Below, in pieces: positions 1 to 64,000 of a stretch of 64,000 nucleotides of DNA; the stretch's first letter is position 1; the number at the start of each line of letters is the position of its first letter. Source of the stretch: Puniceicoccaceae bacterium (lineage in GTDB: Bacteria; Verrucomicrobiota; Verrucomicrobiia; Opitutales; Oceanipulchritudinaceae); the NCBI GenBank assembly GCA_040830765.1, contig JBFOMH010000004.1:192001-256000 (forward strand). The letters are read 5' to 3'. The notes below the pieces were generated by a model, which did no database searches, was not told the DNA's origin, and saw nothing but the letters and a program-made list of their open reading frames with translations. The position numbers and the translations under genes are program-made.

Positions 1-870
1 ATCTTCCTGTCCGCAAAGGGTGAGCGGGAGGAAATCGTCGCCGGTTTCAAGTCCGGCGCCATCGACTACATCGTCAAGCCCTTCCACCCTTCAGAGAGCC
101 TGACCCGGATCCGCACCCATCTGCGGGTCAAGAAACTGGCTGAGCTGCGGGAGCGGCACATCCTTGAACTGAAGCACCTCAACAAGACAAAGGACCGTGT
201 CCTGCGGATCGCTTCCCATGACTTGCGCAACCCAGTGGCTGCCATTGCCGGCCTGGCCGAATTTCTCAAGGACGACTGCAGTAACTTGACCGAAGGCCAG
301 CAGGAAATCGTCGATTGCATTGAGGAAGCCGGGAAAAGCGTGGTCCTCCTCTTGAACGAGCTATTGGACATTTCCTCCCTCGACAGTGGAAAGGTTGAGT
401 TGATCCGGGAAGAGCTGAACCTTTGTGAATTGGTTCGCAACCTGGTGCCGCTTTTCCGCGGCGAAGCCGAGCGCAAGGACCTCGTCCTGACTTTCAATTG
501 CACCCCGGATATTCCCAAGACCTCCATCGACCGTCAGCAGATTCGCCGGGTGGTCGATAATCTGCTCAGTAATGCGCTGAAGTTTACGCCGTCAGGGGGA
601 CAAATTTCCGTCCGAGTCCGCAAGGACAAAAAGGGCGTCGCTCTCGATGTTGAAGATACAGGTCCCGGTATTCCGGAGAAAGAAGCCGACCGGCTCTTTG
701 TCGAATTTGGCAAGACCTCCAATATTCCGACAGGCGGGGAGAAAAGCACCGGTCTCGGCTTGTCCATCTGCCACCGGATTGTCACCGCCCACAATGGCTC
801 CATTGATTTTGAGAATTTACCTGAAGGAGGCACTCGCTTCAGTGTAATCCTGCCAGCTATAGAATCCTAG
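1..870 (+). CDS. Hybrid response regulator/histidine kinase (REC-HisKA-HATPase), 5'-truncated by window edge
   Basis: Frame 1 is open from base 1: IFLSAK...GAIDYIVKPF (receiver C-term), H-box ASHDLRNP, N-box NLLSNALKFT, G-boxes DTGPGI and TGLGL. Confidence 0.92.
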   Translation: MFLSAKGEREEIVAGFKSGAIDYIVKPFHPSESLTRIRTHLRVKKLAELRERHILELKHLNKTKDRVLRIASHDLRNPVAAIAGLAEFLKDDCSNLTEGQQEIVDCIEEAGKSVVLLLNELLDISSLDSGKVELIREELNLCELVRNLVPLFRGEAERKDLVLTFNCTPDIPKTSIDRQQIRRVVDNLLSNALKFTPSGGQISVRVRKDKKGVALDVEDTGPGIPEKEADRLFVEFGKTSNIPTGGEKSTGLGLSICHRIVTAHNGSIDFENLPEGGTRFSVILPAIES

Positions 871-901
871 GAGAGTTCATCGTAATTCTTCCTATCCTCC
901 C

Positions 902-930
902 AAAACGGAAGGCGGCCTCCCTTCCGTTTT
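902..930. terminator. Probable bidirectional intrinsic terminator
   Basis: AAAACGGAAGG / CCTTCCGTTTT perfect 11-bp inverted repeat between convergent genes. Confidence 0.75.
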
Positions 931-2392
931 ATTTTTGGAGGTTTTCGAAAACTTGGCGCACAGCCGTTTTGTAGGACAGTTCCTGGCCTGTCTTTTGCCG
1001 ATGATGGTGCTGGGCATGGCGGGCGGCCCGGTCGATGAGCTTGTAGTTGCTCGGCTTGACCTTGGTCATGAGATTACTCTCAAAAAGCCTCATTCGGCCC
1101 ATCACAAGCGTGCTCTGGAGGTTGAGACAGGTCTTGAGATAGAGGTGTTTCAGGAGGAGGGGCGTATTTTCCAGCCCCAGATCATGGCTGTGCCCGGCAA
1201 ACTCGAGAATACCCGAGTGGCCATGGACAAGGTAGGGATATTGTTTTTTGCCCGGGTGCCGCCGGTCGCGCCATTCCGGTGCCTCGGCGGATATGTCATA
1301 ACCCAGAAGTCGCTCCCGGGAGGCCACTCCATTCAAAGTGGACCATTCCAGAGTTCGGGGTTGACGATGAAGGAGCTGCTCCCAAGCCGCTTCACTATTT
1401 CTCGCCTCCGGGAGGGAGAGGTAACAAAGGCTTCCCGGATCATCCGGAAGGTTCCGGTTTTCAAACGGGGCCAGTGAAAAGGTTGGTGAGCGCTCCGTGG
1501 TATCGGTGAGGACGGTGACCCCGTAACGGTCGGTCTGGTAGAGGAGCAGGTCTCCTTTTTCATAGATATTGGCCTCCGCCTCAATGAACGGGGCCAGCCA
1601 GCCGGGATCGTGGGCGTGAATCATGCCCGCAAAAGACCGGATCAGCGCCAGTGCGTCTCCCTGTCCCAAAGCTTCGCTGAGGGCGGCTCCGGCCACGAGC
1701 ATTTGGATCGTGGTCGCCTGGAGGCGGGTGCTACCCGCCAGCGCCATGGGACCGGTGTTGAGGAAAAAACTCCGGACGGAAGGGTGCTCCAGGACAGCCC
1801 GGGAACGGTCGGTCAGGCGGCACAGCAGATCCGGCGGATTGCAAAAGAAAAACCATGGCTGGCGACTTGCTACCTCGGCCGCCTTGAGGCAGGCCCCGAT
1901 GACCCAGGGTGTCTCGCCTCCCTCGGTAATTGCCAGCAGCAGGTCCCCGGGGCCAAAACCGTTCTCCATGAGCTGTCGCTCGCCGTACTCGGGATAGTCC
2001 TCAAAAGCCTCGATGGACTTTATCAGCGCGCCATCCCCACCAGCCATGAAACTGACGATTCGGTCGTCGTCTCCCTTGGAGAGCCATTCCTCCCGGGCTA
2101 GGGTCTCCAGGGAAAGGGCCAGACGGCCGGTGGCGCCACAGCCGGCAATGAAAAACCGGCCTCCACCTTCCAATGTTTCCCTCAGGGAGTTTACCAGCTC
2201 CGGAAGAGGATCCATGTATTCCTCAAGCTGGGTCATCGCCTGCCGGTCGACCCGATGGAAGGCTTCAATGGCCTCCAGGAGGTTGTTTTGCGCCAGCTCG
2301 GCAAGTCCGACAGTTTCCGGGTGGGGCTGTTCCGTAACCAACTCACCCAGGCGGAACTGGTCGCACACGTTGAGGAAATCCTCAGGATTCAT
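929..2392 (-). CDS. SIS-domain protein, MurQ / glucokinase-regulatory-protein-like
   Basis: LVTEQPHP, GCGATGRL, AGSTRLQAT and SNYKLIDRA motifs resemble MurQ/GKRP; longer than typical MurQ; start set at ATG of MNPEDF. Confidence 0.75.
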   Translation of the reverse strand: MNPEDFLNVCDQFRLGELVTEQPHPETVGLAELAQNNLLEAIEAFHRVDRQAMTQLEEYMDPLPELVNSLRETLEGGGRFFIAGCGATGRLALSLETLAREEWLSKGDDDRIVSFMAGGDGALIKSIEAFEDYPEYGERQLMENGFGPGDLLLAITEGGETPWVIGACLKAAEVASRQPWFFFCNPPDLLCRLTDRSRAVLEHPSVRSFFLNTGPMALAGSTRLQATTIQMLVAGAALSEALGQGDALALIRSFAGMIHAHDPGWLAPFIEAEANIYEKGDLLLYQTDRYGVTVLTDTTERSPTFSLAPFENRNLPDDPGSLCYLSLPEARNSEAAWEQLLHRQPRTLEWSTLNGVASRERLLGYDISAEAPEWRDRRHPGKKQYPYLVHGHSGILEFAGHSHDLGLENTPLLLKHLYLKTCLNLQSTLVMGRMRLFESNLMTKVKPSNYKLIDRAARHAQHHHRQKTGQELSYKTAVRQVFENLQK

Positions 2393-2494
2393 TGCCCGAT
2401 TGTGGAAATTCACCGCTCAATCGTCGAGGAATTCCGCAAGCTACCGTTCAGCAATGGAATTGACCTCGCGTTAGAACAGACGACCTTGGAGGGG

Positions 2495-3295
2495 ATGATC
2501 CTGATAGTCACAGCCCTGATGGTAGAGGCCCGGCCGATCCGGGACCATCTTGGACTGTCTGCACTGGGCAGTGAGCCCTTTCCGGTCTTCTGCGGGGAGC
2601 AGGCCACTCTTGTGGTCAGTGGAACCGGCTCGCTCAAGTCCAGTGCGGCCACCGCCTGGGCGATGGCCCGCTTCCCGGACATCCGGGCCGCCGTGAATGT
2701 GGGCTTTGCCGGGGCGCCATTAGCGATCTCCCCGCTCTATCGCTGGCACCTCATTCATTCTGTCCGCGACCAATCCAGTGGCCGGCTCTATATCCCCGAC
2801 ATTCTTGTCCAGCATGGATTCCCGGAAGCAAACCTGTTGACCTGTGGACAGGCGGTGCGGGATGAGAGCGGCTTGAATGGGCTGGTGGACATGGAAGGAA
2901 GTGGATTTTACGAGGCTGCCCGTCAGTTTCTTTCTCCCGACCGCATCGCATTGCTGAAGTGGGTTTCCGATCACCTCGGGGGGAAACTGGACATGGACGC
3001 TCTTGATCAGCCTTACCGGGAGGCAATGGGACCGTTGGCGGAATTCCTCCACAATTGGGCCCCGCTGGAGAAGGCAAGAGAATCTGAATCCAGTCCGGCA
3101 ATCCTCGAGACGGTTAAAACGCGGCTGCGCCTGAGCCAGACCCAGGAAAAGTTCCTTGATAAATGGGTTCGTGGATACCTTTCCCGGGGAGGCGAGGAAA
3201 GTCGCTTAATGGAGGTCCTGCCGGAAAAAGCGCTCACCGCGAAACGCGAGAATAACCGGTACTTCGAAATTTTGAAAGATGTACTCAAAGGCTAA
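2495..3295 (+). CDS. Nucleoside phosphorylase / MTA-SAH nucleosidase-like protein
   Basis: ALMVEA, SGTG, NVGFAG, VDMEGSGF, KWVSD motifs of the PNP/UDP fold; GGAGGG RBS just before ATG 2495. Confidence 0.8.
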   Translation: MILIVTALMVEARPIRDHLGLSALGSEPFPVFCGEQATLVVSGTGSLKSSAATAWAMARFPDIRAAVNVGFAGAPLAISPLYRWHLIHSVRDQSSGRLYIPDILVQHGFPEANLLTCGQAVRDESGLNGLVDMEGSGFYEAARQFLSPDRIALLKWVSDHLGGKLDMDALDQPYREAMGPLAEFLHNWAPLEKARESESSPAILETVKTRLRLSQTQEKFLDKWVRGYLSRGGEESRLMEVLPEKALTAKRENNRYFEILKDVLKG

Positions 3296-4292
3296 AACCT
3301 TTTCCCACGTCTATGTGGAAGACGGCCTTCAGGGACATCCGCGCGCCGGGGCCATCCTGGCCCGGTTTCCTTCCGCGGAAGTTGTGCCCGTGGATGATTA
3401 CCAGAATGTCTTTGGGCGGGGGCGTCAGGACTTCTGGAAGCAAAAGGCCAGCCCAAAGCTGATCCTGGCCCGCAAAAAGGATAATTTCCTTTATCGCGGA
3501 AATCCCTTCCTGCAGGCCAACCTGTCACCGAATTTCAGCTACAATGCAATGGTCCTGAATTGTCCCTACGACTGCCATTACTGTTATTTGCAGGGACTCT
3601 ACAACGGGGCTAATATCGTCGCCTTTGTTAACCTGGAAGACTTCTTTACAGCCGCCGCCACGGCCTGCGAACAGCGCCCGGCCCCGGACGAGCCGATGCC
3701 GCTGGCCATTTCCTACGATACCGATTTGCTGGCCCTCGAAGGACTGCTGGGATTCGCCGGGGAATGGGTTGAATGGGTGCGGCACCAGCCGGACATCCTG
3801 ATTGAGATCCGGACCAAGAGTGCCCCAGGGAGTTTTCTGCGCTCAGTTGCGCCAACGCCGCCAGCCCGGTTGGCATGGACCCTTTCACCGGACAGCATCG
3901 CCCGTCGCTACGAATCCGGGGCCCCCTCCCTGAAGTTGCGGTTGAAAGCAATGAATGACGCCGCTGCCCTCGGCTGGAGGATGACCCTGTGCATCGATCC
4001 AATCCTCAATTTACCCAATGCGGTCGATATCTATCGTGATTTCGTCAAGCAACTGGCCGAGGAAGCCCCCTGGCACGCCATTGAGCGAGTTGAGCTGGGT
4101 GTGTTTCGCGTCAGTTCCGCCTATTTCAAGCGGATGCTCAGCCGACCCGGAACGGACCTCTTGCATTATCCCTATGAGCATGCTAGCAAGGTCGTTTCTT
4201 ATAATAAGAAAGAGCGGGAGGACCTGGTGGATGCTGTACAGTCCGGGCTCCTGGCAACAATTTCCAAGGAAAAGATATTTATATGGACATAG
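3279..4292 (+). CDS. Spore photoproduct lyase (SPL)-family radical SAM protein
   Basis: NCPYDCHYCYLQG CxxxCxxC motif, EIRTKS, AWTLSP and YESGAPSL motifs typical of SplB-like proteins. Confidence 0.88.
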   Translation: MYSKAKTFSHVYVEDGLQGHPRAGAILARFPSAEVVPVDDYQNVFGRGRQDFWKQKASPKLILARKKDNFLYRGNPFLQANLSPNFSYNAMVLNCPYDCHYCYLQGLYNGANIVAFVNLEDFFTAAATACEQRPAPDEPMPLAISYDTDLLALEGLLGFAGEWVEWVRHQPDILIEIRTKSAPGSFLRSVAPTPPARLAWTLSPDSIARRYESGAPSLKLRLKAMNDAAALGWRMTLCIDPILNLPNAVDIYRDFVKQLAEEAPWHAIERVELGVFRVSSAYFKRMLSRPGTDLLHYPYEHASKVVSYNKKEREDLVDAVQSGLLATISKEKIFIWT

Positions 4293-5548
4293 CGATCGTG
4301 ACCGGCGCCTCAAGCTCGCTTGGGCTGGCCATTTCAAGACGATTGATTCAACTCGGATTCAGGGTTTACGGCCTTGGCGGTGACTACAAGGATTGCCCCT
4401 TGAACAACGTCAATTTCCGTCCCATGGCCTGTGATCTGGGCGATCCCGCTGCCGTTGAAACCGCCTGCCGCAAGATTGTTGAGGCGGAAAAGGGGGTATT
4501 TCTGGTCGTTAACAACGCCAAATATTTCGGGCAGAACCTCTTCATGGAGATGAGCACTCCGGAGATTGAGCGCATCCTGCGCATCAACCTCCTTTGCCCC
4601 CTGGTGATTGTCCGGACGCTCGCGGAAAGCCTTAAGGAGCTCCAGGGATACATCATCCAGCTGGGAACCCCTTATGCCGAGACCAGCCGTGGCGGCGCCG
4701 CTGGAGCGGCAGCTTCCGGTGGCCTCAAGTGGATGGGGGACTTGCTCTTTCACGAGCTGCGCCAGCACGGTGTGAAAGTGTGCCACCTTTCCCCTGAACC
4801 CAACCGGGGACGCGATGTTCCGCGCAAGGGGCGTCCCGGTGCCCGGCCGGAAGCGGTCATCGATCCCGAGGCTGTTGCCCAGGCGGTTGAGCAGATCCTG
4901 CAAAGCCCGTTTGGGAATGTTGTCACGGAGATGATTTTACGGCCCCTTCGGGTTGATGAGCCGGACCATGATCCCGTTCGGGAAATTCCCTATCCGGATC
5001 CAAAGCCAATCCCCTACACCGTTCCGCGGGAGTTCATTGAGGCCGAGGAACAGTTGGAAGAGGAAGAGTACCAGAAGGAGCAGCAGAAGAAACGGAAACG
5101 CCGCCAGGCCAAGAAGAAAGCTGCCAAACCGGCCAAGTCCTCTGCGCCAAAGGACAAGCCAGCGAAACAGGCCGATGAGCCCAAGGCCACCGAGGAAGCG
5201 CCCAAGTCAAGGCGCCGGGGCGGACGCAAGCCAAGGCCGCCCAAGGTTGAGGTCGGCTTTATGGATTCCAAGCAGCAGAAGGGTGACGATACTCCGCCAG
5301 CCGATAAGGCTGAAAAAGACAAGCCCGCCCGCAAATCCACTCGCAAGAAGGGTAAGTCCCCTGCCCGCAAATCAGCCAGGAAACAGGCCACGAAGGGTTC
5401 AGTGAAGGAGGATTCCAGCCAACCAGCCAGGAAGACTGCTCGCAAGGCGGTTAAAAAGGCGGCCAGGAAGTCGACAAAAAAAGCTGCCCGCAAACGACCA
5501 GCCAAAAAAGTTGCCCGAAAGGGTGAAAAAGGAAAAGAAACTGCTTAA
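4283..5548 (+). CDS. Degenerate SDR-fold protein fused to Lys/Arg/Ala-rich histone-H1-like tail
   Basis: N-term IVTGASSSLG, CDL, VVNNAK, ELRQHGVKV show the SDR scaffold; C-term has repeated KKAARK-like units. Confidence 0.82.
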   Translation: MDIAIVTGASSSLGLAISRRLIQLGFRVYGLGGDYKDCPLNNVNFRPMACDLGDPAAVETACRKIVEAEKGVFLVVNNAKYFGQNLFMEMSTPEIERILRINLLCPLVIVRTLAESLKELQGYIIQLGTPYAETSRGGAAGAAASGGLKWMGDLLFHELRQHGVKVCHLSPEPNRGRDVPRKGRPGARPEAVIDPEAVAQAVEQILQSPFGNVVTEMILRPLRVDEPDHDPVREIPYPDPKPIPYTVPREFIEAEEQLEEEEYQKEQQKKRKRRQAKKKAAKPAKSSAPKDKPAKQADEPKATEEAPKSRRRGGRKPRPPKVEVGFMDSKQQKGDDTPPADKAEKDKPARKSTRKKGKSPARKSARKQATKGSVKEDSSQPARKTARKAVKKAARKSTKKAARKRPAKKVARKGEKGKETA

Positions 5549-5557
5549 ATTCGAGTT

Positions 5558-5935
5558 ATGCTACTAAACCTCCTACCGCAACGACTAGCCGTTATTCATT
5601 TCGAGCCGGATGCCAAAATCCCCGACTGGAGCATGAAAGCCGAGTTTTTCTCCATTACCCGGACGCCGGATGAGGTATCCATATTTTGTGACAGCGCCGT
5701 CATGCCGGATCATCCCGACAAGATTGACGGGTGGAGGGCCTTCCGGGTTGCCGGCCAGCTGGAGCTGAGCCTGACCGGAGTGATATCCACCTTGGCTGTG
5801 CCCCTTGCGGCCAAGCAGATACCGGTGTTTTCCATCTCGACTCATGACACGGATTACATGCTGGTCCGGGAAGACCAACTGGAGGATGCCATCGACGTGC
5901 TGAGGCGGGCCGGCCACAGCTTCAACATGGCCTGA
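5558..5935 (+). CDS. ACT-domain protein (ACT_7/CASTOR-like)
   Basis: FFSITRTPDEVSI, GWRAFRVAG, IPVFSISTHDTDYMLV. Confidence 0.85.
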   Translation: MLLNLLPQRLAVIHFEPDAKIPDWSMKAEFFSITRTPDEVSIFCDSAVMPDHPDKIDGWRAFRVAGQLELSLTGVISTLAVPLAAKQIPVFSISTHDTDYMLVREDQLEDAIDVLRRAGHSFNMA

Positions 5936-6016
5936 GGGGACGAAAATCAGTTGAAATTCCCCAAAATTTATTGATGGTATGGTCGCTTTTTAAGTGACGA
6001 AATGCCCGTTTGAACA

Positions 6017-6643
6017 ATGAGCGAGAAAGAAGACAAGACACCTGATATTTTAGAGGACGCACCTGAGGCCGAGCCGGTTTCTGAGGCTGTCTCCGAATCG
6101 GCAGAGTCTGTGACGAAGGATGCGGCGACCACCGAGATGCCATCCATTTCAGCGGAGGAGCTCAGTGGCCTTCTGCAGAAACTGGAGGAAGCCACCGGTG
6201 AGATTAACACCCAGAAGGAGCGCTACCTGCGCACGGTGGCGGACCTCGAGAATTACCGCAAGCGGGCGGTCCGCGAGAAGGAAGAAGCCCGTAAACAAGC
6301 GGCCTGTAGTCTTCTGGAAGATCTCCTGCCGATCCTCGACCACTTCCAGTTGGGTCTGAAGTCGGCTGAAGAGCACGAGGGCGGAAAGGCCTTCGCGGAG
6401 GGTTTCCGGATGATTCTCAAGCAGATGGAAGCGGCCCTGAAGCAAAACGGGCTGGAGGAGATAAACCCGGAAGGCGAAGCCTTTGACCCGAATTTTCATG
6501 AATCCATCGCCCACCTTCCCCATGAGTCGATAGGGGATGGGCACATTATCGAGGTGCACCGGGTCGGGTACCGCCTCAATGAGCGCCTCCTGCGGCCGGC
6601 TCAGGTTGTTGTTTCCAGTGGTGCAACAGAGGAGGATGCCTGA
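6017..6643 (+). CDS. grpE: Nucleotide exchange factor GrpE
   Basis: ADLENYRKR, LLPILD, FDPNFHE, GYRLNERLLRPAQVVV. Confidence 0.97.
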   Translation: MSEKEDKTPDILEDAPEAEPVSEAVSESAESVTKDAATTEMPSISAEELSGLLQKLEEATGEINTQKERYLRTVADLENYRKRAVREKEEARKQAACSLLEDLLPILDHFQLGLKSAEEHEGGKAFAEGFRMILKQMEAALKQNGLEEINPEGEAFDPNFHESIAHLPHESIGDGHIIEVHRVGYRLNERLLRPAQVVVSSGATEEDA

Positions 6644-6659
6644 ACCGGCATCCGGTTGA

Positions 6660-7808
6660 ATGATGGCTAAAGAGGATTATTACGAATTGCTGGGCGTCGG
6701 GCGCGATGCTTCCGCGGAGGAAATAAAGAAGGCCTACCGCAAGAAGGCCGTGCAGTACCACCCGGACAAGCACAAGGGCGACAAGGCCATGGAGGAGAAG
6801 TTTAAGGAAGTCTCCGAGGCTTATGAGGTGCTCAAGGATGCTGACAAGAAGGCTGCCTACGACCGTTACGGGCATGCCGCCTTTGAGCAGGGCGGTGCCG
6901 GGATGAGGGGCGCCGGGGGAGGCTTCCACGATCCCTTTGATATTTTTCGTGAAGTCTTTGGCGGAAGTGCCTTTGATGATTTCTTTGGTGGTGGCGGAGG
7001 CTCCCGTGGTGGCGGCAGTGCTTCCCAGTCCGGCTCGGACCTTCGTTACGATATCGAAATTTCGCTGGTCGAAGCCTTCAAGGGAGTGGAAAAGGAAATT
7101 TCCTATCGCACCGCTGGGTCCTGTGACAGTTGCAACGGCTCAGGGGCCGAGCCCGGCTCAAAAGTAGTCACCTGCTCCACTTGTGGTGGCGCTGGCCGGG
7201 TGATCAGCTCGCGGGGCTTCTTCCAGGTCCAGCAGGTATGTCCAAACTGTAATGGCGCCGGACGCATGCCGGAGTCGCGCTGTCGCAATTGCGGGGGAGA
7301 AGGCCGCATCAACAAGAACAAGACGGTCAAGATCAAGGTCCCGGCGGGCATTTCCACCGGCCAAAAGCTGCGTTCCGCGGGCAACGGCGAGGCCGGGGTC
7401 ATGGGTGGGCCGGCAGGTGACCTCTATGTCGTGGTCCATGTGAAGGACCACCCGATTTTTGAGCGCCAGGGCGACGACCTCTATTGTGACGTGCCGGTTA
7501 AGTTCACACTCGCGGCTCTCGGGGGGACGATTGAGGTACCGACCCTCTCCAACAGCAGTGGTTTTGTTTCCTTGAAAATCCCCGCCGGTACCCAGGACGG
7601 GACGGTCTTCAAGCTGCGGGATCGTGGAATGCCGCATCTCCGCACCTCGACCAAGGGCAACCAGTTTGTCCGTGTCCACATCGAGGTCCCGAAAAAACTG
7701 AGTGCCGAGCAACGGGAGCTGCTGGAAAAGTTTGCCAAAGCCTGTGGCGATACCGACCATCCGGTTGAGGAAAGTTTCTGGGAAAAGGCCAAGAAGATTT
7801 TTGATTAG
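6660..7808 (+). CDS. dnaJ: Chaperone DnaJ
   Basis: J-domain with HPD, G/F-rich linker, four CxxCxGxG zinc-finger repeats. Confidence 0.98.
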
Positions 7809-7816
7809 GAGGTAGC

Positions 7817-8398
7817 ATGCGGTTTGTCATTCTAGGATCGGGAACAGGGAGTAACGCGGAAACCCTCCTGACCGAATGGCAGGCCGGGCGACTCGGCAAG
7901 GCCGAGCCAGCAGCCATCTTCAGCGACAAGCCGGAAGCCCGCATCCTGACACTTGGCGAGCGCTATGGAGTCCCGGCAAGGTTCATTGATCCCGGTCCCT
8001 ACAAGACAAAGCTGACTCCGGAAACGGAGGCGGCCTACGTTCAGGCCATCAAGGACACTGGGGCCGACCTGGTTGTCCTGGCCGGCTTCATGCGGGTTAT
8101 CAAGAAAACCATCCTTGATGCTTTCCCGATGCAGATCATCAACCTGCACCCGAGCCTGCTCCCCAGTTTCAAGGGTCTGCACGGTATCAAGCAGGCCTTC
8201 GATTACGGGGTCAAGGTGACCGGTTGCACAGTACATTTCGTCACCGGTGAACTCGACGGTGGCCCCATTATCGATCAGCAGGTAGTTCGTATCGAGAAAA
8301 CGGATACACTGGAATCCTTAGAAGCAAAAATCCACGTCGCCGAGCATGAGCTGCTCCCATCCGTTGTCCGTCGCCTGGCAGAGGGAGGTCTCGGGTGA
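7817..8398 (+). CDS. purN: Phosphoribosylglycinamide formyltransferase
   Basis: SGTGSN, LAGFMR, INLHPSLLP, LDGGPII. Confidence 0.96.
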   Translation: MRFVILGSGTGSNAETLLTEWQAGRLGKAEPAAIFSDKPEARILTLGERYGVPARFIDPGPYKTKLTPETEAAYVQAIKDTGADLVVLAGFMRVIKKTILDAFPMQIINLHPSLLPSFKGLHGIKQAFDYGVKVTGCTVHFVTGELDGGPIIDQQVVRIEKTDTLESLEAKIHVAEHELLPSVVRRLAEGGLG

Positions 8399-9276
8399 TC
8401 GAGCTGCGACTTCCCGTCACTGCCGAATTGTCCGAGCGCCTCGAGGCGTATTTTTGCGAGGAATACCAGCAATGCTGGTCGATTGAGGAGAATTGGGAAA
8501 CGCGGGAACAGTTTCTCCGGGGTTTTTTCGAGGACAGGGAATCGCTTGAAGCGATTTTTGCCAATCTGAAGGAAATCCTTCCCGATCTGGAAGGGGAGCC
8601 GGTTATCCGCGACCTGCCGGATAGCGACTGGAAAGAGGCCTATAAGCTGCATTTCAAGCCATGGAGCGAGCGGGGCCTGCACTGGGTTCCGGTCTGGGAA
8701 CGGGACAGTTATCCATTGCCGGAGGGTGAGGAAATTGTCTACCTCGATCCGGGGATGGCCTTTGGTACGGGCAACCATGAGACCACCCGCCTTTGTGTGC
8801 GTCGCCTGCTCGATGCCCGGGACGCCTGGGGTGGGGTAGTGAAAGAGAAGCGCGTCATCGACGGAGGCTGTGGTTCCGGGATTCTCGCCATCTCCGCCCG
8901 CAAGGTGGGATTCAATGATGTATACGGCTTCGACAACGATCCGGACTCGGTCCGCATCAGCCTCGACAACGAGAAACTTTGCGACCTCGAGGGGAGCATC
9001 ACCTTCCGCTGGGCTGACCTTGTGGAGGGATTGAAAGAGGAGAGCGGTGACCTGTTACTGGTCAATATCCTCGGGAACATCCTTTGCGACCATGCGGAGC
9101 TGCTCTGCCGCTCCGTCCGGCCGGGGGGTTGGCTGGTACTGAGTGGTATCCTGGCCCGCGAAGTGGAGCAGGTGCATGTCGTCTTTGCCCCGGTGGTGGA
9201 AAGCTTTACCGGCACGCTCCCGGAAATGGATAGTCGCACCGACGGCGACTGGGCGGATTTACTTTACCGCTTCTAG
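8395..9276 (+). CDS. prmA: Ribosomal protein L11 methyltransferase
   Basis: DPGMAFGTGNHETT, DGGCGSGIL, LSGIL; downstream of dnaJ. Confidence 0.93.
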   Translation: MIELRLPVTAELSERLEAYFCEEYQQCWSIEENWETREQFLRGFFEDRESLEAIFANLKEILPDLEGEPVIRDLPDSDWKEAYKLHFKPWSERGLHWVPVWERDSYPLPEGEEIVYLDPGMAFGTGNHETTRLCVRRLLDARDAWGGVVKEKRVIDGGCGSGILAISARKVGFNDVYGFDNDPDSVRISLDNEKLCDLEGSITFRWADLVEGLKEESGDLLLVNILGNILCDHAELLCRSVRPGGWLVLSGILAREVEQVHVVFAPVVESFTGTLPEMDSRTDGDWADLLYRF

Positions 9277-9707
9277 ACCGGGTCCTCCGAGAGCGGGAGG
9301 ATTCCATGAACGGTTTCCGGAATACTCTTTGGCCGCCCCGTCTCCACATCAACAAATACCCAGTCGGTTTCGCCTCGGGCAATGAGCTTGTTGTCATCCA
9401 AACGGAGAAAGGAGTACCTCCGCATGGAGCGAACCCGGCGCATGTTGTTGACCCAGGTAACCGCCTGTATCCGGTCGCCCTCAAAGGCCGGCCGCAAGTA
9501 CTCGATGTGGTGGGAGCGCGCCACCCAGGTGGCCCCGTTCGCCTCGTTCACGGCCTGCCCGCCAACCGTGTTCCAGTGCTTCACGGCAAGGTCCTGCATC
9601 CACTGGACGTACTTCACGTTGTTGACGTGGCCATTCCGATCGATCGCTTCTTTGTGCACCGTAAAGGCGTGGCTGAACCGCTCTGGAAGGCTAAATTCCT
9701 TTTCCAT
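9273..9707 (-). CDS. Acyl-CoA thioesterase (4HBT/YbgC hot-dog fold)
   Basis: IDRNGHVNNVKY motif; real start taken at MEKEF (9707), the longer ORF overlaps the transporter antisense. Confidence 0.88.
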   Translation of the reverse strand: MEKEFSLPERFSHAFTVHKEAIDRNGHVNNVKYVQWMQDLAVKHWNTVGGQAVNEANGATWVARSHHIEYLRPAFEGDRIQAVTWVNNMRRVRSMRRYSFLRLDDNKLIARGETDWVFVDVETGRPKSIPETVHGILPLSEDPV

Positions 9708-9761
9708 GACTGGATTTTCATGGCACCCCACAGCTTTTGCAATTAAAGATAGTCGGGAGAT

Positions 9762-11273
9762 ATGAAAGTATCCACCAGAAGGAGAATGGGATTGCTCGGC
9801 GGCTTGCTGGTGTTCGTCTTGATGCTCCTCCTTTACAACCCTCAACCGGATCGCCCGGAGGTGGGTAATATGGCCGCCATCGCAGCGCTGATGGCCATTC
9901 TCTGGATTTTCGAGGCGGTTCCTCTCGCGGCCACGGCGCTTATTCCGATTGTCGCCTTTCCCCTGGCAGGGATTCTTGACAGCGGCATCATCGCCAAGGC
10001 CTACGTCAATTCCATCATTTTCCTCTTTATCGGGGGGTTCCTCATCGCCCTCTCGATGGAACGCTGGAACCTCCACCGGCGAATCGCGCTCAATATCATC
10101 TACCTCATCGGGCGGCGGGCGGACTTGCTCATCCTCGGCTTCATGGTTGCTTGCGGTTTCCTCTCGATGTGGATTTCCAACACCGCCACCGCTGTCATGA
10201 TGCTCCCGGTGGGCCTGGCCGTCATTAGCAAGATGGAGGAGGAGTTTGGTGGAGAAAGGGCGCATCCGGTCTCCCTCGCCCTGATGCTGGGCATTGCCTA
10301 TGGCTGTACCATCGGCGGGGTTTCCACCCTTGTCGGGACGCCCCCGAATCTTGCCTTTGTCCGCATCATCCAGGAATCCTTTCCCGATGCTCCGCCGATC
10401 ACGTTTGGCAACTGGATCATCATGGGGGTGCCGTACTCCATCGTGCTCCTGTTCACCACCTGGTTCTTACTAACACGGGTGCTTTGCCGCTTTGACAAGT
10501 CGCTCACGCTCGACCGTTCCATCCTGAGGGACGAGCTGAAGCAACTCGGACCCATGCGTTACGAGGAGAAACTCATCCTCGTGGTCTTTGCCTGTACTGT
10601 CTTTCTGTGGATCTTCCGCCGGGACCTCGATTTGGGGACTTTCACCCTGCCGGGCTGGTCAAGGCTTTGGGGCGGGTTTGATGCCGTTGACGACGGGACC
10701 ATCGCCGTCGCCATGGCCCTTGTCCTCTTCTTCCTTCCGGCTTCAAGGAATGAGCAAGCCAAGCGCCTTCTGGAAATGGATGTCTTCTCGCGTCTCCCCT
10801 GGGGGATCATTCTCCTCTTTGGCGGCGGATTCGCCCTTGCTTCAGGATTTTCCGCCAGCGGGCTTTCCCTCCACATTGGGGAATCCTTCCGGGCCCTGGG
10901 CGACATTCCGGTCCCCATCCTCCTGCTCGTCATCTGCCTCAGCGTGACCTTCCTGACCGAGCTGACCTCCAACGTGGCCACCATCACGATGCTCCTGCCG
11001 ATCCTTGCCGCCTGGGCCGCCAGCCTGCAGATGCATCCGCTCCTCTTTGCCATTCCGGCCACGATTTCGGCCTCCATGGCCTTTATGATGCCGGTGGCCA
11101 CCCCGCCCAATGCGGTCGTCTTTGGGAGCGGCCGCATCCGAATCGCCGAGATGGCCCGCACGGGACTCTTTCTCAACCTTTTCGCCGTCCTCCTGACCAT
11201 CCTCGCCGTCTACCTCTTCTTCCCCCTCGTCACTGGCGCGGCCATGGACAGCTTCCCGGCGTGGGCGAAATAG
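9762..11273 (+). CDS. SLC13/DASS family sodium:dicarboxylate symporter
   Basis: Highly hydrophobic; SMWISNTAT, GTPPN, TELTSN, PVATPPNA motifs. Confidence 0.94.
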   Translation: MKVSTRRRMGLLGGLLVFVLMLLLYNPQPDRPEVGNMAAIAALMAILWIFEAVPLAATALIPIVAFPLAGILDSGIIAKAYVNSIIFLFIGGFLIALSMERWNLHRRIALNIIYLIGRRADLLILGFMVACGFLSMWISNTATAVMMLPVGLAVISKMEEEFGGERAHPVSLALMLGIAYGCTIGGVSTLVGTPPNLAFVRIIQESFPDAPPITFGNWIIMGVPYSIVLLFTTWFLLTRVLCRFDKSLTLDRSILRDELKQLGPMRYEEKLILVVFACTVFLWIFRRDLDLGTFTLPGWSRLWGGFDAVDDGTIAVAMALVLFFLPASRNEQAKRLLEMDVFSRLPWGIILLFGGGFALASGFSASGLSLHIGESFRALGDIPVPILLLVICLSVTFLTELTSNVATITMLLPILAAWAASLQMHPLLFAIPATISASMAFMMPVATPPNAVVFGSGRIRIAEMARTGLFLNLFAVLLTILAVYLFFPLVTGAAMDSFPAWAK

Positions 11274-11396
11274 GGACCAAGGACGAAAGACTAAGGACCA
11301 AGGTCTCTTGGTTCATCGTCTGGCTGGAATAGTCCCTCCTGAAAATCCGTCTTGACCTCTACCTTTTCAGCTTCCTTAGTCCTTGGTCTTTGGTCC
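11274..11396. repeat. Two heptamer tandem arrays (RGACNAA) in inverted orientation
   Basis: GGACCAA-GGACGAA-AGACTAA-GGACCAA at 11274-11301; TTAGTCC-TTGGTCT-TTGGTCC at 11376-11396. Confidence 0.75.
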
Positions 11397-11410
11397 TTTG
11401 ACCACCGGAA

Positions 11411-11484
11411 GCGGGCGTAGTTTAATGGTAGAACTCCAGCCTTCCAAGCTGGTCGTGGGAGTTCGATTCTCCCCGCCCGCACCA
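11411..11484 (+). tRNA. trnG: tRNA-Gly (anticodon TCC)
   Basis: GCGGGCG acceptor stem, anticodon arm CCAGC-CTTCCAA-GCTGG, T-loop GTTCGATT, encoded CCA end. Confidence 0.97.
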
Positions 11485-11546
11485 TGCTTCGTTCTTCGAA
11501 CTTCGCATGGCGCAGCCATGCAGAAGTGAGATTAGAACGAAGCATG
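11483..11546. repeat. Long hairpin immediately downstream of tRNA-Gly
   Basis: CATGCTTCGTTCT/AGAACGAAGCATG perfect 13-bp outer stem, inner ACTTC-GCATGGC/GCCATGC-A-GAAGT. Confidence 0.8.
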
Positions 11547-11771
11547 CCCCGCGTAGCGCAGCGCAGCGTGGGCTAAGCAGGGGTCTACAACAACACGTGG
11601 GGCCCAGGCAAAATTTTTGGCAGAACATCGCCAGGCCCGGGATACTTTCCTGTCGACACCGAATTGGCTAAAAATTATCCTGATTCGAATTCGTTCAATT
11701 GGATAATCCCAGCTACGATCAAGCTGCGCACGGATTTTATCCATATCTCTCACAAATCAAAATCCGCACCC

Positions 11772-12836
11772 GTGAATAACTACAAACTGCCAAAATCGAT
11801 TTTCGCTAACACCGCTATCCTCATCCTGATTGCCCTATCCACGACCTTGGAAGCCCGAGACCGCGTCGAGGAGTATATCCGGGAGTATCCCAACCAGGAA
11901 CAGGTCAAGATGATGAACACATGGTTGGAAAATAATGAGAAGGGAACCTTCCAGTTCACCGGTCTTGTTGATCCCGAGGAGGGTACCGTGGTGACGCCCC
12001 AGGCGACGGTGAATTACGGGTACAACTGGTTTTCTGTCTCAGACGGGCCGGCGGTTATCCGCACGCCGCGCTACGACAAGTTCTTTTCGATATCGATCTT
12101 CGACATGAAGCACAATGTGCCTGCAGTCATTGTCGATCCTGAGAAGCCGATCCTCATCAATCGGCCGGGACAGATTATTCCTGACGGGGATTACCACATC
12201 GTTGACCTGGAGACGGACCAGGGACTCGTCCTGGTGCGCATGCTTGTTGTCGACAACGAGGAGGAGGTAATGGAACTGAGCTCCAAAATCGTCATGGAAG
12301 GCGGCAAGGGGGACATGGCCCGTGACGTCCAGCGCTTCTCCAAGGAAACGGAGGTGAACGCCCATACCGTTATCGATGCGGTGATCTCCTACGCGAATCC
12401 GGATGATGCCTTTGGAAAGGTTAGCGGCGACGTGAGTTTCCTCGACCTCGCCGCTGGGGTGAAACTGGGCCAACTGGGCACCCCAAAGGATACCGTCCGC
12501 TATGGGACTATCCTTACCGATGATGCAGGTCAGCCACTCAACGGAGAGGATACCTACATCGTTACGGTACCCGCGGGCCTGCACAAGGAGGGTGGGTACT
12601 TCTCCGTCACCCTGTATGGTGCTGACAACAAGCTCCTAATCCCGAACGAGATGAATCGTTATGACCGGACAACCTTCTCGTCCGAGCCGAACACCGACGG
12701 CACCTATACCCTGACCCTCAGCCCCAGCGGCGAAGGGAAAAACGCCATCCCCACCGGCAAACCCTTTTACGGCATCCTGCGGGCCTACGTGCCCAATCCG
12801 GATGCCAGCATGCGGGTTTTCGTGAAAAAGCAGTAG
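11772..12836 (+). CDS. Secreted DUF1254/DUF1214-like protein
   Basis: Signal-peptide-like N-term from GTG 11772; VVTPQ, GYFSVTLY, NTDGTYTL, ILRAYVP resemble DUF1254/1214. Confidence 0.75.
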   Translation: MNNYKLPKSIFANTAILILIALSTTLEARDRVEEYIREYPNQEQVKMMNTWLENNEKGTFQFTGLVDPEEGTVVTPQATVNYGYNWFSVSDGPAVIRTPRYDKFFSISIFDMKHNVPAVIVDPEKPILINRPGQIIPDGDYHIVDLETDQGLVLVRMLVVDNEEEVMELSSKIVMEGGKGDMARDVQRFSKETEVNAHTVIDAVISYANPDDAFGKVSGDVSFLDLAAGVKLGQLGTPKDTVRYGTILTDDAGQPLNGEDTYIVTVPAGLHKEGGYFSVTLYGADNKLLIPNEMNRYDRTTFSSEPNTDGTYTLTLSPSGEGKNAIPTGKPFYGILRAYVPNPDASMRVFVKKQ

Positions 12837-13022
12837 GGAGGCCCCGCCCGCACCATCCTTCGCGCCTCGCCCGCCTGCGCGGGATTGTAGATTCGGATGG
12901 CAAGCCACGGGTGGCCCCATTCAAAGAAGCTGTGATGAGTCATTTACTTTACTGGAATAAACTTTATTTAAACACAGTTTTTTTCCTTTACCCGTCTAAA
13001 CTTCCTCTATTTAAAGGAAAGG

Positions 13023-14189
13023 ATGAAACGCCGATCAAATCCCTTTCGTTATGAATTCATCGAGGAGGAGCCGGAAGTCATTGACCGGGTGAGTGAGCGT
13101 GAGCGGATCCGCGAGGCGCTGATGGAACCAGGGTCCCGGCTGCTGGTGCACGGGCGTCGCCGGATGGGGAAGACGACCGTCTGCAAGGCGGTGGTGAACG
13201 AGCTACGGCAGGCGGGCCAGGCGGTTTTACTGGTGGATTTCTCGACGGCGACGCAGCTGGCGGATTTATCTAATGCGCTGCTGGGGAAGATAACGGAGGT
13301 GCTGGGCAAGCGCTGGCAGGATTATGTCAGCGGCTTGATGAAGGCGCTGAGCCTGCAGCTGGAGACGGAGGTGGACGGCATGACGGGCAACATCAAGGTC
13401 CGGCTCAAGCCATCGGCCCGGAAGGCCCCGATGGATGAGCAGCGGTCGACCTTCATTGGCATTCTCAACCAGGCCAACGCGCTGGCCCGGGAAAAGGGGA
13501 CGCATCTGGGAATCGTCATTGATGAGTTCCAGGAGCTGGCCCGTTTCGAGGAAGAAGCGACCCTCTGGAACCTGCGGGGTGAAATCCAGCACCATGCGAA
13601 CATCAGTTACGTCTTCACGGGATCGCGGGTGCACATGATTCGGATCCTCATTTCCAGCGACCGGGCATTCTACAAGATGTTCGGGGTGGTGAATTTCGAT
13701 CCGGTTCCCGGAGACGAGATGGCGGACTGGATCGACTCAAAGTTCAAGGAGGCAGGCGGCGACCCCGGTGATGCGATCACGCGGTTGCTGGAGGTGGCGG
13801 AAACCTGCACCGTCGACCGCTTGAGGATGGCGGCGGTGTGCTTCACCATGGCCCAGGGACGTTCCCTGACCGAGGACATGGTCTTGAAAGCGAGGGCGGC
13901 CATTGTGGAGGAGGACCGGGCCTACTTCCACAGCGACTGGCAACAGATGACCGCCCACCAGCAGAATGTCCTCCGGGCCCTTGCTGAGGGGGAACGGCGC
14001 CTGACCAGCGAGGGGGTGCGGGAGCGATTCAGTCTGCCGACAAGCGGAAGCGTGACAAACACGCTGAAATCCCTGCTGGAACGGGGTATTTTGTATGAGC
14101 TGGAAACGGCACCCGGATATGCCTTCGACAATCCCTTCTTCAGGCAGTGGATCCGGATGCGGAACCGGGATGACCTGGGTTTGGGTTGA
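13023..14189 (+). CDS. AAA-type ATPase (archaeal ATPase-like) with probable C-terminal winged helix
   Basis: NPF N-term motif, Walker A HGRRRMGKT, Walker B IVIDEFQ, FTGS, C-term FDNPFFRQW; AAGGAAAGG RBS. Confidence 0.85.
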   Translation: MKRRSNPFRYEFIEEEPEVIDRVSERERIREALMEPGSRLLVHGRRRMGKTTVCKAVVNELRQAGQAVLLVDFSTATQLADLSNALLGKITEVLGKRWQDYVSGLMKALSLQLETEVDGMTGNIKVRLKPSARKAPMDEQRSTFIGILNQANALAREKGTHLGIVIDEFQELARFEEEATLWNLRGEIQHHANISYVFTGSRVHMIRILISSDRAFYKMFGVVNFDPVPGDEMADWIDSKFKEAGGDPGDAITRLLEVAETCTVDRLRMAAVCFTMAQGRSLTEDMVLKARAAIVEEDRAYFHSDWQQMTAHQQNVLRALAEGERRLTSEGVRERFSLPTSGSVTNTLKSLLERGILYELETAPGYAFDNPFFRQWIRMRNRDDLGLG

Positions 14190-14217
14190 AAGCAGGGCTC
14201 GAAAAAAACCTGGAGCG

Positions 14218-15111
14218 ATGTCCATGAATAGAAACAAGGGCAAGACCAAGCACCTCATCATCTTCGGTGAAGTCCTCTTTGACAACTTCCCGGATGGGAA
14301 GAGTGTACTTGGGGGGGCGCCATTCAATGTGGCCTGGTCCCTGAATGGGTTTGGCCGGAAACCGGTCTTTGTCAGTTCCGTTGGGTCGGACGCGAACGGC
14401 GCGGCCATCCGGGAGCAGATGGAGGCATGGGAGATGGACTGCGGGGGATTGCAGACCGACCCGGCGCACCTGACCGGTGAAGTCAGGGTTACCATCGAAA
14501 ACGATGAGCCCTCCTACGAAATTTGCACCGACCGCGCCTGGGACTTCATCGATGATGAAAAGTATGCCGCCGAAGGCCTGCTTTACCACGGCTTGCTGGC
14601 CCTGCGGAGTCCAGTCTCCCGCGCCACCCTGCAACGGATGGTTGAGCGGTCTCCGGCGCAGCGCTTTTTCGATATCAATCTGCGGCCTCCATATACGGAT
14701 CTTGATGTCCTGAAAAAATGGCTACATCAGACGGGCTGGCTGAAGCTGAATATCGACGAGTTGCGCCACCTCCTCGATGACGCCGGGATCACGCTGGAGA
14801 ATTGCGGGGAAGCCATCGACCAGCTGCGGGAGACGTATTCAATTGGCAACGTTGTCCTGACAGGCGGGGCCAGCGGTGCGGTGTTGCATGGGGATTATGG
14901 ATACGTTGCCTGCCTCCCGGCGCCCCAGCCGGATCCGTTTATCGATACTGTGGGTGCCGGGGATGCCTTTTCCGCCGCGACGATTGAGGGAATCCTGCTC
15001 GGGTTGCCAGCTGAGGAGATCGTCACCACGGCCAGCCACTTTGCTGCAAAAGTGTGCGGCCTGCGCGGTGCGACGACGACCAACCGAAGCTTTTACACTG
15101 CGGTCTATTAA
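14218..15111 (+). CDS. PfkB-family carbohydrate kinase (fructokinase-like)
   Basis: FGEVLFD, GGAPFNVA, FDINLR, DTVGAGDAF. Confidence 0.93.
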   Translation: MSMNRNKGKTKHLIIFGEVLFDNFPDGKSVLGGAPFNVAWSLNGFGRKPVFVSSVGSDANGAAIREQMEAWEMDCGGLQTDPAHLTGEVRVTIENDEPSYEICTDRAWDFIDDEKYAAEGLLYHGLLALRSPVSRATLQRMVERSPAQRFFDINLRPPYTDLDVLKKWLHQTGWLKLNIDELRHLLDDAGITLENCGEAIDQLRETYSIGNVVLTGGASGAVLHGDYGYVACLPAPQPDPFIDTVGAGDAFSAATIEGILLGLPAEEIVTTASHFAAKVCGLRGATTTNRSFYTAVY

Positions 15112-15132
15112 CCGCTGAATCCGGAGCTAAGG

Positions 15133-17871
15133 TCAGAGTGCCTCAACCCTGAGGCGCATGAACTGGCGGGCATCTGATGCGACCGGGTTGGCCATACGAA
15201 TGACCACGTCCTCGGTCCCGTCTCCATTATCGACAACGCTGTGCTCGACGATGTCCGAGGGTCCGGCAGGATCCCAGTTCTCGAGGTCGGTGGAGACTTC
15301 CACGGTGACGTCGAGTCCGGACAAATCCTGAAGGCGAGTAAAGGCGATGGCTGTGTGGGCCTGTTCGCCTATGACAATCCTTTGTGAATGCGGCCGGCAG
15401 GTGTCGGCGACATCCCATGGATCGCTTCCCATGGCGATTTCGGCAATATTATCCACCCCGTCATCATCGTAGTCCCCGCTTTCCGGGAGGACGGCGTAAG
15501 AGGCAGACTCCATCAGGGTGGGGGGGCACTTCCCGTTTTGGTCCCAGAGATCAAACATCTCCTGGCCCTTGGAGTTGGTGGTGTTTTCATCGCGCAGGAA
15601 CTCGATGAATTCCTTGCTCGTGCTCTGGTAGTAAAGCTTCACTTCGGCGCGGACCGCACCGGTCGGGACCACATAAGCGGGCTCGTCCCAGTACTGGTAG
15701 TCATCGTAATGGTGGCCCACCGGGGCACCACCGAAGGCCTCGAAGGCAGCGTTGGTGAATCCCCTTGGAGGGATGCGGTTGTCCTCGAAGACCTCGTTGT
15801 TGAGGACAAAATGAAGGGAGGGTCCTACCGGCAAACCGACCACGCCGGCAATGTTCTCGCCGATACCCGGATGAATCTCATAGACCGTGGCCTCGGCATC
15901 CTTGGTCAGGACACCGGTTGATGCATCGTAGGCGGCGGATTCGCCAATCAACGTATCGAGGGCGTCATAAAACTGCACATTGAGCCAGATGCGGCGGCCT
16001 TCCGGATAGCCGGTGGGCAGTTTGTGGCCAGTCTCGTTGGTGACCCGGACCACCAGTTTGCCGACCGACCCTTCCTGGGAAAGCGTGGCCGCGTTTTCCA
16101 GCATGTAGGTAGCCCGGGCGACCCCGGACATGACAGCCGCAAGGTCCACCTCCTCCGGATGGGCCGCTGCAATCAGCGGCGGTAACCAGGTTGAGCCACC
16201 GGTCATGTCATGGAGCGGCACGTCATCGCGGTATGGGGTTTGCGGTTCAAGGGTGGGATTGGCTCCATAACCGGCAGTATCGCGCATGTGGCAATCCTGA
16301 CAGGAGGAAACCATGCCACCTGCCTTGTTCCCGGCGAACTCGGGCGCGTAAACGCCCAGCGGTGTATTGTACTGGCTGTTCAGCCATTCGCTGTAAGTCC
16401 GTTCCACCGGTGCCATGGAGTGCGGTGAATAATCCGCATTTGGTGAATCAAAGGCATTTGGCTGATAAACCCCGAATTCATCCCGGTTGAAGACGGGATT
16501 ACTGACGTCATGGCAGGTTCCGCAGATGGCTGAACTCTGATGGAAGGGTGAGAATATCCATTCGTGTGCCGGTTGGGCGTCGTCGAACGGACCCCGCTGG
16601 ATCCCGGCGGGATCGATCACGTACATGCCGTTGCCATACTCGGGTGATCCGGGGAAGGGATTGTCCAGATCCGAAAGGACAGTCAGGTCGCGCAAGGGAC
16701 TGACACCCCCTTCATAATCCGGATCGACCATGCGGTGACAGAAGTCACAGGAGACCCCAATCATGTCATCATGCTCCATGGCGCCCCCGTCGGTCGGAAC
16801 CGAGCGTCCCTGCAGCCAGCCGTTGGAAATGTGGCAGCGCAGACAGAGGTCGCCCGAATCGGGCGCGTCCTGGTTGGCAATGGCCAGATTGGCCTCAAAC
16901 AGTGGATCAATGGAAGCCAGCGACATCATGCTGCCCTGCCAGTTGTAGTAGGGCTCCACCCCGGCGTCGTAATCGCCATGGCAGGACGCACAGTCCTCCG
17001 GGCTGGCTGCTTCCAGGCCGCCCTCGAAGGGTTGGGAACCCGGCATGTCAAAATCCCGCAGGGTGGTCGGGACAACGCCTCCGGGGGGTGAGACGATGGT
17101 AAAGACAGCATCACTGACATCCTGGGCCGCGTTGGTGAACTCGTCCACGGCCTCAATCCGGATGAGGGCTGTTGTTGTGGGCCGGTTGGCCGGGTGCCAG
17201 GTGTAGCTGCCATCGTTATCCAGCCCGAGTGCCAGTTGCTTGTAGGAGCTCCCGCCGTCCGTCGATTCCCAGATGCGCACGTCGACGACTTCATTTTCGT
17301 CGGTCGCTGTCCATGTGATGGTGGTGGCCTGGTTGGCGGTTAACACTTCTCCCCCGTTGGGCGACAGGACCGTCACCACAGGCGGGGTGTCATCCGTTTC
17401 CAGTGAAGGGGTCAGGTAAGGGCTGACTTCAGACAAGGGGATGTTGCTGACCAGACCCTTGTTGCTGTCGGAGAGGCCAGGAAAGGTTGGAATATTCGGA
17501 TAGCCCAATCCGGTGCCCGTCACTTCCAGCGCTGAACTGAAGGTATCACCATCCGAATCAAGGGAACCGAGGGTCGTGATGTTGGCCGGAATGTCATCCT
17601 TGTTGCCGACACCAAGGGTCTGCAGTGCCGCTCCATAGGGATTCAAGGTCCCGCCGCCGCCAAAGTCATAGTGACAGACCCCACAGTGGCCTGAGTTGCT
17701 TGGAAGATTGTCCAGTTGAGTCCCGACAACCGATGGATAGACCGAGAAAAAGTCACTCCGGATGGGCGGCTTGGCAAGGAGACTGGAGCCAAGCAGGGAC
17801 ACCAGAAGGAGTACCTGAAGCATGCGGCGGACAGGAATAAGCAAACAAAAAGGGGCTATGGCTGCGGTCAT
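15133..17871 (-). CDS. Large secreted multiheme c-type cytochrome with Ig-like domain
   Basis: Six CxxCH motifs (CGVCH, CASCH, CLRCH, CDFCH, CGTCH, CQDCH), hydrophobic signal peptide, VLSPNGGE Ig-like module; start uncertain (17871 or 17823). Confidence 0.85.
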   Translation of the reverse strand: MTAAIAPFCLLIPVRRMLQVLLLVSLLGSSLLAKPPIRSDFFSVYPSVVGTQLDNLPSNSGHCGVCHYDFGGGGTLNPYGAALQTLGVGNKDDIPANITTLGSLDSDGDTFSSALEVTGTGLGYPNIPTFPGLSDSNKGLVSNIPLSEVSPYLTPSLETDDTPPVVTVLSPNGGEVLTANQATTITWTATDENEVVDVRIWESTDGGSSYKQLALGLDNDGSYTWHPANRPTTTALIRIEAVDEFTNAAQDVSDAVFTIVSPPGGVVPTTLRDFDMPGSQPFEGGLEAASPEDCASCHGDYDAGVEPYYNWQGSMMSLASIDPLFEANLAIANQDAPDSGDLCLRCHISNGWLQGRSVPTDGGAMEHDDMIGVSCDFCHRMVDPDYEGGVSPLRDLTVLSDLDNPFPGSPEYGNGMYVIDPAGIQRGPFDDAQPAHEWIFSPFHQSSAICGTCHDVSNPVFNRDEFGVYQPNAFDSPNADYSPHSMAPVERTYSEWLNSQYNTPLGVYAPEFAGNKAGGMVSSCQDCHMRDTAGYGANPTLEPQTPYRDDVPLHDMTGGSTWLPPLIAAAHPEEVDLAAVMSGVARATYMLENAATLSQEGSVGKLVVRVTNETGHKLPTGYPEGRRIWLNVQFYDALDTLIGESAAYDASTGVLTKDAEATVYEIHPGIGENIAGVVGLPVGPSLHFVLNNEVFEDNRIPPRGFTNAAFEAFGGAPVGHHYDDYQYWDEPAYVVPTGAVRAEVKLYYQSTSKEFIEFLRDENTTNSKGQEMFDLWDQNGKCPPTLMESASYAVLPESGDYDDDGVDNIAEIAMGSDPWDVADTCRPHSQRIVIGEQAHTAIAFTRLQDLSGLDVTVEVSTDLENWDPAGPSDIVEHSVVDNGDGTEDVVIRMANPVASDARQFMRLRVEAL

Positions 17872-18055
17872 TAGGTGGGCTTCTAGGGTATATAAAAAAT
17901 TTTTATAAACCACTGCTTATCAATTCTTTACAGAATTTAATACCCTGCTTCAAGCGAAAACCAAACCTGACTTGAAGGAGTCCGTTCAGGTTTTCTGCGG
18001 ATAGTCCATCCGCCGGGCCGCTTGCGATTTCAGGCAAACTGGCTGTACTTGTGAC

Positions 18056-18931
18056 ATGAAAGTACGGTTCATTTTCCAGGCGGTGACCTTGGTACTGGTC
18101 ACGACATTTGCAATCAGCGCTCAGGGTCGATTTGAAGATATTGAGTACTCGGTCACAGACCTGGGGCACGGTATTTACCGCCTGGAGGCAACTGGTGGGA
18201 ACATCGGGCTCTCCATCGGCGAGGATGGGGCTTTCCTGATTGACGGCCAGTATGCTCCCCTGACCCCAAAACTTCTGAAGGCGGTCGGCGACCTGACCGA
18301 CAAGCCGATAAAGTTCCTCATCAACACGCACTGGCACGGGGACCATGTCGGCGGGAATGCCAACATTGCTGCCACCGGGACTGTTGTTGCGGCACATAAC
18401 AATGTCCGCAGCCGGATGGCCGCACCCGGTCCCAAGCAATATCCAGAGGAAGCCCTGCCGGCGATCACCTTTTCCGATACCACCACCTGGTATATCAACG
18501 GATTAAAGATACATGCCTTCCATGTGGAGCATGCCCACACCGATGGGGACGCCATTATCCATATCCCGGAAGCCAATATCATCCATGCCGGAGATATACT
18601 CTTCAATGGGCTCTATCCCTATATTGATCTCGATTCCGGCGGTTCGGTTGACGGCTACATCGCCGCCATGGAGCAGCTCGCCGAGCTGGCCAATGAGGAT
18701 ACGCAAATCATCGCCGGGCATGGCCCGCTGGGCAACAAGGCCGACGTAAAGCGCAGCATCGAGATGGTCAAGGATGCCAAAACCCGCGTGGCGGCACTGG
18801 CCGAGGCAGGCAAGACCCTTGAAGAGGTCCAGGAGGCCGATCCCCTCGCGGATTACCACGATGACTGGGCCTGGCGGTTCATCACGGCGGAAAAAATGAC
18901 CGCCATCCTCTACCGGGACCTGACTGAATAA
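18056..18931 (+). CDS. Secreted MBL-fold metallo-hydrolase (cyclase-like)
   Basis: THWHGDH, HAHTDGD, AGHG motifs; signal peptide. Confidence 0.9.
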   Translation: MKVRFIFQAVTLVLVTTFAISAQGRFEDIEYSVTDLGHGIYRLEATGGNIGLSIGEDGAFLIDGQYAPLTPKLLKAVGDLTDKPIKFLINTHWHGDHVGGNANIAATGTVVAAHNNVRSRMAAPGPKQYPEEALPAITFSDTTTWYINGLKIHAFHVEHAHTDGDAIIHIPEANIIHAGDILFNGLYPYIDLDSGGSVDGYIAAMEQLAELANEDTQIIAGHGPLGNKADVKRSIEMVKDAKTRVAALAEAGKTLEEVQEADPLADYHDDWAWRFITAEKMTAILYRDLTE

Positions 18932-19090
18932 GAGCTTTTTACCGCTGCCTTTTATAAGGGCCATTAGGGTTTCTATTATAAGGGAAACCCATCAACATCG
19001 GCTGGTCTTTTACGAATTTAACCGTTATTCCTCTTTTGGGTTTATAGGCCCTCCCTCTGATACTCACCGTTTTCTAAACAGGAGATTATC

Positions 19091-20197
19091 ATGAAACGAA
19101 TCTTGATCATCGGGGGGATGGTTCTGGCAGTTGCTGTCACCTCCTTACACTTGCAGGCTGCCGCGGGATTGAAACTCGCTCAGGGCGAGGTTGAAGTCCT
19201 TTATGAGTTCATTAACCCTGTGCCGGCTGGCATGGTTACTCCTGAGGGTATCGCCCTCGATCGCAAGGGGAACATCTATGTATCGCTTAGGACAACGGAT
19301 GGGATTTCATACATTAAGAATGAAATCGTAAAATTCACTCCCAAGGGTGACATATCCGTTCTTGCGGACTTGGGACCTGCTGCACCTGGAGGCTTTGGGG
19401 TGATTGGTTTGACCACCGACGCGGATGGCAACGTCTATGTGGCGTTTCCCTCATTTAATGCCGCTCACGGGGTCTGGAAGGTCTATCCCGATGGTTCGGC
19501 GGAGCACCTCAACGGATCCTGGCAGTTGTTGATACCGAATTCCCTGAATTTCGACAACGAAGGCAATCTGTTTGTTACGGACTGGGATCCCTTTAAAGTG
19601 ACAGCTGCGGGGATTTGGAAGTATGGTGCGGATACGATGGTATTTGAGCCCTGGTGTGTTGATCCCCTGATCATGGCCCTGGACGACGATCCATTCGGTC
19701 AGCCCATCGGTGGAGCCAACGGAATTGCATTCCATCCTCCCGATAACATATATGTCTCGAACACAGAACAGGGCACCATCGTCCGGGTTCCGGTCTTGGA
19801 GGATGGAACCGCAGGAGTAGCTTCCGTTATCAATCTGGATCCTTTCCCGATCATGAATCCGGATGGGGTAACAGTTGATGCACATGGGAATGTCTACACC
19901 GTCATACCGGTTTCGACATGGAGGGACTTTCCTCCTGCCCCACCGCCTTGGTTGCTATCACCTATTGTTAAGATATATCCGGATACGGGGATGGTGGAAC
20001 CCATACTGGATCCCGTCCTTTTTGATGATCCACTCTATTTTGATTTCCCGACCACGCTGGCCTTCGGGACAGGTCCGCTGGACAAGAAGAGTGTATTTGT
20101 CATCAGCATGGGGGCGGAGTTTTTCTTTGGGCCTCCGGGTACCGGTCCCAAATTGACCCAAGTGGGCGTGGGTGTGCCTGGCAGAACAGGACAATAG
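19091..20197 (+). CDS. Secreted SMP-30/gluconolactonase-like beta-propeller protein
   Basis: PEGIALDRKGNIYVS, PNSLNFD, ANGIAF, PDGVTVD blade repeats; signal peptide; AGGAG RBS. Confidence 0.8.
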   Translation: MKRILIIGGMVLAVAVTSLHLQAAAGLKLAQGEVEVLYEFINPVPAGMVTPEGIALDRKGNIYVSLRTTDGISYIKNEIVKFTPKGDISVLADLGPAAPGGFGVIGLTTDADGNVYVAFPSFNAAHGVWKVYPDGSAEHLNGSWQLLIPNSLNFDNEGNLFVTDWDPFKVTAAGIWKYGADTMVFEPWCVDPLIMALDDDPFGQPIGGANGIAFHPPDNIYVSNTEQGTIVRVPVLEDGTAGVASVINLDPFPIMNPDGVTVDAHGNVYTVIPVSTWRDFPPAPPPWLLSPIVKIYPDTGMVEPILDPVLFDDPLYFDFPTTLAFGTGPLDKKSVFVISMGAEFFFGPPGTGPKLTQVGVGVPGRTGQ

Positions 20198-20225
20198 AAC
20201 CAGGCTAGGGCGAATTTTAAATTCT

Positions 20226-20258
20226 AAGGCACCCTGGAGTTTCCGGGGTGCCTTTTTT
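20226..20258 (+). terminator. Intrinsic terminator
   Basis: AAGGCACCCTGGA-GTT-TCCGGGGTGCCTT followed by a T run, just after the stop at 20197. Confidence 0.85.
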
Positions 20259-20273
20259 GAGCCAGCAGAGCAC

Positions 20274-20457
20274 CGCGACCCCTGGACAATTACTTGTCGG
20301 GGGCGCGATGCCTGTGACTCCCTATACACACCCAATCGTCCTCCGGACTTTTTGGCGGACGGGAAATACTGAGGCCAATTCCAATCGCCGGGACCGCCGC
20401 CTAAAGGGTTATTTCCAGCCGCAGGTACAAGAAACGTTTCTCGGTCGGGTGGGTGTA
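20274..20457. ncRNA. Candidate structured RNA (hairpin plus long imperfect rod; possibly 6S-like)
   Basis: Nested complementary segments found by eye in a large intergenic region without a credible ORF. Confidence 0.3.
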
Positions 20458-20571
20458 ATCGGCCCCGATACCGCTCCATGAGTGGAAAACCGGATTCCCT
20501 TAGTTGGGATTTTTTCCTGGGACGGGTTTCCGCTTGTGATGGATACTTGAAAAGTGCAGGGTTTCGGGGTC

Positions 20572-21102
20572 ATGAACCGAAATCTTCTCACTCTTCTCAC
20601 CCTCATTCTGGGCTGTCTGCCCTTCACCCTCAACGCCGGAGAGGAGCCGGAAGCGCCAGTTCGTATTACGGACGATCCTGCCATGCTTGATTTCTGGATC
20701 GGGGAATGGGACCTGACTTGGGAAGGCAAGGACGGCCCGGCCAAAGGGACCAATACCATCAGCAAGATACTCGGTGGAGCGGTCATCCATGAATCCTTTG
20801 ACGGCCGGCCGGGAATGGACTTCAGGGGGGAAAGCTTTTCTGTCCTCGGACGGGTTGAGGGCAGCTGGAAGCAGGTCTGGGTGGACTCCGCCAAGGGTTA
20901 TCTCGACTTTGACGGATACAAGGAAGGCGACAAGGTGGTCTTTCACCGTCTCGGTAAAAGCCCGACCGGCGAGCCCCTGTATCAGCGGATGGTCTTTTAT
21001 GACATTGAAGCCGATTCCCTGACCTGGGATTGGGAAACGTCCCCGGACGGCAAGGAATGGACCGTACGCTGGCGTATCAACTACCAGCGGAAGAAGGAAT
21101 AG
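20572..21102 (+). CDS. Secreted hypothetical protein (DUF1579-like beta protein)
   Basis: Signal peptide; DFWIGEW, WKQVWVDS, SPDGKEW motifs. Confidence 0.7.
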   Translation: MNRNLLTLLTLILGCLPFTLNAGEEPEAPVRITDDPAMLDFWIGEWDLTWEGKDGPAKGTNTISKILGGAVIHESFDGRPGMDFRGESFSVLGRVEGSWKQVWVDSAKGYLDFDGYKEGDKVVFHRLGKSPTGEPLYQRMVFYDIEADSLTWDWETSPDGKEWTVRWRINYQRKKE

Positions 21103-21114
21103 ACAGCCGTTCCA

Positions 21115-24100
21115 TCAGGCCTGCAGGACTTCCAGCTGGAAGGATTCCATCTCCTTTTTCACCGTCTGCAGGAACTGGGCCCCGGCGGCCCCGTTAAGCC
21201 AGCGGTGGTCAAAGCTGAGGCAAAGGGCGACCTGCTGAATCCACTCATCCGGGGCAACGGCTTCCATGTGCGCCTCGCCGAGGAAAAGTGTGCCGATCGC
21301 CGGCGGAACCACCAGTGGCTGGGCGTCCCGGACACTGTATTGACCCATGCTCGTGAGGATCAATGGTACCCTTGCCTTGGAGCGGCGCTGTCCGCTGCGG
21401 ACTGCCTCCACGGCATTGGCATAGGCCGCAATGAAGGAGGGCCCATCCAAATCGCTTGCATCCTGGATGATCGCCGTCTCAAGGGCGTCCTGCTGCAGTG
21501 CGACTGCCACCCCGAAGTCAAACACCTCGTTGTGCGTCAGGGTGTCGTTCTGGTTGATGGTGCAGCGGAAAATGGGATGGCGTTTGATGGATTGAACCAG
21601 TGACCAGGCAACCATGACAGTGGGGGAGGGTGCTTCCTTGCCCATGGCCTTTTTGGCTTCCGCACGGGCTGTCTTGATTGGTTCCCAGCCAGCTTTCACG
21701 GTCATATGGGCGGGAACCACATTTTTCAACTGGGCCACGATCCTCGGCGGGAGGCCCCCCTCGGTGGGCTTTCCATTGGCTCCCTGCAGGGAAATTTCCT
21801 CCACGGACTCACTGGCATTGGATTCCTCTTGCAGGGTGGAGCCGACGGGTGGGGCCGGGACCGAGGAATCGGTCACCTCCAGCTCTGCGATGATCTGGTC
21901 GACGCCTACCTCGTCATCCTCTGCAATTTTCCACCCGACGAACTTACCGGAGTAGGGTGACTCAATCGGAAAAAGTGCCTTGTCCGTCTCCACTTCGCAG
22001 AGGGGATCATCCGGCTCGATATCATCCCCCGGCTTGGCAATGAGGGAGATGACCTTGGCGCTGGTTATGCCCTCACCGAGAATCGGGACCTTGATCGGGG
22101 TCAAGGTCGTCTCCTCGTGCCCGCCGTCGTCCGAAAGGCTTTCCTTCATTTTCTCGAAGGCCGGATTGGCGGCCGGGATGGCAGCGATAGCCGGCGCCTC
22201 GCGGGCCCATTCCAGCGTCAGGAGCTCCTGGATTTTACGGGCGACGTCCTTCTTGTCCGGCAACGCCGAATACTCAAGGACAGGATTGTAGCCGATGTTG
22301 ACATCCGGCTTGGCCAGCAAAGTCGGTGGGGCCTGAAGCCGGGTGAAAAGCTCACCATTTGCGGTGATGCGGGAAATGACATTTTGCCCGATGGAGCAGG
22401 ACTCGGCATCCTCCTGGACGACAAGGAGGCGGCCGGTCTTGGCCACGGAGGTCTCGATTGTCGCCATGTCGATGGGGGAGACGGTCCGCAGATCGATGAA
22501 CTCCACCGTGTCCGGCTCGCCCAGGAGCTCAAGGGCGTGTTGGACCACCTCGGTCCCGTTGCCCCATGAGACTAACGTCAGCTCGGATCCAGTTTTGCGG
22601 ATGGCTGCCTTGCCGAATGGGACCGGCTGGATATCCCCCTCCAGCTTGTGGGGGTGCCACATGAGGTGTTTTGGGATGAGGATGATCGTCGGGGTGTGGC
22701 CATGAATGGCCGTCCAGAAAAGGCCGGCGGCATCCGCGGGAGTGGAGGGGATGCCAATCTGGATCCCGGGAAAATGGGCAATTGCACTCTCATTGGCCTG
22801 GCTGTGCCAGAGGGCACCCCCGGGCAGATAGGCCCCATAGGGGGCATAAATGACAGCCGGGGCCGACCACTCCCCGTTGGTTCGCCAATGCAGGGTGGAT
22901 AACTGCGTCACCAGCTGGTTGAAACCGGGCCAAATGTAGTCCGCAAACTGGATTTCGAAAACGGGCCGCTTTCCGTAGGCAGCCACGCCGGCGGAGACAC
23001 CGAAAATCGTCGATTCCGCCAGTGGTGAATTGTACACCTGCTCGGGTGCCCGGGTGGAAAGGCCCTTCGTCAGGCTGAAGACACCCCCCTTGGGATCCTC
23101 GATGTCCTGTCCGAAGAAGACAACATCCCGGCTGGCCTTCAACGCGGCCTGGAAGGTGGCGTTGATGGTGTCGACCATCCGCGGCTCGGTCGTCTCCAGG
23201 GGAAGGGAAAGGGAGGGAATCTTGGCCGAGGGACCGTAAATGTGCTTCATGAGGTCTTCCGGGCGGGGATCCAGCTCCTCAAAGGCCCGGGTATAGTCGG
23301 ACCGGACCTCATTCTCGATCGATTCCTTCAATTCGGCAAATGCCTCCTCGGTGAGATCCCCCGAGGCAATCATGTCCTTTTTGAGCCGATTGATCGGATC
23401 CTTGTCATCCAGCTCGGCCAATTCCTCCTCGGAACGATATTTGCGGTGATCATCAGCGCTGGAGTGGCTCGAGATGCGCTCTGTCCGGCACCAGACGAAG
23501 GCCGGACCCTTGCCGTCCCGGGCGGATTGCAGGGCTGGTTGGATACCTTCGAAAACGGAATCCGCGTCACAGCCGTCAATGATGCTCCAATGGCTCGCAT
23601 TAAGCATGTCCAGGCCGAGGGGATGCATCTTTTCGGTGACGGTGGATATCCCGATGCCGTTGTCCTCCACGAGAAATACAACCGGAAGCTGATGCTCGAG
23701 GCAAAAGGCCACTGCCTCAAAGAAGTCACCTTGCCGCGTTCCGGCGTCGCCGATGGTCGTCAGGACAATATTGGCTTTCCCGTCCAGTTTCATGCCCCAG
23801 GCCAGGCCCGCAGCCGGCAGGAGGGAGGAACCGACAACCGAGGCGATCGAAAAAATGCCCAGCTGCTTGTTGCTGTAATGGGCGGGCATCTGGCGGCCCC
23901 CGCTGGCGGCCGCGCGCTTGGCGAAGAAGGAGAGGGCGAGGTCGTAATTACCGATGCCGCGGGCCAGGGCAATTGGCCGGTCCCGGTAATATCCGGAAAA
24001 CATGTCACCGTCCTTCAAGAGATAGCCGGCGACAGAGAGGGCCTCATGGCCCATTCCGGAAACATGGAACCAGCCCTTTCCCTGGCGGATCAGGCTCTGC

Positions 24101-24177
24101 TCGCGAAGGTCCCCGGCCCGGGATAGGAGCATGGTCCGGAGGAGCTTACTTTTGTCGTCTACATTCAGTTTCGCCAT
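21115..24177 (-). CDS. Fused 2-oxoacid dehydrogenase E1alpha-E1beta-lipoyl-E2 (branched-chain type E1)
   Basis: TPP motif GDAG...EDN, HSSADD, E1beta GQDI..GGVF and EIQFADY, lipoyl EVETDKA, acyltransferase SFDHR. Confidence 0.9.
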   Translation of the reverse strand: MAKLNVDDKSKLLRTMLLSRAGDLREQSLIRQGKGWFHVSGMGHEALSVAGYLLKDGDMFSGYYRDRPIALARGIGNYDLALSFFAKRAAASGGRQMPAHYSNKQLGIFSIASVVGSSLLPAAGLAWGMKLDGKANIVLTTIGDAGTRQGDFFEAVAFCLEHQLPVVFLVEDNGIGISTVTEKMHPLGLDMLNASHWSIIDGCDADSVFEGIQPALQSARDGKGPAFVWCRTERISSHSSADDHRKYRSEEELAELDDKDPINRLKKDMIASGDLTEEAFAELKESIENEVRSDYTRAFEELDPRPEDLMKHIYGPSAKIPSLSLPLETTEPRMVDTINATFQAALKASRDVVFFGQDIEDPKGGVFSLTKGLSTRAPEQVYNSPLAESTIFGVSAGVAAYGKRPVFEIQFADYIWPGFNQLVTQLSTLHWRTNGEWSAPAVIYAPYGAYLPGGALWHSQANESAIAHFPGIQIGIPSTPADAAGLFWTAIHGHTPTIILIPKHLMWHPHKLEGDIQPVPFGKAAIRKTGSELTLVSWGNGTEVVQHALELLGEPDTVEFIDLRTVSPIDMATIETSVAKTGRLLVVQEDAESCSIGQNVISRITANGELFTRLQAPPTLLAKPDVNIGYNPVLEYSALPDKKDVARKIQELLTLEWAREAPAIAAIPAANPAFEKMKESLSDDGGHEETTLTPIKVPILGEGITSAKVISLIAKPGDDIEPDDPLCEVETDKALFPIESPYSGKFVGWKIAEDDEVGVDQIIAELEVTDSSVPAPPVGSTLQEESNASESVEEISLQGANGKPTEGGLPPRIVAQLKNVVPAHMTVKAGWEPIKTARAEAKKAMGKEAPSPTVMVAWSLVQSIKRHPIFRCTINQNDTLTHNEVFDFGVAVALQQDALETAIIQDASDLDGPSFIAAYANAVEAVRSGQRRSKARVPLILTSMGQYSVRDAQPLVVPPAIGTLFLGEAHMEAVAPDEWIQQVALCLSFDHRWLNGAAGAQFLQTVKKEMESFQLEVLQA

Positions 24178-24199
24178 TGGTTGTCTGAAATAGTGAAGT

Positions 24200-25924
24200 T
24201 TAATTGCTTTTTTCGACTGGAGGGGCGGTCTCCTTTTCAGGAGGCGGGGTCACCCTGGCTTGCCACTCAATGGCAATGCCCTGTTCTCCGGCGTTTTGGG
24301 CAGATTTAATACCCCTCCGCAGAAAGGCAAGCTGGACCTTTTCCGGCATCTTCTGCTTTTCCAGTTTCTGGTAGATGCGCAGGGCAGCCCTGGCATCGCC
24401 AAGCTCCAGCAATGTATCCGCGATGTCGGCATAGAGGCCCCAGTCGCCGGACCCGGCCAGCGGTAGGTCTTCAACTAGGGCAAGGGTTTGGCGGGCGGCT
24501 TTTTCCTTCCCGGCTTTCTGGTAAAGTTCTGCCCGAAGGAGGGCCATGGCCGGCCCCGGTGTTTCCCGCATCCCTTTGTCGGCGAGATTGAGGGCCTCAA
24601 TTGTCTGGTCCTCCGCCAGCAGTTGGCGGATTTTCCGGATGACCACATACTGATCCTCAAGAATCTTCAGCGGATCGCCAATGGCTTCCATTTGTACATC
24701 CAGTCCTGTGGCAAAGGGCCTGTAGAGGGGATCGCCAATGGCCACCCCCTGCCAACTGAGACCAGGCAGGGCGAGATAGGCGGCATCCCCGAAATTCCAT
24801 CCCTGGGCAAGGGCGATGAAGAAACCGTCAAACTGGTGGGTCAGGTTAAGGTAGGGCTCTGCGACATTGCCAAATGTGGCACTGACACCTCTTTCGACCA
24901 ATGGACCGACCCAACCCTTGCTCGTCGAACGGATCGGACGGGCGGAAAAGCTGTGTAGGTGGGCAGCGACCGCTCCTTTAGGGAATTTCCATCCAGGGAG
25001 AAAAAAGGGCCCGTTCCGGTTATGGGCATACCACCCTGCATAGAGGACCGGGGCATCAAAGCGATCGGCGACCTGGAAGGTTGCCCTCCGCTTGTCATGG
25101 CTAAGGTCAAAACCCAATTGTTCGAAACGGGCCGCCGTGTTGGCCATCCATTCGTTTCCGAGAGCAAAGGCGCCTCCCCGGCCATCCTCATCGACATAGG
25201 CACGGCCCTTGAGGCCCTGCTGTTCCCCTTCAAGGGCATTGTCGATCATGCGGATGACGGCCTCCGGAGAGGGTCCGTCGAGACGGGTTACACGGAGGAT
25301 ATTTGTTGATACCCGAGAATCGAGGTTTCCATAGAGCGGATTCGGGAAAAATCCCCGGAATGGTATATCGCGGAAAAGGAGGAGGGAAAGTTCGCCGTCC
25401 ACGGACGCATCGGTCCGGGACATGTTTCCCTCCGTGAAAGCCTTGATGAGCCCGAGGTGCTTCCCCTTGAGTTGTTTTCGAAGCAAGGCTGTATCTTCCG
25501 TCTCCGCGGGTGGCGGGCCGGTGACATGGGCCGGTATGCCGTAGCAAAGCACGAGGTAGCGCACCTTGTTGGAGAAGACGGTAACTGTATCGCGACCAAA
25601 GGTATCCGTGGAACCCTTGAAGGCGTCGATCAGCTCCTTTTCCAGCAGGCTGGCCAGAAGGGGATTATAGAGCGTCTCAATGAACGCCTGGCGCCCGATT
25701 TTTTCCTCAGTGATGGTTTCGAGAAGGACCAGGTTGGCTTCCGGAATAGCCCGCTGCTTCATGTAGTGCTGGGCAACCTTCAGCGAACCCTTCATGGCCG
25801 GATTGGCGACAACAACAACGGAATCCGGACCCGGTCTTGGCTGCCCGCTCGCCAGCGGGGCAATGGCAGCCAGAATGAGGACCAGCACCAGAGAGAGGGC
25901 CGTGCGCTTCAATTCGGAGGGCAT
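24200..25924 (-). CDS. TIGR03790-family protein with C-terminal TPR-like helices
   Basis: Signal peptide, VAQHYMKQRAIP, ASVDGEL, VTRLDGP, GAVAAHLHSFSA, GNVAEPYL, GDPLYRPF. Confidence 0.8.
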   Translation of the reverse strand: MPSELKRTALSLVLVLILAAIAPLASGQPRPGPDSVVVVANPAMKGSLKVAQHYMKQRAIPEANLVLLETITEEKIGRQAFIETLYNPLLASLLEKELIDAFKGSTDTFGRDTVTVFSNKVRYLVLCYGIPAHVTGPPPAETEDTALLRKQLKGKHLGLIKAFTEGNMSRTDASVDGELSLLLFRDIPFRGFFPNPLYGNLDSRVSTNILRVTRLDGPSPEAVIRMIDNALEGEQQGLKGRAYVDEDGRGGAFALGNEWMANTAARFEQLGFDLSHDKRRATFQVADRFDAPVLYAGWYAHNRNGPFFLPGWKFPKGAVAAHLHSFSARPIRSTSKGWVGPLVERGVSATFGNVAEPYLNLTHQFDGFFIALAQGWNFGDAAYLALPGLSWQGVAIGDPLYRPFATGLDVQMEAIGDPLKILEDQYVVIRKIRQLLAEDQTIEALNLADKGMRETPGPAMALLRAELYQKAGKEKAARQTLALVEDLPLAGSGDWGLYADIADTLLELGDARAALRIYQKLEKQKMPEKVQLAFLRRGIKSAQNAGEQGIAIEWQARVTPPPEKETAPPVEKSN

Positions 25925-25925
25925 G

Positions 25926-26279
25926 TCAGGTCATCAAATAGAAGCCACCCCAGGAAGCAAGGCTGCAGAGGGACAGGGTCAAGGCCAGGTAGAGGGCGGC
26001 TTTGCCCAAATGACCGGCCCGGGCGAGGAGAACCGATTCCAGGATGAAGGTCGAAAAGGTTGTCAGGGCACCACAGAATCCAGCGCCCAGAAAGACGCGG
26101 ATGAGCTCCGCCTCTGCAGGTAGTCCATACCAGATGGCAGGCAGGAAAAAGCTGCCACTGACATTAACCACCAGGGTGGCAACGGGAAAATCATATTTTA
26201 AAAGACGTCCGGCAAGGGCACGCAGGAGGGCGCCAGCCGCTCCCCCTAGCCCAACTGCAAGGACCACAAGGACACTCAC
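25926..26279 (-). CDS. crcB: Fluoride efflux channel Fluc/CrcB
   Basis: GGAAGALLR, TLVVNVSG, GFCGALTTFSTF. Confidence 0.92.
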   Translation of the reverse strand: MSVLVVLAVGLGGAAGALLRALAGRLLKYDFPVATLVVNVSGSFFLPAIWYGLPAEAELIRVFLGAGFCGALTTFSTFILESVLLARAGHLGKAALYLALTLSLCSLASWGGFYLMT

Positions 26280-26665
26280 TGCCGACTCCCTTCAATGGAG
26301 CGCTCCACAATGTGGATCACCAGCACAACGACCCCAATGGCGGTAACGGTTGGGAGGAACAGGTTGGCCAGGGCCGCTGCCCAGCGGCCGGACTCAAACA
26401 GCTGCAGGGTTTCCAGGGAAAAGAGGGAAACGGTGGTGAAGCTGCCACAGAATCCCACCATGTAGAGGTAGCGCCCCTGCGGGTGGAGCTGGTGCTGCGA
26501 CGCATGGAGGAATCCGAGGGCCGCCGCTCCAAGAATATTAATGAGAATTGTCGGGACAGGAAAGTTTCCCAGAAATCCCAGGCCGATCCACCAGCGCAAC
26601 AGGGAGCCCATGGTCCCGCCGAGGCTGATGTAGAGGATGTCGGCTGTGGTGAACCGTTGCGGCAT
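26276..26665 (-). CDS. crcB: Fluoride efflux channel Fluc/CrcB (second paralog)
   Basis: GGTMGSLLR, TILINILG, GFCGSFTTVSLF. Confidence 0.9.
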   Translation of the reverse strand: MPQRFTTADILYISLGGTMGSLLRWWIGLGFLGNFPVPTILINILGAAALGFLHASQHQLHPQGRYLYMVGFCGSFTTVSLFSLETLQLFESGRWAAALANLFLPTVTAIGVVVLVIHIVERSIEGSRQ

Positions 26666-27639
26666 TACGAAGCCTCCCTGGCTAGTCGCTGCAGGGTTCT
26701 CTGGTAGACCTGGACCGCCTCAACGAGGGCTGCGGCAATGCGATCCCGGTATCCCCTTGAGCCAATGTTGCGGCCTTCCGCGGGATGGGTCACGAAACCA
26801 CCCTCAACGAGAATTCCCGGCATCGACAACTCTTCCAGGACGGTGAAGCGGGCCCGCTTCAACCCCCTGTCCGCAGCGCCGAGTTCTTCCTCGAGGCTGC
26901 GCTGGACATAGTAAGCGAGTAAGGTGCTCCAGGCGCCGTCCCTGTTGCCCGGATAGGATTTCCGGTCGCTGGCGTGCAGGTCGGCCCGGGAAGTTGAGGG
27001 CTGCATCACGGGAGTATAGACAAAGGTTTCTACGCCCTCGACCCCGCTTTTCCCGGAAGCGTTGAAGTGCAGGGAAATAAACAAGTCCCCCTCAAGGCGA
27101 TTGGCCAACAGCGCCCTCTCCCGGAGGGGAATGAAGCGATCCTCTGTCCGGGTCAGGGTGACCCGGAAACCCTCTGCTTGCAGGCGCTTTTGCAACCGCA
27201 TGGCGAGATCCAGGGCAAGGGCCTTTTCCCTGAGCCCGACGGGCAGATTTTCCGCCCCGGGATCTTTTCCCCCGTGGCCCGGATCCAGGATGATGTGCCG
27301 CAATTTTGGTGGAGGCCCGTTCAACTGGGGCGTCAGGATAGGCCGTATCTGGTGGGTCAGGTCCGATTCACTGAGGTACAGGCGACCTTTGGATTCAACA
27401 ACGGGATAACCCAGGTGGACCCGAAGGCCGTTGAGGAGCATTTCGCGCTTGTGGACCTCGAAGTCCATGCGGGTCCAGCTTGAATCCAGGCGCAGGCGCT
27501 CACCTTTTTCCAGCCAGCTGGAGCGCATGCCCAGCTTCCCTGCCACATCCGTCAGGCGTACGTAGGAAGTGCCGTTAACTTCAAGTGCATGCCCGGCTAA
27601 TGGAACAAGGAGACACAGGATGCACTGGAATAGCCTCAC
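26665..27639 (-). CDS. N-acetylmuramoyl-L-alanine amidase (Amidase_3)
   Basis: LDPGHGGKDPG, FISLHFN, LVEGGF; signal peptide. Confidence 0.93.
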   Translation of the reverse strand: MRLFQCILCLLVPLAGHALEVNGTSYVRLTDVAGKLGMRSSWLEKGERLRLDSSWTRMDFEVHKREMLLNGLRVHLGYPVVESKGRLYLSESDLTHQIRPILTPQLNGPPPKLRHIILDPGHGGKDPGAENLPVGLREKALALDLAMRLQKRLQAEGFRVTLTRTEDRFIPLRERALLANRLEGDLFISLHFNASGKSGVEGVETFVYTPVMQPSTSRADLHASDRKSYPGNRDGAWSTLLAYYVQRSLEEELGAADRGLKRARFTVLEELSMPGILVEGGFVTHPAEGRNIGSRGYRDRIAAALVEAVQVYQRTLQRLAREAS

Positions 27640-28238
27640 TCCTCAGGCTTGGCGAATGGTTCGTTGTACTTCAATTGGCGCTTGGCCAACGGTAATGGGG
27701 ACATGATCATATTGACATGTCGTCCACTCAACTTCGGGGTCCCGTCGGCCTGGCCGACATGTTTCAAGTCCTCTGCCGCCTTGGCGACTACCTCGAGGCC
27801 GAGATTCTTGTGTTCGTTTTCACGACCCCGGAACATGAGGCTCAGCTTTAACTTGTTTCCCTTGTAGAGAAACTCCTCCCCGTGCCGGAGCTTGGTCATA
27901 TAGTCATGCTCCTCAGTCCGAACGCGGAACTTCACTTCCTTGATCTTGGAAGAGGAGGAGGCCTTGGCCTTGTTCTCCTTCTTCTTCTTGGACTCCTCGT
28001 ACATGTACTTGCCAAAGTCGAGGATGCGGCAAATAGGCGGGTTCGTGTTGCCGGAGATCTCAACCAGGTCGAGGCCGGCCTTCTTGGCCGCCTGCAGGGC
28101 TTCGTCGCGTGAGACGATGCCTATCTGCTTGCCATCCGACCCGATGAGTCTGATTTCCCGGGCGCGGATGCGCTCATTTTTTCTAACATAGTTACCACGG
28201 TCGCGCCGATGGCGACCGCCATGATATGGTCTGGGCAT
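27636..28238 (-). CDS. infC: Translation initiation factor IF-3
   Basis: NERIRAREIRLI, LDLVEI, DFGKYMYE, KEVKFR, FRGRE. Confidence 0.97.
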   Translation of the reverse strand: MPRPYHGGRHRRDRGNYVRKNERIRAREIRLIGSDGKQIGIVSRDEALQAAKKAGLDLVEISGNTNPPICRILDFGKYMYEESKKKKENKAKASSSSKIKEVKFRVRTEEHDYMTKLRHGEEFLYKGNKLKLSLMFRGRENEHKNLGLEVVAKAAEDLKHVGQADGTPKLSGRHVNMIMSPLPLAKRQLKYNEPFAKPEE

Positions 28239-28337
28239 TTATTCCTTTTTTGCGTTCAGTCCGTGGACCTTCATTGAATTAAAGGTCTCTTATATGAAAG
28301 CTGGCCTTTGTTTGACAAGAAGGAATAGCGGCCCTGA

Positions 28338-28967
28338 TCAGGCATTGACGGAATCGACAACAGCGTCGGCTAGGCCGTATTCGATGGCTTCCTCGGCGTT
28401 GAGATAGAAGTCGCGGTCGGTATCCTTCTGAATCTTCTCAATCGGCTGTCCGCTGGAATCAGCAAGGATACGGTTCATCTCCTCGCGGAGCTTTTCCATT
28501 TCCTGTGCCTGGATATGGATGTCCACCGCGGCCCCGCGCATCGTCCCCATAATCAGGGGTTGGTGGATCAGGACCCGCGAATGCGGGTAGAGAAAGCGTT
28601 TTCCCTTGGTTCCGCCACAGAGGAAAATGGAGCCCATGCTGGCTGCCAGCCCGACCACGATCACCTTGATCGGGCTGCTGATCAGCTTCATTGTGTCATA
28701 GACGGCCATTCCAGCGGTAATGGAACCGCCGGGGCTGTTCAGGTAAATGGTGATTTCCTTGCCTGGCTCGATCGCTTCAAGATAGAGCAGCTGCTCGGTG
28801 GCCAGACGGGCGGAATCATCGTTGACCTCTCCCCAGAAGAAAATTTTGCGCTCTTCGAGGAACTTGCGCCGCATCATCTCCGAAAGCGGAAGCTTTTGCG
28901 GCTTATCGGATTCGTGGTCTTCGTCGTTAGCGTTGGGACGGGATTGCATAAGGTGAAACGTGGCCAT
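28338..28967 (-). CDS. clpP: ATP-dependent Clp protease proteolytic subunit
   Basis: YLNSPGG, AASMG, IHQP, DTDRDFY; start may be 28949. Confidence 0.96.
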   Translation of the reverse strand: MATFHLMQSRPNANDEDHESDKPQKLPLSEMMRRKFLEERKIFFWGEVNDDSARLATEQLLYLEAIEPGKEITIYLNSPGGSITAGMAVYDTMKLISSPIKVIVVGLAASMGSIFLCGGTKGKRFLYPHSRVLIHQPLIMGTMRGAAVDIHIQAQEMEKLREEMNRILADSSGQPIEKIQKDTDRDFYLNAEEAIEYGLADAVVDSVNA

Positions 28968-29004
28968 TCGGGCGGTTTGGGCAAGGCTGTGGATGGATTT
29001 TTTT

Positions 29005-29889
29005 CTAGTTGATACGAAATTCCAGTTTCTTGATGAGAGCCATCAGGAAAGCTGTTTTTGCTCCCTCAAGACGGCTACAGGCGGCGAGCGCCTCATCCGT
29101 GGCCTGTTGTGCCGCCTGCCGGCTGGCCTCAAGCCCATGCAGGGAGACATAAGTATTCTTGGCCTGTTTTTCGTCGTTGCCGACGGTCTTCCCAAGCACC
29201 TCCGGGGTCGAGGTGGCATCAAGGATGTCATCGACAATCTGAAACGCGAGGCCGAGGGACTGGCCAATCTTGCGAAGACAGTCGGAAGCATCCAGGGGAT
29301 ACTCGGTCAGCTCAAGGCCCATCAAGAGAGCGGCTGTAATGAGGTCGGCGGTCTTGTGGTGATGGATGTAATCCAGCGTCTCTTCCGTTATGGCCTGGTT
29401 CTCGGAGAGCGTGTCCACCACCTGGCCACCGATAAGGTGGCGACTGTCGGCCGCTTCCGTCAGAATCCGTAACAGGTTGAGCGCCCGTTGCGGATCACTG
29501 GCGTAATGAAAGGCCAGCAGCCGAAAGGCTTCGGTGAGGAGGGCGTCACCGGCGAGGAGCGCGGTCGCCTCATCGAAGCGGACATGGGCGGAGGGCTGCC
29601 CCCGACGCAAGGGACTGTCATCCATGCAGGGCAGGTCGTCATGGACCAGCGAATAGGTGTGGAGGCACTCGATGGCCACCGCGGCCGGCAAGGGGTCCTG
29701 CTTTTGTGGGTAGAGATCGGCCGCGGCCATCAGGAGAACCGGACGCAGGCGCTTACCCCCGGCGGAGAGGCAATAGTTCATGGCCTCGTGGATCTTTTCC
29801 GGAGTGGTGCCGGAGGCAGGGACGAGTTGTGTCAGTCCTGCCTCGACGGTTTGCCGGTAGGCCTCATAGGTTTGATCGAAAGACTCCAT
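29005..29889 (-). CDS. ispA: Polyprenyl (farnesyl/geranylgeranyl) diphosphate synthase
   Basis: GGKRLRP, HDDLPCMD..LRRG, FQIVDDILD. Confidence 0.92.
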   Translation of the reverse strand: MESFDQTYEAYRQTVEAGLTQLVPASGTTPEKIHEAMNYCLSAGGKRLRPVLLMAAADLYPQKQDPLPAAVAIECLHTYSLVHDDLPCMDDSPLRRGQPSAHVRFDEATALLAGDALLTEAFRLLAFHYASDPQRALNLLRILTEAADSRHLIGGQVVDTLSENQAITEETLDYIHHHKTADLITAALLMGLELTEYPLDASDCLRKIGQSLGLAFQIVDDILDATSTPEVLGKTVGNDEKQAKNTYVSLHGLEASRQAAQQATDEALAACSRLEGAKTAFLMALIKKLEFRIN

Positions 29890-29966
29890 TGGGGGAGGGA
29901 ATATTGAATTGCGGTTGGCGGCAAAGGAAGATTGATTAAGCGAACTCAAAAGAAGGAATCAGGCAA

Positions 29967-30593
29967 ATGGAGAATATGGAAAAAATCAGCTGGCGCATCT
30001 GGGAAAGCCAGGGGCTGGGCCGGGCGCTTCTCATCGGGGGCTTACTGTTTTACGTGCCCATCATCAACTTCCTCCTGTTGGGATATTTCGGGTGCTGGGC
30101 CCGGAAATTGATCATGCAGGAAGGTATGGATTTGCCGGAATGGCGTGACGGGCGCTCGATCGTCTCCGAGTTGGGCCGGGTCATTGTTCCATTCGCGGTG
30201 TGGGTGCTGCTGCCAGTCATTCTTGCCTCAACATTGGTATGGGCCTTGGCCGGATTGCTCAACTTCATGCACCTGGGATTTTTCGCCGGCACCCTGGCAT
30301 GGTTGCCGATGGTCCTCGTGGCAGTTCTCTCGCCACCCGCGATCGTTGTTTCCCTGATCCGGCTCTACACAGGCCATACGCTGAAAGAAACCCTCGATAT
30401 CCCAGAAGTCATCCGGGAAGTTGTGCGGCACCTGCGTGAGTGCATTTTTCCCCTCCTGCAGTATTATGGCCTGCTTGTTCTCGGGTGGCCCCTGCTCGGA
30501 TTTGCCGTCTTCCTGGCCACGCTCCCGTTGCTGGCGCAGCTGATACTTGTCTTCAGGAAGATGCATGAGGACTTGAAAAGCGGCGCGATTTAG
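29967..30593 (+). CDS. Membrane protein (DUF4013-like)
   Basis: LLIGGLL..VPIINFLLLGY...LPEW pattern; several TM segments. Confidence 0.7.
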   Translation: MENMEKISWRIWESQGLGRALLIGGLLFYVPIINFLLLGYFGCWARKLIMQEGMDLPEWRDGRSIVSELGRVIVPFAVWVLLPVILASTLVWALAGLLNFMHLGFFAGTLAWLPMVLVAVLSPPAIVVSLIRLYTGHTLKETLDIPEVIREVVRHLRECIFPLLQYYGLLVLGWPLLGFAVFLATLPLLAQLILVFRKMHEDLKSGAI

Positions 30594-30626
30594 GTATCTG
30601 CATTGGTCTTTTCATAAAATCGCACC

Positions 30627-30908
30627 ATGCCCACCTACGAATACGCCTGCCAAAACTGTGGTCACGATCTGGAGGTCTTCCAGCGCATGTCGGATGATCC
30701 GCTGGAGGTGTGCCCCTCCTGCAACGAACCATCCCTGAAGCGCAAAATTGGGCTGGGGGCCGGCATCATTTTCAAGGGTGGTGGCTTTTACGAGACGGAC
30801 TTCAAGGACCGCAAGGGAAGCGCCTCAGGCGAGACCGGGAAGGCTGCCGAGAAGAAGCCGGAGAAGAAGGAAACCCCAGCCAAGACCGCTGAGAAGGCAG
30901 CTGACTGA
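30627..30908 (+). CDS. FmdB-family zinc-ribbon protein
   Basis: MPTYEYACQNCGH...CPSC...FKGGGFYETD. Confidence 0.93.
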   Translation: MPTYEYACQNCGHDLEVFQRMSDDPLEVCPSCNEPSLKRKIGLGAGIIFKGGGFYETDFKDRKGSASGETGKAAEKKPEKKETPAKTAEKAAD

Positions 30909-31039
30909 GCCGATCCGGGCCTATCCCGGTAAAATCCGCGTCAAAGTTGCGGGCCCCCTCCACATCCGACCTTGCCTCGGAGGTCGGGTTCGCCTATTCC
31001 ATTGTCCTAAAGCTGAATCTATATCAAGAAGCAGGAATC

Positions 31040-31732
31040 ATGAGCCCACAAAAGGAACCTACCGGACCGCGGATGTCATCCGTTATCATTATTGGCGTCT
31101 TGACCTTTATCCTTGGGAAAATGCTGGGTCTGGCCAGCCTGGTCACCCAACCGGTCATCGTCGTGAACAAGGAACCGAACCCGGAAAACGTGGTTCCCGG
31201 CACGGTCTATTACCAGAAGGGCACCAGCTCCGGCCGCACCGTCTGGCGGGCCAAGGAGGAAGCCTGGAGAGAGGGAACAGTAAGCGTCCTTTCGCTCAGT
31301 GAAACCGAACTCAACCAGTGGGGCCGGGATCGCTTCAAGAAGACGTCTTCCGCTCCTTCCGAGGAGGAGGGCTTCATGGACCGTGTGCAGCTCCACGTCT
31401 CGGCGGTCAATTTTCGTATTCTGGAGGATGAGGTACAAATGGCCTCCGAGGTTCGGATTGGAGACCTTTTTGGCGAGCGCACCTTTATCTATCAGGTCCG
31501 GGGCCACTTTGAATCAACTTCGGACGGGGTTAAGTTCGTCCATGAGAAAGGCACATTGGGCAGTGCTCCCCTGGGGCACTTCCCGGTATATGGGGACGTG
31601 CTCTTCTCCCTGGTCTCTGGAAGTCTTGAAGAAACCCCGGAAATGGAATGGCTCCCGGAAAGCCTGGCCAGTCTGGAATCGATTGAAATCGAAGGCGGAC
31701 AATTAATCCTGCGCCGGCGGGCCCAAGGCTAG
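31040..31732 (+). CDS. Hypothetical membrane-anchored protein
   Basis: N-terminal TM helix; AGGA RBS before ATG 31040; co-directional with neighbours. Confidence 0.65.
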   Translation: MSPQKEPTGPRMSSVIIIGVLTFILGKMLGLASLVTQPVIVVNKEPNPENVVPGTVYYQKGTSSGRTVWRAKEEAWREGTVSVLSLSETELNQWGRDRFKKTSSAPSEEEGFMDRVQLHVSAVNFRILEDEVQMASEVRIGDLFGERTFIYQVRGHFESTSDGVKFVHEKGTLGSAPLGHFPVYGDVLFSLVSGSLEETPEMEWLPESLASLESIEIEGGQLILRRRAQG

Positions 31733-31735
31733 CCG

Positions 31736-32959
31736 ATGGACGGGGCGGACGGACAGGCCGCCAAACGGGTGGCCCTGCTTTTCACCCAATTTCCGGTGGC
31801 AACCGAGACTTTTCTGCAACGGGAAGTCATCGCCTTGCAGCGCTGTCAACGCGACTGGCCCGTGTTCGCCCTCTGGCCGACCTCCGAGGGTGGGGTCGAG
31901 AGCATGACGGCGACCCACACCTTTCACCGTTGGCACCTCCTGAGCCTTTTCTGGTGGATCCCCTATTGGACGATAAGGAATCCAAAGGGCATGCGCAGCC
32001 TTGCCGAAGTCCTTGTTTCAGCCCGGGTGCCCAACTTCATCAATTTCAGCGAGACGCTCCTTGGATTTGCCTACGGGATTGCCCGGGCCAGGACCCTCGC
32101 GGGGCGGTTTGATCACTTTCACGCGGTCTGGGCCTCCGCACCAGCAACGGCCGCATGGGTCCTCTATAAGCTGACCGGCATCCCTTATTCAATGGCGGGC
32201 CATGCTTATGATCTTTACGAGGATGGCGGGGACGGTCTCCTGGAAACCAAGATTCCGGAGGCCCGTTTCATCCGCACTTCCACCGATACCGGACGCGATC
32301 GTTGGAAGCAGCTCGGAAGCCCTTCTGACACGATACATGTCATTCGCAGGGGCCTGTTGAAGTTTCCCAAGCTGGATCCGGCACCGGCTGCGGCGCCGGA
32401 GGAACCGTATCAGCTGCTCGCGGTTGGCCGGCTGGTGGAAAAGATGGGCTATTCCGTGCTGTTGCAAATTCTCGCCAGATTGAAACGGTCCGGTTTGCCG
32501 TTTCGAGCCACGATCGTTGGCAGTGGTCCCCTGATGGGTAGTTTGCAGCGCCGGGCAAAGCGTCTGGACCTTGAAGATTACCTCGAATTCACCGGGGGAC
32601 TGCCATTCCATGAGGTGACCTGGTATTACCGGGAGGCCGACCTTTTCCTTTTCAGCGGGCAGGTTGCCCAAAGCGGGGACCGGGCTGGTTTCCCCAATGC
32701 CATCGGGGAGGCCATGGCATGGGGTGTTCCCGTCTGTGCCAGTTCCGTCGGAGCCGTGCAGGAGGGTGTTCACGATGGCCAGACCGGACTCCTCTACACT
32801 GACCCGGATGAGGCGGTGGAGAAGATTTCCCAATTGTTCAGCGATCCGGCCCGCTACGCAGCAATCCGGCAATCCGCCCGACAGTGGGCCGAGGAGGAAT
32901 TCGATGCCTGCAGGAACATGGAACGGTTTGCCCGGCTGGTGGAGGCTGCTTGCCCTTGA
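31736..32959 (+). CDS. GT4 glycosyltransferase (WcaL-like)
   Basis: FPVATETF, HAYDLY, VGRLVEKMG, EAMAWGVPV. Confidence 0.9.
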   Translation: MDGADGQAAKRVALLFTQFPVATETFLQREVIALQRCQRDWPVFALWPTSEGGVESMTATHTFHRWHLLSLFWWIPYWTIRNPKGMRSLAEVLVSARVPNFINFSETLLGFAYGIARARTLAGRFDHFHAVWASAPATAAWVLYKLTGIPYSMAGHAYDLYEDGGDGLLETKIPEARFIRTSTDTGRDRWKQLGSPSDTIHVIRRGLLKFPKLDPAPAAAPEEPYQLLAVGRLVEKMGYSVLLQILARLKRSGLPFRATIVGSGPLMGSLQRRAKRLDLEDYLEFTGGLPFHEVTWYYREADLFLFSGQVAQSGDRAGFPNAIGEAMAWGVPVCASSVGAVQEGVHDGQTGLLYTDPDEAVEKISQLFSDPARYAAIRQSARQWAEEEFDACRNMERFARLVEAACP

Positions 32960-33775
32960 TTACAGGACATCCGCGAAGCCGTTGCGCAACCGGCTGAACC
33001 CAAAGTAGCCAAGCGCAACGGAAATGATGCCGATCAGGTAAAGATAGACCAACTTGTCCAATTGTATCGGAATGTTCCAGAGGAGGACATCCCGGGATAA
33101 CTCAATGGCCTGCAGGACCGGATTGTATTTCAACCAGGCGTAGATGGGTTCGGGAATGCGGCTGCTGGGGTAGAATACCGCGCTGGCATAAAACAGGACC
33201 TGTCCAAGAAAGCCCATCAGGTGCTGGGAATCCCGGAAATAGACCCCCAGGGCGGAGAGGATATAGCTCAATCCCAGCGACAGGAGCAGCATCGGCAGCA
33301 GGATGAGGGGAAACCAGAGCGCCTGCCAGGTCAGGGAGACGCCCGCCAGAAGAATGGCCGCCAGAGCCATCAGGCAACTCATCAAGGTCCGGAAAAAAAT
33401 CGACCCGACCAGGGCTGGAGGAAGGATATGGAGCGGAAAGACGACCTTTTGGACCAGGTTCTGGTAGGAAAGGATGAGGACCGGCGATTGACCCATGGAC
33501 TCGGTGACCAGTCCCATGACCGTCAATCCGATGAAGATGCCCAGCGGATAGTCAAAGGGCCCCGGATTTTCAGTGACGCCAAACTGGCCACCCATGATCA
33601 AGCCAAAGACAACCGTGAAGAGGGCCAGCATGAGCAGCGGGTTGAGGAATATCCACAACAGCCCAAGCCAACTTCCCTTGGTTTGCCGCTCAATATGGCG
33701 CAGAGTGAAACCAACCAGCAGCTCCCGGTGTTGAAAGAAGCGACGTTTCGACTGATTTTTCTCCTTATCTCCCAT
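32960..33775 (-). CDS. wzm: Polysaccharide ABC exporter permease
   Basis: GSWLGLLWIFLNPL, LVQKVVFP, GVYFRD, FADVL C-terminus. Confidence 0.9.
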   Translation of the reverse strand: MGDKEKNQSKRRFFQHRELLVGFTLRHIERQTKGSWLGLLWIFLNPLLMLALFTVVFGLIMGGQFGVTENPGPFDYPLGIFIGLTVMGLVTESMGQSPVLILSYQNLVQKVVFPLHILPPALVGSIFFRTLMSCLMALAAILLAGVSLTWQALWFPLILLPMLLLSLGLSYILSALGVYFRDSQHLMGFLGQVLFYASAVFYPSSRIPEPIYAWLKYNPVLQAIELSRDVLLWNIPIQLDKLVYLYLIGIISVALGYFGFSRLRNGFADVL

Positions 33776-33918
33776 GTTTGGCCTCAATGCTGCTCACTAT
33801 TCCAACGGCGGAAAGCCTAATTTGTTGCAATTCATGACCCAGTCATCACCCGCTTTAATAACTTGCTTAGGAAACGCCATTCCGTAGCGTTGACTCCTTT
33901 TGCTTAACCGACCTAGAC

Positions 33919-35127
33919 GTGTCTGTCCCGAATAAAATCAAGACTTTCTTCAATCGCCGTAACAGCATTTTGCGCCGTTGCCGCGAAGACGAGGCAACGC
34001 GTGCCCGGCTAAAGTACAATCCCTGGTACCATCACATGGAGCGCCAGGAAGGGGCACATGTCTGGATCGATGGCCGGAAACTGCTCATGATGAGCAGTAA
34101 CGATTATCTTGGCCTCAGCAGCCATCCAAAAGTCATTGAGGCCGGCGAGGAAGCCCTCAAGAAGTGGGGCAGCAGCACGACGGGAGCCCGTTTGGCAAAT
34201 GGCTCAAGGGCCTACCACCGGGAGCTGGAACTGGCCTTGGCCCAGTTTGTCGGCAAGGAGGATTGCCAGGTATTGTGTGCCGGCTATCTGGCCTGCATGG
34301 GTGCGGTCATGACCTATGCCCAGCGTGGCGACCTTATCCTGGTCGACCGTAATGTGCATAGCTCGCTGTGGTCGGGGATTGGGCTTAGTGGTGCCCGCGT
34401 GGAGCGGTTTTCCCATAACAATCCTTCTGATTTGCAGGATATCCTGACAACCGAACCACGGGAAATGCCCAAGATGGTGGTAATCGAGGGGGTCTACTCC
34501 ATGGAGGGACATATTGCCCCGATTCAGGAAATTATTGAGGTCGGCCGTGACTACAACTGCTTCTTTGTTGTGGATGATGCCCACGGATTCGGGGTCCTTG
34601 GGGACCGTGGACAGGGAACCGTCGGCTATCTTGATCGCACGAATGAAGTGGATGTCATCTGTGGCAGCCTGTCCAAGTCAATGGCCAGCACGGGTGGATT
34701 CATTGCCGGTTCACGGGAGGTCATCGAGTACCTCCGGACCCACAGCAAGCAGACGATTTTCAGTGCGGCCATCAGTCCCAGCCAGGCAGCGTGTGCCCAG
34801 GCGGCCCTGCAGGTGCTTCAGGACGAACCGGAACACCGGGAACGGCTCTGGGAAAACACCCGCTACTACAAGCGCCTTCTCAATCAGCTGGACCTTGATA
34901 TCTGGGACAGCGAGACGCCGGCGGTACCGATTGTTATCGGCAACAAGGAAAAGACCTACCGGGTTTGGAAGCAATTGCTGGAAGATGACATTTTCACGGT
35001 CATTGCCATTGCTCCCGCTGTTCCGCCGGCCAAGGACCTGATCCGGACGGCGGTCTCCGCACGGCACAGCCGTGAAGACCTTGAACGGGTCGCAGAATCC
35101 CTTTCCAAGGCCTTCAAACGGGGCTGA
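33919..35127 (+). CDS. Alpha-oxoamine synthase family PLP enzyme (serine palmitoyltransferase/BioF-like)
   Basis: SNDYLGL, HSSL, EGVYSMEG, DDAHG, GSLSKS (PLP lysine). Confidence 0.9.
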   Translation: MSVPNKIKTFFNRRNSILRRCREDEATRARLKYNPWYHHMERQEGAHVWIDGRKLLMMSSNDYLGLSSHPKVIEAGEEALKKWGSSTTGARLANGSRAYHRELELALAQFVGKEDCQVLCAGYLACMGAVMTYAQRGDLILVDRNVHSSLWSGIGLSGARVERFSHNNPSDLQDILTTEPREMPKMVVIEGVYSMEGHIAPIQEIIEVGRDYNCFFVVDDAHGFGVLGDRGQGTVGYLDRTNEVDVICGSLSKSMASTGGFIAGSREVIEYLRTHSKQTIFSAAISPSQAACAQAALQVLQDEPEHRERLWENTRYYKRLLNQLDLDIWDSETPAVPIVIGNKEKTYRVWKQLLEDDIFTVIAIAPAVPPAKDLIRTAVSARHSREDLERVAESLSKAFKRG

Positions 35128-35134
35128 ACAGCCC

Positions 35135-36208
35135 ATGTCGACCTTATTTTTCGACACCACCAAGTCGCGTAAACAAGGTCATTTTTCCGGGCTGAACCGG
35201 GTTTCCGCGCGCCTTCTGGATGCCTTTTCGGAATTTGAATTCCTTGAACTGAAAGCGGTTCACTGGTCGTCCCTGAAGCGAAGCTACGTAGATTCAGCCT
35301 CCGGCAAGGCCATCGGGACGGGTAAGGCCAGCGACTTATTCCTGACGCCGGAAGTTTTTGCGCTCCGGGAGCGGCCCTTCAGCCGCGGGTGGCTGCAACG
35401 GTTCAAGGGCAGGACTGCCTGCCTGTTTTTCGATGCCATCCCGTTTTTCCATCCCGAGATTACCTGGCCCCATAGTGTGCGGCGATTCCCTCGCTGGTTC
35501 ACGGACTTGGGGAATTACGACCACATCTTCTTCATTTCCTCCCATGCGCGGGAGGAAGCGTTGAAAGTGCACGAGCTGACCGGGCTTCCCCGGGTGGAGG
35601 GCACTGTTCTGCCAATGGGCTGTGATTACATGAACCAACAGCCGGTCAACAATCCGGGTGAAGTGCCGGTTCTGTTGAACATCGGAATCCTGGAACCGCG
35701 CAAGGGCCAGGATTGCCTGCTCAGCGTCTGCGATCGGCTCTGGTTGGAGGGATTTGTATTCAAACTGGTTTTTCTGGGCCGGGTGAATCCCCATTACGGT
35801 CGGCCGCTACAGGAGCGGATCAACCTGCTCCGGGAATCCGGTCGGGATATTGAGCACGTGGAGCAGGCTGATGACGCCTGCCTCGCCGAATGGCACCAGC
35901 GTGCCAGCCTGGCAATCCAGCCATCCCGGGCGGAAGGTTTTGGTTTGCCTGTTCTGGAGTCACTATGGGCGGGTTGCCCGGTCTTGGCCTCGGATCAACC
36001 CGGATTGGATTCTGTTCCTGGCCTGAAGGGTGTCCAGGTGCTGGACGAAGTCAGTGAAGAAGCCATTGAGGCAGCCTTGAAGAAGTTACTGGAGCAACCG
36101 GAGCTGCTTGCAGCCCTGCGGAAATCGATCGAGAGCAAGGAACTGCCCACATGGACAGATTCCGCATTGTTCGTGCTTCAGGAGCTTGGATTGAGCGTCA
36201 ACTCCTGA
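35135..36208 (+). CDS. GT4 glycosyltransferase
   Basis: GILEPRKG, PSRAEGFGLPVLES. Confidence 0.9.
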   Translation: MSTLFFDTTKSRKQGHFSGLNRVSARLLDAFSEFEFLELKAVHWSSLKRSYVDSASGKAIGTGKASDLFLTPEVFALRERPFSRGWLQRFKGRTACLFFDAIPFFHPEITWPHSVRRFPRWFTDLGNYDHIFFISSHAREEALKVHELTGLPRVEGTVLPMGCDYMNQQPVNNPGEVPVLLNIGILEPRKGQDCLLSVCDRLWLEGFVFKLVFLGRVNPHYGRPLQERINLLRESGRDIEHVEQADDACLAEWHQRASLAIQPSRAEGFGLPVLESLWAGCPVLASDQPGLDSVPGLKGVQVLDEVSEEAIEAALKKLLEQPELLAALRKSIESKELPTWTDSALFVLQELGLSVNS

Positions 36209-37362
36209 AAGAGCTCGCTCAGGTCCTCGGCGACATGCCGCATCGTCCGCACCGGGCGGCGGGCGGCTTCACCAGAGAGCCGGCTGTACTGCTCTGCGTC
36301 CTTGAGAAGGGACTCCAAATTGGAACGGATGCCGGAGGGGCTACCATCCGAGATAAGACACCCACCTCCCTCAGCCAGCTCTTCAAGGGCACCACCCCGG
36401 GTCGTGATTACGGGTAAGCCATGCGAGAGGGCTTCCAGCACTGGCATTCCGAAGCCTTCATGGAAAGAGGGATAGGCGAAGATGTCGGTTTCCTCGTAAA
36501 GCTCGAGCAGGCGTTGGTTGGAGACCGCCCCTTCCCATTTCACTGGGCGGCCTTTTTTCGACAGCTCGCGAATCCGGTCGACGGCAGGAGTCCCCGTTTC
36601 CTTGTTCAGCATCCCAGCCAACCGCAGCTTGAAAGATGTTCCCGATGCCCACAATTCCTCACAGGCCTCGAGCAGGCCGAGGTGATTCTTGCGGGCTTCG
36701 AGGGTTCCTATCATCAGGACCACTGGATTGGCCGGCAAAATCCCCGTTCTCGCAGAACTGTGCCCGGTGCTGAGTTGGCTCCGTAATCCCAGGGGGGTGA
36801 CAGACGTAAGCGCCTTTCCGACGATGCCTTCCTTGTCCCAAAAGGTAAGCAGGTCAGCTCGGCTGGCTTCGGAAATACAGGTTACGTGGTCAAATTCTGC
36901 CAGCTTTCTCAGGTAGCCGGGAAATCGGTCAACGGTCTTGGACGGTGTCCACTGGGGATGCTTCAGGGCAATTGCGTCATAAAAGTAGGCCAGGCGCGGC
37001 TTGCCCGGGAATGTTCCATGGTTAAACAAGACCGTTTCCCGGGAGGGATCGAAAATTTCCGGGCAAAACAGGCCCTGGACTGTCTGGATTTCAGTCTGTC
37101 TCCGGGTCAACCTGCGCAGGTAGCCCCGCGTTTTTTGGAGAGTGGACCAGCGACTTGAGCGTTTGGCTGGCGGTTCAGCAGTCGGCGATGGCTCAAGGTT
37201 TGTCCTTTCTATTCTGTCCAGCGAACGCCACTGGGAGGCAAACCGGTCGTAGACTACCGGAAACGCCTCTCCCTGCAGTTCACGGGCAAGGTTCCGACAG
37301 ACCTGTTGGATTCCGGTCTGGGCACCTGTGTGTGTCGTATGCGTGAGATCAATGGCCCACAT
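36178..37362 (-). CDS. GT4 glycosyltransferase
   Basis: TGIQQV, GTLEARKN, PSFHEGFGMPVLEA. Confidence 0.9.
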   Translation of the reverse strand: MWAIDLTHTTHTGAQTGIQQVCRNLARELQGEAFPVVYDRFASQWRSLDRIERTNLEPSPTAEPPAKRSSRWSTLQKTRGYLRRLTRRQTEIQTVQGLFCPEIFDPSRETVLFNHGTFPGKPRLAYFYDAIALKHPQWTPSKTVDRFPGYLRKLAEFDHVTCISEASRADLLTFWDKEGIVGKALTSVTPLGLRSQLSTGHSSARTGILPANPVVLMIGTLEARKNHLGLLEACEELWASGTSFKLRLAGMLNKETGTPAVDRIRELSKKGRPVKWEGAVSNQRLLELYEETDIFAYPSFHEGFGMPVLEALSHGLPVITTRGGALEELAEGGGCLISDGSPSGIRSNLESLLKDAEQYSRLSGEAARRPVRTMRHVAEDLSELFQELTLNPSS

Positions 37363-37463
37363 CGTCTGTCCAGCATAACGAATGTATCGACAAGGCAACC
37401 TGTAATCGTCGTGGCATTGCTTCCATCCTTGCCCGTCGGGGATATTTCCCCACCCTTGAACCG

Positions 37464-39536
37464 ATGACTGGAGAGGGCTCAGGCGTGGTCCATGAAAGCG
37501 ACAGGCGGGAGCTGTTCCTCGAGGCCTGCCGCTCGCCCGAGGCCGCGAGGAACTTCCTCAAACCACATGTCAGGCAGCTGGCGGAAAGGGTGGGGCAATT
37601 GAGGGCCCGTTGGACAGCCCTCAATGAGGCCAATACTCCTTTTACCGTCGTTGTCCCGGAGCCAGCTTTTAAGATGGTCTGCCGTGAGGAAGACCTGGAC
37701 GCCTTATCGAATCTGATAAACCCGGAGGCTGTCTCTCTCGATGTTTTCGATACCTGCCTCAATCGCCTGCTAGCTTCACCATTGGATGTCTTCCAGATGG
37801 TGGGGTATGCCGTTGAAGCGAAGACGGGACTGTCCGCCGGGACCTTTGCCTCGGCACGGGTTGAGGTGGAGAACACCTTGCGCGCAGAGGGCCTGGCAAA
37901 CGGAACCAGGGAAGATACTTCCTTCAGCGACATCTACCAGCAACTGGAAACCCGTTTCCAATGGAACGAGAAAACGAACGAAGCGATCAGCGCCTTTGAA
38001 TTGTCGCTTGAGCAGCTGTTCCTGCGACCGGTTCCGGAGATCCGCGAATTGGCCAACAAATGGGAGCGGGAGGGTATTCCCATGGCATACACATCAGAGA
38101 TGTACCTGCCGGGGGCGGCGCTCCGTAAGCTGCTCAAGGCGGCCGGTTTCCCCGCTGCTGACATACCCGTCCTCACTTCTGGGGAAACGGGATTAAGCAA
38201 GGGAACAGGCAACCTTTACGACTGCACAGCTCGTGAACTGGGGACGGAGGGATTCGTCCACATCGGGGATAATCCGGAAACGGATGGGAGGATTCCGTCC
38301 GCAAAAGGATTCTCCTCGCTTGTCGTCAAGACGGCCAAGTCGGTCTACCCGGACCTGTTTTCAAACATCCTGTATGCAATCGGTAGCGAGCCCGGTGTAA
38401 CAAAAGGGATGAGCTTCTGGCAGAGGTTCGGATATGAGGTGGCGGGCCCCCTTCACTTCGCTTTTGCCACCCATTTGTACAAGAAGTGCCGGTCGCTTGG
38501 GAGTGAGCGGATTCACTTCCTTTCCCGGGATGGCTGGTTTCCGCGCAAGGTCTTCCAGCGCATCCAATCGGCCTGGGGAGCAGTCGCTGAGGATCACTAC
38601 CTTTACGCATCACGGGAGTTTCTCGGCCTTGGGTCGATGACCGACATCGACGGTGAGGACTGGGAATTTATCCTCAAGGCCAGCCCGCTGCTCGAGTTGC
38701 GGGATGTTTTTGAGCGCATTGGTATCCCCGCCCAAGAACATGTGCCGGTATGCGACAAGATGGGACTGGGAGATCCGGACCGGCGTCTCTGCCATCACTG
38801 CGGTTACCTGGATCCACAGGACCATGGCCGTCTCTACCATGCCATATGCCAATGCATCGAGCCCTTCCATCTGCACCGCCATCATGTTGCCACCCGGTTG
38901 CGTGAATATCTTCATGATACAGGAATTTATGATGGCCGCTCCCTGTTTGCTGACATCGGTTGGGGCGGTTCCTCTTTCCGGGCAATCCGGAAACTGGCGC
39001 CCGGGGACAAGACGCCGCATGGGGCCTACTTTGCCCTCTTTGGCGAACTGGACCCGGAAACGAGCGCGTGGTTCACGGATGGCGGGAAAAGCCAGCGCGA
39101 GGCGATCCTGATGGGTTCCATTGCCCTGATGGAATTCCTTTTTGGTTCACCCGAACCAACGGTCAGGTACATGGACAAAGGAAGAGGGGAATGGCTTCCT
39201 GTATTCAGGGATTCACTACCCTTATATGATGTTGAAGCATGGACGGGAATGGAAAGCGGAGTCCTAAAATTCACGAATCGCATCCTGGAAATACTTCACC
39301 GTGCACCCGACGGAGACGGACTGGCAAGGGTGGAGGATGTGCTGAGAATTTGTATCTTTAAGCCGGACAAGGAGGCCTTGCAAATGCTTGGCCCGCTCAG
39401 TCATGGGGAAGGTTGGGGCACCGGCCACCGGCTGAGAATGCTTCCGGCCTTTGCCAATCATCCCGAAAAGGCAACCTTGCACGAAGCCTACGCCTACTGC
39501 CCCTGGAAACCCGGTTTGAGCCGCTTGTGGGGCTGA
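37464..39536 (+). CDS. HAD-superfamily hydrolase-like protein of polysaccharide loci
   Basis: SLDVFDT, SEMYLP, HIGDN, FLSRDG, DIGWGGS motifs. Confidence 0.8.
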   Translation: MTGEGSGVVHESDRRELFLEACRSPEAARNFLKPHVRQLAERVGQLRARWTALNEANTPFTVVVPEPAFKMVCREEDLDALSNLINPEAVSLDVFDTCLNRLLASPLDVFQMVGYAVEAKTGLSAGTFASARVEVENTLRAEGLANGTREDTSFSDIYQQLETRFQWNEKTNEAISAFELSLEQLFLRPVPEIRELANKWEREGIPMAYTSEMYLPGAALRKLLKAAGFPAADIPVLTSGETGLSKGTGNLYDCTARELGTEGFVHIGDNPETDGRIPSAKGFSSLVVKTAKSVYPDLFSNILYAIGSEPGVTKGMSFWQRFGYEVAGPLHFAFATHLYKKCRSLGSERIHFLSRDGWFPRKVFQRIQSAWGAVAEDHYLYASREFLGLGSMTDIDGEDWEFILKASPLLELRDVFERIGIPAQEHVPVCDKMGLGDPDRRLCHHCGYLDPQDHGRLYHAICQCIEPFHLHRHHVATRLREYLHDTGIYDGRSLFADIGWGGSSFRAIRKLAPGDKTPHGAYFALFGELDPETSAWFTDGGKSQREAILMGSIALMEFLFGSPEPTVRYMDKGRGEWLPVFRDSLPLYDVEAWTGMESGVLKFTNRILEILHRAPDGDGLARVEDVLRICIFKPDKEALQMLGPLSHGEGWGTGHRLRMLPAFANHPEKATLHEAYAYCPWKPGLSRLWG

Positions 39537-39537
39537 T

Positions 39538-40845
39538 TTAGGTCCATGACTCCAGTTCACCCGCACAGCGCTCCATCAGGGCGGGCCGTGCCTCCGGAAT
39601 TGCATAATCGGATAAAAAGTCCCGCGCCAAACGCTTGCCGAATGTCTGGAGATAGGGAGTACCCCGGCTGGAATCCACCATTGGGAGGAAGGATTCCAGG
39701 TGACTGGCGAACACCTCGCCCGTATGGTGCTCCTCCAAGAGCTTTCGGCCGGCCAGCCCCATCTGAAAGTAGGGGTCCGGGTCCTCGCAAAATGCCTCCA
39801 GATGGCGGATAATGTCTGCCTCTTCATTGGAGGGGGAAACCGTGGCGACTGTTTCTCCCGGGAGCGTTGAATAATAGGCCGTGTTCGTAACCAGGGCCGG
39901 CAGCGAAAAGTTCCACTGCCGCAACAGGCTACCGGAGGACTCGCCCCGGCTGGGCCAACGCAGATTGATGCTGAGGTCGGACTCGCCGAGGAGTTTGTCG
40001 AGTCCCTTGTTGGAGACAAAGCCCTTCGTTGTGACCGATCCGTGCAGGTCCAGCTCACCGAGCCATTGCTTCAATTGCTTCTCATCATACTTCCCGGCAA
40101 TGATCACCTTGAAGCGATCCTTCGAAGGAGTCTTGGAAAATGCCTCCAGAAAGGGCCTCAATCGCCGGTTCGGGTTTTCCATGAATCCGAAGATTATGAT
40201 TTGATAAGGACCATTGTCCCGCTTTTGTCTCCTGATTTCCGGTTGAAGGTCGGCTTCCGGAAGGAACGGCAGCGGTGCGTACATGACCGGTGCTGACGAG
40301 TACTTCCTGATGGGATGCACGCTAAGGGGGTTGTGGGTGATGATGCCAAGGGAATTTTCCACAATGTATTCAAAAAGTGGATACTCCATGACCAGCTTGT
40401 CATTATTGACAACGCGTTTCTCGAGAAAATCGCGGCCATGCTCGACCGCCTCATGCCCACAAAAGCGGCAAAGGATGTCGAAATACTCGGCGAGGCCGCG
40501 CCCCTTTTCCATGCAGAGGTTGAGGATGGTCTCATGAACCGCGAGATCGTGCAGGACAACTATCCCAGGACATTTCTTCGCTGCTGTAATGATCTCCCCA
40601 TGGAAACGGATGTGATTGCCAATGTGGTACACAGGGAGACCTTCATGGTGCAGAGCCTTCCAATCCATGGAAGGGGTGTTGAAAGAGGAGATGGGGCAGA
40701 GTTTGCCAAGGGAAGATTCCCATTTGCTGGTGCTGGTGTACACCTTGAGGTCAAACCGTGAGGCCAGTGCCGGCAGGATGCGCGCGGTCAGGCTGCCGAT
40801 GTCCGTTTGGTCCGGAGGGAGCGGGCTGAACCAGGTAAGCTTCAT
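39538..40845 (-). CDS. GT4 glycosyltransferase
   Basis: FSPLPP, YHIGN, VVLHD, LRWPSRGESSG. Confidence 0.85.
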   Translation of the reverse strand: MKLTWFSPLPPDQTDIGSLTARILPALASRFDLKVYTSTSKWESSLGKLCPISSFNTPSMDWKALHHEGLPVYHIGNHIRFHGEIITAAKKCPGIVVLHDLAVHETILNLCMEKGRGLAEYFDILCRFCGHEAVEHGRDFLEKRVVNNDKLVMEYPLFEYIVENSLGIITHNPLSVHPIRKYSSAPVMYAPLPFLPEADLQPEIRRQKRDNGPYQIIIFGFMENPNRRLRPFLEAFSKTPSKDRFKVIIAGKYDEKQLKQWLGELDLHGSVTTKGFVSNKGLDKLLGESDLSINLRWPSRGESSGSLLRQWNFSLPALVTNTAYYSTLPGETVATVSPSNEEADIIRHLEAFCEDPDPYFQMGLAGRKLLEEHHTGEVFASHLESFLPMVDSSRGTPYLQTFGKRLARDFLSDYAIPEARPALMERCAGELESWT

Positions 40846-41888
40846 TTTACCAGCGCCTCGGCTACGTGGTCCCAGGAAATATCGAGGTCCTTATACCGCT
40901 TTTTCGCCTTCGGGCCTGCCTCCTTGGCAAAGGAGGTGGAGGACCATAATTCATCCATCGCCTTGGCCAGCTCGGCGGGGTCCGAATCCGTCACGAGTCC
41001 CTCCTCACCACTGCGGATGAATTCTGTTGGCCCGCCTGAATCCGAACAGGTAATGACTGGCTTCGATGACAACATCGCCTCCAGGGTGATGTAGCCGTAA
41101 TCTTCCAGGTGTGGGACAAAGAGGACGCCTCGACAACCCGCATAGAGGTCGACCATATCATCAAAGGGAATCCGACCCAAGAACTGGACCCGCTTTTCAA
41201 GCTTCAGTTTCTTGACCAGGGCCTTCAGCTCAACCAGGTTACGCGGATTGTCCGGCGATCCGGAAAAACGGATTTTAACTGGTTGCCGGGTCAGGGCGAG
41301 GGCCTCAACGGCCAGCTGTTGCCGCTTGATGGGTGTGATTCGACTTGGAAAGTAAAGGTAATCCCCGAACGGGCCCGACCTGAAAATCTCCGCATTCTCC
41401 GGAGGATGATAGAGGAGGCTTGATTTCAGCCCGCAGTAATCCTCCAGCCGTTGGGCGACTGTCTTGGACATGGCGTAGATGGTCTTGGCTTCCGGGAGCA
41501 AGGCGCGGTCGATGGACTCGATTGAATCCCGGATTGCCTTGCCGTTGGGGTAGGGCGAGATGTCACAGTGTTCGCTGCCCCACATCTCGAAGGCCGTCCG
41601 GTGCTGGTGCACCATAAAGGTCACCTTGTTCGGGTGACGGACGTGATAGGAAGGAAACTTGAGGCCGATGACCCTGTCCACGGGAATCCCGTTGACTTCA
41701 GTCAGGTCAAGCAGTCGGCAGGCGAGGACATGTTCATGGATGCGTTCAGGCGGGTACCACTTGAACGGAATGCGCACCAATTCGACCTCATGCTTCTTTG
41801 CCTCGAGGGCTTTCTTAAAGGTGCGGGCGAGGGTTTCGGCACCGCCTTCAACAAATGGGACGTGCGTGTTGACAATAACAATTCTCAT
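40842..41888 (-). CDS. GT4 glycosyltransferase
   Basis: PFVEGGAE, KFPSY, HQHR, EDYGYITLEAM. Confidence 0.92.
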   Translation of the reverse strand: MRIVIVNTHVPFVEGGAETLARTFKKALEAKKHEVELVRIPFKWYPPERIHEHVLACRLLDLTEVNGIPVDRVIGLKFPSYHVRHPNKVTFMVHQHRTAFEMWGSEHCDISPYPNGKAIRDSIESIDRALLPEAKTIYAMSKTVAQRLEDYCGLKSSLLYHPPENAEIFRSGPFGDYLYFPSRITPIKRQQLAVEALALTRQPVKIRFSGSPDNPRNLVELKALVKKLKLEKRVQFLGRIPFDDMVDLYAGCRGVLFVPHLEDYGYITLEAMLSSKPVITCSDSGGPTEFIRSGEEGLVTDSDPAELAKAMDELWSSTSFAKEAGPKAKKRYKDLDISWDHVAEALVK

Positions 41889-42640
41889 TGCTGGGTCGCT
41901 TTGAGGATAGCTTTCAGAAGTTTGGAATGGCTCAGGCAGGCAATGCCGAGCATCCGGTTGATTTGGTTTCGTTGAACCCGCAACCGGTCGGCCAGGGTTG
42001 GCCTTTCCTCAAGGTGCCCAACAAGGGCATAGGCCGCCCGGGAATGCCAGATCAGGTCATCCCTGAAGGCTGGAATTTCCTCAATGTCCGGATGAGCCTC
42101 CCGGGCGTAAATGGTGACGGATTCAACGAGTGGTTCAAAGTCCTTCAACATCCAGGCAAGGTGCTGGAAAAAGCGTTGTTGCCGGACGGAGACAATTTGA
42201 CCGAACTGCTTCCTGATGGACAGGGAGTCAAACCGGGTTTTGGCCTCCGACAGACGACATTCGGCGGAAATAATGAAAAAGGTCGGATCGTAGGTGCCGC
42301 GCTTCCATTCGATTAGCCTGAGGCGGGCCAGGTTTTCCCATTGACGCCAGGCAATGAGCAGCTTCCCGAAGGCCTTGATGAGATGCTGGTTTACCTCCAT
42401 CTGGGGAAGGATCAGGTTCCTTATAAAATCCGGGTAGCCGGAGCGCCGTTCATTACACTGGAGCGCCAGATTGGCATGCCAGTCCCACTCCTTCCAATCC
42501 TCTTCCGTGAAGGTGAGGTCCTCCAAATCGAGGCTGTTGGCCCGGTGGTTGAGTTCAAGCGTCCATTGCTTCTCAAGGTAGTCGGAGGTGAGTCGCTTTG
42601 CTGGCCACACCTTGCCGGGATAAAGGTCCGTTGCGCTCAT
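41885..42640 (-). CDS. Hypothetical helical protein in glycan locus
   Basis: ATGA-type overlaps with both neighbours (start 42640); no recognisable catalytic motif. Confidence 0.65.
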   Translation of the reverse strand: MSATDLYPGKVWPAKRLTSDYLEKQWTLELNHRANSLDLEDLTFTEEDWKEWDWHANLALQCNERRSGYPDFIRNLILPQMEVNQHLIKAFGKLLIAWRQWENLARLRLIEWKRGTYDPTFFIISAECRLSEAKTRFDSLSIRKQFGQIVSVRQQRFFQHLAWMLKDFEPLVESVTIYAREAHPDIEEIPAFRDDLIWHSRAAYALVGHLEERPTLADRLRVQRNQINRMLGIACLSHSKLLKAILKATQQ

Positions 42641-44352
42641 GATGATGATTCGTCTGAACGATCGTCCTTGCTCTTCCCGAGCCATTGTATCCGGAAACGG
42701 CCGAGTTGCCACTGCCGGTTGCTTTGTTCCCTCAGATTGACGATCTCCTTCCGCATGGAATCCAGTTGGGAGGCTTGTTCCTTCTGTTCCTCTCGGATGG
42801 ATTGATACTTCTCCTCACTATCTTGAAGGATTTTTTTCTCAGCCCCTGATGTGGATTCAACAAGGCCTCCCAGGTCCTTATGGAGCTGACCCATGGCGTT
42901 GCCGAGGTTGCCGATGGCCGCATCAAAGCCATCCAACTTGGGCCAAAGTGAATCCGTATGGAACTTGCCAACCTGGGCCAGTTGATTTTCCACACGTTCA
43001 AGAGTCTCCCGGATCGGCTTATTCTCATTGGTAATCGATTGAAGGATGCGGGATCCCTGCTCATCAATTTTAGCCGTCGCGGCTTCCAGTTGTGTAACCT
43101 GGTCTCCCAGATTCTTGATGGCTGACTGGAGGCTATCCCCTTTTTGCAGGATGTCCTCCCGTTGTTTGTCGGCCCTCAACTGTTCTTCGTGCAGGTTCTG
43201 CAAACCGTCGGCGATATTCTGAATGCCCTCCGACAACGCCTGGATGCCCGGCTGAATAGCGTCGGTCTGGAAGGTGCTTAACCGTTTCAGGAGCGCTTCA
43301 ACTTCTCCAATGTGCGAATCCCGGCTGGAACCGGCCTGAAGGAGGTTGTCCTGGTTTTGCAGGAGCAACTCCTGAGCTTTATTGAGGATGGCCAGGGAAT
43401 CCCCGATAGCCTGAATGGCATCAGCGAAACCATCCAGTTTTGGGAGCAGTGTCTGGTCCCTGAAAAGGCGCAGCGCTTCCACCTGGGAGTGGGTCTCGGC
43501 GGCTCGCCGCGTCAAGTCTGCCATCATCCACTGGTTTTCAACGAGAAAGCCGGCGACCTGGAATCCAAGTCCCTTCATGGCCTCGGCGGCGGATGAGCTT
43601 TTCCGCATGTAGTGGTTTTTTAACTCATTGAGATACTGGCTATGCTTCTGGCTCTTGACGGTGACCGTATTGGAATTTGTTCCCTTGGAGCTGGAATCCC
43701 GCCAGTGGTAATAGGCAAGTGGCTTTTGAATAACCCCGATGTTGAAGTGCTCGAGGAAGCGATAGTTGAAATCGAGGTCGGCGGCCATGTCCCACTTGGG
43801 GTCGAAGAGCCCGATGGTCTCATGAACCTGCCGGCGGTAGAGGAAAGCGATAGGTGGGAAAGGATTTTCGTAGCCAACCCGGAAGAGGCTAATTTCCCTC
43901 AGGGGAACATAAGGCACCCGTTCCTTTTCCGCAAAGGAGCCATCCTCCTGCTCGGTCTCAAGGATTCTCAGGGTCTGGCTAATGACTCCCTGGTAATCGC
44001 TTCGAACGCCCTTACGGTTGAGGAATCCGGTGGTCCGTTTCAGGAAATCGGGGTGCCATGTGTCATCATCATCGTGGATGGCAACGTACACCGAATCGGT
44101 ATCTTCGATAGCTGTGTTGCTGGCCTTCTGCATGCCCAGATGCTTCTCATGCATGATGCGCAGCCTTCCAGCATAGGCTTTCCGGAATTTTTGGCAGACG
44201 GCTTCCAGTTCATCGACATCACCCCCGTCGTTGACGATGACATGCTGCCAGTCGGTCATCGACTGGCCGAGTATCGACTCAATGGCCCGCTTCAACAAGG
44301 CCGGCCGGTTGCGGGTGCGTGTGATGACGCAGACTTTCGGGATTTCAGCCAT
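42637..44352 (-). CDS. GT2 glycosyltransferase with long C-terminal coiled coil
   Basis: ITRTRNR, IVNDGG, IHDDDD; heptad-rich C-terminal half. Confidence 0.88.
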   Translation of the reverse strand: MAEIPKVCVITRTRNRPALLKRAIESILGQSMTDWQHVIVNDGGDVDELEAVCQKFRKAYAGRLRIMHEKHLGMQKASNTAIEDTDSVYVAIHDDDDTWHPDFLKRTTGFLNRKGVRSDYQGVISQTLRILETEQEDGSFAEKERVPYVPLREISLFRVGYENPFPPIAFLYRRQVHETIGLFDPKWDMAADLDFNYRFLEHFNIGVIQKPLAYYHWRDSSSKGTNSNTVTVKSQKHSQYLNELKNHYMRKSSSAAEAMKGLGFQVAGFLVENQWMMADLTRRAAETHSQVEALRLFRDQTLLPKLDGFADAIQAIGDSLAILNKAQELLLQNQDNLLQAGSSRDSHIGEVEALLKRLSTFQTDAIQPGIQALSEGIQNIADGLQNLHEEQLRADKQREDILQKGDSLQSAIKNLGDQVTQLEAATAKIDEQGSRILQSITNENKPIRETLERVENQLAQVGKFHTDSLWPKLDGFDAAIGNLGNAMGQLHKDLGGLVESTSGAEKKILQDSEEKYQSIREEQKEQASQLDSMRKEIVNLREQSNRQWQLGRFRIQWLGKSKDDRSDESSS

Positions 44353-44369
44353 CGGATGGTTACTAATTG

Positions 44370-45239
44370 TTAAGGACCCGGGCGAATCGGCAAGGACAAT
44401 AATCTGTCCAGCCGGTCTCGGCTCCCCTTGATATGGCCAGCGACGGATGCGAGCTCACGGAATGCCGGCAAATCCGGATCAGGTTCTTCCTTGGCCCAGC
44501 GCTGGCGCAGGACCGATTCCCAGTGGCGGTGAGTGTTGTGGCCAGCCGTAATTGAATTAGCTGCCGAGCCGGTCGCGGATCGGGGCCGATGGTGGTAATT
44601 CGCCAGGACCTCCGGCAGAAGGCCGAGCGGCCACTTCAAGATCAGCCGGACATTGAATTCCCAGTCGCCGAGAACCGGAAGTCCTTCATCAAAGGGTCCT
44701 GCCTCCTCATATGCCCAGCGGCGAAAGAGAAACGAAATGGGCGGAAACGGGTTTTCCTCAAGGACGGTCCAGGGATCAATTGTTTCCAGCCAGGTGTTGA
44801 AGGGCGATTCTTCCTGAATTGTTATAGCATCTTCCTGCAGACGTTCCTCCACCCGCTGTGCATGACAGACCACACCGGCGAAATCCCGGTGGGCGGGCGC
44901 ATCGAGCCAGGCAACCATCGATTCAAGAAATGCCGGTCGCCAGCTGTCATCGTCGTCATGGATGACGAGAAATTCCCCTGTGGCCTGTTCGATGCCCCGG
45001 TTGGAGGCGTGTTCCATGCCCTTCGACTCCGCAAGGTGGAGGATTTGGATTTGGTCGGGGTATTGTTCGCGGGCTTCCCGGAGAACCGCCTCCACTGCAT
45101 CCCGATCCCCTGCATCATTGACGACAATCCATTCCCATGGAGGCGCGTTCCGTTGCCCGAGGACAGAGGCCGCCGCCCGGGCGAGGAACAACTCCCGGTC
45201 GCGGGTCCGGGTAATGATACTGACTTTTGCTTGGCTCAT
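44370..45239 (-). CDS. GT2 glycosyltransferase
   Basis: ITRTRDR, VVNDAG, IHDDDD, LGDWEF. Confidence 0.9.
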   Translation of the reverse strand: MSQAKVSIITRTRDRELFLARAAASVLGQRNAPPWEWIVVNDAGDRDAVEAVLREAREQYPDQIQILHLAESKGMEHASNRGIEQATGEFLVIHDDDDSWRPAFLESMVAWLDAPAHRDFAGVVCHAQRVEERLQEDAITIQEESPFNTWLETIDPWTVLEENPFPPISFLFRRWAYEEAGPFDEGLPVLGDWEFNVRLILKWPLGLLPEVLANYHHRPRSATGSAANSITAGHNTHRHWESVLRQRWAKEEPDPDLPAFRELASVAGHIKGSRDRLDRLLSLPIRPGP

Positions 45240-45299
45240 TCGCGGGAAGCGCTTGCCCTCGGGAGGGCAACGTGAATTCTAAACCCCGGAAATTGAAGT

Positions 45300-46388
45300 A
45301 TGGCATCAAAGGAAGTTCAAGCCCGGCATGTTTTTCATGCCCCGGTCGCCGGCTGGGACCGCATTCATGCCTGGCAGGAGGCCACAGGTGAACCGGCCTT
45401 TGTCTGGGGAAGGAACTCTGGTCATGTCCGGGGTCGCCTTTTCCGTTCCATCAAGCGGGACTTCGCGCTCTGGCTGGAAGCGACACAATCCGCGCCCATC
45501 ACCATCTATCACGACGGGGCCGGGGTGGATGCCCTTGGGGCGATGGATGCCAATGACCATAAAATCCTCTTTCTGCACCAGTTTTTCCCGCGCTGGGAGC
45601 GGCTGTTTGAATGGAACATCCGGATGACGGGGCGGCTGATGGTCGGCCATTCCTCTCAGTCGGCATTTGTTCGGGAACGCTTTGGCTGGATTCCGGAGCG
45701 ATTCATCCTGCCGGTACCACAGCCGGTGTTAAAACCTGAGGAGGAGGAATCGAGTGGCAGCGGAGCGGGGAACCGTACGGGAATCTGGCTTCATGGATTG
45801 CCGTGGCGCCGCTTCGGCAACCGGCTTCGCTCTATCATCGACCGCTGGCCCCCGGAGGCTGGCCAACTGGAGATTGTTGTATCCGGGAAAGGGCGCCCCT
45901 CCTGGGCCCGCAAGGACCATGTGGTCTGGAGTGTGGACCTGCCCTTTCAGTTTGCCCTCTACCGGCTTCACACCTGGGACAGTACGCTGCTGCTGAACGA
46001 TTACAGTCTCGACGCACCGTGGCTTATGGCCGCCCTTGAGATGGGCTGCTTTCCCCTCGTGCCGGAAGGAGATGGAGCTGCCCGGGTAGGAGAATGGGAG
46101 AATGACTCTGCTCCACGTCCGTATCCCTGGGGGGATGTCCCTGGAGCACTTCAACTCTTGCAGGAATGGCGCAAATCAAAGGAACAACTGCAGCCGGAAT
46201 TTGATACCTGGAGAAGGAACCTTTTCGGAGCCAAGCGCAAGGGGCCTGAATTTCTTTCCCTGTGGCAGGAAACCAAACAGACGCTCTTGGAGCAGCGACC
46301 TCCAAAGCTGCGGTCCCGCAAGCCGGCCGGAGGTTGGCACCCGGTCCGCTGGTATGAGCGGATCCAGCGCCTGCGGGCGGGTAACTGA
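45300..46388 (+). CDS. Hypothetical Trp-rich protein, possibly degenerate GT-B fold
   Basis: Long ORF filling the gap; AALEMGCFPLV weakly recalls the GT4 EAM.G.PV motif. Confidence 0.6.
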   Translation: MASKEVQARHVFHAPVAGWDRIHAWQEATGEPAFVWGRNSGHVRGRLFRSIKRDFALWLEATQSAPITIYHDGAGVDALGAMDANDHKILFLHQFFPRWERLFEWNIRMTGRLMVGHSSQSAFVRERFGWIPERFILPVPQPVLKPEEEESSGSGAGNRTGIWLHGLPWRRFGNRLRSIIDRWPPEAGQLEIVVSGKGRPSWARKDHVVWSVDLPFQFALYRLHTWDSTLLLNDYSLDAPWLMAALEMGCFPLVPEGDGAARVGEWENDSAPRPYPWGDVPGALQLLQEWRKSKEQLQPEFDTWRRNLFGAKRKGPEFLSLWQETKQTLLEQRPPKLRSRKPAGGWHPVRWYERIQRLRAGN

Positions 46389-46393
46389 GTTCC

Positions 46394-47863
46394 TCAGCCC
46401 TCCTGGATAATCTTCAGGAGAACTTCCCGAACCGCCTGTGGATTGGCTTTGCCTCGGGAGGCTTTCATGACTGGCCCGATAAAACTGTTGATAGCCTTGT
46501 CGTTGCCGTCGCGTACCTGCTGCGCGGCAACAGCATTTCCGGCAACAGCGTCGCGGCACCACTGTTCCAGTTCGCCGGCATCCTGTTCCTCCACCTTGAT
46601 GCCCTTTTCGTCCATAATGGCCTGGGCCTCTTTTCCACTGAGGAACATTTCAACAAGGACATCCTTGGCCAACTGCTTGGTCAGCTTGCCTTCGTCGATG
46701 AGCCGGACCATACGGGCTAGCGCCTCCGGCTTGAGGCGGACCGATTCCATCGGCAGGTATCCGTCTCCCTCGGCCTGCGAGCGTTCACGCTGCAGCTCAT
46801 TGGCGACATAATTGGCGACCGCCTTCGGGTTTTTCCCGTACTCCGCCATGGCTTCCTCGAAGTAGCGGGCCAGCTCATGGTCATAGCAAATCACGGATGT
46901 GAGGGTGTAAGGAAGGCCGAAATCCTTTTCGTACCGACGTTGCAGGTCAAAGACACCTTCCGGGAGCTCCGTCCGCAGTTCCTCAATCCGGTCCCGGGGA
47001 AAATGGACCGGCAGGAGATCGGGGTCGGGGAAGTAACGGTAGTCATGGGCTTCCTCCTTGGAGCGCATGGAGCTGGTATGACCGGCATCGGCATCCCAGC
47101 GGCGCGTCTCCTGGGCAACCGTGCCTCCCTTGTCGTAGACCCTGGTCTGCCTCTTGATTTCGTAGGAAATGGCATTCTTGACCCCGGTGATGCTGTTCAG
47201 GTTCTTCATCTCGGCCCGGGGATTGAGGGCTTCCTGGCCAATTGGCCGGACGCTGACATTGGCATCACAGCGCATCTGGCCTTTTTCCATGTCGCAATCC
47301 GAGACGCCAGCCGACATCAGGTGCATGCGGATGGATTGCAGCAAAGCCACTGCCTCTTCCGCACTGTGGAGATCCGGTTTGGTGACTATTTCCAGAAGGG
47401 GTGTCCCGGCCCGGTTGTAGTCGACCAACGAATCCTTGGTGAAGTGGGTCAGTTTTCCGACATCCTCCTCCAGATGGGCATGATCGAGGTGGATAACCTT
47501 GTGCTCCCCTGCCTGGTTGCGGGACGGCCCGGCGAGCTCGATTTCCACCTCACCCCCGACGCAGACCGGGGCGTCCATCTGGGTGAGCTGATAATTCTTC
47601 GGGCTGTCGGGATAAAAGTAGTTCTTGCGGTCCCATTGGAAGACATCCGGGATCTCCGAGCCAAAGATAAGCCCGAACTTGATCGCCTGTTCGATGGCTC
47701 CCTTGTTGAGGACCGGCAGGGTACCGGGCAGACCCATGACAACGGCGTTGGTCAGGCTGTTGGGAGGCTGGCCAAACCCGGTTGGCGCATCCGTGAACAT
47801 CTTGGAGGCGGTCTTCAACTGGACGTGGACTTCAAGTCCGATGACGGCTTCGTATTCAGGCAT
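46394..47863 (-). CDS. gatB: Asp/Glu-tRNA amidotransferase subunit B
   Basis: IGLEVHVQL, RKNYFYPD, HLEEDVGK, DYRYFPDPDL. Confidence 0.98.
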   Translation of the reverse strand: MPEYEAVIGLEVHVQLKTASKMFTDAPTGFGQPPNSLTNAVVMGLPGTLPVLNKGAIEQAIKFGLIFGSEIPDVFQWDRKNYFYPDSPKNYQLTQMDAPVCVGGEVEIELAGPSRNQAGEHKVIHLDHAHLEEDVGKLTHFTKDSLVDYNRAGTPLLEIVTKPDLHSAEEAVALLQSIRMHLMSAGVSDCDMEKGQMRCDANVSVRPIGQEALNPRAEMKNLNSITGVKNAISYEIKRQTRVYDKGGTVAQETRRWDADAGHTSSMRSKEEAHDYRYFPDPDLLPVHFPRDRIEELRTELPEGVFDLQRRYEKDFGLPYTLTSVICYDHELARYFEEAMAEYGKNPKAVANYVANELQRERSQAEGDGYLPMESVRLKPEALARMVRLIDEGKLTKQLAKDVLVEMFLSGKEAQAIMDEKGIKVEEQDAGELEQWCRDAVAGNAVAAQQVRDGNDKAINSFIGPVMKASRGKANPQAVREVLLKIIQEG

Positions 47864-47869
47864 GGCTGC

Positions 47870-49336
47870 TTAAAGTTCCGGTTCAGCGGTGAAGGGGTGG
47901 TCTGTTTCGTAGGCCAATCCTGTCTGGAGCAGGGCTCCTTCGGCGAAGGGCTGGCCGATCAGCTGGAACCCGATTGGCAAACCCTTGCTGGAGAGTCCGC
48001 AGGGCATGGACAGTCCGGGAAGGCCGGCAAGATTCACCGAGATGGTAAAGATGTCCGCGAGGTACATCGAAATGGGATCATCGATTTTTTCGCCGATCCG
48101 GAAAGCCGGGGTTGGCGTGGTTGGGGTCAGGATGGCATCCACTTCCTTGAAGGCCTTGAGGAAATCATCCCGGATCAGTGTCCTGACCTGCTGGGCCCGC
48201 TTGTAGTAGGCATCATAATAACCACTGCTGAGGACATAACTCCCGAGAATGACCCGGCGCTTGACCTCTGCCCCGAATCCTTCCCCGCGCGACTGGTAAT
48301 AGAGGTCAACGGCATCCGCCGCCTTGTCCGACCGGTGCGTGTAGCGAACACCGTCATAGCGGGACAGGTTGGAGGAGGCTTCCGCAGTGGCGATGATGTA
48401 GTAGGTGGGGACAGCCAGCTCGGTGTGCGGCAGGGAGATCTCCTTGATGGTGTAGCCGAGGCCCTCGTAAGCCTTGATGACTTTTTCGAGATGCTCCCGG
48501 ACTTCCGCATCGATGCCTTCGCCAAAATACTCCTTTGGGAGGCCCAGTGTGCCGGGTTCATGCGGCATGTGCAGCTGGACCGAGGCCGGCTCCAGCTCAC
48601 CCGCCCATGAAGTGGAGTCCATCGGGTCATGACCACTGATGACATCCAGCAGGGCGGCCACGTCCTCGACGCTGCGACCCATGGGACCAATCTGGTCGAG
48701 GCTCGAGGCAAAGGCAACCAGGCCGAAGCGGGAGACCCGTCCATATGTGGGTTTTAGCCCGACAACACCACAAAACGCAGCTGGCTGGCGGATGGAGCCA
48801 CCGGTATCGGATCCCAGTGACCACGGGCACTCACGTGCGGCCACGGCAGCCGCGCTTCCACCCGAACTGCCGCCCGGTGCATGGTCGGTGTTCCATGGAT
48901 TGCCCGTTTTCTTGAAAGCGGAGTTTTCCGTCGAGGAGCCCATGGCAAATTCGTCCATGTTCAGCCGGCCGAACGGAATCAGGCCGGCGGCGAGGAGCTT
49001 GTTGCCGACCATGCCGGTGTAGGGCGACTTGAATTGTTCGAGGATCCTGCTGGCACAGGTCAAGGGCTCTCCCTCGATGGCAATGACGTCCTTGATACCG
49101 ACCGGCAGACCGTCCAGGGGGCTCAGTTCTTCCCCGGCAGCGCGGCGCGCATCGCTGGCATCCGCCGCGGCAAGGACCCTTTCCGGTTCAATGCTGAGAA
49201 AGGCACCCACCCGACCGTCCACAGCCTCCACCCGGTCGAGGAAAGCGGAGCAGATTTCCCGGGACGTTGTTTCCCCCTTGTGGAGGGCCTTGCCGAGGTC
49301 AAATGCCGATGCCTGCAATATTGATTCTGGTTCCAT
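47870..49336 (-). CDS. gatA: Asp/Glu-tRNA amidotransferase subunit A
   Basis: NMDEFAMGSS, PGGSSGGS, GSDTGGSIRQP; start 49336 or 49351. Confidence 0.97.
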   Translation of the reverse strand: MEPESILQASAFDLGKALHKGETTSREICSAFLDRVEAVDGRVGAFLSIEPERVLAAADASDARRAAGEELSPLDGLPVGIKDVIAIEGEPLTCASRILEQFKSPYTGMVGNKLLAAGLIPFGRLNMDEFAMGSSTENSAFKKTGNPWNTDHAPGGSSGGSAAAVAARECPWSLGSDTGGSIRQPAAFCGVVGLKPTYGRVSRFGLVAFASSLDQIGPMGRSVEDVAALLDVISGHDPMDSTSWAGELEPASVQLHMPHEPGTLGLPKEYFGEGIDAEVREHLEKVIKAYEGLGYTIKEISLPHTELAVPTYYIIATAEASSNLSRYDGVRYTHRSDKAADAVDLYYQSRGEGFGAEVKRRVILGSYVLSSGYYDAYYKRAQQVRTLIRDDFLKAFKEVDAILTPTTPTPAFRIGEKIDDPISMYLADIFTISVNLAGLPGLSMPCGLSSKGLPIGFQLIGQPFAEGALLQTGLAYETDHPFTAEPEL

Positions 49337-49351
49337 GGCCAACTTTCTCAA

Positions 49352-49648
49352 TCAGGCATCTTCAACGACTTTGGGAACGACAACCTGGTCTTCCCGTGAG
49401 GCAGGGGCATTGCTGAGGGAACGTTCGGGTGCCCATGGGGTGCCGGCCACATCATCCCGCAGCGGGGCTTCGGCTTCAAAAGGGTGGGCCATCGGCTGGA
49501 TGCCGGTGACATCCACTTCCTGCAGTTTCTGGAAAAACCCAAGGATGTCGGCCAACTGGCTGCCGTAGGCTGCCTTTTCCTCCTCGGTCAACTGGATGCG
49601 CGCGAGCATGGCCAGCTTCTCAATGTCGACTTCAGGACGTTCCTGCAT
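49352..49648 (-). CDS. gatC: Asp/Glu-tRNA amidotransferase subunit C
   Basis: LAMLARI, LRDD, NAP, VPKVVE; upstream of gatA. Confidence 0.93.
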   Translation of the reverse strand: MQERPEVDIEKLAMLARIQLTEEEKAAYGSQLADILGFFQKLQEVDVTGIQPMAHPFEAEAPLRDDVAGTPWAPERSLSNAPASREDQVVVPKVVEDA

Positions 49649-49720
49649 AAGCAACACTGGGCTAAGACTCCTTGGCCCATAGGCAAGCGCTGAATGCAAC
49701 TCTGTGCCGGATGAACTCCT

Positions 49721-51223
49721 TCAGAGCGTCCTCTCCAGCTCGGAAATAATGGCCCCGGCAGGCTCCAGCCCGATGGAAAGACGAATCAGGTCCGGGTCCA
49801 CCCCATGACCCAGAAGAATGTCCCGGCCCTGTGGCGTACTGACCAGATCGTAATGAGCAAGGTACATGAATGGGCACATCATGGTGAACCGGGTGCCGAA
49901 GCTGGGGCTCTTGACGAAATTGCAGCGGTCGTAGAATTCCCGCAGCGGTTTATGTGTCGTGAACGTGAGGATGCCCCCGGGACCGGATTCAAGGTGCTGC
50001 AGCCAATTGTAATTGTAGGCCGATGGCTGGCTGCGGGCCCAGTAGAGCTGCTTGACGCCTGGATGCTTCTCAAGGAAGGCGGCCACTTCGACGGTCGTTG
50101 CGTTAATGGCCTTGATCGTCTCCGGGTAATTCTGGATTTGTAAGGCCATGCGGGCAAGGTCCCCGCTGGCAGGTGCTGTCCCGAAGGCGGCTACCTTTTC
50201 GCGCAGGTCATCATAAAAGCGGGACTGACCGTTGAGGGCGATGGCCCCCATCATCACGTCCGCGGATGAGGCGGCGTACTTGGTCAGGCTGTTGATGTGA
50301 AGGTCCGAATAGGAGAGGATGTTGACGTTGTGCGGGCTGACGAGGGTCGGGTCGAGGATGAGGGCGGCCCGGTATTTGTCCGCCAGTTCCCGCAGTGCTT
50401 CAACGTCGGGAGTCTGCACGAGGGGATTGGTCGGGACCTCCGTGACGATCCCAGCGACCCGGTGGCCTTCGCGATGGAGGACATCCTCCAGCTCCGACAA
50501 ATCCATGACGTTGTAGATTTGGACCGGGGCCGCGCCCTGGAGGGAGAACTTCTCAAGGATGCGGGATGTATCAACGTAGAGCCAGCCCAGTTGAATCCAG
50601 AGATCCCTCTTCCGTTCTAACTGGACGGCTTGGATGGCCCGGAATCCACTGTAGAATGCATTCATCCCGCTGCGGAAAATGTGGATATCGCTTTCCACCA
50701 GTGTCCCGTAGATTGAGTGAAGCCGGCTGCGGATATAAGCCAAGTGCTCCTCGGGATGCCCCGGGGCGCGGTCTTCGGGATGGGGTGCGTGCCCGAAATG
50801 CTGCTCCAGCAGGGTTTCCGCTTCGCGTGAGGAAATGCCACATCCCGTATGCTGGAGAAAGGCCCGCGCGGCCAAGCGGATATCTTGACCTTCCGGCAGG
50901 CGAACTGTCCAAAGAGAGAGCACAGGAGCCGCGCATTCCGGATTCAGGTCGAGGTAATGACAGAGATCGACGGCGGCTGATTGGGTCGGGAGGAGCGGAT
51001 CCTCCTCGTTCATGATCCCTTCCCGGGAAAGGTGGGATGCCAGTTCCGCGATCAGCGGATTGCGGAAAAAGCGCGGATATCCGGCCGTGAATGCCTCCAG
51101 GACGCGGGGATCTTTTTCCTCGTAGCCGATCACATCCGCCATTGTCGGGAGGCTGACACAGACGCTGTGCGGACTCCCGTTGATGGAGTGGCCAAGGGGG
51201 TAGGGCTGGAAGGTCGGCTTCAA
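49721..51223 (-). CDS. PLP-dependent transsulfuration enzyme (cystathionine gamma-synthase, Str2-like)
   Basis: SGMNA, EVPTNP, SLTKY, PSFG, IRLSIGLE; extended N-term SLPT..GYEE..GYPRF. Confidence 0.85.
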   Translation of the reverse strand: MKPTFQPYPLGHSINGSPHSVCVSLPTMADVIGYEEKDPRVLEAFTAGYPRFFRNPLIAELASHLSREGIMNEEDPLLPTQSAAVDLCHYLDLNPECAAPVLSLWTVRLPEGQDIRLAARAFLQHTGCGISSREAETLLEQHFGHAPHPEDRAPGHPEEHLAYIRSRLHSIYGTLVESDIHIFRSGMNAFYSGFRAIQAVQLERKRDLWIQLGWLYVDTSRILEKFSLQGAAPVQIYNVMDLSELEDVLHREGHRVAGIVTEVPTNPLVQTPDVEALRELADKYRAALILDPTLVSPHNVNILSYSDLHINSLTKYAASSADVMMGAIALNGQSRFYDDLREKVAAFGTAPASGDLARMALQIQNYPETIKAINATTVEVAAFLEKHPGVKQLYWARSQPSAYNYNWLQHLESGPGGILTFTTHKPLREFYDRCNFVKSPSFGTRFTMMCPFMYLAHYDLVSTPQGRDILLGHGVDPDLIRLSIGLEPAGAIISELERTL

Positions 51224-51241
51224 GGGAATGTTGGCAAACGC

Positions 51242-52492
51242 CTAGAGGTCGACCTCATTAACGAGGATCTGCTCCAAGCTTTGCCGTTTACGAGTCAGGG
51301 TGTGGGAACCATCTTCCCGCAAGAGAACCTCGGGTGCCTCCGGGAAGGAGTTGTAGTTCTTGGCGGACATGGCCCCGCAGTAAGCGCCTGCGCCACCAAT
51401 CAAAGCGAGATCCCCAATTTGGGCATTGGGAAGCTCGCGCGGGGAAAGCGCTTCCGGGTCGCCCGGCGCGGGTGTCAGGATATCCCCGGACTCACAACAG
51501 TGCCCAACCACAATGGCCGGCCGGGTCGCCTCATTCTCACGGTCGTGGAGGATATCAATGGGATGCTGGGCCCCGTAGAGGGAGGGCCGCAGGACCTCTG
51601 TCATGCCACAGTCCAGCTTGATGAAAGTGTAGCCCTCCGCACCCGTATCGACGACATCCGCGACGCTGGCCAGGACCGCCCCGGCATTGGCCACGAGGAA
51701 TGTGCCCGGCTCGATCTCGAGGTGCAGCTGGCGCTCGGTGCGTTCGGAAAAGTCCCGCAGGAGTTCCGCCACCGGCTCGCCAATCAGTTGCAGGTCAGTT
51801 GCCGCTTCGTTGTCCATGCGGGCGACTTTGAATCCGCCTCCAAGGTTCAGGTGGGTGACGGTTGAAAAGGCTTCCGCTATCTTCAGGCTGAGGGAGGCTG
51901 CCCGTGTCCAGACCGCGGGATCGCTGCCGGAGCCGATATGGGTATGAATGCGGAAAACGGTCAGCCCGTGCTTTTTGGCGACAGCCTTGGCCTCGTCGAG
52001 GTGCTCATGCCAGATGCCGAAGCTGGAGGCTGGTCCTCCGACGTTGGTCCGGTTGTTCCCCCCGGACCCAAGGCCGGGATTGAAACGCAAGCCAACGGTC
52101 TTGCCGGGAAATGCAGCCCCATATTGCTCGAGCTGACTGAGCGAACAGGCATTAACGGTTATGCCCCGCCGGACCAGATCGGCGAAATTGGCCGGCAGTT
52201 CCTGTGTGCTGAGGGAGATGCGGGTGGGATCGATGCCGGCCAGTGACAGCCGTTCGACCTCATGCCCGCTGCTGGCGTCAAAGTGCAACCCTTCGTTCTC
52301 AAAAAGCGTCAGTATTGCCCGGGTTGGAGCCGCTTTCATAGCATAACGCACCGTGAGGCCATAGGGGGACGGAAAGGCCTTGGTGGCCCGCGCCTGTTCT
52401 ATGAGGCGGGCTTCATCATAAACATAGACCGGAGTTCCATGCTCACTGGCAATGGCACTGGCCGTCGTGTAACTGAGAATTGGATCAGGCAT
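51242..52492 (-). CDS. lysA: Diaminopimelate decarboxylase
   Basis: GTPVYVY, YAMKA, HTHIGSG, NLGGG, EPG, CESGD, GAY. Confidence 0.93.
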
Positions 52493-52543
52493 TCTGGCCC
52501 AACTAAATGGGAGAATGCGGCGATATGACAAGTGTGGAGACGC

Positions 52544-53647
52544 CTAAGGGCTGCTATTTGCCAGTTTCTCGAGGAATTGCAGGGTCGATTCCGCCTGCGG
52601 AAGGGGCGAGAAGCGTTCCTTGGCAAAGGCCGGGGCCCCGGCACCGTAATTTTCCCGCAATCCAGCATCACGGGCAAAGTTTTCCAAGGTGGCCGACAGG
52701 CCTTCCCGGTCTCCAGCCGGATGGATGATGCCCGTTTCGCCCGGAATGCAGGTCTCATTGACCCCGCGACAATCGTAGGCAACAACCGGCAACCCGGTCG
52801 CCTGGGCCTCGATCAGGAAATTAGGGAGGGAGTCCTCCCTTGAAACCGAAACGGCCACATCGGCAGCGGCATAGAACGGAAACGGGTCATGCTGGAAATG
52901 GAAAAACCGGACCCGCGTGCCCAGTCCGTTGGCCGCCGCCCAGTGCTTGCAGCGACGGTACTCCTTGCCGTCGCCGACTAGCCAGAGCCGCCAGTCAATC
53001 TCCCGGTGCCGTTCCCGCATGGAGGCGAATACCTTCAGGAGCTCCCGGTGCCGCTTTCCTGGCCGGAAGGTCGCGACATTGAGAAAGACGCACGTTTCTG
53101 GCTGAATCCGAAATTCCGCACGCCGGGCCTCCCGGGCCTGCTGCCATTCCTCGCGGGATCGCTCCAGGAGAACGGCGTTGTGAACGACATGGATGCGCTC
53201 CTCGGGGAATTGCCGCTCCAGCAAGCGGCGCTTCCACCAGTTGGAGTTCACCAGCACGCCACGAACTACCCCCATTGACCAGTGATGGAGGGGAAAGAGC
53301 ATCTTCCCAGTACGCAATGTCCCGACGACGGGAATGCTTGGAAAGCGGCGCTGAATAAAGCCGGCATAGCAATTGGCCGTCCGGCCCATGCAAAGTATGA
53401 TATCCGGCTGGATCTTGCGGATCCGCTTCATCAGGCCCAGGGCCCAAAGAGAGACCTTGCTGTCGAAGCCCTGAAGGGTCTCCACCCGCAAGCCCTCCAG
53501 GTGCTGCTCATCCACCAGATGACCACCGGGACGGAAGGTCAGGATGACGGCATCGTGCCCCTTTTCTCCAAAGGTCCGCGCAAGGAACAGGCTTTGCTTT
53601 TCCGTTCCACCCACCCGGAGATGGTCCTGGATAATGAGGATTTTCAT
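52544..53647 (-). CDS. GT4 glycosyltransferase
   Basis: GGTEKQ, DSLPNFLIEAQATGLPVV. Confidence 0.9.
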   Translation of the reverse strand: MKILIIQDHLRVGGTEKQSLFLARTFGEKGHDAVILTFRPGGHLVDEQHLEGLRVETLQGFDSKVSLWALGLMKRIRKIQPDIILCMGRTANCYAGFIQRRFPSIPVVGTLRTGKMLFPLHHWSMGVVRGVLVNSNWWKRRLLERQFPEERIHVVHNAVLLERSREEWQQAREARRAEFRIQPETCVFLNVATFRPGKRHRELLKVFASMRERHREIDWRLWLVGDGKEYRRCKHWAAANGLGTRVRFFHFQHDPFPFYAAADVAVSVSREDSLPNFLIEAQATGLPVVAYDCRGVNETCIPGETGIIHPAGDREGLSATLENFARDAGLRENYGAGAPAFAKERFSPLPQAESTLQFLEKLANSSP

Positions 53648-54474
53648 CCCGGATCCAATTTAAAGTATCGACGGGTGAGGGCCATCACCAGCCCCTTGGG
53701 CAGGATCCGCAAGCCGAACGGAGCGACCCTGCTCTGGAAGAAGCCTCCGCTCTTGACGGTGCAGCTCCTGCCCTTGCGAAGGGCCCGGAGGATGTCCCTC
53801 GCTGCCTGCTCCGGGGGTGGGGCAGCGGCAATATTCGCCTCCAGTTGCTGCCAGACCCGTTCCTGGCGGGGAGAGCCTTCCCCGTAACGCTTGATTTGTT
53901 CGTTGAAGGCCGTCCGGTAGTCACCCGGTTGAAAGTCGATGATGGATACCCCGCTCCCGGCCAGTTGCAGCATCAGCCCCCGGCTGTAGCTGCTCAACGC
54001 CGCTTTGCAGGCGCTGTAGCCTTCCATGTAGGGAATGGGGAACAGGGCCGCCAGCGAGCTGACATTGACCACCGCCCCACTGCCGCGCTCCTGCATTCCC
54101 CCAATGACCGTCCGGGTAAGCTGGACCGGGGCTGCCAAGAGCAAGGTTTGTTGTCCTGTTAGGACGTCTAGCGGGATTTCTGATGCCTTTCCAAAGCAAC
54201 TTGAGCCCGCATTGTTAATCAATAAATTAATTTTGCTTAACAAATCTTCATTATCCCTGATAAAAGACTCAATCCCCCCACTGGTGCTTCCATCGAAGGC
54301 CAGCCACTGGATGGCGGGGTCCAAACCTTCCCGGTCGGGACGGCGGGTGGTTCCATAAACGGTGATACCCTCCGCCTTCAGTGCCTCGGCGATGGCCTGA
54401 CCGATTCCCGAGGAGGCACCGGTGACAAGGGCGACCGGGAATTGCTGGGCGAGGCTGATCTGGCCGGAAGGCAT
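53644..54474 (-). CDS. SDR family oxidoreductase
   Basis: TGASSGIG, NNAG, NVSS, YSACK: intact catalytic motifs. Confidence 0.93.
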   Translation of the reverse strand: MPSGQISLAQQFPVALVTGASSGIGQAIAEALKAEGITVYGTTRRPDREGLDPAIQWLAFDGSTSGGIESFIRDNEDLLSKINLLINNAGSSCFGKASEIPLDVLTGQQTLLLAAPVQLTRTVIGGMQERGSGAVVNVSSLAALFPIPYMEGYSACKAALSSYSRGLMLQLAGSGVSIIDFQPGDYRTAFNEQIKRYGEGSPRQERVWQQLEANIAAAPPPEQAARDILRALRKGRSCTVKSGGFFQSRVAPFGLRILPKGLVMALTRRYFKLDPG

Positions 54475-54614
54475 GGGCGAACTGTTGGTTTGCAGGCGGA
54501 TGGAGGCAAGCCCGCATAACCCGGGACAAGCACATAATGGGTTAATGCTTCCTGAGATGGAATTGTTTCATTGCAGGCAGACGATTTAACCTGTTCTGAT
54601 TCTTCGGTCAGCCA

Positions 54615-55736
54615 ATGTCACGGTCCGTCCACATTCTCACCCACGAGTTTCATCCCACAACCGGAGGCATTGGAACCTATGTTGAGGAAACAGCAGCCGC
54701 AGCCGCGGAAGCCGGCTTGGAGGTGAGGGTCTGGGCGCCCGGATTAGATGAAGGGGGGTATGATCCATTTCCATATCAGGTCAACCGGGTCCGGATGCGG
54801 GGGAAGCAGGATTGGCTATGTCGTTTCCGTATGGCTTCGGCCCTGAAAAAGGCCTTTCCGGAGGGGCGGATCCCCGGGACTCTCCTCCTCGCCGAGCCCG
54901 GTCCGATTCGCCTCTGGATGTATGCATCCTTTCTCGGCTTGCCGCGATCCGACCGCCTGATGGTCATCTTTCACGGCTCTGAGTTGCTGGCCCTGAGCCG
55001 GCACCGGCGTCGGCGGGTCCGGCTCCGTCAGTTGCTGCTGGGGACTGATTGCATTGGATGTGTGTCCGGGCCTGTACGTAAGATGGCCCTCAATCTGGGA
55101 CCCGATATTTCTTCGCGAGTCGCGTTGGTTCCGGGTGCTGTGCGGTCTGCATGGACCAACCTGCCTGCAATCCCCCGGGAAAACCAACCCGAACCCGGTA
55201 TTCTCCATGTCGGACGCATCCATCCCCGCAAAGGCCAGCTTGAGTTGGTCGAAGCAGCCGGCCGGCTGCCCGATACATGGCGGCAATCCGTCCGCATAAG
55301 GCTTGTCGGGCCGGTCGGGCACCCCCGGTACCTCGACCAAATCCAGCAACGGGCTGCGGAGCTTTCCGTCAGGCTGAGTCTCGAGGGCCGGCTTCCGGAG
55401 GCAAAGCTTGCTGAAGCTTACCGGACGGCCGCCATGCTGGTCCTGCCCAGCCAGCCTTACCGCAACAGTGTTGAGGGACTCGGCTTGTCACTGCTTGAGG
55501 CACAGCATTTCGGATGCCCTGTCGTCGGGACGCGTATCGGGGGCATTCCGGAAGCCATGGAAGAGGGAAAAAGCGGGCTCATTGTTTCACCCTCTGATCC
55601 CGTGGCCCTGGCGAACGCTATCAAGCAATTGCTGGAAGACCCCCCCAGCGCCTCCACGATGGGGATGAACGGCAGCCGGTTCGTCCGGGAAACTTTTTCC
55701 TGGAGGAAAAATATCCAGCGGCTGGGATTAGCTTAG
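54615..55736 (+). CDS. GT4 glycosyltransferase
   Basis: GGIGTY, VGRIHPRKG, EGLGLSLLEA, GGIPE. Confidence 0.92.
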   Translation: MSRSVHILTHEFHPTTGGIGTYVEETAAAAAEAGLEVRVWAPGLDEGGYDPFPYQVNRVRMRGKQDWLCRFRMASALKKAFPEGRIPGTLLLAEPGPIRLWMYASFLGLPRSDRLMVIFHGSELLALSRHRRRRVRLRQLLLGTDCIGCVSGPVRKMALNLGPDISSRVALVPGAVRSAWTNLPAIPRENQPEPGILHVGRIHPRKGQLELVEAAGRLPDTWRQSVRIRLVGPVGHPRYLDQIQQRAAELSVRLSLEGRLPEAKLAEAYRTAAMLVLPSQPYRNSVEGLGLSLLEAQHFGCPVVGTRIGGIPEAMEEGKSGLIVSPSDPVALANAIKQLLEDPPSASTMGMNGSRFVRETFSWRKNIQRLGLA

Positions 55737-55876
55737 CTTAACACCATGAGCAATTCAGCTTATACAACAGTTTATTAATTCGTGCTTATTTGTATTGGCT
55801 TTACTGTATCAGCAGAGCTTATTAACCCCTTGGGGTTCTTAATTGGAGAATTTATATCAAACCGGACAATCAAGCG

Positions 55877-56623
55877 ATGAGTTCACTCGGAAAGAAATAC
55901 ATCATGGCCCTCAGCGGACTGGTACTAGTCGGTTTTGCCATTGGGCACATGGTCGGGAACCTGCAGATGTTTTTGCATCCTGACTGGATCAATGAATACG
56001 CCTACAAACTGCAGCATCTGCCATATGGCCTCCTCTGGGTGGTTCGCTCGGTGCTGCTGCTCTGCGTTGTGGCCCACATCCTGACGGCTGTGCTGCTGGT
56101 GATTGAGAATCACCGGGCCCGGCCGGAAAAGTATGTCGCCAAGGCCCAGTTGCAGGCCACCTTCGCCAGCCGGACGATGCGCTACAGCGGAATAATCCTC
56201 CTGTTTTTCATCATCTTCCACATCATGCATTTCACGGTGCAAAACATTCATCCGGAGTTCCTTCACTTGGAAACGGAGCTGGAGGGTGTTGGGACGATGC
56301 ACCACGTCTATGACAAGCTTCTGCCGCTGGGGAAGACGGAGGTTCATGACGTCTACAGCATGGTGGCGCATGGATTCAGCGGTCAGTTCTGGTACGTCTC
56401 CGTATTCTACATCATTTCCATGGCGCTTTTGGCACTGCACCTGAGGCATGGCATCAGCAGCATGTTCCAGAGCCTCGGACTGCGCAACGCCCTCTGGCGG
56501 GTTCGTCTGGACGCCATCGCCCTGGTATTGGCCATCATTGTCTTCGTGGGGTTTGCTTCCATCCCGCTGGCCAGTCTGGCCGGCCTGATTGAGCCTATCA
56601 CCCCGCTGGTTGCAACACATTGA
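55877..56623 (+). CDS. sdhC: Succinate dehydrogenase/fumarate reductase cytochrome b subunit
   Basis: [23 protein letters not shown]; five TM segments; upstream of sdhA. Confidence 0.93.
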
Positions 56624-56640
56624 GGAAAGAGGACAGCAAC

Positions 56641-58587
56641 ATGAATTTAGACGCAAAAATACCCGAAGGTCCCATCGAACAGAAGTGGACCAAAGCAAAG
56701 TTCGACTATAAGCTCGTTAATCCCGCCAACAAGCGCAAGTACAGCGTCATCGTTGTTGGAAGCGGTCTGGCTGGCGCTGGCGCTGCGGCCACCCTCGGCG
56801 AGATGGGCTACAACGTGAAGTGCTTCTGTTACCAGGACTCTCCACGACGGGCGCACTCCATCGCTGCCCAGGGGGGCATCAATGCGGCCAAGAATTACCA
56901 GAACGACGGCGACAGTGTGTTCCGCCTCTTTTACGACACCGTCAAGGGTGGCGACTTCCGGAGCCGCGAAGCCAATGTCTATCGCCTGGCCGAGGTCTCG
57001 AGCAACATCATCGACCAGTGCGTGGCCCAGGGCGTTCCCTTTGCCCGGGAATATGGCGGGATGCTGGCCAACCGCTCCTTCGGCGGGGCGCAGGTCAGCC
57101 GGACCTTTTACGCCCGCGGGCAGACCGGTCAGCAACTGCTTCTCGGGGCTTACCACAGCCTGAGCCGCCAGATTGGACTGGGGCAGGTAAAGATGTACAA
57201 CCGGCACGAGATGCTCGATGTGGTCCTTGTCGATGGTGTGGCCAAGGGGATTATTACCCGCAACCTTGTCACCGGAAAAATCGATCGCTGGGCAGCGGAT
57301 GCGGTGGTCCTGGCAACCGGGGGCTACTCGACAGTCTTCTTCCTTTCCACCAATGCGGCCGGCTGCAATGTCACGGCTGCCTGGCGGGCCTACCGGCGCG
57401 GAGCCGGTTTCGCGAATCCCTGTTACACGCAGATCCACCCGACCTGTATCCCGCAGGAAGGTGAGCACCAGTCGAAGCTGACCCTGATGTCCGAGTCCCT
57501 GCGCAACGACGGACGAGTCTGGGTTCCCAAGGATCGGGAGACGGCAGCGAAAATTCGCCGGGGTGAATTAAAGCCCTCCCAGGTACCGGAAGAGGAGCGG
57601 GATTACTACCTCGAGCGCAAGTACCCGAGTTTCGGTAACCTTGCCCCGCGAGACATTTCCAGCCGCGCGGCCAAGGAGGCCTGTGATGATGGGCGCGGGG
57701 TGGCCCCCACCGGCTATGGGGTCTTCCTTGATTTTGCCGATGCCATCAACCGCCTTGGCAAACACGTCATCGAGGAACGCTACGGCAACCTCTTCGACAT
57801 GTATGAAAACATCATGGGCGTCAGTGCCTACGAGGAGCCGATGCAGATTTACCCCGCCCCGCACTACACCATGGGCGGCCTCTGGGTTGATTACAACCTG
57901 ATGACGACCATCCCGGGTCTCTTTGCCACCGGCGAATGCAACTTCTCCGACCACGGGGCCAACCGCCTTGGGGCCTCCGCCCTCATGCAGGGCCTGGCCG
58001 ACGGTTACTTCGTTACCCCGTATGCCATCGGCAATTATCTCGGAACCGAAATTCCTGTCGGGAAGGCTGGCCGGATTGACATCAACGACCCGGCCTTCGC
58101 CGAGGCCGAGCAGGCCGTGAAGGATAAGATCGACCGTATGCTCTCCATCAAGGGTAACACCAGCCCGCGGAGTATCCACATCGAACTGGGCAAGGTCATG
58201 CTCGACAAGTGTGGCATGGCCCGTGACGAGGCCGGTCTCAAGGAGGCCATTGAGAAAATTCGCGAGCTGCGCCAGCGCTTCTGGGAAGACCTCAAGCTCC
58301 CCGGTGGAGCGGATGAACTGAATGTCGAGCTCGAACGGGCCGGCCGGGTGGCCGACCATCTCGAGTTTGCCGAGCTGATGTGTTATGACGCGCTGGCCCG
58401 CGACGAATCCTGCGGGGGTCACTTCAGGGTCGAGCACCAGACGGATGAAGGGGAAGCCGTCCGGGACGATGAGGCGTTCAGCAATGTCACCGTTTGGGAA
58501 TTCAAGGGGCTGGATGCAGAGCCGGCCAAGCATGTCGAGGCGCTGTCCTTTGAATACGTCAAGCCGGGTGTCCGTAGCTACAAGTAA
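56641..58587 (+). CDS. sdhA: Succinate dehydrogenase/fumarate reductase flavoprotein subunit
   Basis: [35 protein letters not shown]. Confidence 0.97.
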
Positions 58588-58613
58588 GGAATCTCGAGAA
58601 CAAGATACGAATC

Positions 58614-59393
58614 ATGTCTGAAAAAAACATCAGTGTTACTTTGAAAGTCTGGCGGCAGAAGGATGCTTCGGCCCCGGGGGCGTTTGAGACCTACCAAGTT
58701 GAATCGGTTTCCACTTCGTCCTCTTTCCTTGAGATGCTCGATCTGTTGAATGAGCAACTGATTGCAGAGGACAAGGAGCCGATAGCTTTCGACCACGACT
58801 GCCGGGAAGGCATCTGCGGGACGTGTTCCCTGGTCATCAACGGAATTCCGCACGGGAAGAAAGAGCTGCAGACGACCTGCCAGGTCCACATGCGCAGTTT
58901 CCAGGACGGAGAGACCATCACCATAGAACCTTACCGCTCCAAGCCCTTCCCGGTGATGCGTGACCTTGTTGTCGATCGTACCCCGATGGATGCAATTATG
59001 CAGGCTGGCGGTTTTGTGGATCAGCGCATCGGGGCGGCCCAGGACGCCAACGCCCTGCCAATTTCCAAGGAAATTGCCGACAAGGCCATGGATGCCGCCG
59101 CCTGTATTGGCTGTGGTGCCTGTGTGGCGGTGTGCCCGAATGCCTCGGCCATGCTTTTCACCTCCGCCAAGGTCAGCCAGCTGAACATGCTCCCGCAAGG
59201 CAAACCGGAGAAGGACCGCCGCGCGCTGAGAATGGTTGGCGCCATGGACGATGCCGGATTCGGCAACTGCACCAATATCGGGGAGTGCGAAGCCGCCTGT
59301 CCGAAGGGAGTTAGCCTCGATTTCATCGCGCAGATGAATCGTGATTACGCGGTTGCATCGGTGAAGAAGTTCCTCGGCCTCACTGCCGGTTGA
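58614..59393 (+). CDS. sdhB: Succinate dehydrogenase/fumarate reductase Fe-S subunit
   Basis: [32 protein letters not shown]. Confidence 0.97.
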
Positions 59394-59404
59394 GCCGGAA
59401 GGCA

Positions 59405-59441
59405 ACCTTGACAAGGTGTTTAGCGGGTTTATCGCTAAACA
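59405..59441 (+). promoter_or_regulatory. Putative rny promoter region with two palindromes
   Basis: TTGACA at 59408-59413 inside ACCTTG-A-CAAGGT; TGTTTAGCG/CGCTAAACA inverted repeat at 59417-59441. Confidence 0.4.
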
Positions 59442-59504
59442 TGTGCTTCTGAAACCTTTCCAAGCTCGGCACTGGCGGCGATTGGCTGCCTGACAAGGAC
59501 ATAC

Positions 59505-61037
59505 ATGGAAACCGGCCTCCTCCTACAAGCCTTCTTCTTCGGGTTCATCCTTGCGGGTGGTGTGACCCTTTTGCTGCATCTCCGATTCAAGGAACAGCGC
59601 AAGGCACAGCTGGAGGAGCGCTGCCAACTCGCCGAGAGGGCCAAGCAACTGGAGTTGGAGGAGCAGTCAAAACGGTTGCAATTGGACCACGAGAAACGCC
59701 TCGCGCAGCTGGAGCAGGACTTCAAGGAGCGGGAAATCGAGCTCCGGGGACGCGAAGACGAGGCGGTCTCGGCCCTTCTGAACATCGAGAAAGACCGGGA
59801 GACGCTCGAACGTCGCCGCGGTGACCTTGAAGAACAATTTGAAAAATTCGAGAAAACCCGGGACCAGCACCGGGAGCTGATTTCCGAATATCGTGCCCGC
59901 CTGCAGGAAATTGGACAAATGTCCACGGAGACGGCCAAGGAGCAGTTGCTGGGTTTGGCTCGCCGGGAATGTGAGGACGAGATCCGGGCCATGAAGGAGG
60001 ATATGCTGGGTCGCTCCGAGAAGGAATTCGAGGAGGAGGCACGAAAGACCCTTATCGCCTGCATGCAGCGCTTGAGCGCGTCTCCGCATGAGGATATTAC
60101 CGCCACAACCGTAACCCTTCCCAACGAGGAGATGAAGGGCCGGATCATCGGCAGGGAGGGGCGCAATATCAAGTCCTTCGAATCAATGACGGGGACGACC
60201 CTGCTTATTGATGAAACGCCTGACAGTGTCCTCATATCATCCTTTGATCCCGTTCGCCGTGAAACTGCCCGCCTGGCCTTGGAATCCCTCGTCAAGGACG
60301 GCCGGATTCATCCCAGCAGCATCGAGGAAGCGGTGCGGCGGGCCGAAGAGGAAGTGAAGCAAAGCGTTGTCGACAGCGGGGAGGATGCCTTGCGGCGGTT
60401 GCGGCTGAGCCGGATGCATCCGGAAGTCGTGGCCAACCTTGGTCGTTTGCGTTTCCGCCTTTCCAACAACCAGAATTCCCTCGAGCACTCCCTGGAGGTA
60501 GCCAATCTCTGCTCTTTAATGGCTTCCGAGTTGAGTCTGGACACCACTATCGCCAAGCGGTGCGGATTGCTCCACGATATCGGGAAGGTCCTTGACCAGG
60601 ACCATGAGGGCAGCCATGCCCTGGCCGGGTCCTATTTCCTCAAGCGACTAGGGAACGAAGATCCCCGCGTTATCAACGCGGTCGCTGGCCACCATGGAGA
60701 AGTACCGGCCGAGAGCCCCTACGTTGCTTTGGTCATGGTGGCGGACAGTGTCAGTGCGATGCGTCCCGGTGTGCGGGCTGACAGCCTTGACGGATACCTG
60801 CAGCGGGTCCGCAGCCTGGAGGAGATTGCCTCCTCCATTGAGGGAGTAACCGAGGCCTATGCCATCCAGGCTGGCCGGGAGATCCGGGTCATTGTCTGCC
60901 CCAAGAAAGTCTCCGAGCCGGATGCCGCGCTCCTGGCGCGCAAGATCCGTCGCAAGATTGAGGATGAGCTGCAGTATCCCGGGACAATCAAGGTCACCGT
61001 TGTCCGCGAAAACCGCTTTGAAGAGACAGCCAAGTAG
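59505..61037 (+). CDS. rny: Ribonuclease Y
   Basis: N-term TM + coiled coil, KH motif MKGRIIGREGRNI, HD motif LLHDIGK, AIQAGREIRV. Confidence 0.96.
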   Translation: METGLLLQAFFFGFILAGGVTLLLHLRFKEQRKAQLEERCQLAERAKQLELEEQSKRLQLDHEKRLAQLEQDFKEREIELRGREDEAVSALLNIEKDRETLERRRGDLEEQFEKFEKTRDQHRELISEYRARLQEIGQMSTETAKEQLLGLARRECEDEIRAMKEDMLGRSEKEFEEEARKTLIACMQRLSASPHEDITATTVTLPNEEMKGRIIGREGRNIKSFESMTGTTLLIDETPDSVLISSFDPVRRETARLALESLVKDGRIHPSSIEEAVRRAEEEVKQSVVDSGEDALRRLRLSRMHPEVVANLGRLRFRLSNNQNSLEHSLEVANLCSLMASELSLDTTIAKRCGLLHDIGKVLDQDHEGSHALAGSYFLKRLGNEDPRVINAVAGHHGEVPAESPYVALVMVADSVSAMRPGVRADSLDGYLQRVRSLEEIASSIEGVTEAYAIQAGREIRVIVCPKKVSEPDAALLARKIRRKIEDELQYPGTIKVTVVRENRFEETAK

Positions 61038-61103
61038 GGCAGTGCCTGAATTTGACCATTATTAGGGCCTGCTAAGGCCGTATCACGGACTTTTGCTTGT
61101 GGG

Positions 61104-61514
61104 ATGAAACGGTCCCGCAAGCATACCGAAGAGCCTTTCCAGATGGCGCCGATGATCGACATGGTGTTCTTGCTTTTGGTCTTTTTCATGACGGTCAGCA
61201 CCTTGGCTAAGGATGCGCGTCCGGACATTCTTTTGCCGGAATCGGTGACTGCAGAGGTACCGGATGAAATCCCTCCAAGGGACATAGTCACGGTAATGCC
61301 AAAGGGCGAGGGCTATCAGTTTCATTGGCACAATCGCGCAGTCACTGAGACAGAATTGTCCGGGCTCCTCATGGATGCCGCGAAGCAAAGTGCCGGGCCG
61401 CAGCTGCTTCTGCGCGGCCCACCTGAGCTTCCGTGGTCGGCGTGGCAGGTGGTCATCGAACACTGCCGCGAGGCCGGAATCTCCGATCTGATCTTTGCCA
61501 CTCATGAATCCTGA
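61104..61514 (+). CDS. exbD: ExbD/TolR family protein
   Basis: MAPMIDMVFLLLVFFM. Confidence 0.88.
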   Translation: MKRSRKHTEEPFQMAPMIDMVFLLLVFFMTVSTLAKDARPDILLPESVTAEVPDEIPPRDIVTVMPKGEGYQFHWHNRAVTETELSGLLMDAAKQSAGPQLLLRGPPELPWSAWQVVIEHCREAGISDLIFATHES

Positions 61515-61523
61515 ACTTCCGTC

Positions 61524-61940
61524 ATGCGCCGCCGCCTAACTGACCGTCCCGAGATCCCCATTGCCCCGATGATCGACTGCGTTTTCCTGATGCTGGTCTA
61601 CTTCATGACGACCAGCTCACTCGAGAAATCGGAGGCGGACCTTGCCTTCCCGGCAGGTCAGGCTGGGATACCGGCGGATCCGCTGCCCGCTGTTGATGAA
61701 CAACGTCTGCTCGTGCAGTCTGGCGGTCAACTTATGTGGAATGGGACGACCTATGGGTTGGATTCTTCCGGCAGGGCGCTGCTTGAGCAACGTCTGGTCC
61801 TTTTTCGTGACACCTGCCTTCAGGCTGGCTCGGAACCTTCTCTAAGAGTTGAACCGGATGACGCCGTTAACCATCAGGAGTTGGTGGCCCTGCTGGATGC
61901 CATCACACGGTCAGAGATCGAGACGATTCACTTTCCCTGA
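61524..61940 (+). CDS. exbD: ExbD/TolR family protein
   Basis: IAPMIDCVFLMLVYFM. Confidence 0.88.
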   Translation: MRRRLTDRPEIPIAPMIDCVFLMLVYFMTTSSLEKSEADLAFPAGQAGIPADPLPAVDEQRLLVQSGGQLMWNGTTYGLDSSGRALLEQRLVLFRDTCLQAGSEPSLRVEPDDAVNHQELVALLDAITRSEIETIHFP

Positions 61941-61946
61941 CCAGGC

Positions 61947-62582
61947 TCAAATCTCCACCAGGCCCTGCTGGATGGCGAAGCGCGTCAACCCCGCGACATC
62001 GTGGATATCGAGCTTGCTCATGACATTTGTCCGGTGGGTATCGGCCGTCTTGACGCTGATATCCAGCTTGGCCGCAACTTCCTTGGTTGTATGGCCTTCC
62101 GCCACCAACTGCAGGATCTCCCGCTCCCGTGGAGTCAGTTTGTCCAGGGAGCCCGTGACTTCAGGATTCAACATGATGTCCCGAAGTATCTCCAGGACCT
62201 GACCACTCATGTAGGCTTCCCCAGCCATGACACGCTTGATACCTTCCTCCAGTTCCTCGATGGTCGCACTCTTGTGGACAATCCCGTTGGCGCCGGCTTT
62301 GAGGGCGGCCTGGACCCGTTCCCGGGTGGAATATCCGGAAAACACCATCAGCTTGCATCTGGGTAAGAACTTCCTCAGCTGACGGATGATCTCCAGGCCA
62401 TTGAGGCTGGGCACCATGATGTCAACGATGACCAGGTCCGGCCGGAGCTCCTTGCACTCCTTGAGGGCCTCGAGGCCATCCCCGCAATGCCCGGCAAGTT
62501 GAAAGTCCTTCAATTCATCAACCAGGCGGCAAACCAGCTCGCGCAGGATATTCTGGTCCTCAATAACGTATACGGAGTGCAT
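61947..62582 (-). CDS. NarL/LuxR-family response regulator
   Basis: REC domain (IEDQ, VDIMVP) plus LTPREREIL...ISVKTADTHR HTH. Confidence 0.95.
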   Translation of the reverse strand: MHSVYVIEDQNILRELVCRLVDELKDFQLAGHCGDGLEALKECKELRPDLVIVDIMVPSLNGLEIIRQLRKFLPRCKLMVFSGYSTRERVQAALKAGANGIVHKSATIEELEEGIKRVMAGEAYMSGQVLEILRDIMLNPEVTGSLDKLTPREREILQLVAEGHTTKEVAAKLDISVKTADTHRTNVMSKLDIHDVAGLTRFAIQQGLVEI

Positions 62583-62606
62583 GGAAATAGGATTTGTTAT
62601 TCGTGT

Positions 62607-63209
62607 TCAGTTGGCCTTCAGGGAAAGGTAATATGCCCGCAGGGCTTTGTAATCGTCCTCCCGCGAGCCGCTGGTAATCACATGGTCAAATTCGTCGATG
62701 GCTGCCAACTCCGCCCGGGCGGTGTCCAGGCGGCGCTCGATCTCAGCGTCGTCGTCAGCGCCGCGGGCAATCAGTCGTTCCCGTAATTGCTGCATGGACT
62801 TCGGGCGGATGAAGATACATCGGACTTTGCCGGCAAGGGCAGCATTACGGGATTGTTCCTCCCGGAAGGACTTGGCCCCCTGGACATCGATATTGAGGAG
62901 TATATCCTTCTGCTCCTTCAGGATGGATTCGATGTGCTTTCTTTGTGAGCCATAGAAGCGGCCATGGACCATGGCCCACTCAATAAAGGCTCCTTCCTGT
63001 ATTAATTTTTCGAATACATCTGGATCAAGGAAGTGGTAGTCCACGCCGTTGACCTCACCGGGCCGGGGTTCCCGGCTGGTTGTCGTTACCTGGCGCTGGA
63101 TCTCATCCGGAAATTCTTCCAGGAGGCGATCGCAGAGCGTGGTTTTTCCCGAGCCCGCAGGGCCGCAGATAATAAGGACAAGGTTGGTAGGGTGGAGTTG
63201 TCCGCTCAT
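62607..63209 (-). CDS. gmk: Guanylate kinase
   Basis: GPAGSGKT, TSREPRPGEVNGVDYHF, NIDVQGA. Confidence 0.96.
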   Translation of the reverse strand: MSGQLHPTNLVLIICGPAGSGKTTLCDRLLEEFPDEIQRQVTTTSREPRPGEVNGVDYHFLDPDVFEKLIQEGAFIEWAMVHGRFYGSQRKHIESILKEQKDILLNIDVQGAKSFREEQSRNAALAGKVRCIFIRPKSMQQLRERLIARGADDDAEIERRLDTARAELAAIDEFDHVITSGSREDDYKALRAYYLSLKAN

Positions 63210-63220
63210 CGGATGACAAG

Positions 63221-64000
63221 TCAGAGGTCCATGTCCATGAGTATTTCACGTGGGCTGGAACCGTTTTCCGGCCCAACCATTCCCTCGGCCTCGAGGATTT
63301 CCATAATCCGGGCCGCGCGATTGTAGCCTATTTTCAGACGGCGTTGGAGCATCGACGTCGAGGCCCGCTTGCTGTTTCGTATGACCTCGATGGCATCGGG
63401 AACCAGTTCGTCATCCCATTCGCCGTCCACTCCGCCCTGGGCTTCCTCCGGGGAATCGATATTCTTCTGGAAGTGCGAGTCAAACTCCGGTTCGCCATTG
63501 ATATCCCGGATGTGGTGGACGATGCCCGTGATTTCATCATCTCCGACAAAGGCCCCTTGGGCACGAACAAGATCCGCCGAGCCGGGCGGGAGGAACAGCA
63601 TGTCCCCTTTACCGATAAGGTGGTCGGCCCCCATGGTATCGAGAATCGTCCGCGAGTCCACCTTGGAAGCCACCTTGAAGGAAATACGGCTGGGAAGATT
63701 GGCCTTGATGACCCCGGTGATGACGTTCACGGAAGGTCGCTGGGTGGCAAGGATGAGATGGATTCCGGCGGCACGGGCCAACTGGGCCAGGCGGGCAATA
63801 CCGGTCTCAATATCGGCCGGGGCGACCATCATGAGGTCGGCCAGCTCATCGACGATGACGACAATGTAGGGCAACTTGGTCGGGGCCTCGTTGAGGGCGT
63901 CGGGATCCCGGGGCACCTCGATGGAGGCGGCGGCAGCCCGTTCTTCCGGAGTCAATTCAGCATCCATGGCAGCGGCCCGCTCCTCGGCTTCGGCAGCCTC
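63221..64000 (-). CDS. ftsK: DNA translocase FtsK, C-terminal part (5'-truncated by window edge)
   Basis: IVDELADLM, LATQRPS, DSRTILD, gamma domain STSMLQRRLKIGYNRAAR. Confidence 0.96.
   Translation of the reverse strand, partial: EAAEAEERAAAMDAELTPEERAAAASIEVPRDPDALNEAPTKLPYIVVIVDELADLMMVAPADIETGIARLAQLARAAGIHLILATQRPSVNVITGVIKANLPSRISFKVASKVDSRTILDTMGADHLIGKGDMLFLPPGSADLVRAQGAFVGDDEITGIVHHIRDINGEPEFDSHFQKNIDSPEEAQGGVDGEWDDELVPDAIEVIRNSKRASTSMLQRRLKIGYNRAARIMEILEAEGMVGPENGSSPREILMDMDL

Follow-up and report, generated by a model that had tools for sequence, protein, structure and literature searches.

Known systems related to the locus

Both C-adenosylating radical SAM systems described in passages of PMC13459092, MqnE of the futalosine pathway and HpnH of hopanoid side chain synthesis, are followed by a PNP-family (PNP/MTAN) enzyme, MqnB and HpnG, respectively, which removes adenine. 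A similar pairing of radical SAM enzyme and candidate adenine remover is encountered in the locus described here, in which, however, the radical SAM partner has an SPL fold. The nucleoside hydrolase QueK and the radical SAM queuine lyase QueL form another known pair, in which a nucleosidase and a lyase act, by the same logic, on a nucleoside-derived compound (PMC11130926 and PMC12632869).

At the level of the individual proteins, the closest described relatives are the MTA/SAH nucleosidases (MtnN/Pfs) and Chlamydia CT263 for the first gene product, the SP lyase SplB of G. thermodenitrificans (PDB 4FHC-4FHG; TIGR04070) for the second, and Atu0741 (PDB 1ZHV) and the arginine sensor CASTOR1, which have the ACT_7 fold in common with it, for the fourth. 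No publication on the triad of nucleosidase, SPL-like enzyme and SDR was found in a full-text literature search, and the nucleosidase–SPL pair is widespread yet still uncharacterised.

Organization of the locus

The window analyzed here is the whole 64,000-nucleotide stretch of a Puniceicoccaceae genome (G000 below). The ORF list places four co-directional genes on its plus strand (2495-3295, 3279-4292, 4283-5548 and 5558-5935); the first three overlap by 17 nt (3279 versus 3295) and 10 nt (4283 versus 4292), and 9 nt separate the last two (5548 to 5558), which exactly confirms the layout given in the initial annotation. The features are as follows.

929-2413, minus strand: MurQ-like SIS gene, divergent from the nucleosidase gene
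2414..2494, no strand: intergenic, presumed promoter region between the divergent SIS and nucleosidase genes
2495..3295, plus strand: NUC, MTAN/futalosine-hydrolase-like nucleosidase, 266 aa (profile, fold, catalytic residues)
3279..4292, plus strand: SPL-fold radical SAM enzyme, 337 aa (PF20903; CX3CX2C at residues 95-102)
4283..4987, plus strand: pseudo-SDR core, residues 1-235 (motif table, tree)
4988..5548, plus strand: low-complexity tail of the pseudo-SDR, residues 236-421 (composition)
5558..5935, plus strand: ACT_7/A9CJY8-like small protein, 125 aa (Pfam, PDB profile)

The NUC ORF extends over 2255..3295, and the in-frame ATG at 2495, immediately preceded by GGAGGGG, yields an N-terminus (MILIVTAL...) in agreement with all homologs. 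The intergenic region 2414..2494 is covered by an RNA-library contig (2216-2621), and a further contig (4851-5623) spans the boundary between the SDR and ACT genes. Within 2414..2494, no site of sigma-70 type was scored, nor was there a match in an Rfam search of 1800-6700 at E up to 1.

The four genes are best explained as two separate units that differ in age, namely Unit 1 (2495-4292; NUC and the SPL-like enzyme) and Unit 2 (4283-5935; the pseudo-SDR and the ACT protein). To this explanation as a whole, including the functions proposed below, we assign a probability of about one half.

Nucleosidase and SPL-like enzyme form a tightly coupled unit

The neighbourhood survey covered the best 80 of 584 confirmed genome loci, 76 of which had enough upstream DNA, and extended, judging by record titles, over at least nine phyla (Verrucomicrobiota, Spirochaetota, Bacillota, Gemmatimonadota, Latescibacterota, Bacteroidota, Fusobacteriota, Pseudomonadota and Vulcanimicrobiota). 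Among these best 80 loci, NUC and the SPL-like gene are same-strand neighbours in 73/76, and an SDR follows the pair in 53/76 and is missing in 23/76. Where ORFs were called, the NUC and SPL-like genes overlap or lie at most 3 nt apart in 12 of 13 loci, the exception (L085) carrying a SUFU-domain gene between the two. In addition, 312 longer homologs were found, and 120/120 among the matches listed are NUC–SPL fusions in gene order. Across 41 relatives, full-length NUC was found in exactly the 14 genomes with an SPL-like gene (14/14, a count that takes in G030, cut by a contig end). By adjacency, fusion and perfect co-occurrence, NUC and the SPL-like enzyme are a tightly coupled unit, as had been suggested from the window.

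No other neighbour family occurs in more than 22 of these best 80 loci, and no further biosynthetic gene was found conserved beside the cassette in the survey, which counts against the chemistry proposed below for Unit 1. Neighbour clusters 3, 4, 5, 7 and 8 are read as shadow ORFs, since their representatives lie within SPL/SDR coordinates.

NUC itself scores under the family cut-offs, with weak matches to PNP_UDP_1 (20.2 bits, cut-off 25.1) and to futalosine hydrolase (TIGR03664, 27 bits). Nevertheless, its profile (A2) detects S. aureus MTAN (PDB 3bl6) at E 1.5e-11, and its AF2 model (pLDDT 90.5) adopts an MTAN-type fold (Foldseek probability 1.0; in VIA, residues 1-192 gave Z 23.3, with an rmsd of 2.2 over 189 residues), the best Foldseek matches being H. 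pylori futalosine hydrolase/MTAN and CT263, the latter at 23% identity. The catalytic acid residues are likewise conserved, as the invariant E11, M133-E134 and D159 align with the AMEEE, VEMEA and VSD motifs. In contrast to MTAN, the catalytic domain (about residues 1-166) lacks some 25 mid-domain residues in the alignment and is followed by an additional, family-specific helical domain of about 100 residues (about 167-265) without a Pfam match. The added conserved domain and the shortened catalytic domain suggest a different 5' substituent for NUC. NUC is the sole MTAN-like protein found in G000, and likewise in G004 and G009; of the two other PNP_UDP_1 genes of G000, one encodes a PunA-type PNP and the second an AMP nucleosidase, and neither MtnN nor MTAP was detected there above its cut-off.

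The second gene product belongs to PF20903 (46.7 bits, above the cut-off of 27) and resembles SplB in its radical SAM core and in the C-x3-C-H-Y-C-Y-L-Q motif, including the two flanking Tyr, its cluster motif CX3CX2C being CPYDCHYC (residues 95-102, nt 3561-3584). A profile comparison with G. thermodenitrificans SPL gave E 1e-21 over residues 91-276, whereas the scores against TIGR04070 (46.2, cut-off 400) and TIGR03886 (51.2, cut-off 437.55) are far lower than those required. Moreover, the H-donor Cys140 and the base-binding Arg193 and Glu268 of SPL align with Y146, A199 and G274, which are invariant in the family of the window enzyme (the DNA-binding hairpin, not being alignable, is left out of this comparison). 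SP lyase identity was consequently rejected: with the lesion-binding and H-donor residues absent, repair of the SP lesion, as envisaged in the initial annotation, is unlikely. A further difference from SplB is the pairing or fusion with a nucleosidase.

The third gene encodes a tailed pseudo-SDR with an ACT partner

The third gene product matches adh_short over residues 3-171 (66.4 bits). As previously suspected, it is a pseudo-SDR: the catalytic Ser, Tyr and Lys (replaced by Gly/Thr, Ala and Gly, respectively), the NNAG Gly (NNAK for the family NNAG) and the NADP Arg (now Gly) have all been lost. In NmrA-type regulators, which are SDR-derived pseudoenzymes, the catalytic Tyr has been lost and the Rossmann fold kept under selection for a non-catalytic role. 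In the window pseudo-SDR, the Arg that binds NADP has changed too, as has part of the Gly motif; in contrast to these regulators, it also has a charged tail of 186 residues and a CASTOR-like ACT partner.

In the phylogenetic tree, one clade (100/99) unites the cassette SDRs with the pseudo-SDRs and excludes 15 further SDR paralogs from the genome; within this clade, the pseudo-SDRs are a single clade (100/100) on a long stem (0.86). The motif table, in which three rows cut by contig ends were left unclassified, shows a C-extension of 82-290 aa with a net charge of +13 to +40 in 16/16 distinct loci having NNAK and no Tyr/Lys; conversely, at most 39 aa and no tail follow the core in the 46/46 cassette SDRs with Tyr-x3-Lys, nearly all from other phyla. 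We show that, as an evolutionary event, the cassette SDR lost Ser/Tyr/Lys catalysis once, in an Opitutales ancestor, gaining a long disordered tail.

The tail (23% K, 14% A, 11% P and 10% R; net +32) runs from a Pro-rich linker motif, PYPDPKPIPYTVPRE, which G016 has as well, through an acidic patch to a stretch rich in Lys, Ala, Pro and Arg (net +37 over residues 276-421), and Pfam gave no match for it at E up to 0.1. Net charges range from -23 to +36 across other genera of the family, some tails being acidic or mixed. The basic tail noticed on the SDR is strongly basic in the window, but it is an Opitutales innovation and not always basic in other genera of the family; the intact cassette SDRs lack it.

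For the window's genus, the Lys/Ala-rich composition makes a putative nucleic-acid (nucleoid) association the most likely role of the tail. A comparable K-rich stretch occurs in only 6 ORFs of the 3.99-Mb genome, and 3 of the 5 others hold ParB, RpoD or DksA/TraR-type domains. The chlamydial histone H1-like family HC2 (PF07382) has a similar Lys/Ala-rich composition, and its 40-bit cut-off is reached by the K-rich segments in the RpoD and DksA-like proteins; two orthologous tails stay below it (30.7 and 17 bits). The missing HC2 match for the window tail (E up to 0.1) and the acidic or mixed tails elsewhere count against the putative role.

The fourth protein has ACT_7 and A9CJY8-like_N domains in Pfam, and its best solved relatives are Atu0741 (2e-30) and CASTOR1 (1.6e-20), in keeping with the small-ligand binder of ACT type that had been suggested. 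It differs from these in being a single small protein with a pseudo-SDR as its conserved partner: its ortholog is present in 15/41 relatives, all of which hold the pseudo-SDR, and adjoins it in 14/15. The ACT protein is therefore partnered with the pseudo-SDR rather than with NUC and SPL.

Pseudo-SDR orthologs were found in 26/41 relatives versus 14/41 for NUC and SPL, and within-genus identity is 68-77% for the pseudo-SDR core versus 47-54% for NUC and 55-66% for SPL. Unit 2 is kept in 13 relatives in which neither NUC nor SPL was found, the ACT ortholog being seen in 6 of them. The SDR that lost catalysis thus became paired with the CASTOR-like ACT protein, which probably adds a small-ligand input, and took a role independent of NUC and SPL.

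Proposed chemistry of Unit 1 and alternative explanations

For Unit 1, we propose that NUC, with its catalytic Glu/Glu/Asp kept, and the SPL-fold enzyme would act on the same SAM-derived 5'-deoxyadenosyl compound. The radical SAM enzyme would add the 5'-deoxyadenosyl radical to a common small-molecule substrate, like MqnE and HpnH, which belong to other radical SAM subgroups than the SPL fold; NUC would next remove adenine, like MqnB and HpnG; and, in loci with an intact third gene, its product, an NADP-type SDR, would then reduce (or oxidise) C1 of the freed ribosyl group. By analogy, such making and trimming of an adduct is a tentative proposal, whose chances we place slightly below even, and the same likeness makes it plausible that the ribose later undergoes a redox step. 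The kept NUC residues, the closest folds of NUC (MTAN, futalosine hydrolase and CT263) and the replacement of the SPL-specific residues support it; the nearest solved structures of the cassette SDR are aldehyde/alcohol enzymes (clavaldehyde and farnesol dehydrogenases). Against it, neither MqnA nor a squalene-hopene cyclase was found in G000 or four congeners, so neither known adenosylation pathway is present.

Several observations counting against adenosylation fit a by-product-removing nucleosidase, the role initially assigned to NUC, which is a live rival although not the reading favoured here. In that case, the SPL-like enzyme would abstract hydrogen from a small molecule or nucleic acid, NUC would hydrolyse the inhibitor 5'-deoxyadenosine in situ, and the SDR would convert toxic 5-deoxyribose. 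SPL, the sole SPL-family enzyme with documented chemistry found, abstracts hydrogen; the retained MTAN catalytic residues serve this explanation too, and, with NUC the sole MTAN-like gene found in its genome, a plain 5'-deoxyadenosine nucleosidase fits equally well. The absence of the SDR from 23/76 loci and its inactivation in Opitutales are also easier to understand if it handles only a by-product. To our knowledge, however, a dedicated, often fused nucleosidase is unusual for hydrogen-abstracting radical SAM families, and no NUC, MtnN or MTAP was found in G005 (100% complete), so the genus can dispose of 5'-deoxyadenosine another way. Given also the domain differences pointing to another 5' substituent, we consider by-product clearance possible but doubtful. 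Cleavage of MTA or SAH by NUC, followed by radical scission of the thio-ribose C-S bond, would agree with some lineage-specific neighbours: aguA and aguB (polyamine synthesis), which are upstream and divergent in 4 Lachnospiraceae loci, a YafV-like amidase after the SDR in 8 Leptospira loci and a CN_hydrolase upstream in L057 and L101. The three CN_hydrolases, however, fall in different subfamilies, AhcY is present in 5/5 genomes tested, and no spermidine synthase match was obtained in G000 and most congeners (within the genus only G006, 23 bits), making such recycling very improbable. Equally remote is a QueK/QueL-like salvage, in which the nucleosidase would free a modified base, for example queuine, for the radical SAM lyase to cut back to a usable precursor. 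Beyond the precedent of that pair, TGT is present without a real QueC in 5/5 congeners tested, so the genus must salvage queuosine precursors; but QueC is also absent from the cassette-free G002 and G005, and a bona fide QueC occurs in 5/5 cassette-bearing genomes of other phyla, so that the cassette has no link to queuosine auxotrophy across phyla. Furthermore, neither a TGT or QueT-type gene in 14 annotated loci nor a riboswitch in 12 Bacillota loci was found, and the nucleosidases differ in family, NUC being MTAN-like and QueK an inosine/uridine hydrolase. In Dataset S1 of PMC11130926, QueL is scored 0 for Lachnoclostridium phytofermentans_A and Anaerocolumna aminovalerica, which would count against this salvage if those genomes carry the cassette.

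We regard as improbable the integrated DNA-protection module first suggested for the locus, in which the SPL-like enzyme would repair a DNA lesion, the tail compact or tether DNA, NUC clear 5'-deoxyadenosine and the ACT protein sense a ligand. The SPL fold with its CHYCYLQ motif, the strongly basic tail in the window and the like tails on DNA-associated proteins of the same genome speak for it. Against it stand the invariant Tyr, Ala and Gly at the three SPL positions, the median pI (8.1) and median net charge (+2) of the SPL-like family and the lack of a tail in all Tyr-x3-Lys cassette SDRs. Four-gene integration is also contradicted by the congeners G002, G005 and G007, where the pseudo-SDR and ACT genes stay upstream of grpE-dnaJ but the locus has neither NUC nor SPL. 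The absence is clean in G005 and G007, in which the SIS gene directly adjoins the pseudo-SDR at distances of 187 and 74 nt, respectively. The window's bacterial family thus keeps the pseudo-SDR and ACT protein also in members that have lost the enzyme pair.

Organization of the four-gene locus

The ORF coordinates bore out the layout proposed in the initial annotation in full, namely four co-directional genes with overlaps of 17 and 10 nt and a gap of 9 nt.

Features of the locus and its flanks (positions in the window)
929-2413, minus strand: MurQ-like SIS gene of the upstream flank, divergent from the cassette
2255..3295, plus strand: open frame of the nucleosidase-like gene (NUC), start ATG at 2495
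3279..4292, plus strand: SPL-like gene (radical SAM enzyme)
4283..5548, plus strand: SDR gene (pseudo-SDR)
5558..5935, plus strand: ACT gene
Downstream flank of the four genes: grpE, dnaJ, purN and prmA

The ATG at 2495 was taken as the NUC start, a longer reading overlapping the divergent upstream gene; it is directly preceded by GGAGGGG and yields the N-terminus MILIVTAL, which is common to all homologs. The first gene gave a weak PNP_UDP_1/futalosine-hydrolase signal (Pfam, NCBIfam), the second belongs to the SPL family PF20903 with CPYDCHYC at residues 95-102, and the third carries adh_short at residues 3-171 and ends in a tail of 186 residues.

No promoter or terminator pattern exceeding shuffled expectation was found at the locus, no Rfam match was obtained in the window (E up to 1), and PADLOC anti-phage defence models gave zero matches for any of the four proteins (E up to 0.01). 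Two metatranscriptome libraries and a further run, whose type was guessed, yielded contigs 100% identical to parts of all four genes; the two libraries come from a mollusc-associated sample series and are of a kind that may contain DNA. One contig crosses the SDR/ACT junction, and none of them crosses the NUC/SPL or SPL/SDR junction; these contigs are weak evidence, of presence in RNA libraries and not of transcript structure. The window DNA is also present in mollusc-metagenome runs. At 494 aa, the divergent SIS protein far exceeds the length of MurQ models (about 300 aa); its relatives are MurNAc-6-P etherase and glucokinase-regulator N-domains (119.7 bits vs a cut-off of 168), and its synteny is kept within the genus.

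A nucleosidase and an SPL-like enzyme are coupled across bacterial phyla

A scan of one genome per species gave 596 pattern matches, 584 of them encoding a relative, and the best 80 loci were studied. Within these best 80 of 584, BLAST with the window proteins recovered the SPL-like gene in 80/80, NUC in 74/80 and the SDR in 59/80, and a profile search recovered neither NUC nor SDR in the loci scored without them. At the 76 loci with enough flanking DNA, NUC adjoined the SPL-like gene on the same strand in 73 and the SDR did so in 53. By record titles, the holders belong to Verrucomicrobiota, Leptospira and other Spirochaetota, Bacillota (Lachnoclostridium, Anaerocolumna, Caloramator and Thermobrachium), Gemmatimonadota, Latescibacterota, Bacteroidota, Fusobacteriota, Pseudomonadota and Vulcanimicrobiota; the cassette of NUC, SPL and SDR is ancient and widely distributed. 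When the flanking ORFs were all clustered de novo, each further family appeared in at most 22 of the 80 loci, and clusters with representatives inside the SPL/SDR coordinates were read as shadow ORFs.

The two genes are also closely packed or fused. NUC and SPL-like genes overlap or lie at most 3 nt apart in 12 of the 13 loci with called ORFs, and a search for longer relatives returned 312 proteins of 591-2000 aa, in which 120/120 among the matches listed contain the whole of NUC with its C-terminal domain and, after it, an SPL-like domain. Profiles run on these 120 listed fusions called 117 as NUC plus SPL, the other three having NUC split into two hits, and PF01048 was recognised by Pfam in just 4 of 11 fusions scanned. 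Among 41 genomes (the window's own, G000, and 40 relatives), 14 were found to have an SPL-like gene of this family and exactly these 14 a full-length NUC, one copy (G030) being cut by a contig end. Adjacency (73/76), fusions and co-occurrence (14/14) thus uphold the nucleosidase-radical SAM coupling put forward in the initial annotation. Clustered at 50% identity, the NUC family has 7764 representatives at E up to 1e-3, 3866 at 1e-10 and 2320 at 1e-30.

No publication describing the triad was found in the literature, and a protein atlas search returned only unnamed or SPL-named clusters. Thousands of proteins labelled 'spore photoproduct lyase' or 'DNA photolyase' belong to a nucleosidase-coupled family without a described reaction, present in pathogenic Leptospira, gut Lachnospiraceae and marine Verrucomicrobia, for which the natural NUC-SPL fusions offer a ready single-polypeptide target for enzymology.

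Several loci depart from this arrangement. The only broken NUC/SPL adjacency among the 13 loci with called ORFs is found in a Fusobacteriaceae locus (L085), where a SUFU-domain gene (L085:5316-5972) lies between the two genes. Three Leptospiraceae/Spirochaetota loci (L072, L102, L104) encode an SPL-like protein at 38-39% identity with no NUC by BLAST or profile in 5.7-6 kb of upstream DNA; they may represent a paralogous subgroup, or their NUC partner may be encoded elsewhere. An additional distant SPL-like gene (24% identical) is present in the relative G028. Short NUC-like genes without the C-terminal helical domain occur in two relatives from the order, at G026:C4:35182-35694 and G028:C83:11774-12358; they match the catalytic domain only (profile positions 1-175 and 5-185) and are of CT263-like size.

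NUC has the fold and catalytic residues of MTA/SAH nucleosidases

NUC scored 20.2 on PF01048 against a cut-off of 25.1, and TIGR01704 was absent from its matches at E up to 0.01. The family profile matched S. aureus MTAN (E 1.5e-11), and the invariant E11, M133-E134 and D159 align to AMEEE, VEMEA and VSD of that enzyme; the catalytic Glu, Glu and Asp of MTAN are Glu12, Glu174 and Asp197 in E. coli. Foldseek (probability 1.0) matched the AF2 model of NUC (pLDDT 90.5) to MTANs, to H. pylori futalosine hydrolase and to Chlamydia CT263, with a VIA Z of 23.3 over residues 1-192 in the fold comparison, and residue 166 is followed by a family-specific helical domain of about 100 residues with no Pfam match. 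NUC accordingly shares the fold and the catalytic Glu/Glu/Asp with MTA/SAH nucleosidases, yet lies below the curated cut-off. Besides NUC, the PNP_UDP_1 genes of G000 encode a PNP of PunA type and an AMP nucleosidase, and neither MtnN nor MTAP exceeded its cut-off in this genome, which leaves NUC as the only MTAN-like enzyme found there.

The SPL-like enzyme lacks Cys140, Arg193 and Glu268 of spore photoproduct lyase

The SPL-like enzyme scored 46.2 bits on TIGR04070, for which the cut-off is 400, and lies far under both NCBIfam SPL cut-offs. It has the CX3CX2C motif (C95, C99 and C102, with the flanking Y101 and Y103, all invariant), and its core (residues 91-276) matched G. thermodenitrificans SPL by profile with E 1e-21. 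In this lyase, Cys140 is the hydrogen donor and Arg193 and Glu268 are base contacts (PMC3467042). In our alignment, which used a 27-residue tag offset, Cys140 falls on an invariant Tyr146 of the SPL-like family and the lesion-base contacts Arg193 and Glu268 on invariant Ala199 and Gly274; the profile alignment ends at SPL residue 270, before the DNA-flipping beta-hairpin (Arg304/Tyr305) and the phosphate contacts Arg273/Lys309, and the Clostridium-type Cys, at position 76, also falls beyond the part that was aligned. The median pI of the family is 8.1 and its median net charge +2, so that charge gives no strong sign of DNA binding. Thus, although the radical SAM motif is common to both, Cys140, Arg193 and Glu268 have no counterparts in the SPL-like family, and we conclude from these comparisons that the enzyme is probably not an SP lyase. 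LexA control of splB has been described for alpha- and beta-proteobacterial genes (PMC3323433).

A single loss of catalysis produced a tail-bearing pseudo-SDR

The cassette SDRs of other phyla contain TGxxxGIG, NNAG, Ser and Tyr-x3-Lys, and their nearest solved relatives are NADP-type aldehyde/alcohol enzymes. The window protein scored 66.4 bits on adh_short (cut-off 26.6) and has the Rossmann TGxxxGxG motif in the form TGASSSLG, where Ser takes the place of the middle Gly; it has IIQLGTPY, GAAASGGLKW and NNAK where cassette SDRs have IINISS, YGATKAGL and NNAG. The pseudo-SDR reading of the initial annotation therefore stands, the catalytic Ser-Tyr-Lys and the NNAG motif having been lost.

Loss of these motifs coincides with the tail. 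All 16 distinct loci with NNAK and without the Tyr and Lys (21 rows, five of which are the same contigs fetched twice) bear a C-terminal extension of 82-290 residues with a net charge of +13 to +40, and all 46 rows with Tyr-x3-Lys have at most 39 residues past the core; three rows cut by contig ends were left unclassified. In the neighbourhoods of radical SAM homologs, which the initial annotation suggested surveying for both the triad and a basic tail, the triad recurs, and the tail is missing from all of the Tyr-x3-Lys rows. In a maximum-likelihood tree, cassette SDRs and pseudo-SDRs group in a single clade (100/99) that excludes 15 other SDR paralogs of G000, and the pseudo-SDRs form a single clade (100/100) with a long stem (0.86) nested among the canonical cassette SDRs, which points to one loss of catalysis inside the cassette lineage. 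Within the genus, the dead core is the best conserved of the NUC, SPL and SDR proteins, with 68-77% identity vs 47-54% for NUC and 55-66% for SPL.

In the window protein, the tail consists of a Pro-rich linker with an acidic patch (residues 236-275) and a segment with a net charge of +37 (residues 276-421). It matched no Pfam family, HC2 (PF07382) included, at E up to 0.1 (window:4973-5545). In other genera, the pseudo-SDR tails span 189-522 residues and carry net charges of -23 to +36; the linker motif is common to them, and in some the last stretch is K/A-rich. The term 'histone-like' used in the initial annotation is consequently fair for tail composition in this genus, whereas a histone-like function is only putative.

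A K-rich filter retained only six ORFs in the 3.99-Mb G000. Three of the other five have ParB, sigma-70 (RpoD-type) or DksA/TraR-type domains; of the remaining two, one is a contig-end fragment of K/A repeats only and one has no named domain. HC2 attained the Pfam cut-off on the RpoD and DksA-like proteins and stayed under it on the third of the four scanned. The five other ORFs lie at C20:52697-54907, C18:117815-118780, C15:1913-3103, C21:138404-138925 and C9:172629-172931 of G000; the proteins with Lys/Ala-rich, HC2-like extensions are RpoD (at the N-terminus), ParB, the zinc-finger protein of DksA/TraR type and a protein of 174 aa.

The four genes form two units

The fourth gene encodes an ACT protein (ACT_7, PF13840, 67.9 bits vs a cut-off of 27; A9CJY8-like_N, 45.9 bits). 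Among the 41 genomes, pseudo-SDR orthologs (E up to 5e-49, long ORFs) were found in 26, and a weak one also in G025; 13 of the 26 holders have NUC and SPL, and neither was found in the other 13, ten of which are at least 90% complete. Conversely, one genome (G036) has NUC and SPL and no pseudo-SDR. ACT orthologs were found in 15 genomes, every one a pseudo-SDR holder, and adjoin the pseudo-SDR by coordinates in 14; in six of the 15 no NUC or SPL was found. In three relatives that are 95-100% complete (G002, G005 and G007), neither the SPL-like gene nor NUC was found, and the pseudo-SDR, ACT, grpE and dnaJ are all kept in order. The SIS gene lies directly beside the pseudo-SDR in G005 (gap of 187 nt) and G007 (74 nt), where a tblastn match in G005, very weak at E 0.088, is the sole possible remnant of an SPL 3'-end.

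The four genes are thus two units, and the integrated four-gene DNA-protection module proposed in the initial annotation does not hold, since the pseudo-SDR and ACT genes are kept in genomes where no NUC or SPL was found. What is new in the window itself is an exapted pseudo-SDR that bears a tail and is partnered by the ACT protein. It is a clean enzyme-to-pseudoenzyme exaptation: the reductase of the cassette lost its activity a single time, acquired a disordered, charged tail together with an ACT partner, and outlasted the enzymes that it had served. The locus cautions against taking operon neighbours for a single module.

Within the genus, the pseudo-SDR and ACT genes always fill the slot upstream of grpE-dnaJ; the 81 nt between ACT and grpE (5936-6016) contain no visible CIRCE-like repeat, and HrcA (PF01628) was not found in G000 (96.9% complete). 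The idea of the pseudo-SDR as an HrcA substitute regulating grpE-dnaJ, whose only basis is this missing HrcA and the gene position, was not pressed, as in other genera the pseudo-SDR is not beside grpE. In one relative (G015), a canonical cassette whose SDR retains Tyr-x3-Lys (L026, G015:C147) coexists with a separate pseudo-SDR-ACT pair (L129, G015:C110); the SPL of L026 is only 42% identical to that of the window, and the arrangement suggests that the cassette was re-acquired by transfer after loss.

Known pathways and possible chemistry of the cassette

Membership in the futalosine and hopanoid pathways was dropped, as neither MqnA (PF02621; found in 4/14 control genomes) nor squalene-hopene cyclase (PF13243) was found in G000 and four congeners. 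A polyamine/MTA role was dropped because spermidine synthase (SpeE) was not found in G000, and a SAH role because AhcY is present; with LuxS also absent, MTA or SAH recycling is not needed in this genome.

The genus looks dependent on salvaged queuosine precursors, since TGT is present in all five genomes searched (G000, G002, G004, G005 and G009; 481-499 bits) and no real QueC was found in them, the only matches being marginal (about 22 bits) and in longer ORFs that are unrelated. The same observation makes a QueK/QueL-like salvage role attractive; against it stand QueC in 5/5 cassette holders from other phyla, cassette-free congeners that likewise have no QueC, and the MTAN-like partner. The two systems differ in their nucleosidases, QueK being IUNH-type and NUC MTAN-like.

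A nucleosidase with the MTAN catalytic set should act on 5'-substituted 5'-deoxyadenosine, and the obligate pairing and frequent fusion argue that the compound used by NUC comes from or goes to the radical SAM enzyme. In the reading we prefer, with a probability of about 0.4, the radical SAM enzyme would add the 5'-deoxyadenosyl radical to a substrate, NUC would then trim adenine from the adenosylated product, and the SDR would then work on ribose C1; in favour of this order of events over mere clearance are a dedicated partner that is fused, the additional domain of NUC and its fold, which resembles that of futalosine hydrolase. MqnB plays for MqnE the part that HpnG plays for HpnH. MqnE and HpnH are described as two adenosylating radical SAM systems, with HpnG as the dedicated PNP-family partner of HpnH (PMC13459092). 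Alternatively, the enzyme would abstract hydrogen from a substrate, and NUC and SDR would merely clear 5'-deoxyadenosine and 5-deoxyribose. This is in keeping with the hydrogen-abstraction chemistry of SPL and with a dispensable SDR; G005 is without even NUC, so the genus must have another route for 5'-deoxyadenosine, and we regard simple clearance as the less likely of the two readings.

The cassette represents a previously undescribed form of the 'radical SAM plus PNP-family nucleosidase' theme. Extending the adenosylation reading, we tentatively propose, as a possibility somewhat on the unlikely side, that the cassette is a third, widespread C-adenosylation system in which the SPL-fold enzyme would transfer the 5'-deoxyadenosyl group of SAM onto some common molecule of the cell, the fused or coupled NUC would take off adenine, and the SDR would open and reduce the ribose, the Opitutales reductase having been recycled as a disordered-tail, ACT-partnered regulatory or nucleoid protein. 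If true, a metabolite or lipid with a C5 polyol side chain would occur in bacteria from Leptospira to gut Lachnospiraceae.

The lineage-specific neighbours of the cassette have no common theme. In 12 Bacillota loci no riboswitch was found, and the sole Rfam match above the gathering score, a T-box in L088, has an orientation opposite to that of the cassette. A YafV-like CN_hydrolase (amidase) gene directly follows the SDR in eight Leptospira loci (L040, L049, L053, L056, L060, L073, L083 and L090), agmatine deiminase (aguA) and N-carbamoylputrescine amidase (aguB) lie divergently upstream in the Lachnospiraceae loci L061, L067, L093 and L107, and 12 Latescibacterota/Gemmatimonadota-type loci (e.g. 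L047) have a MOSC-domain gene after the SDR and a 207-aa protein before NUC. MiaB is encoded beside the cassette in one Opitutales locus.
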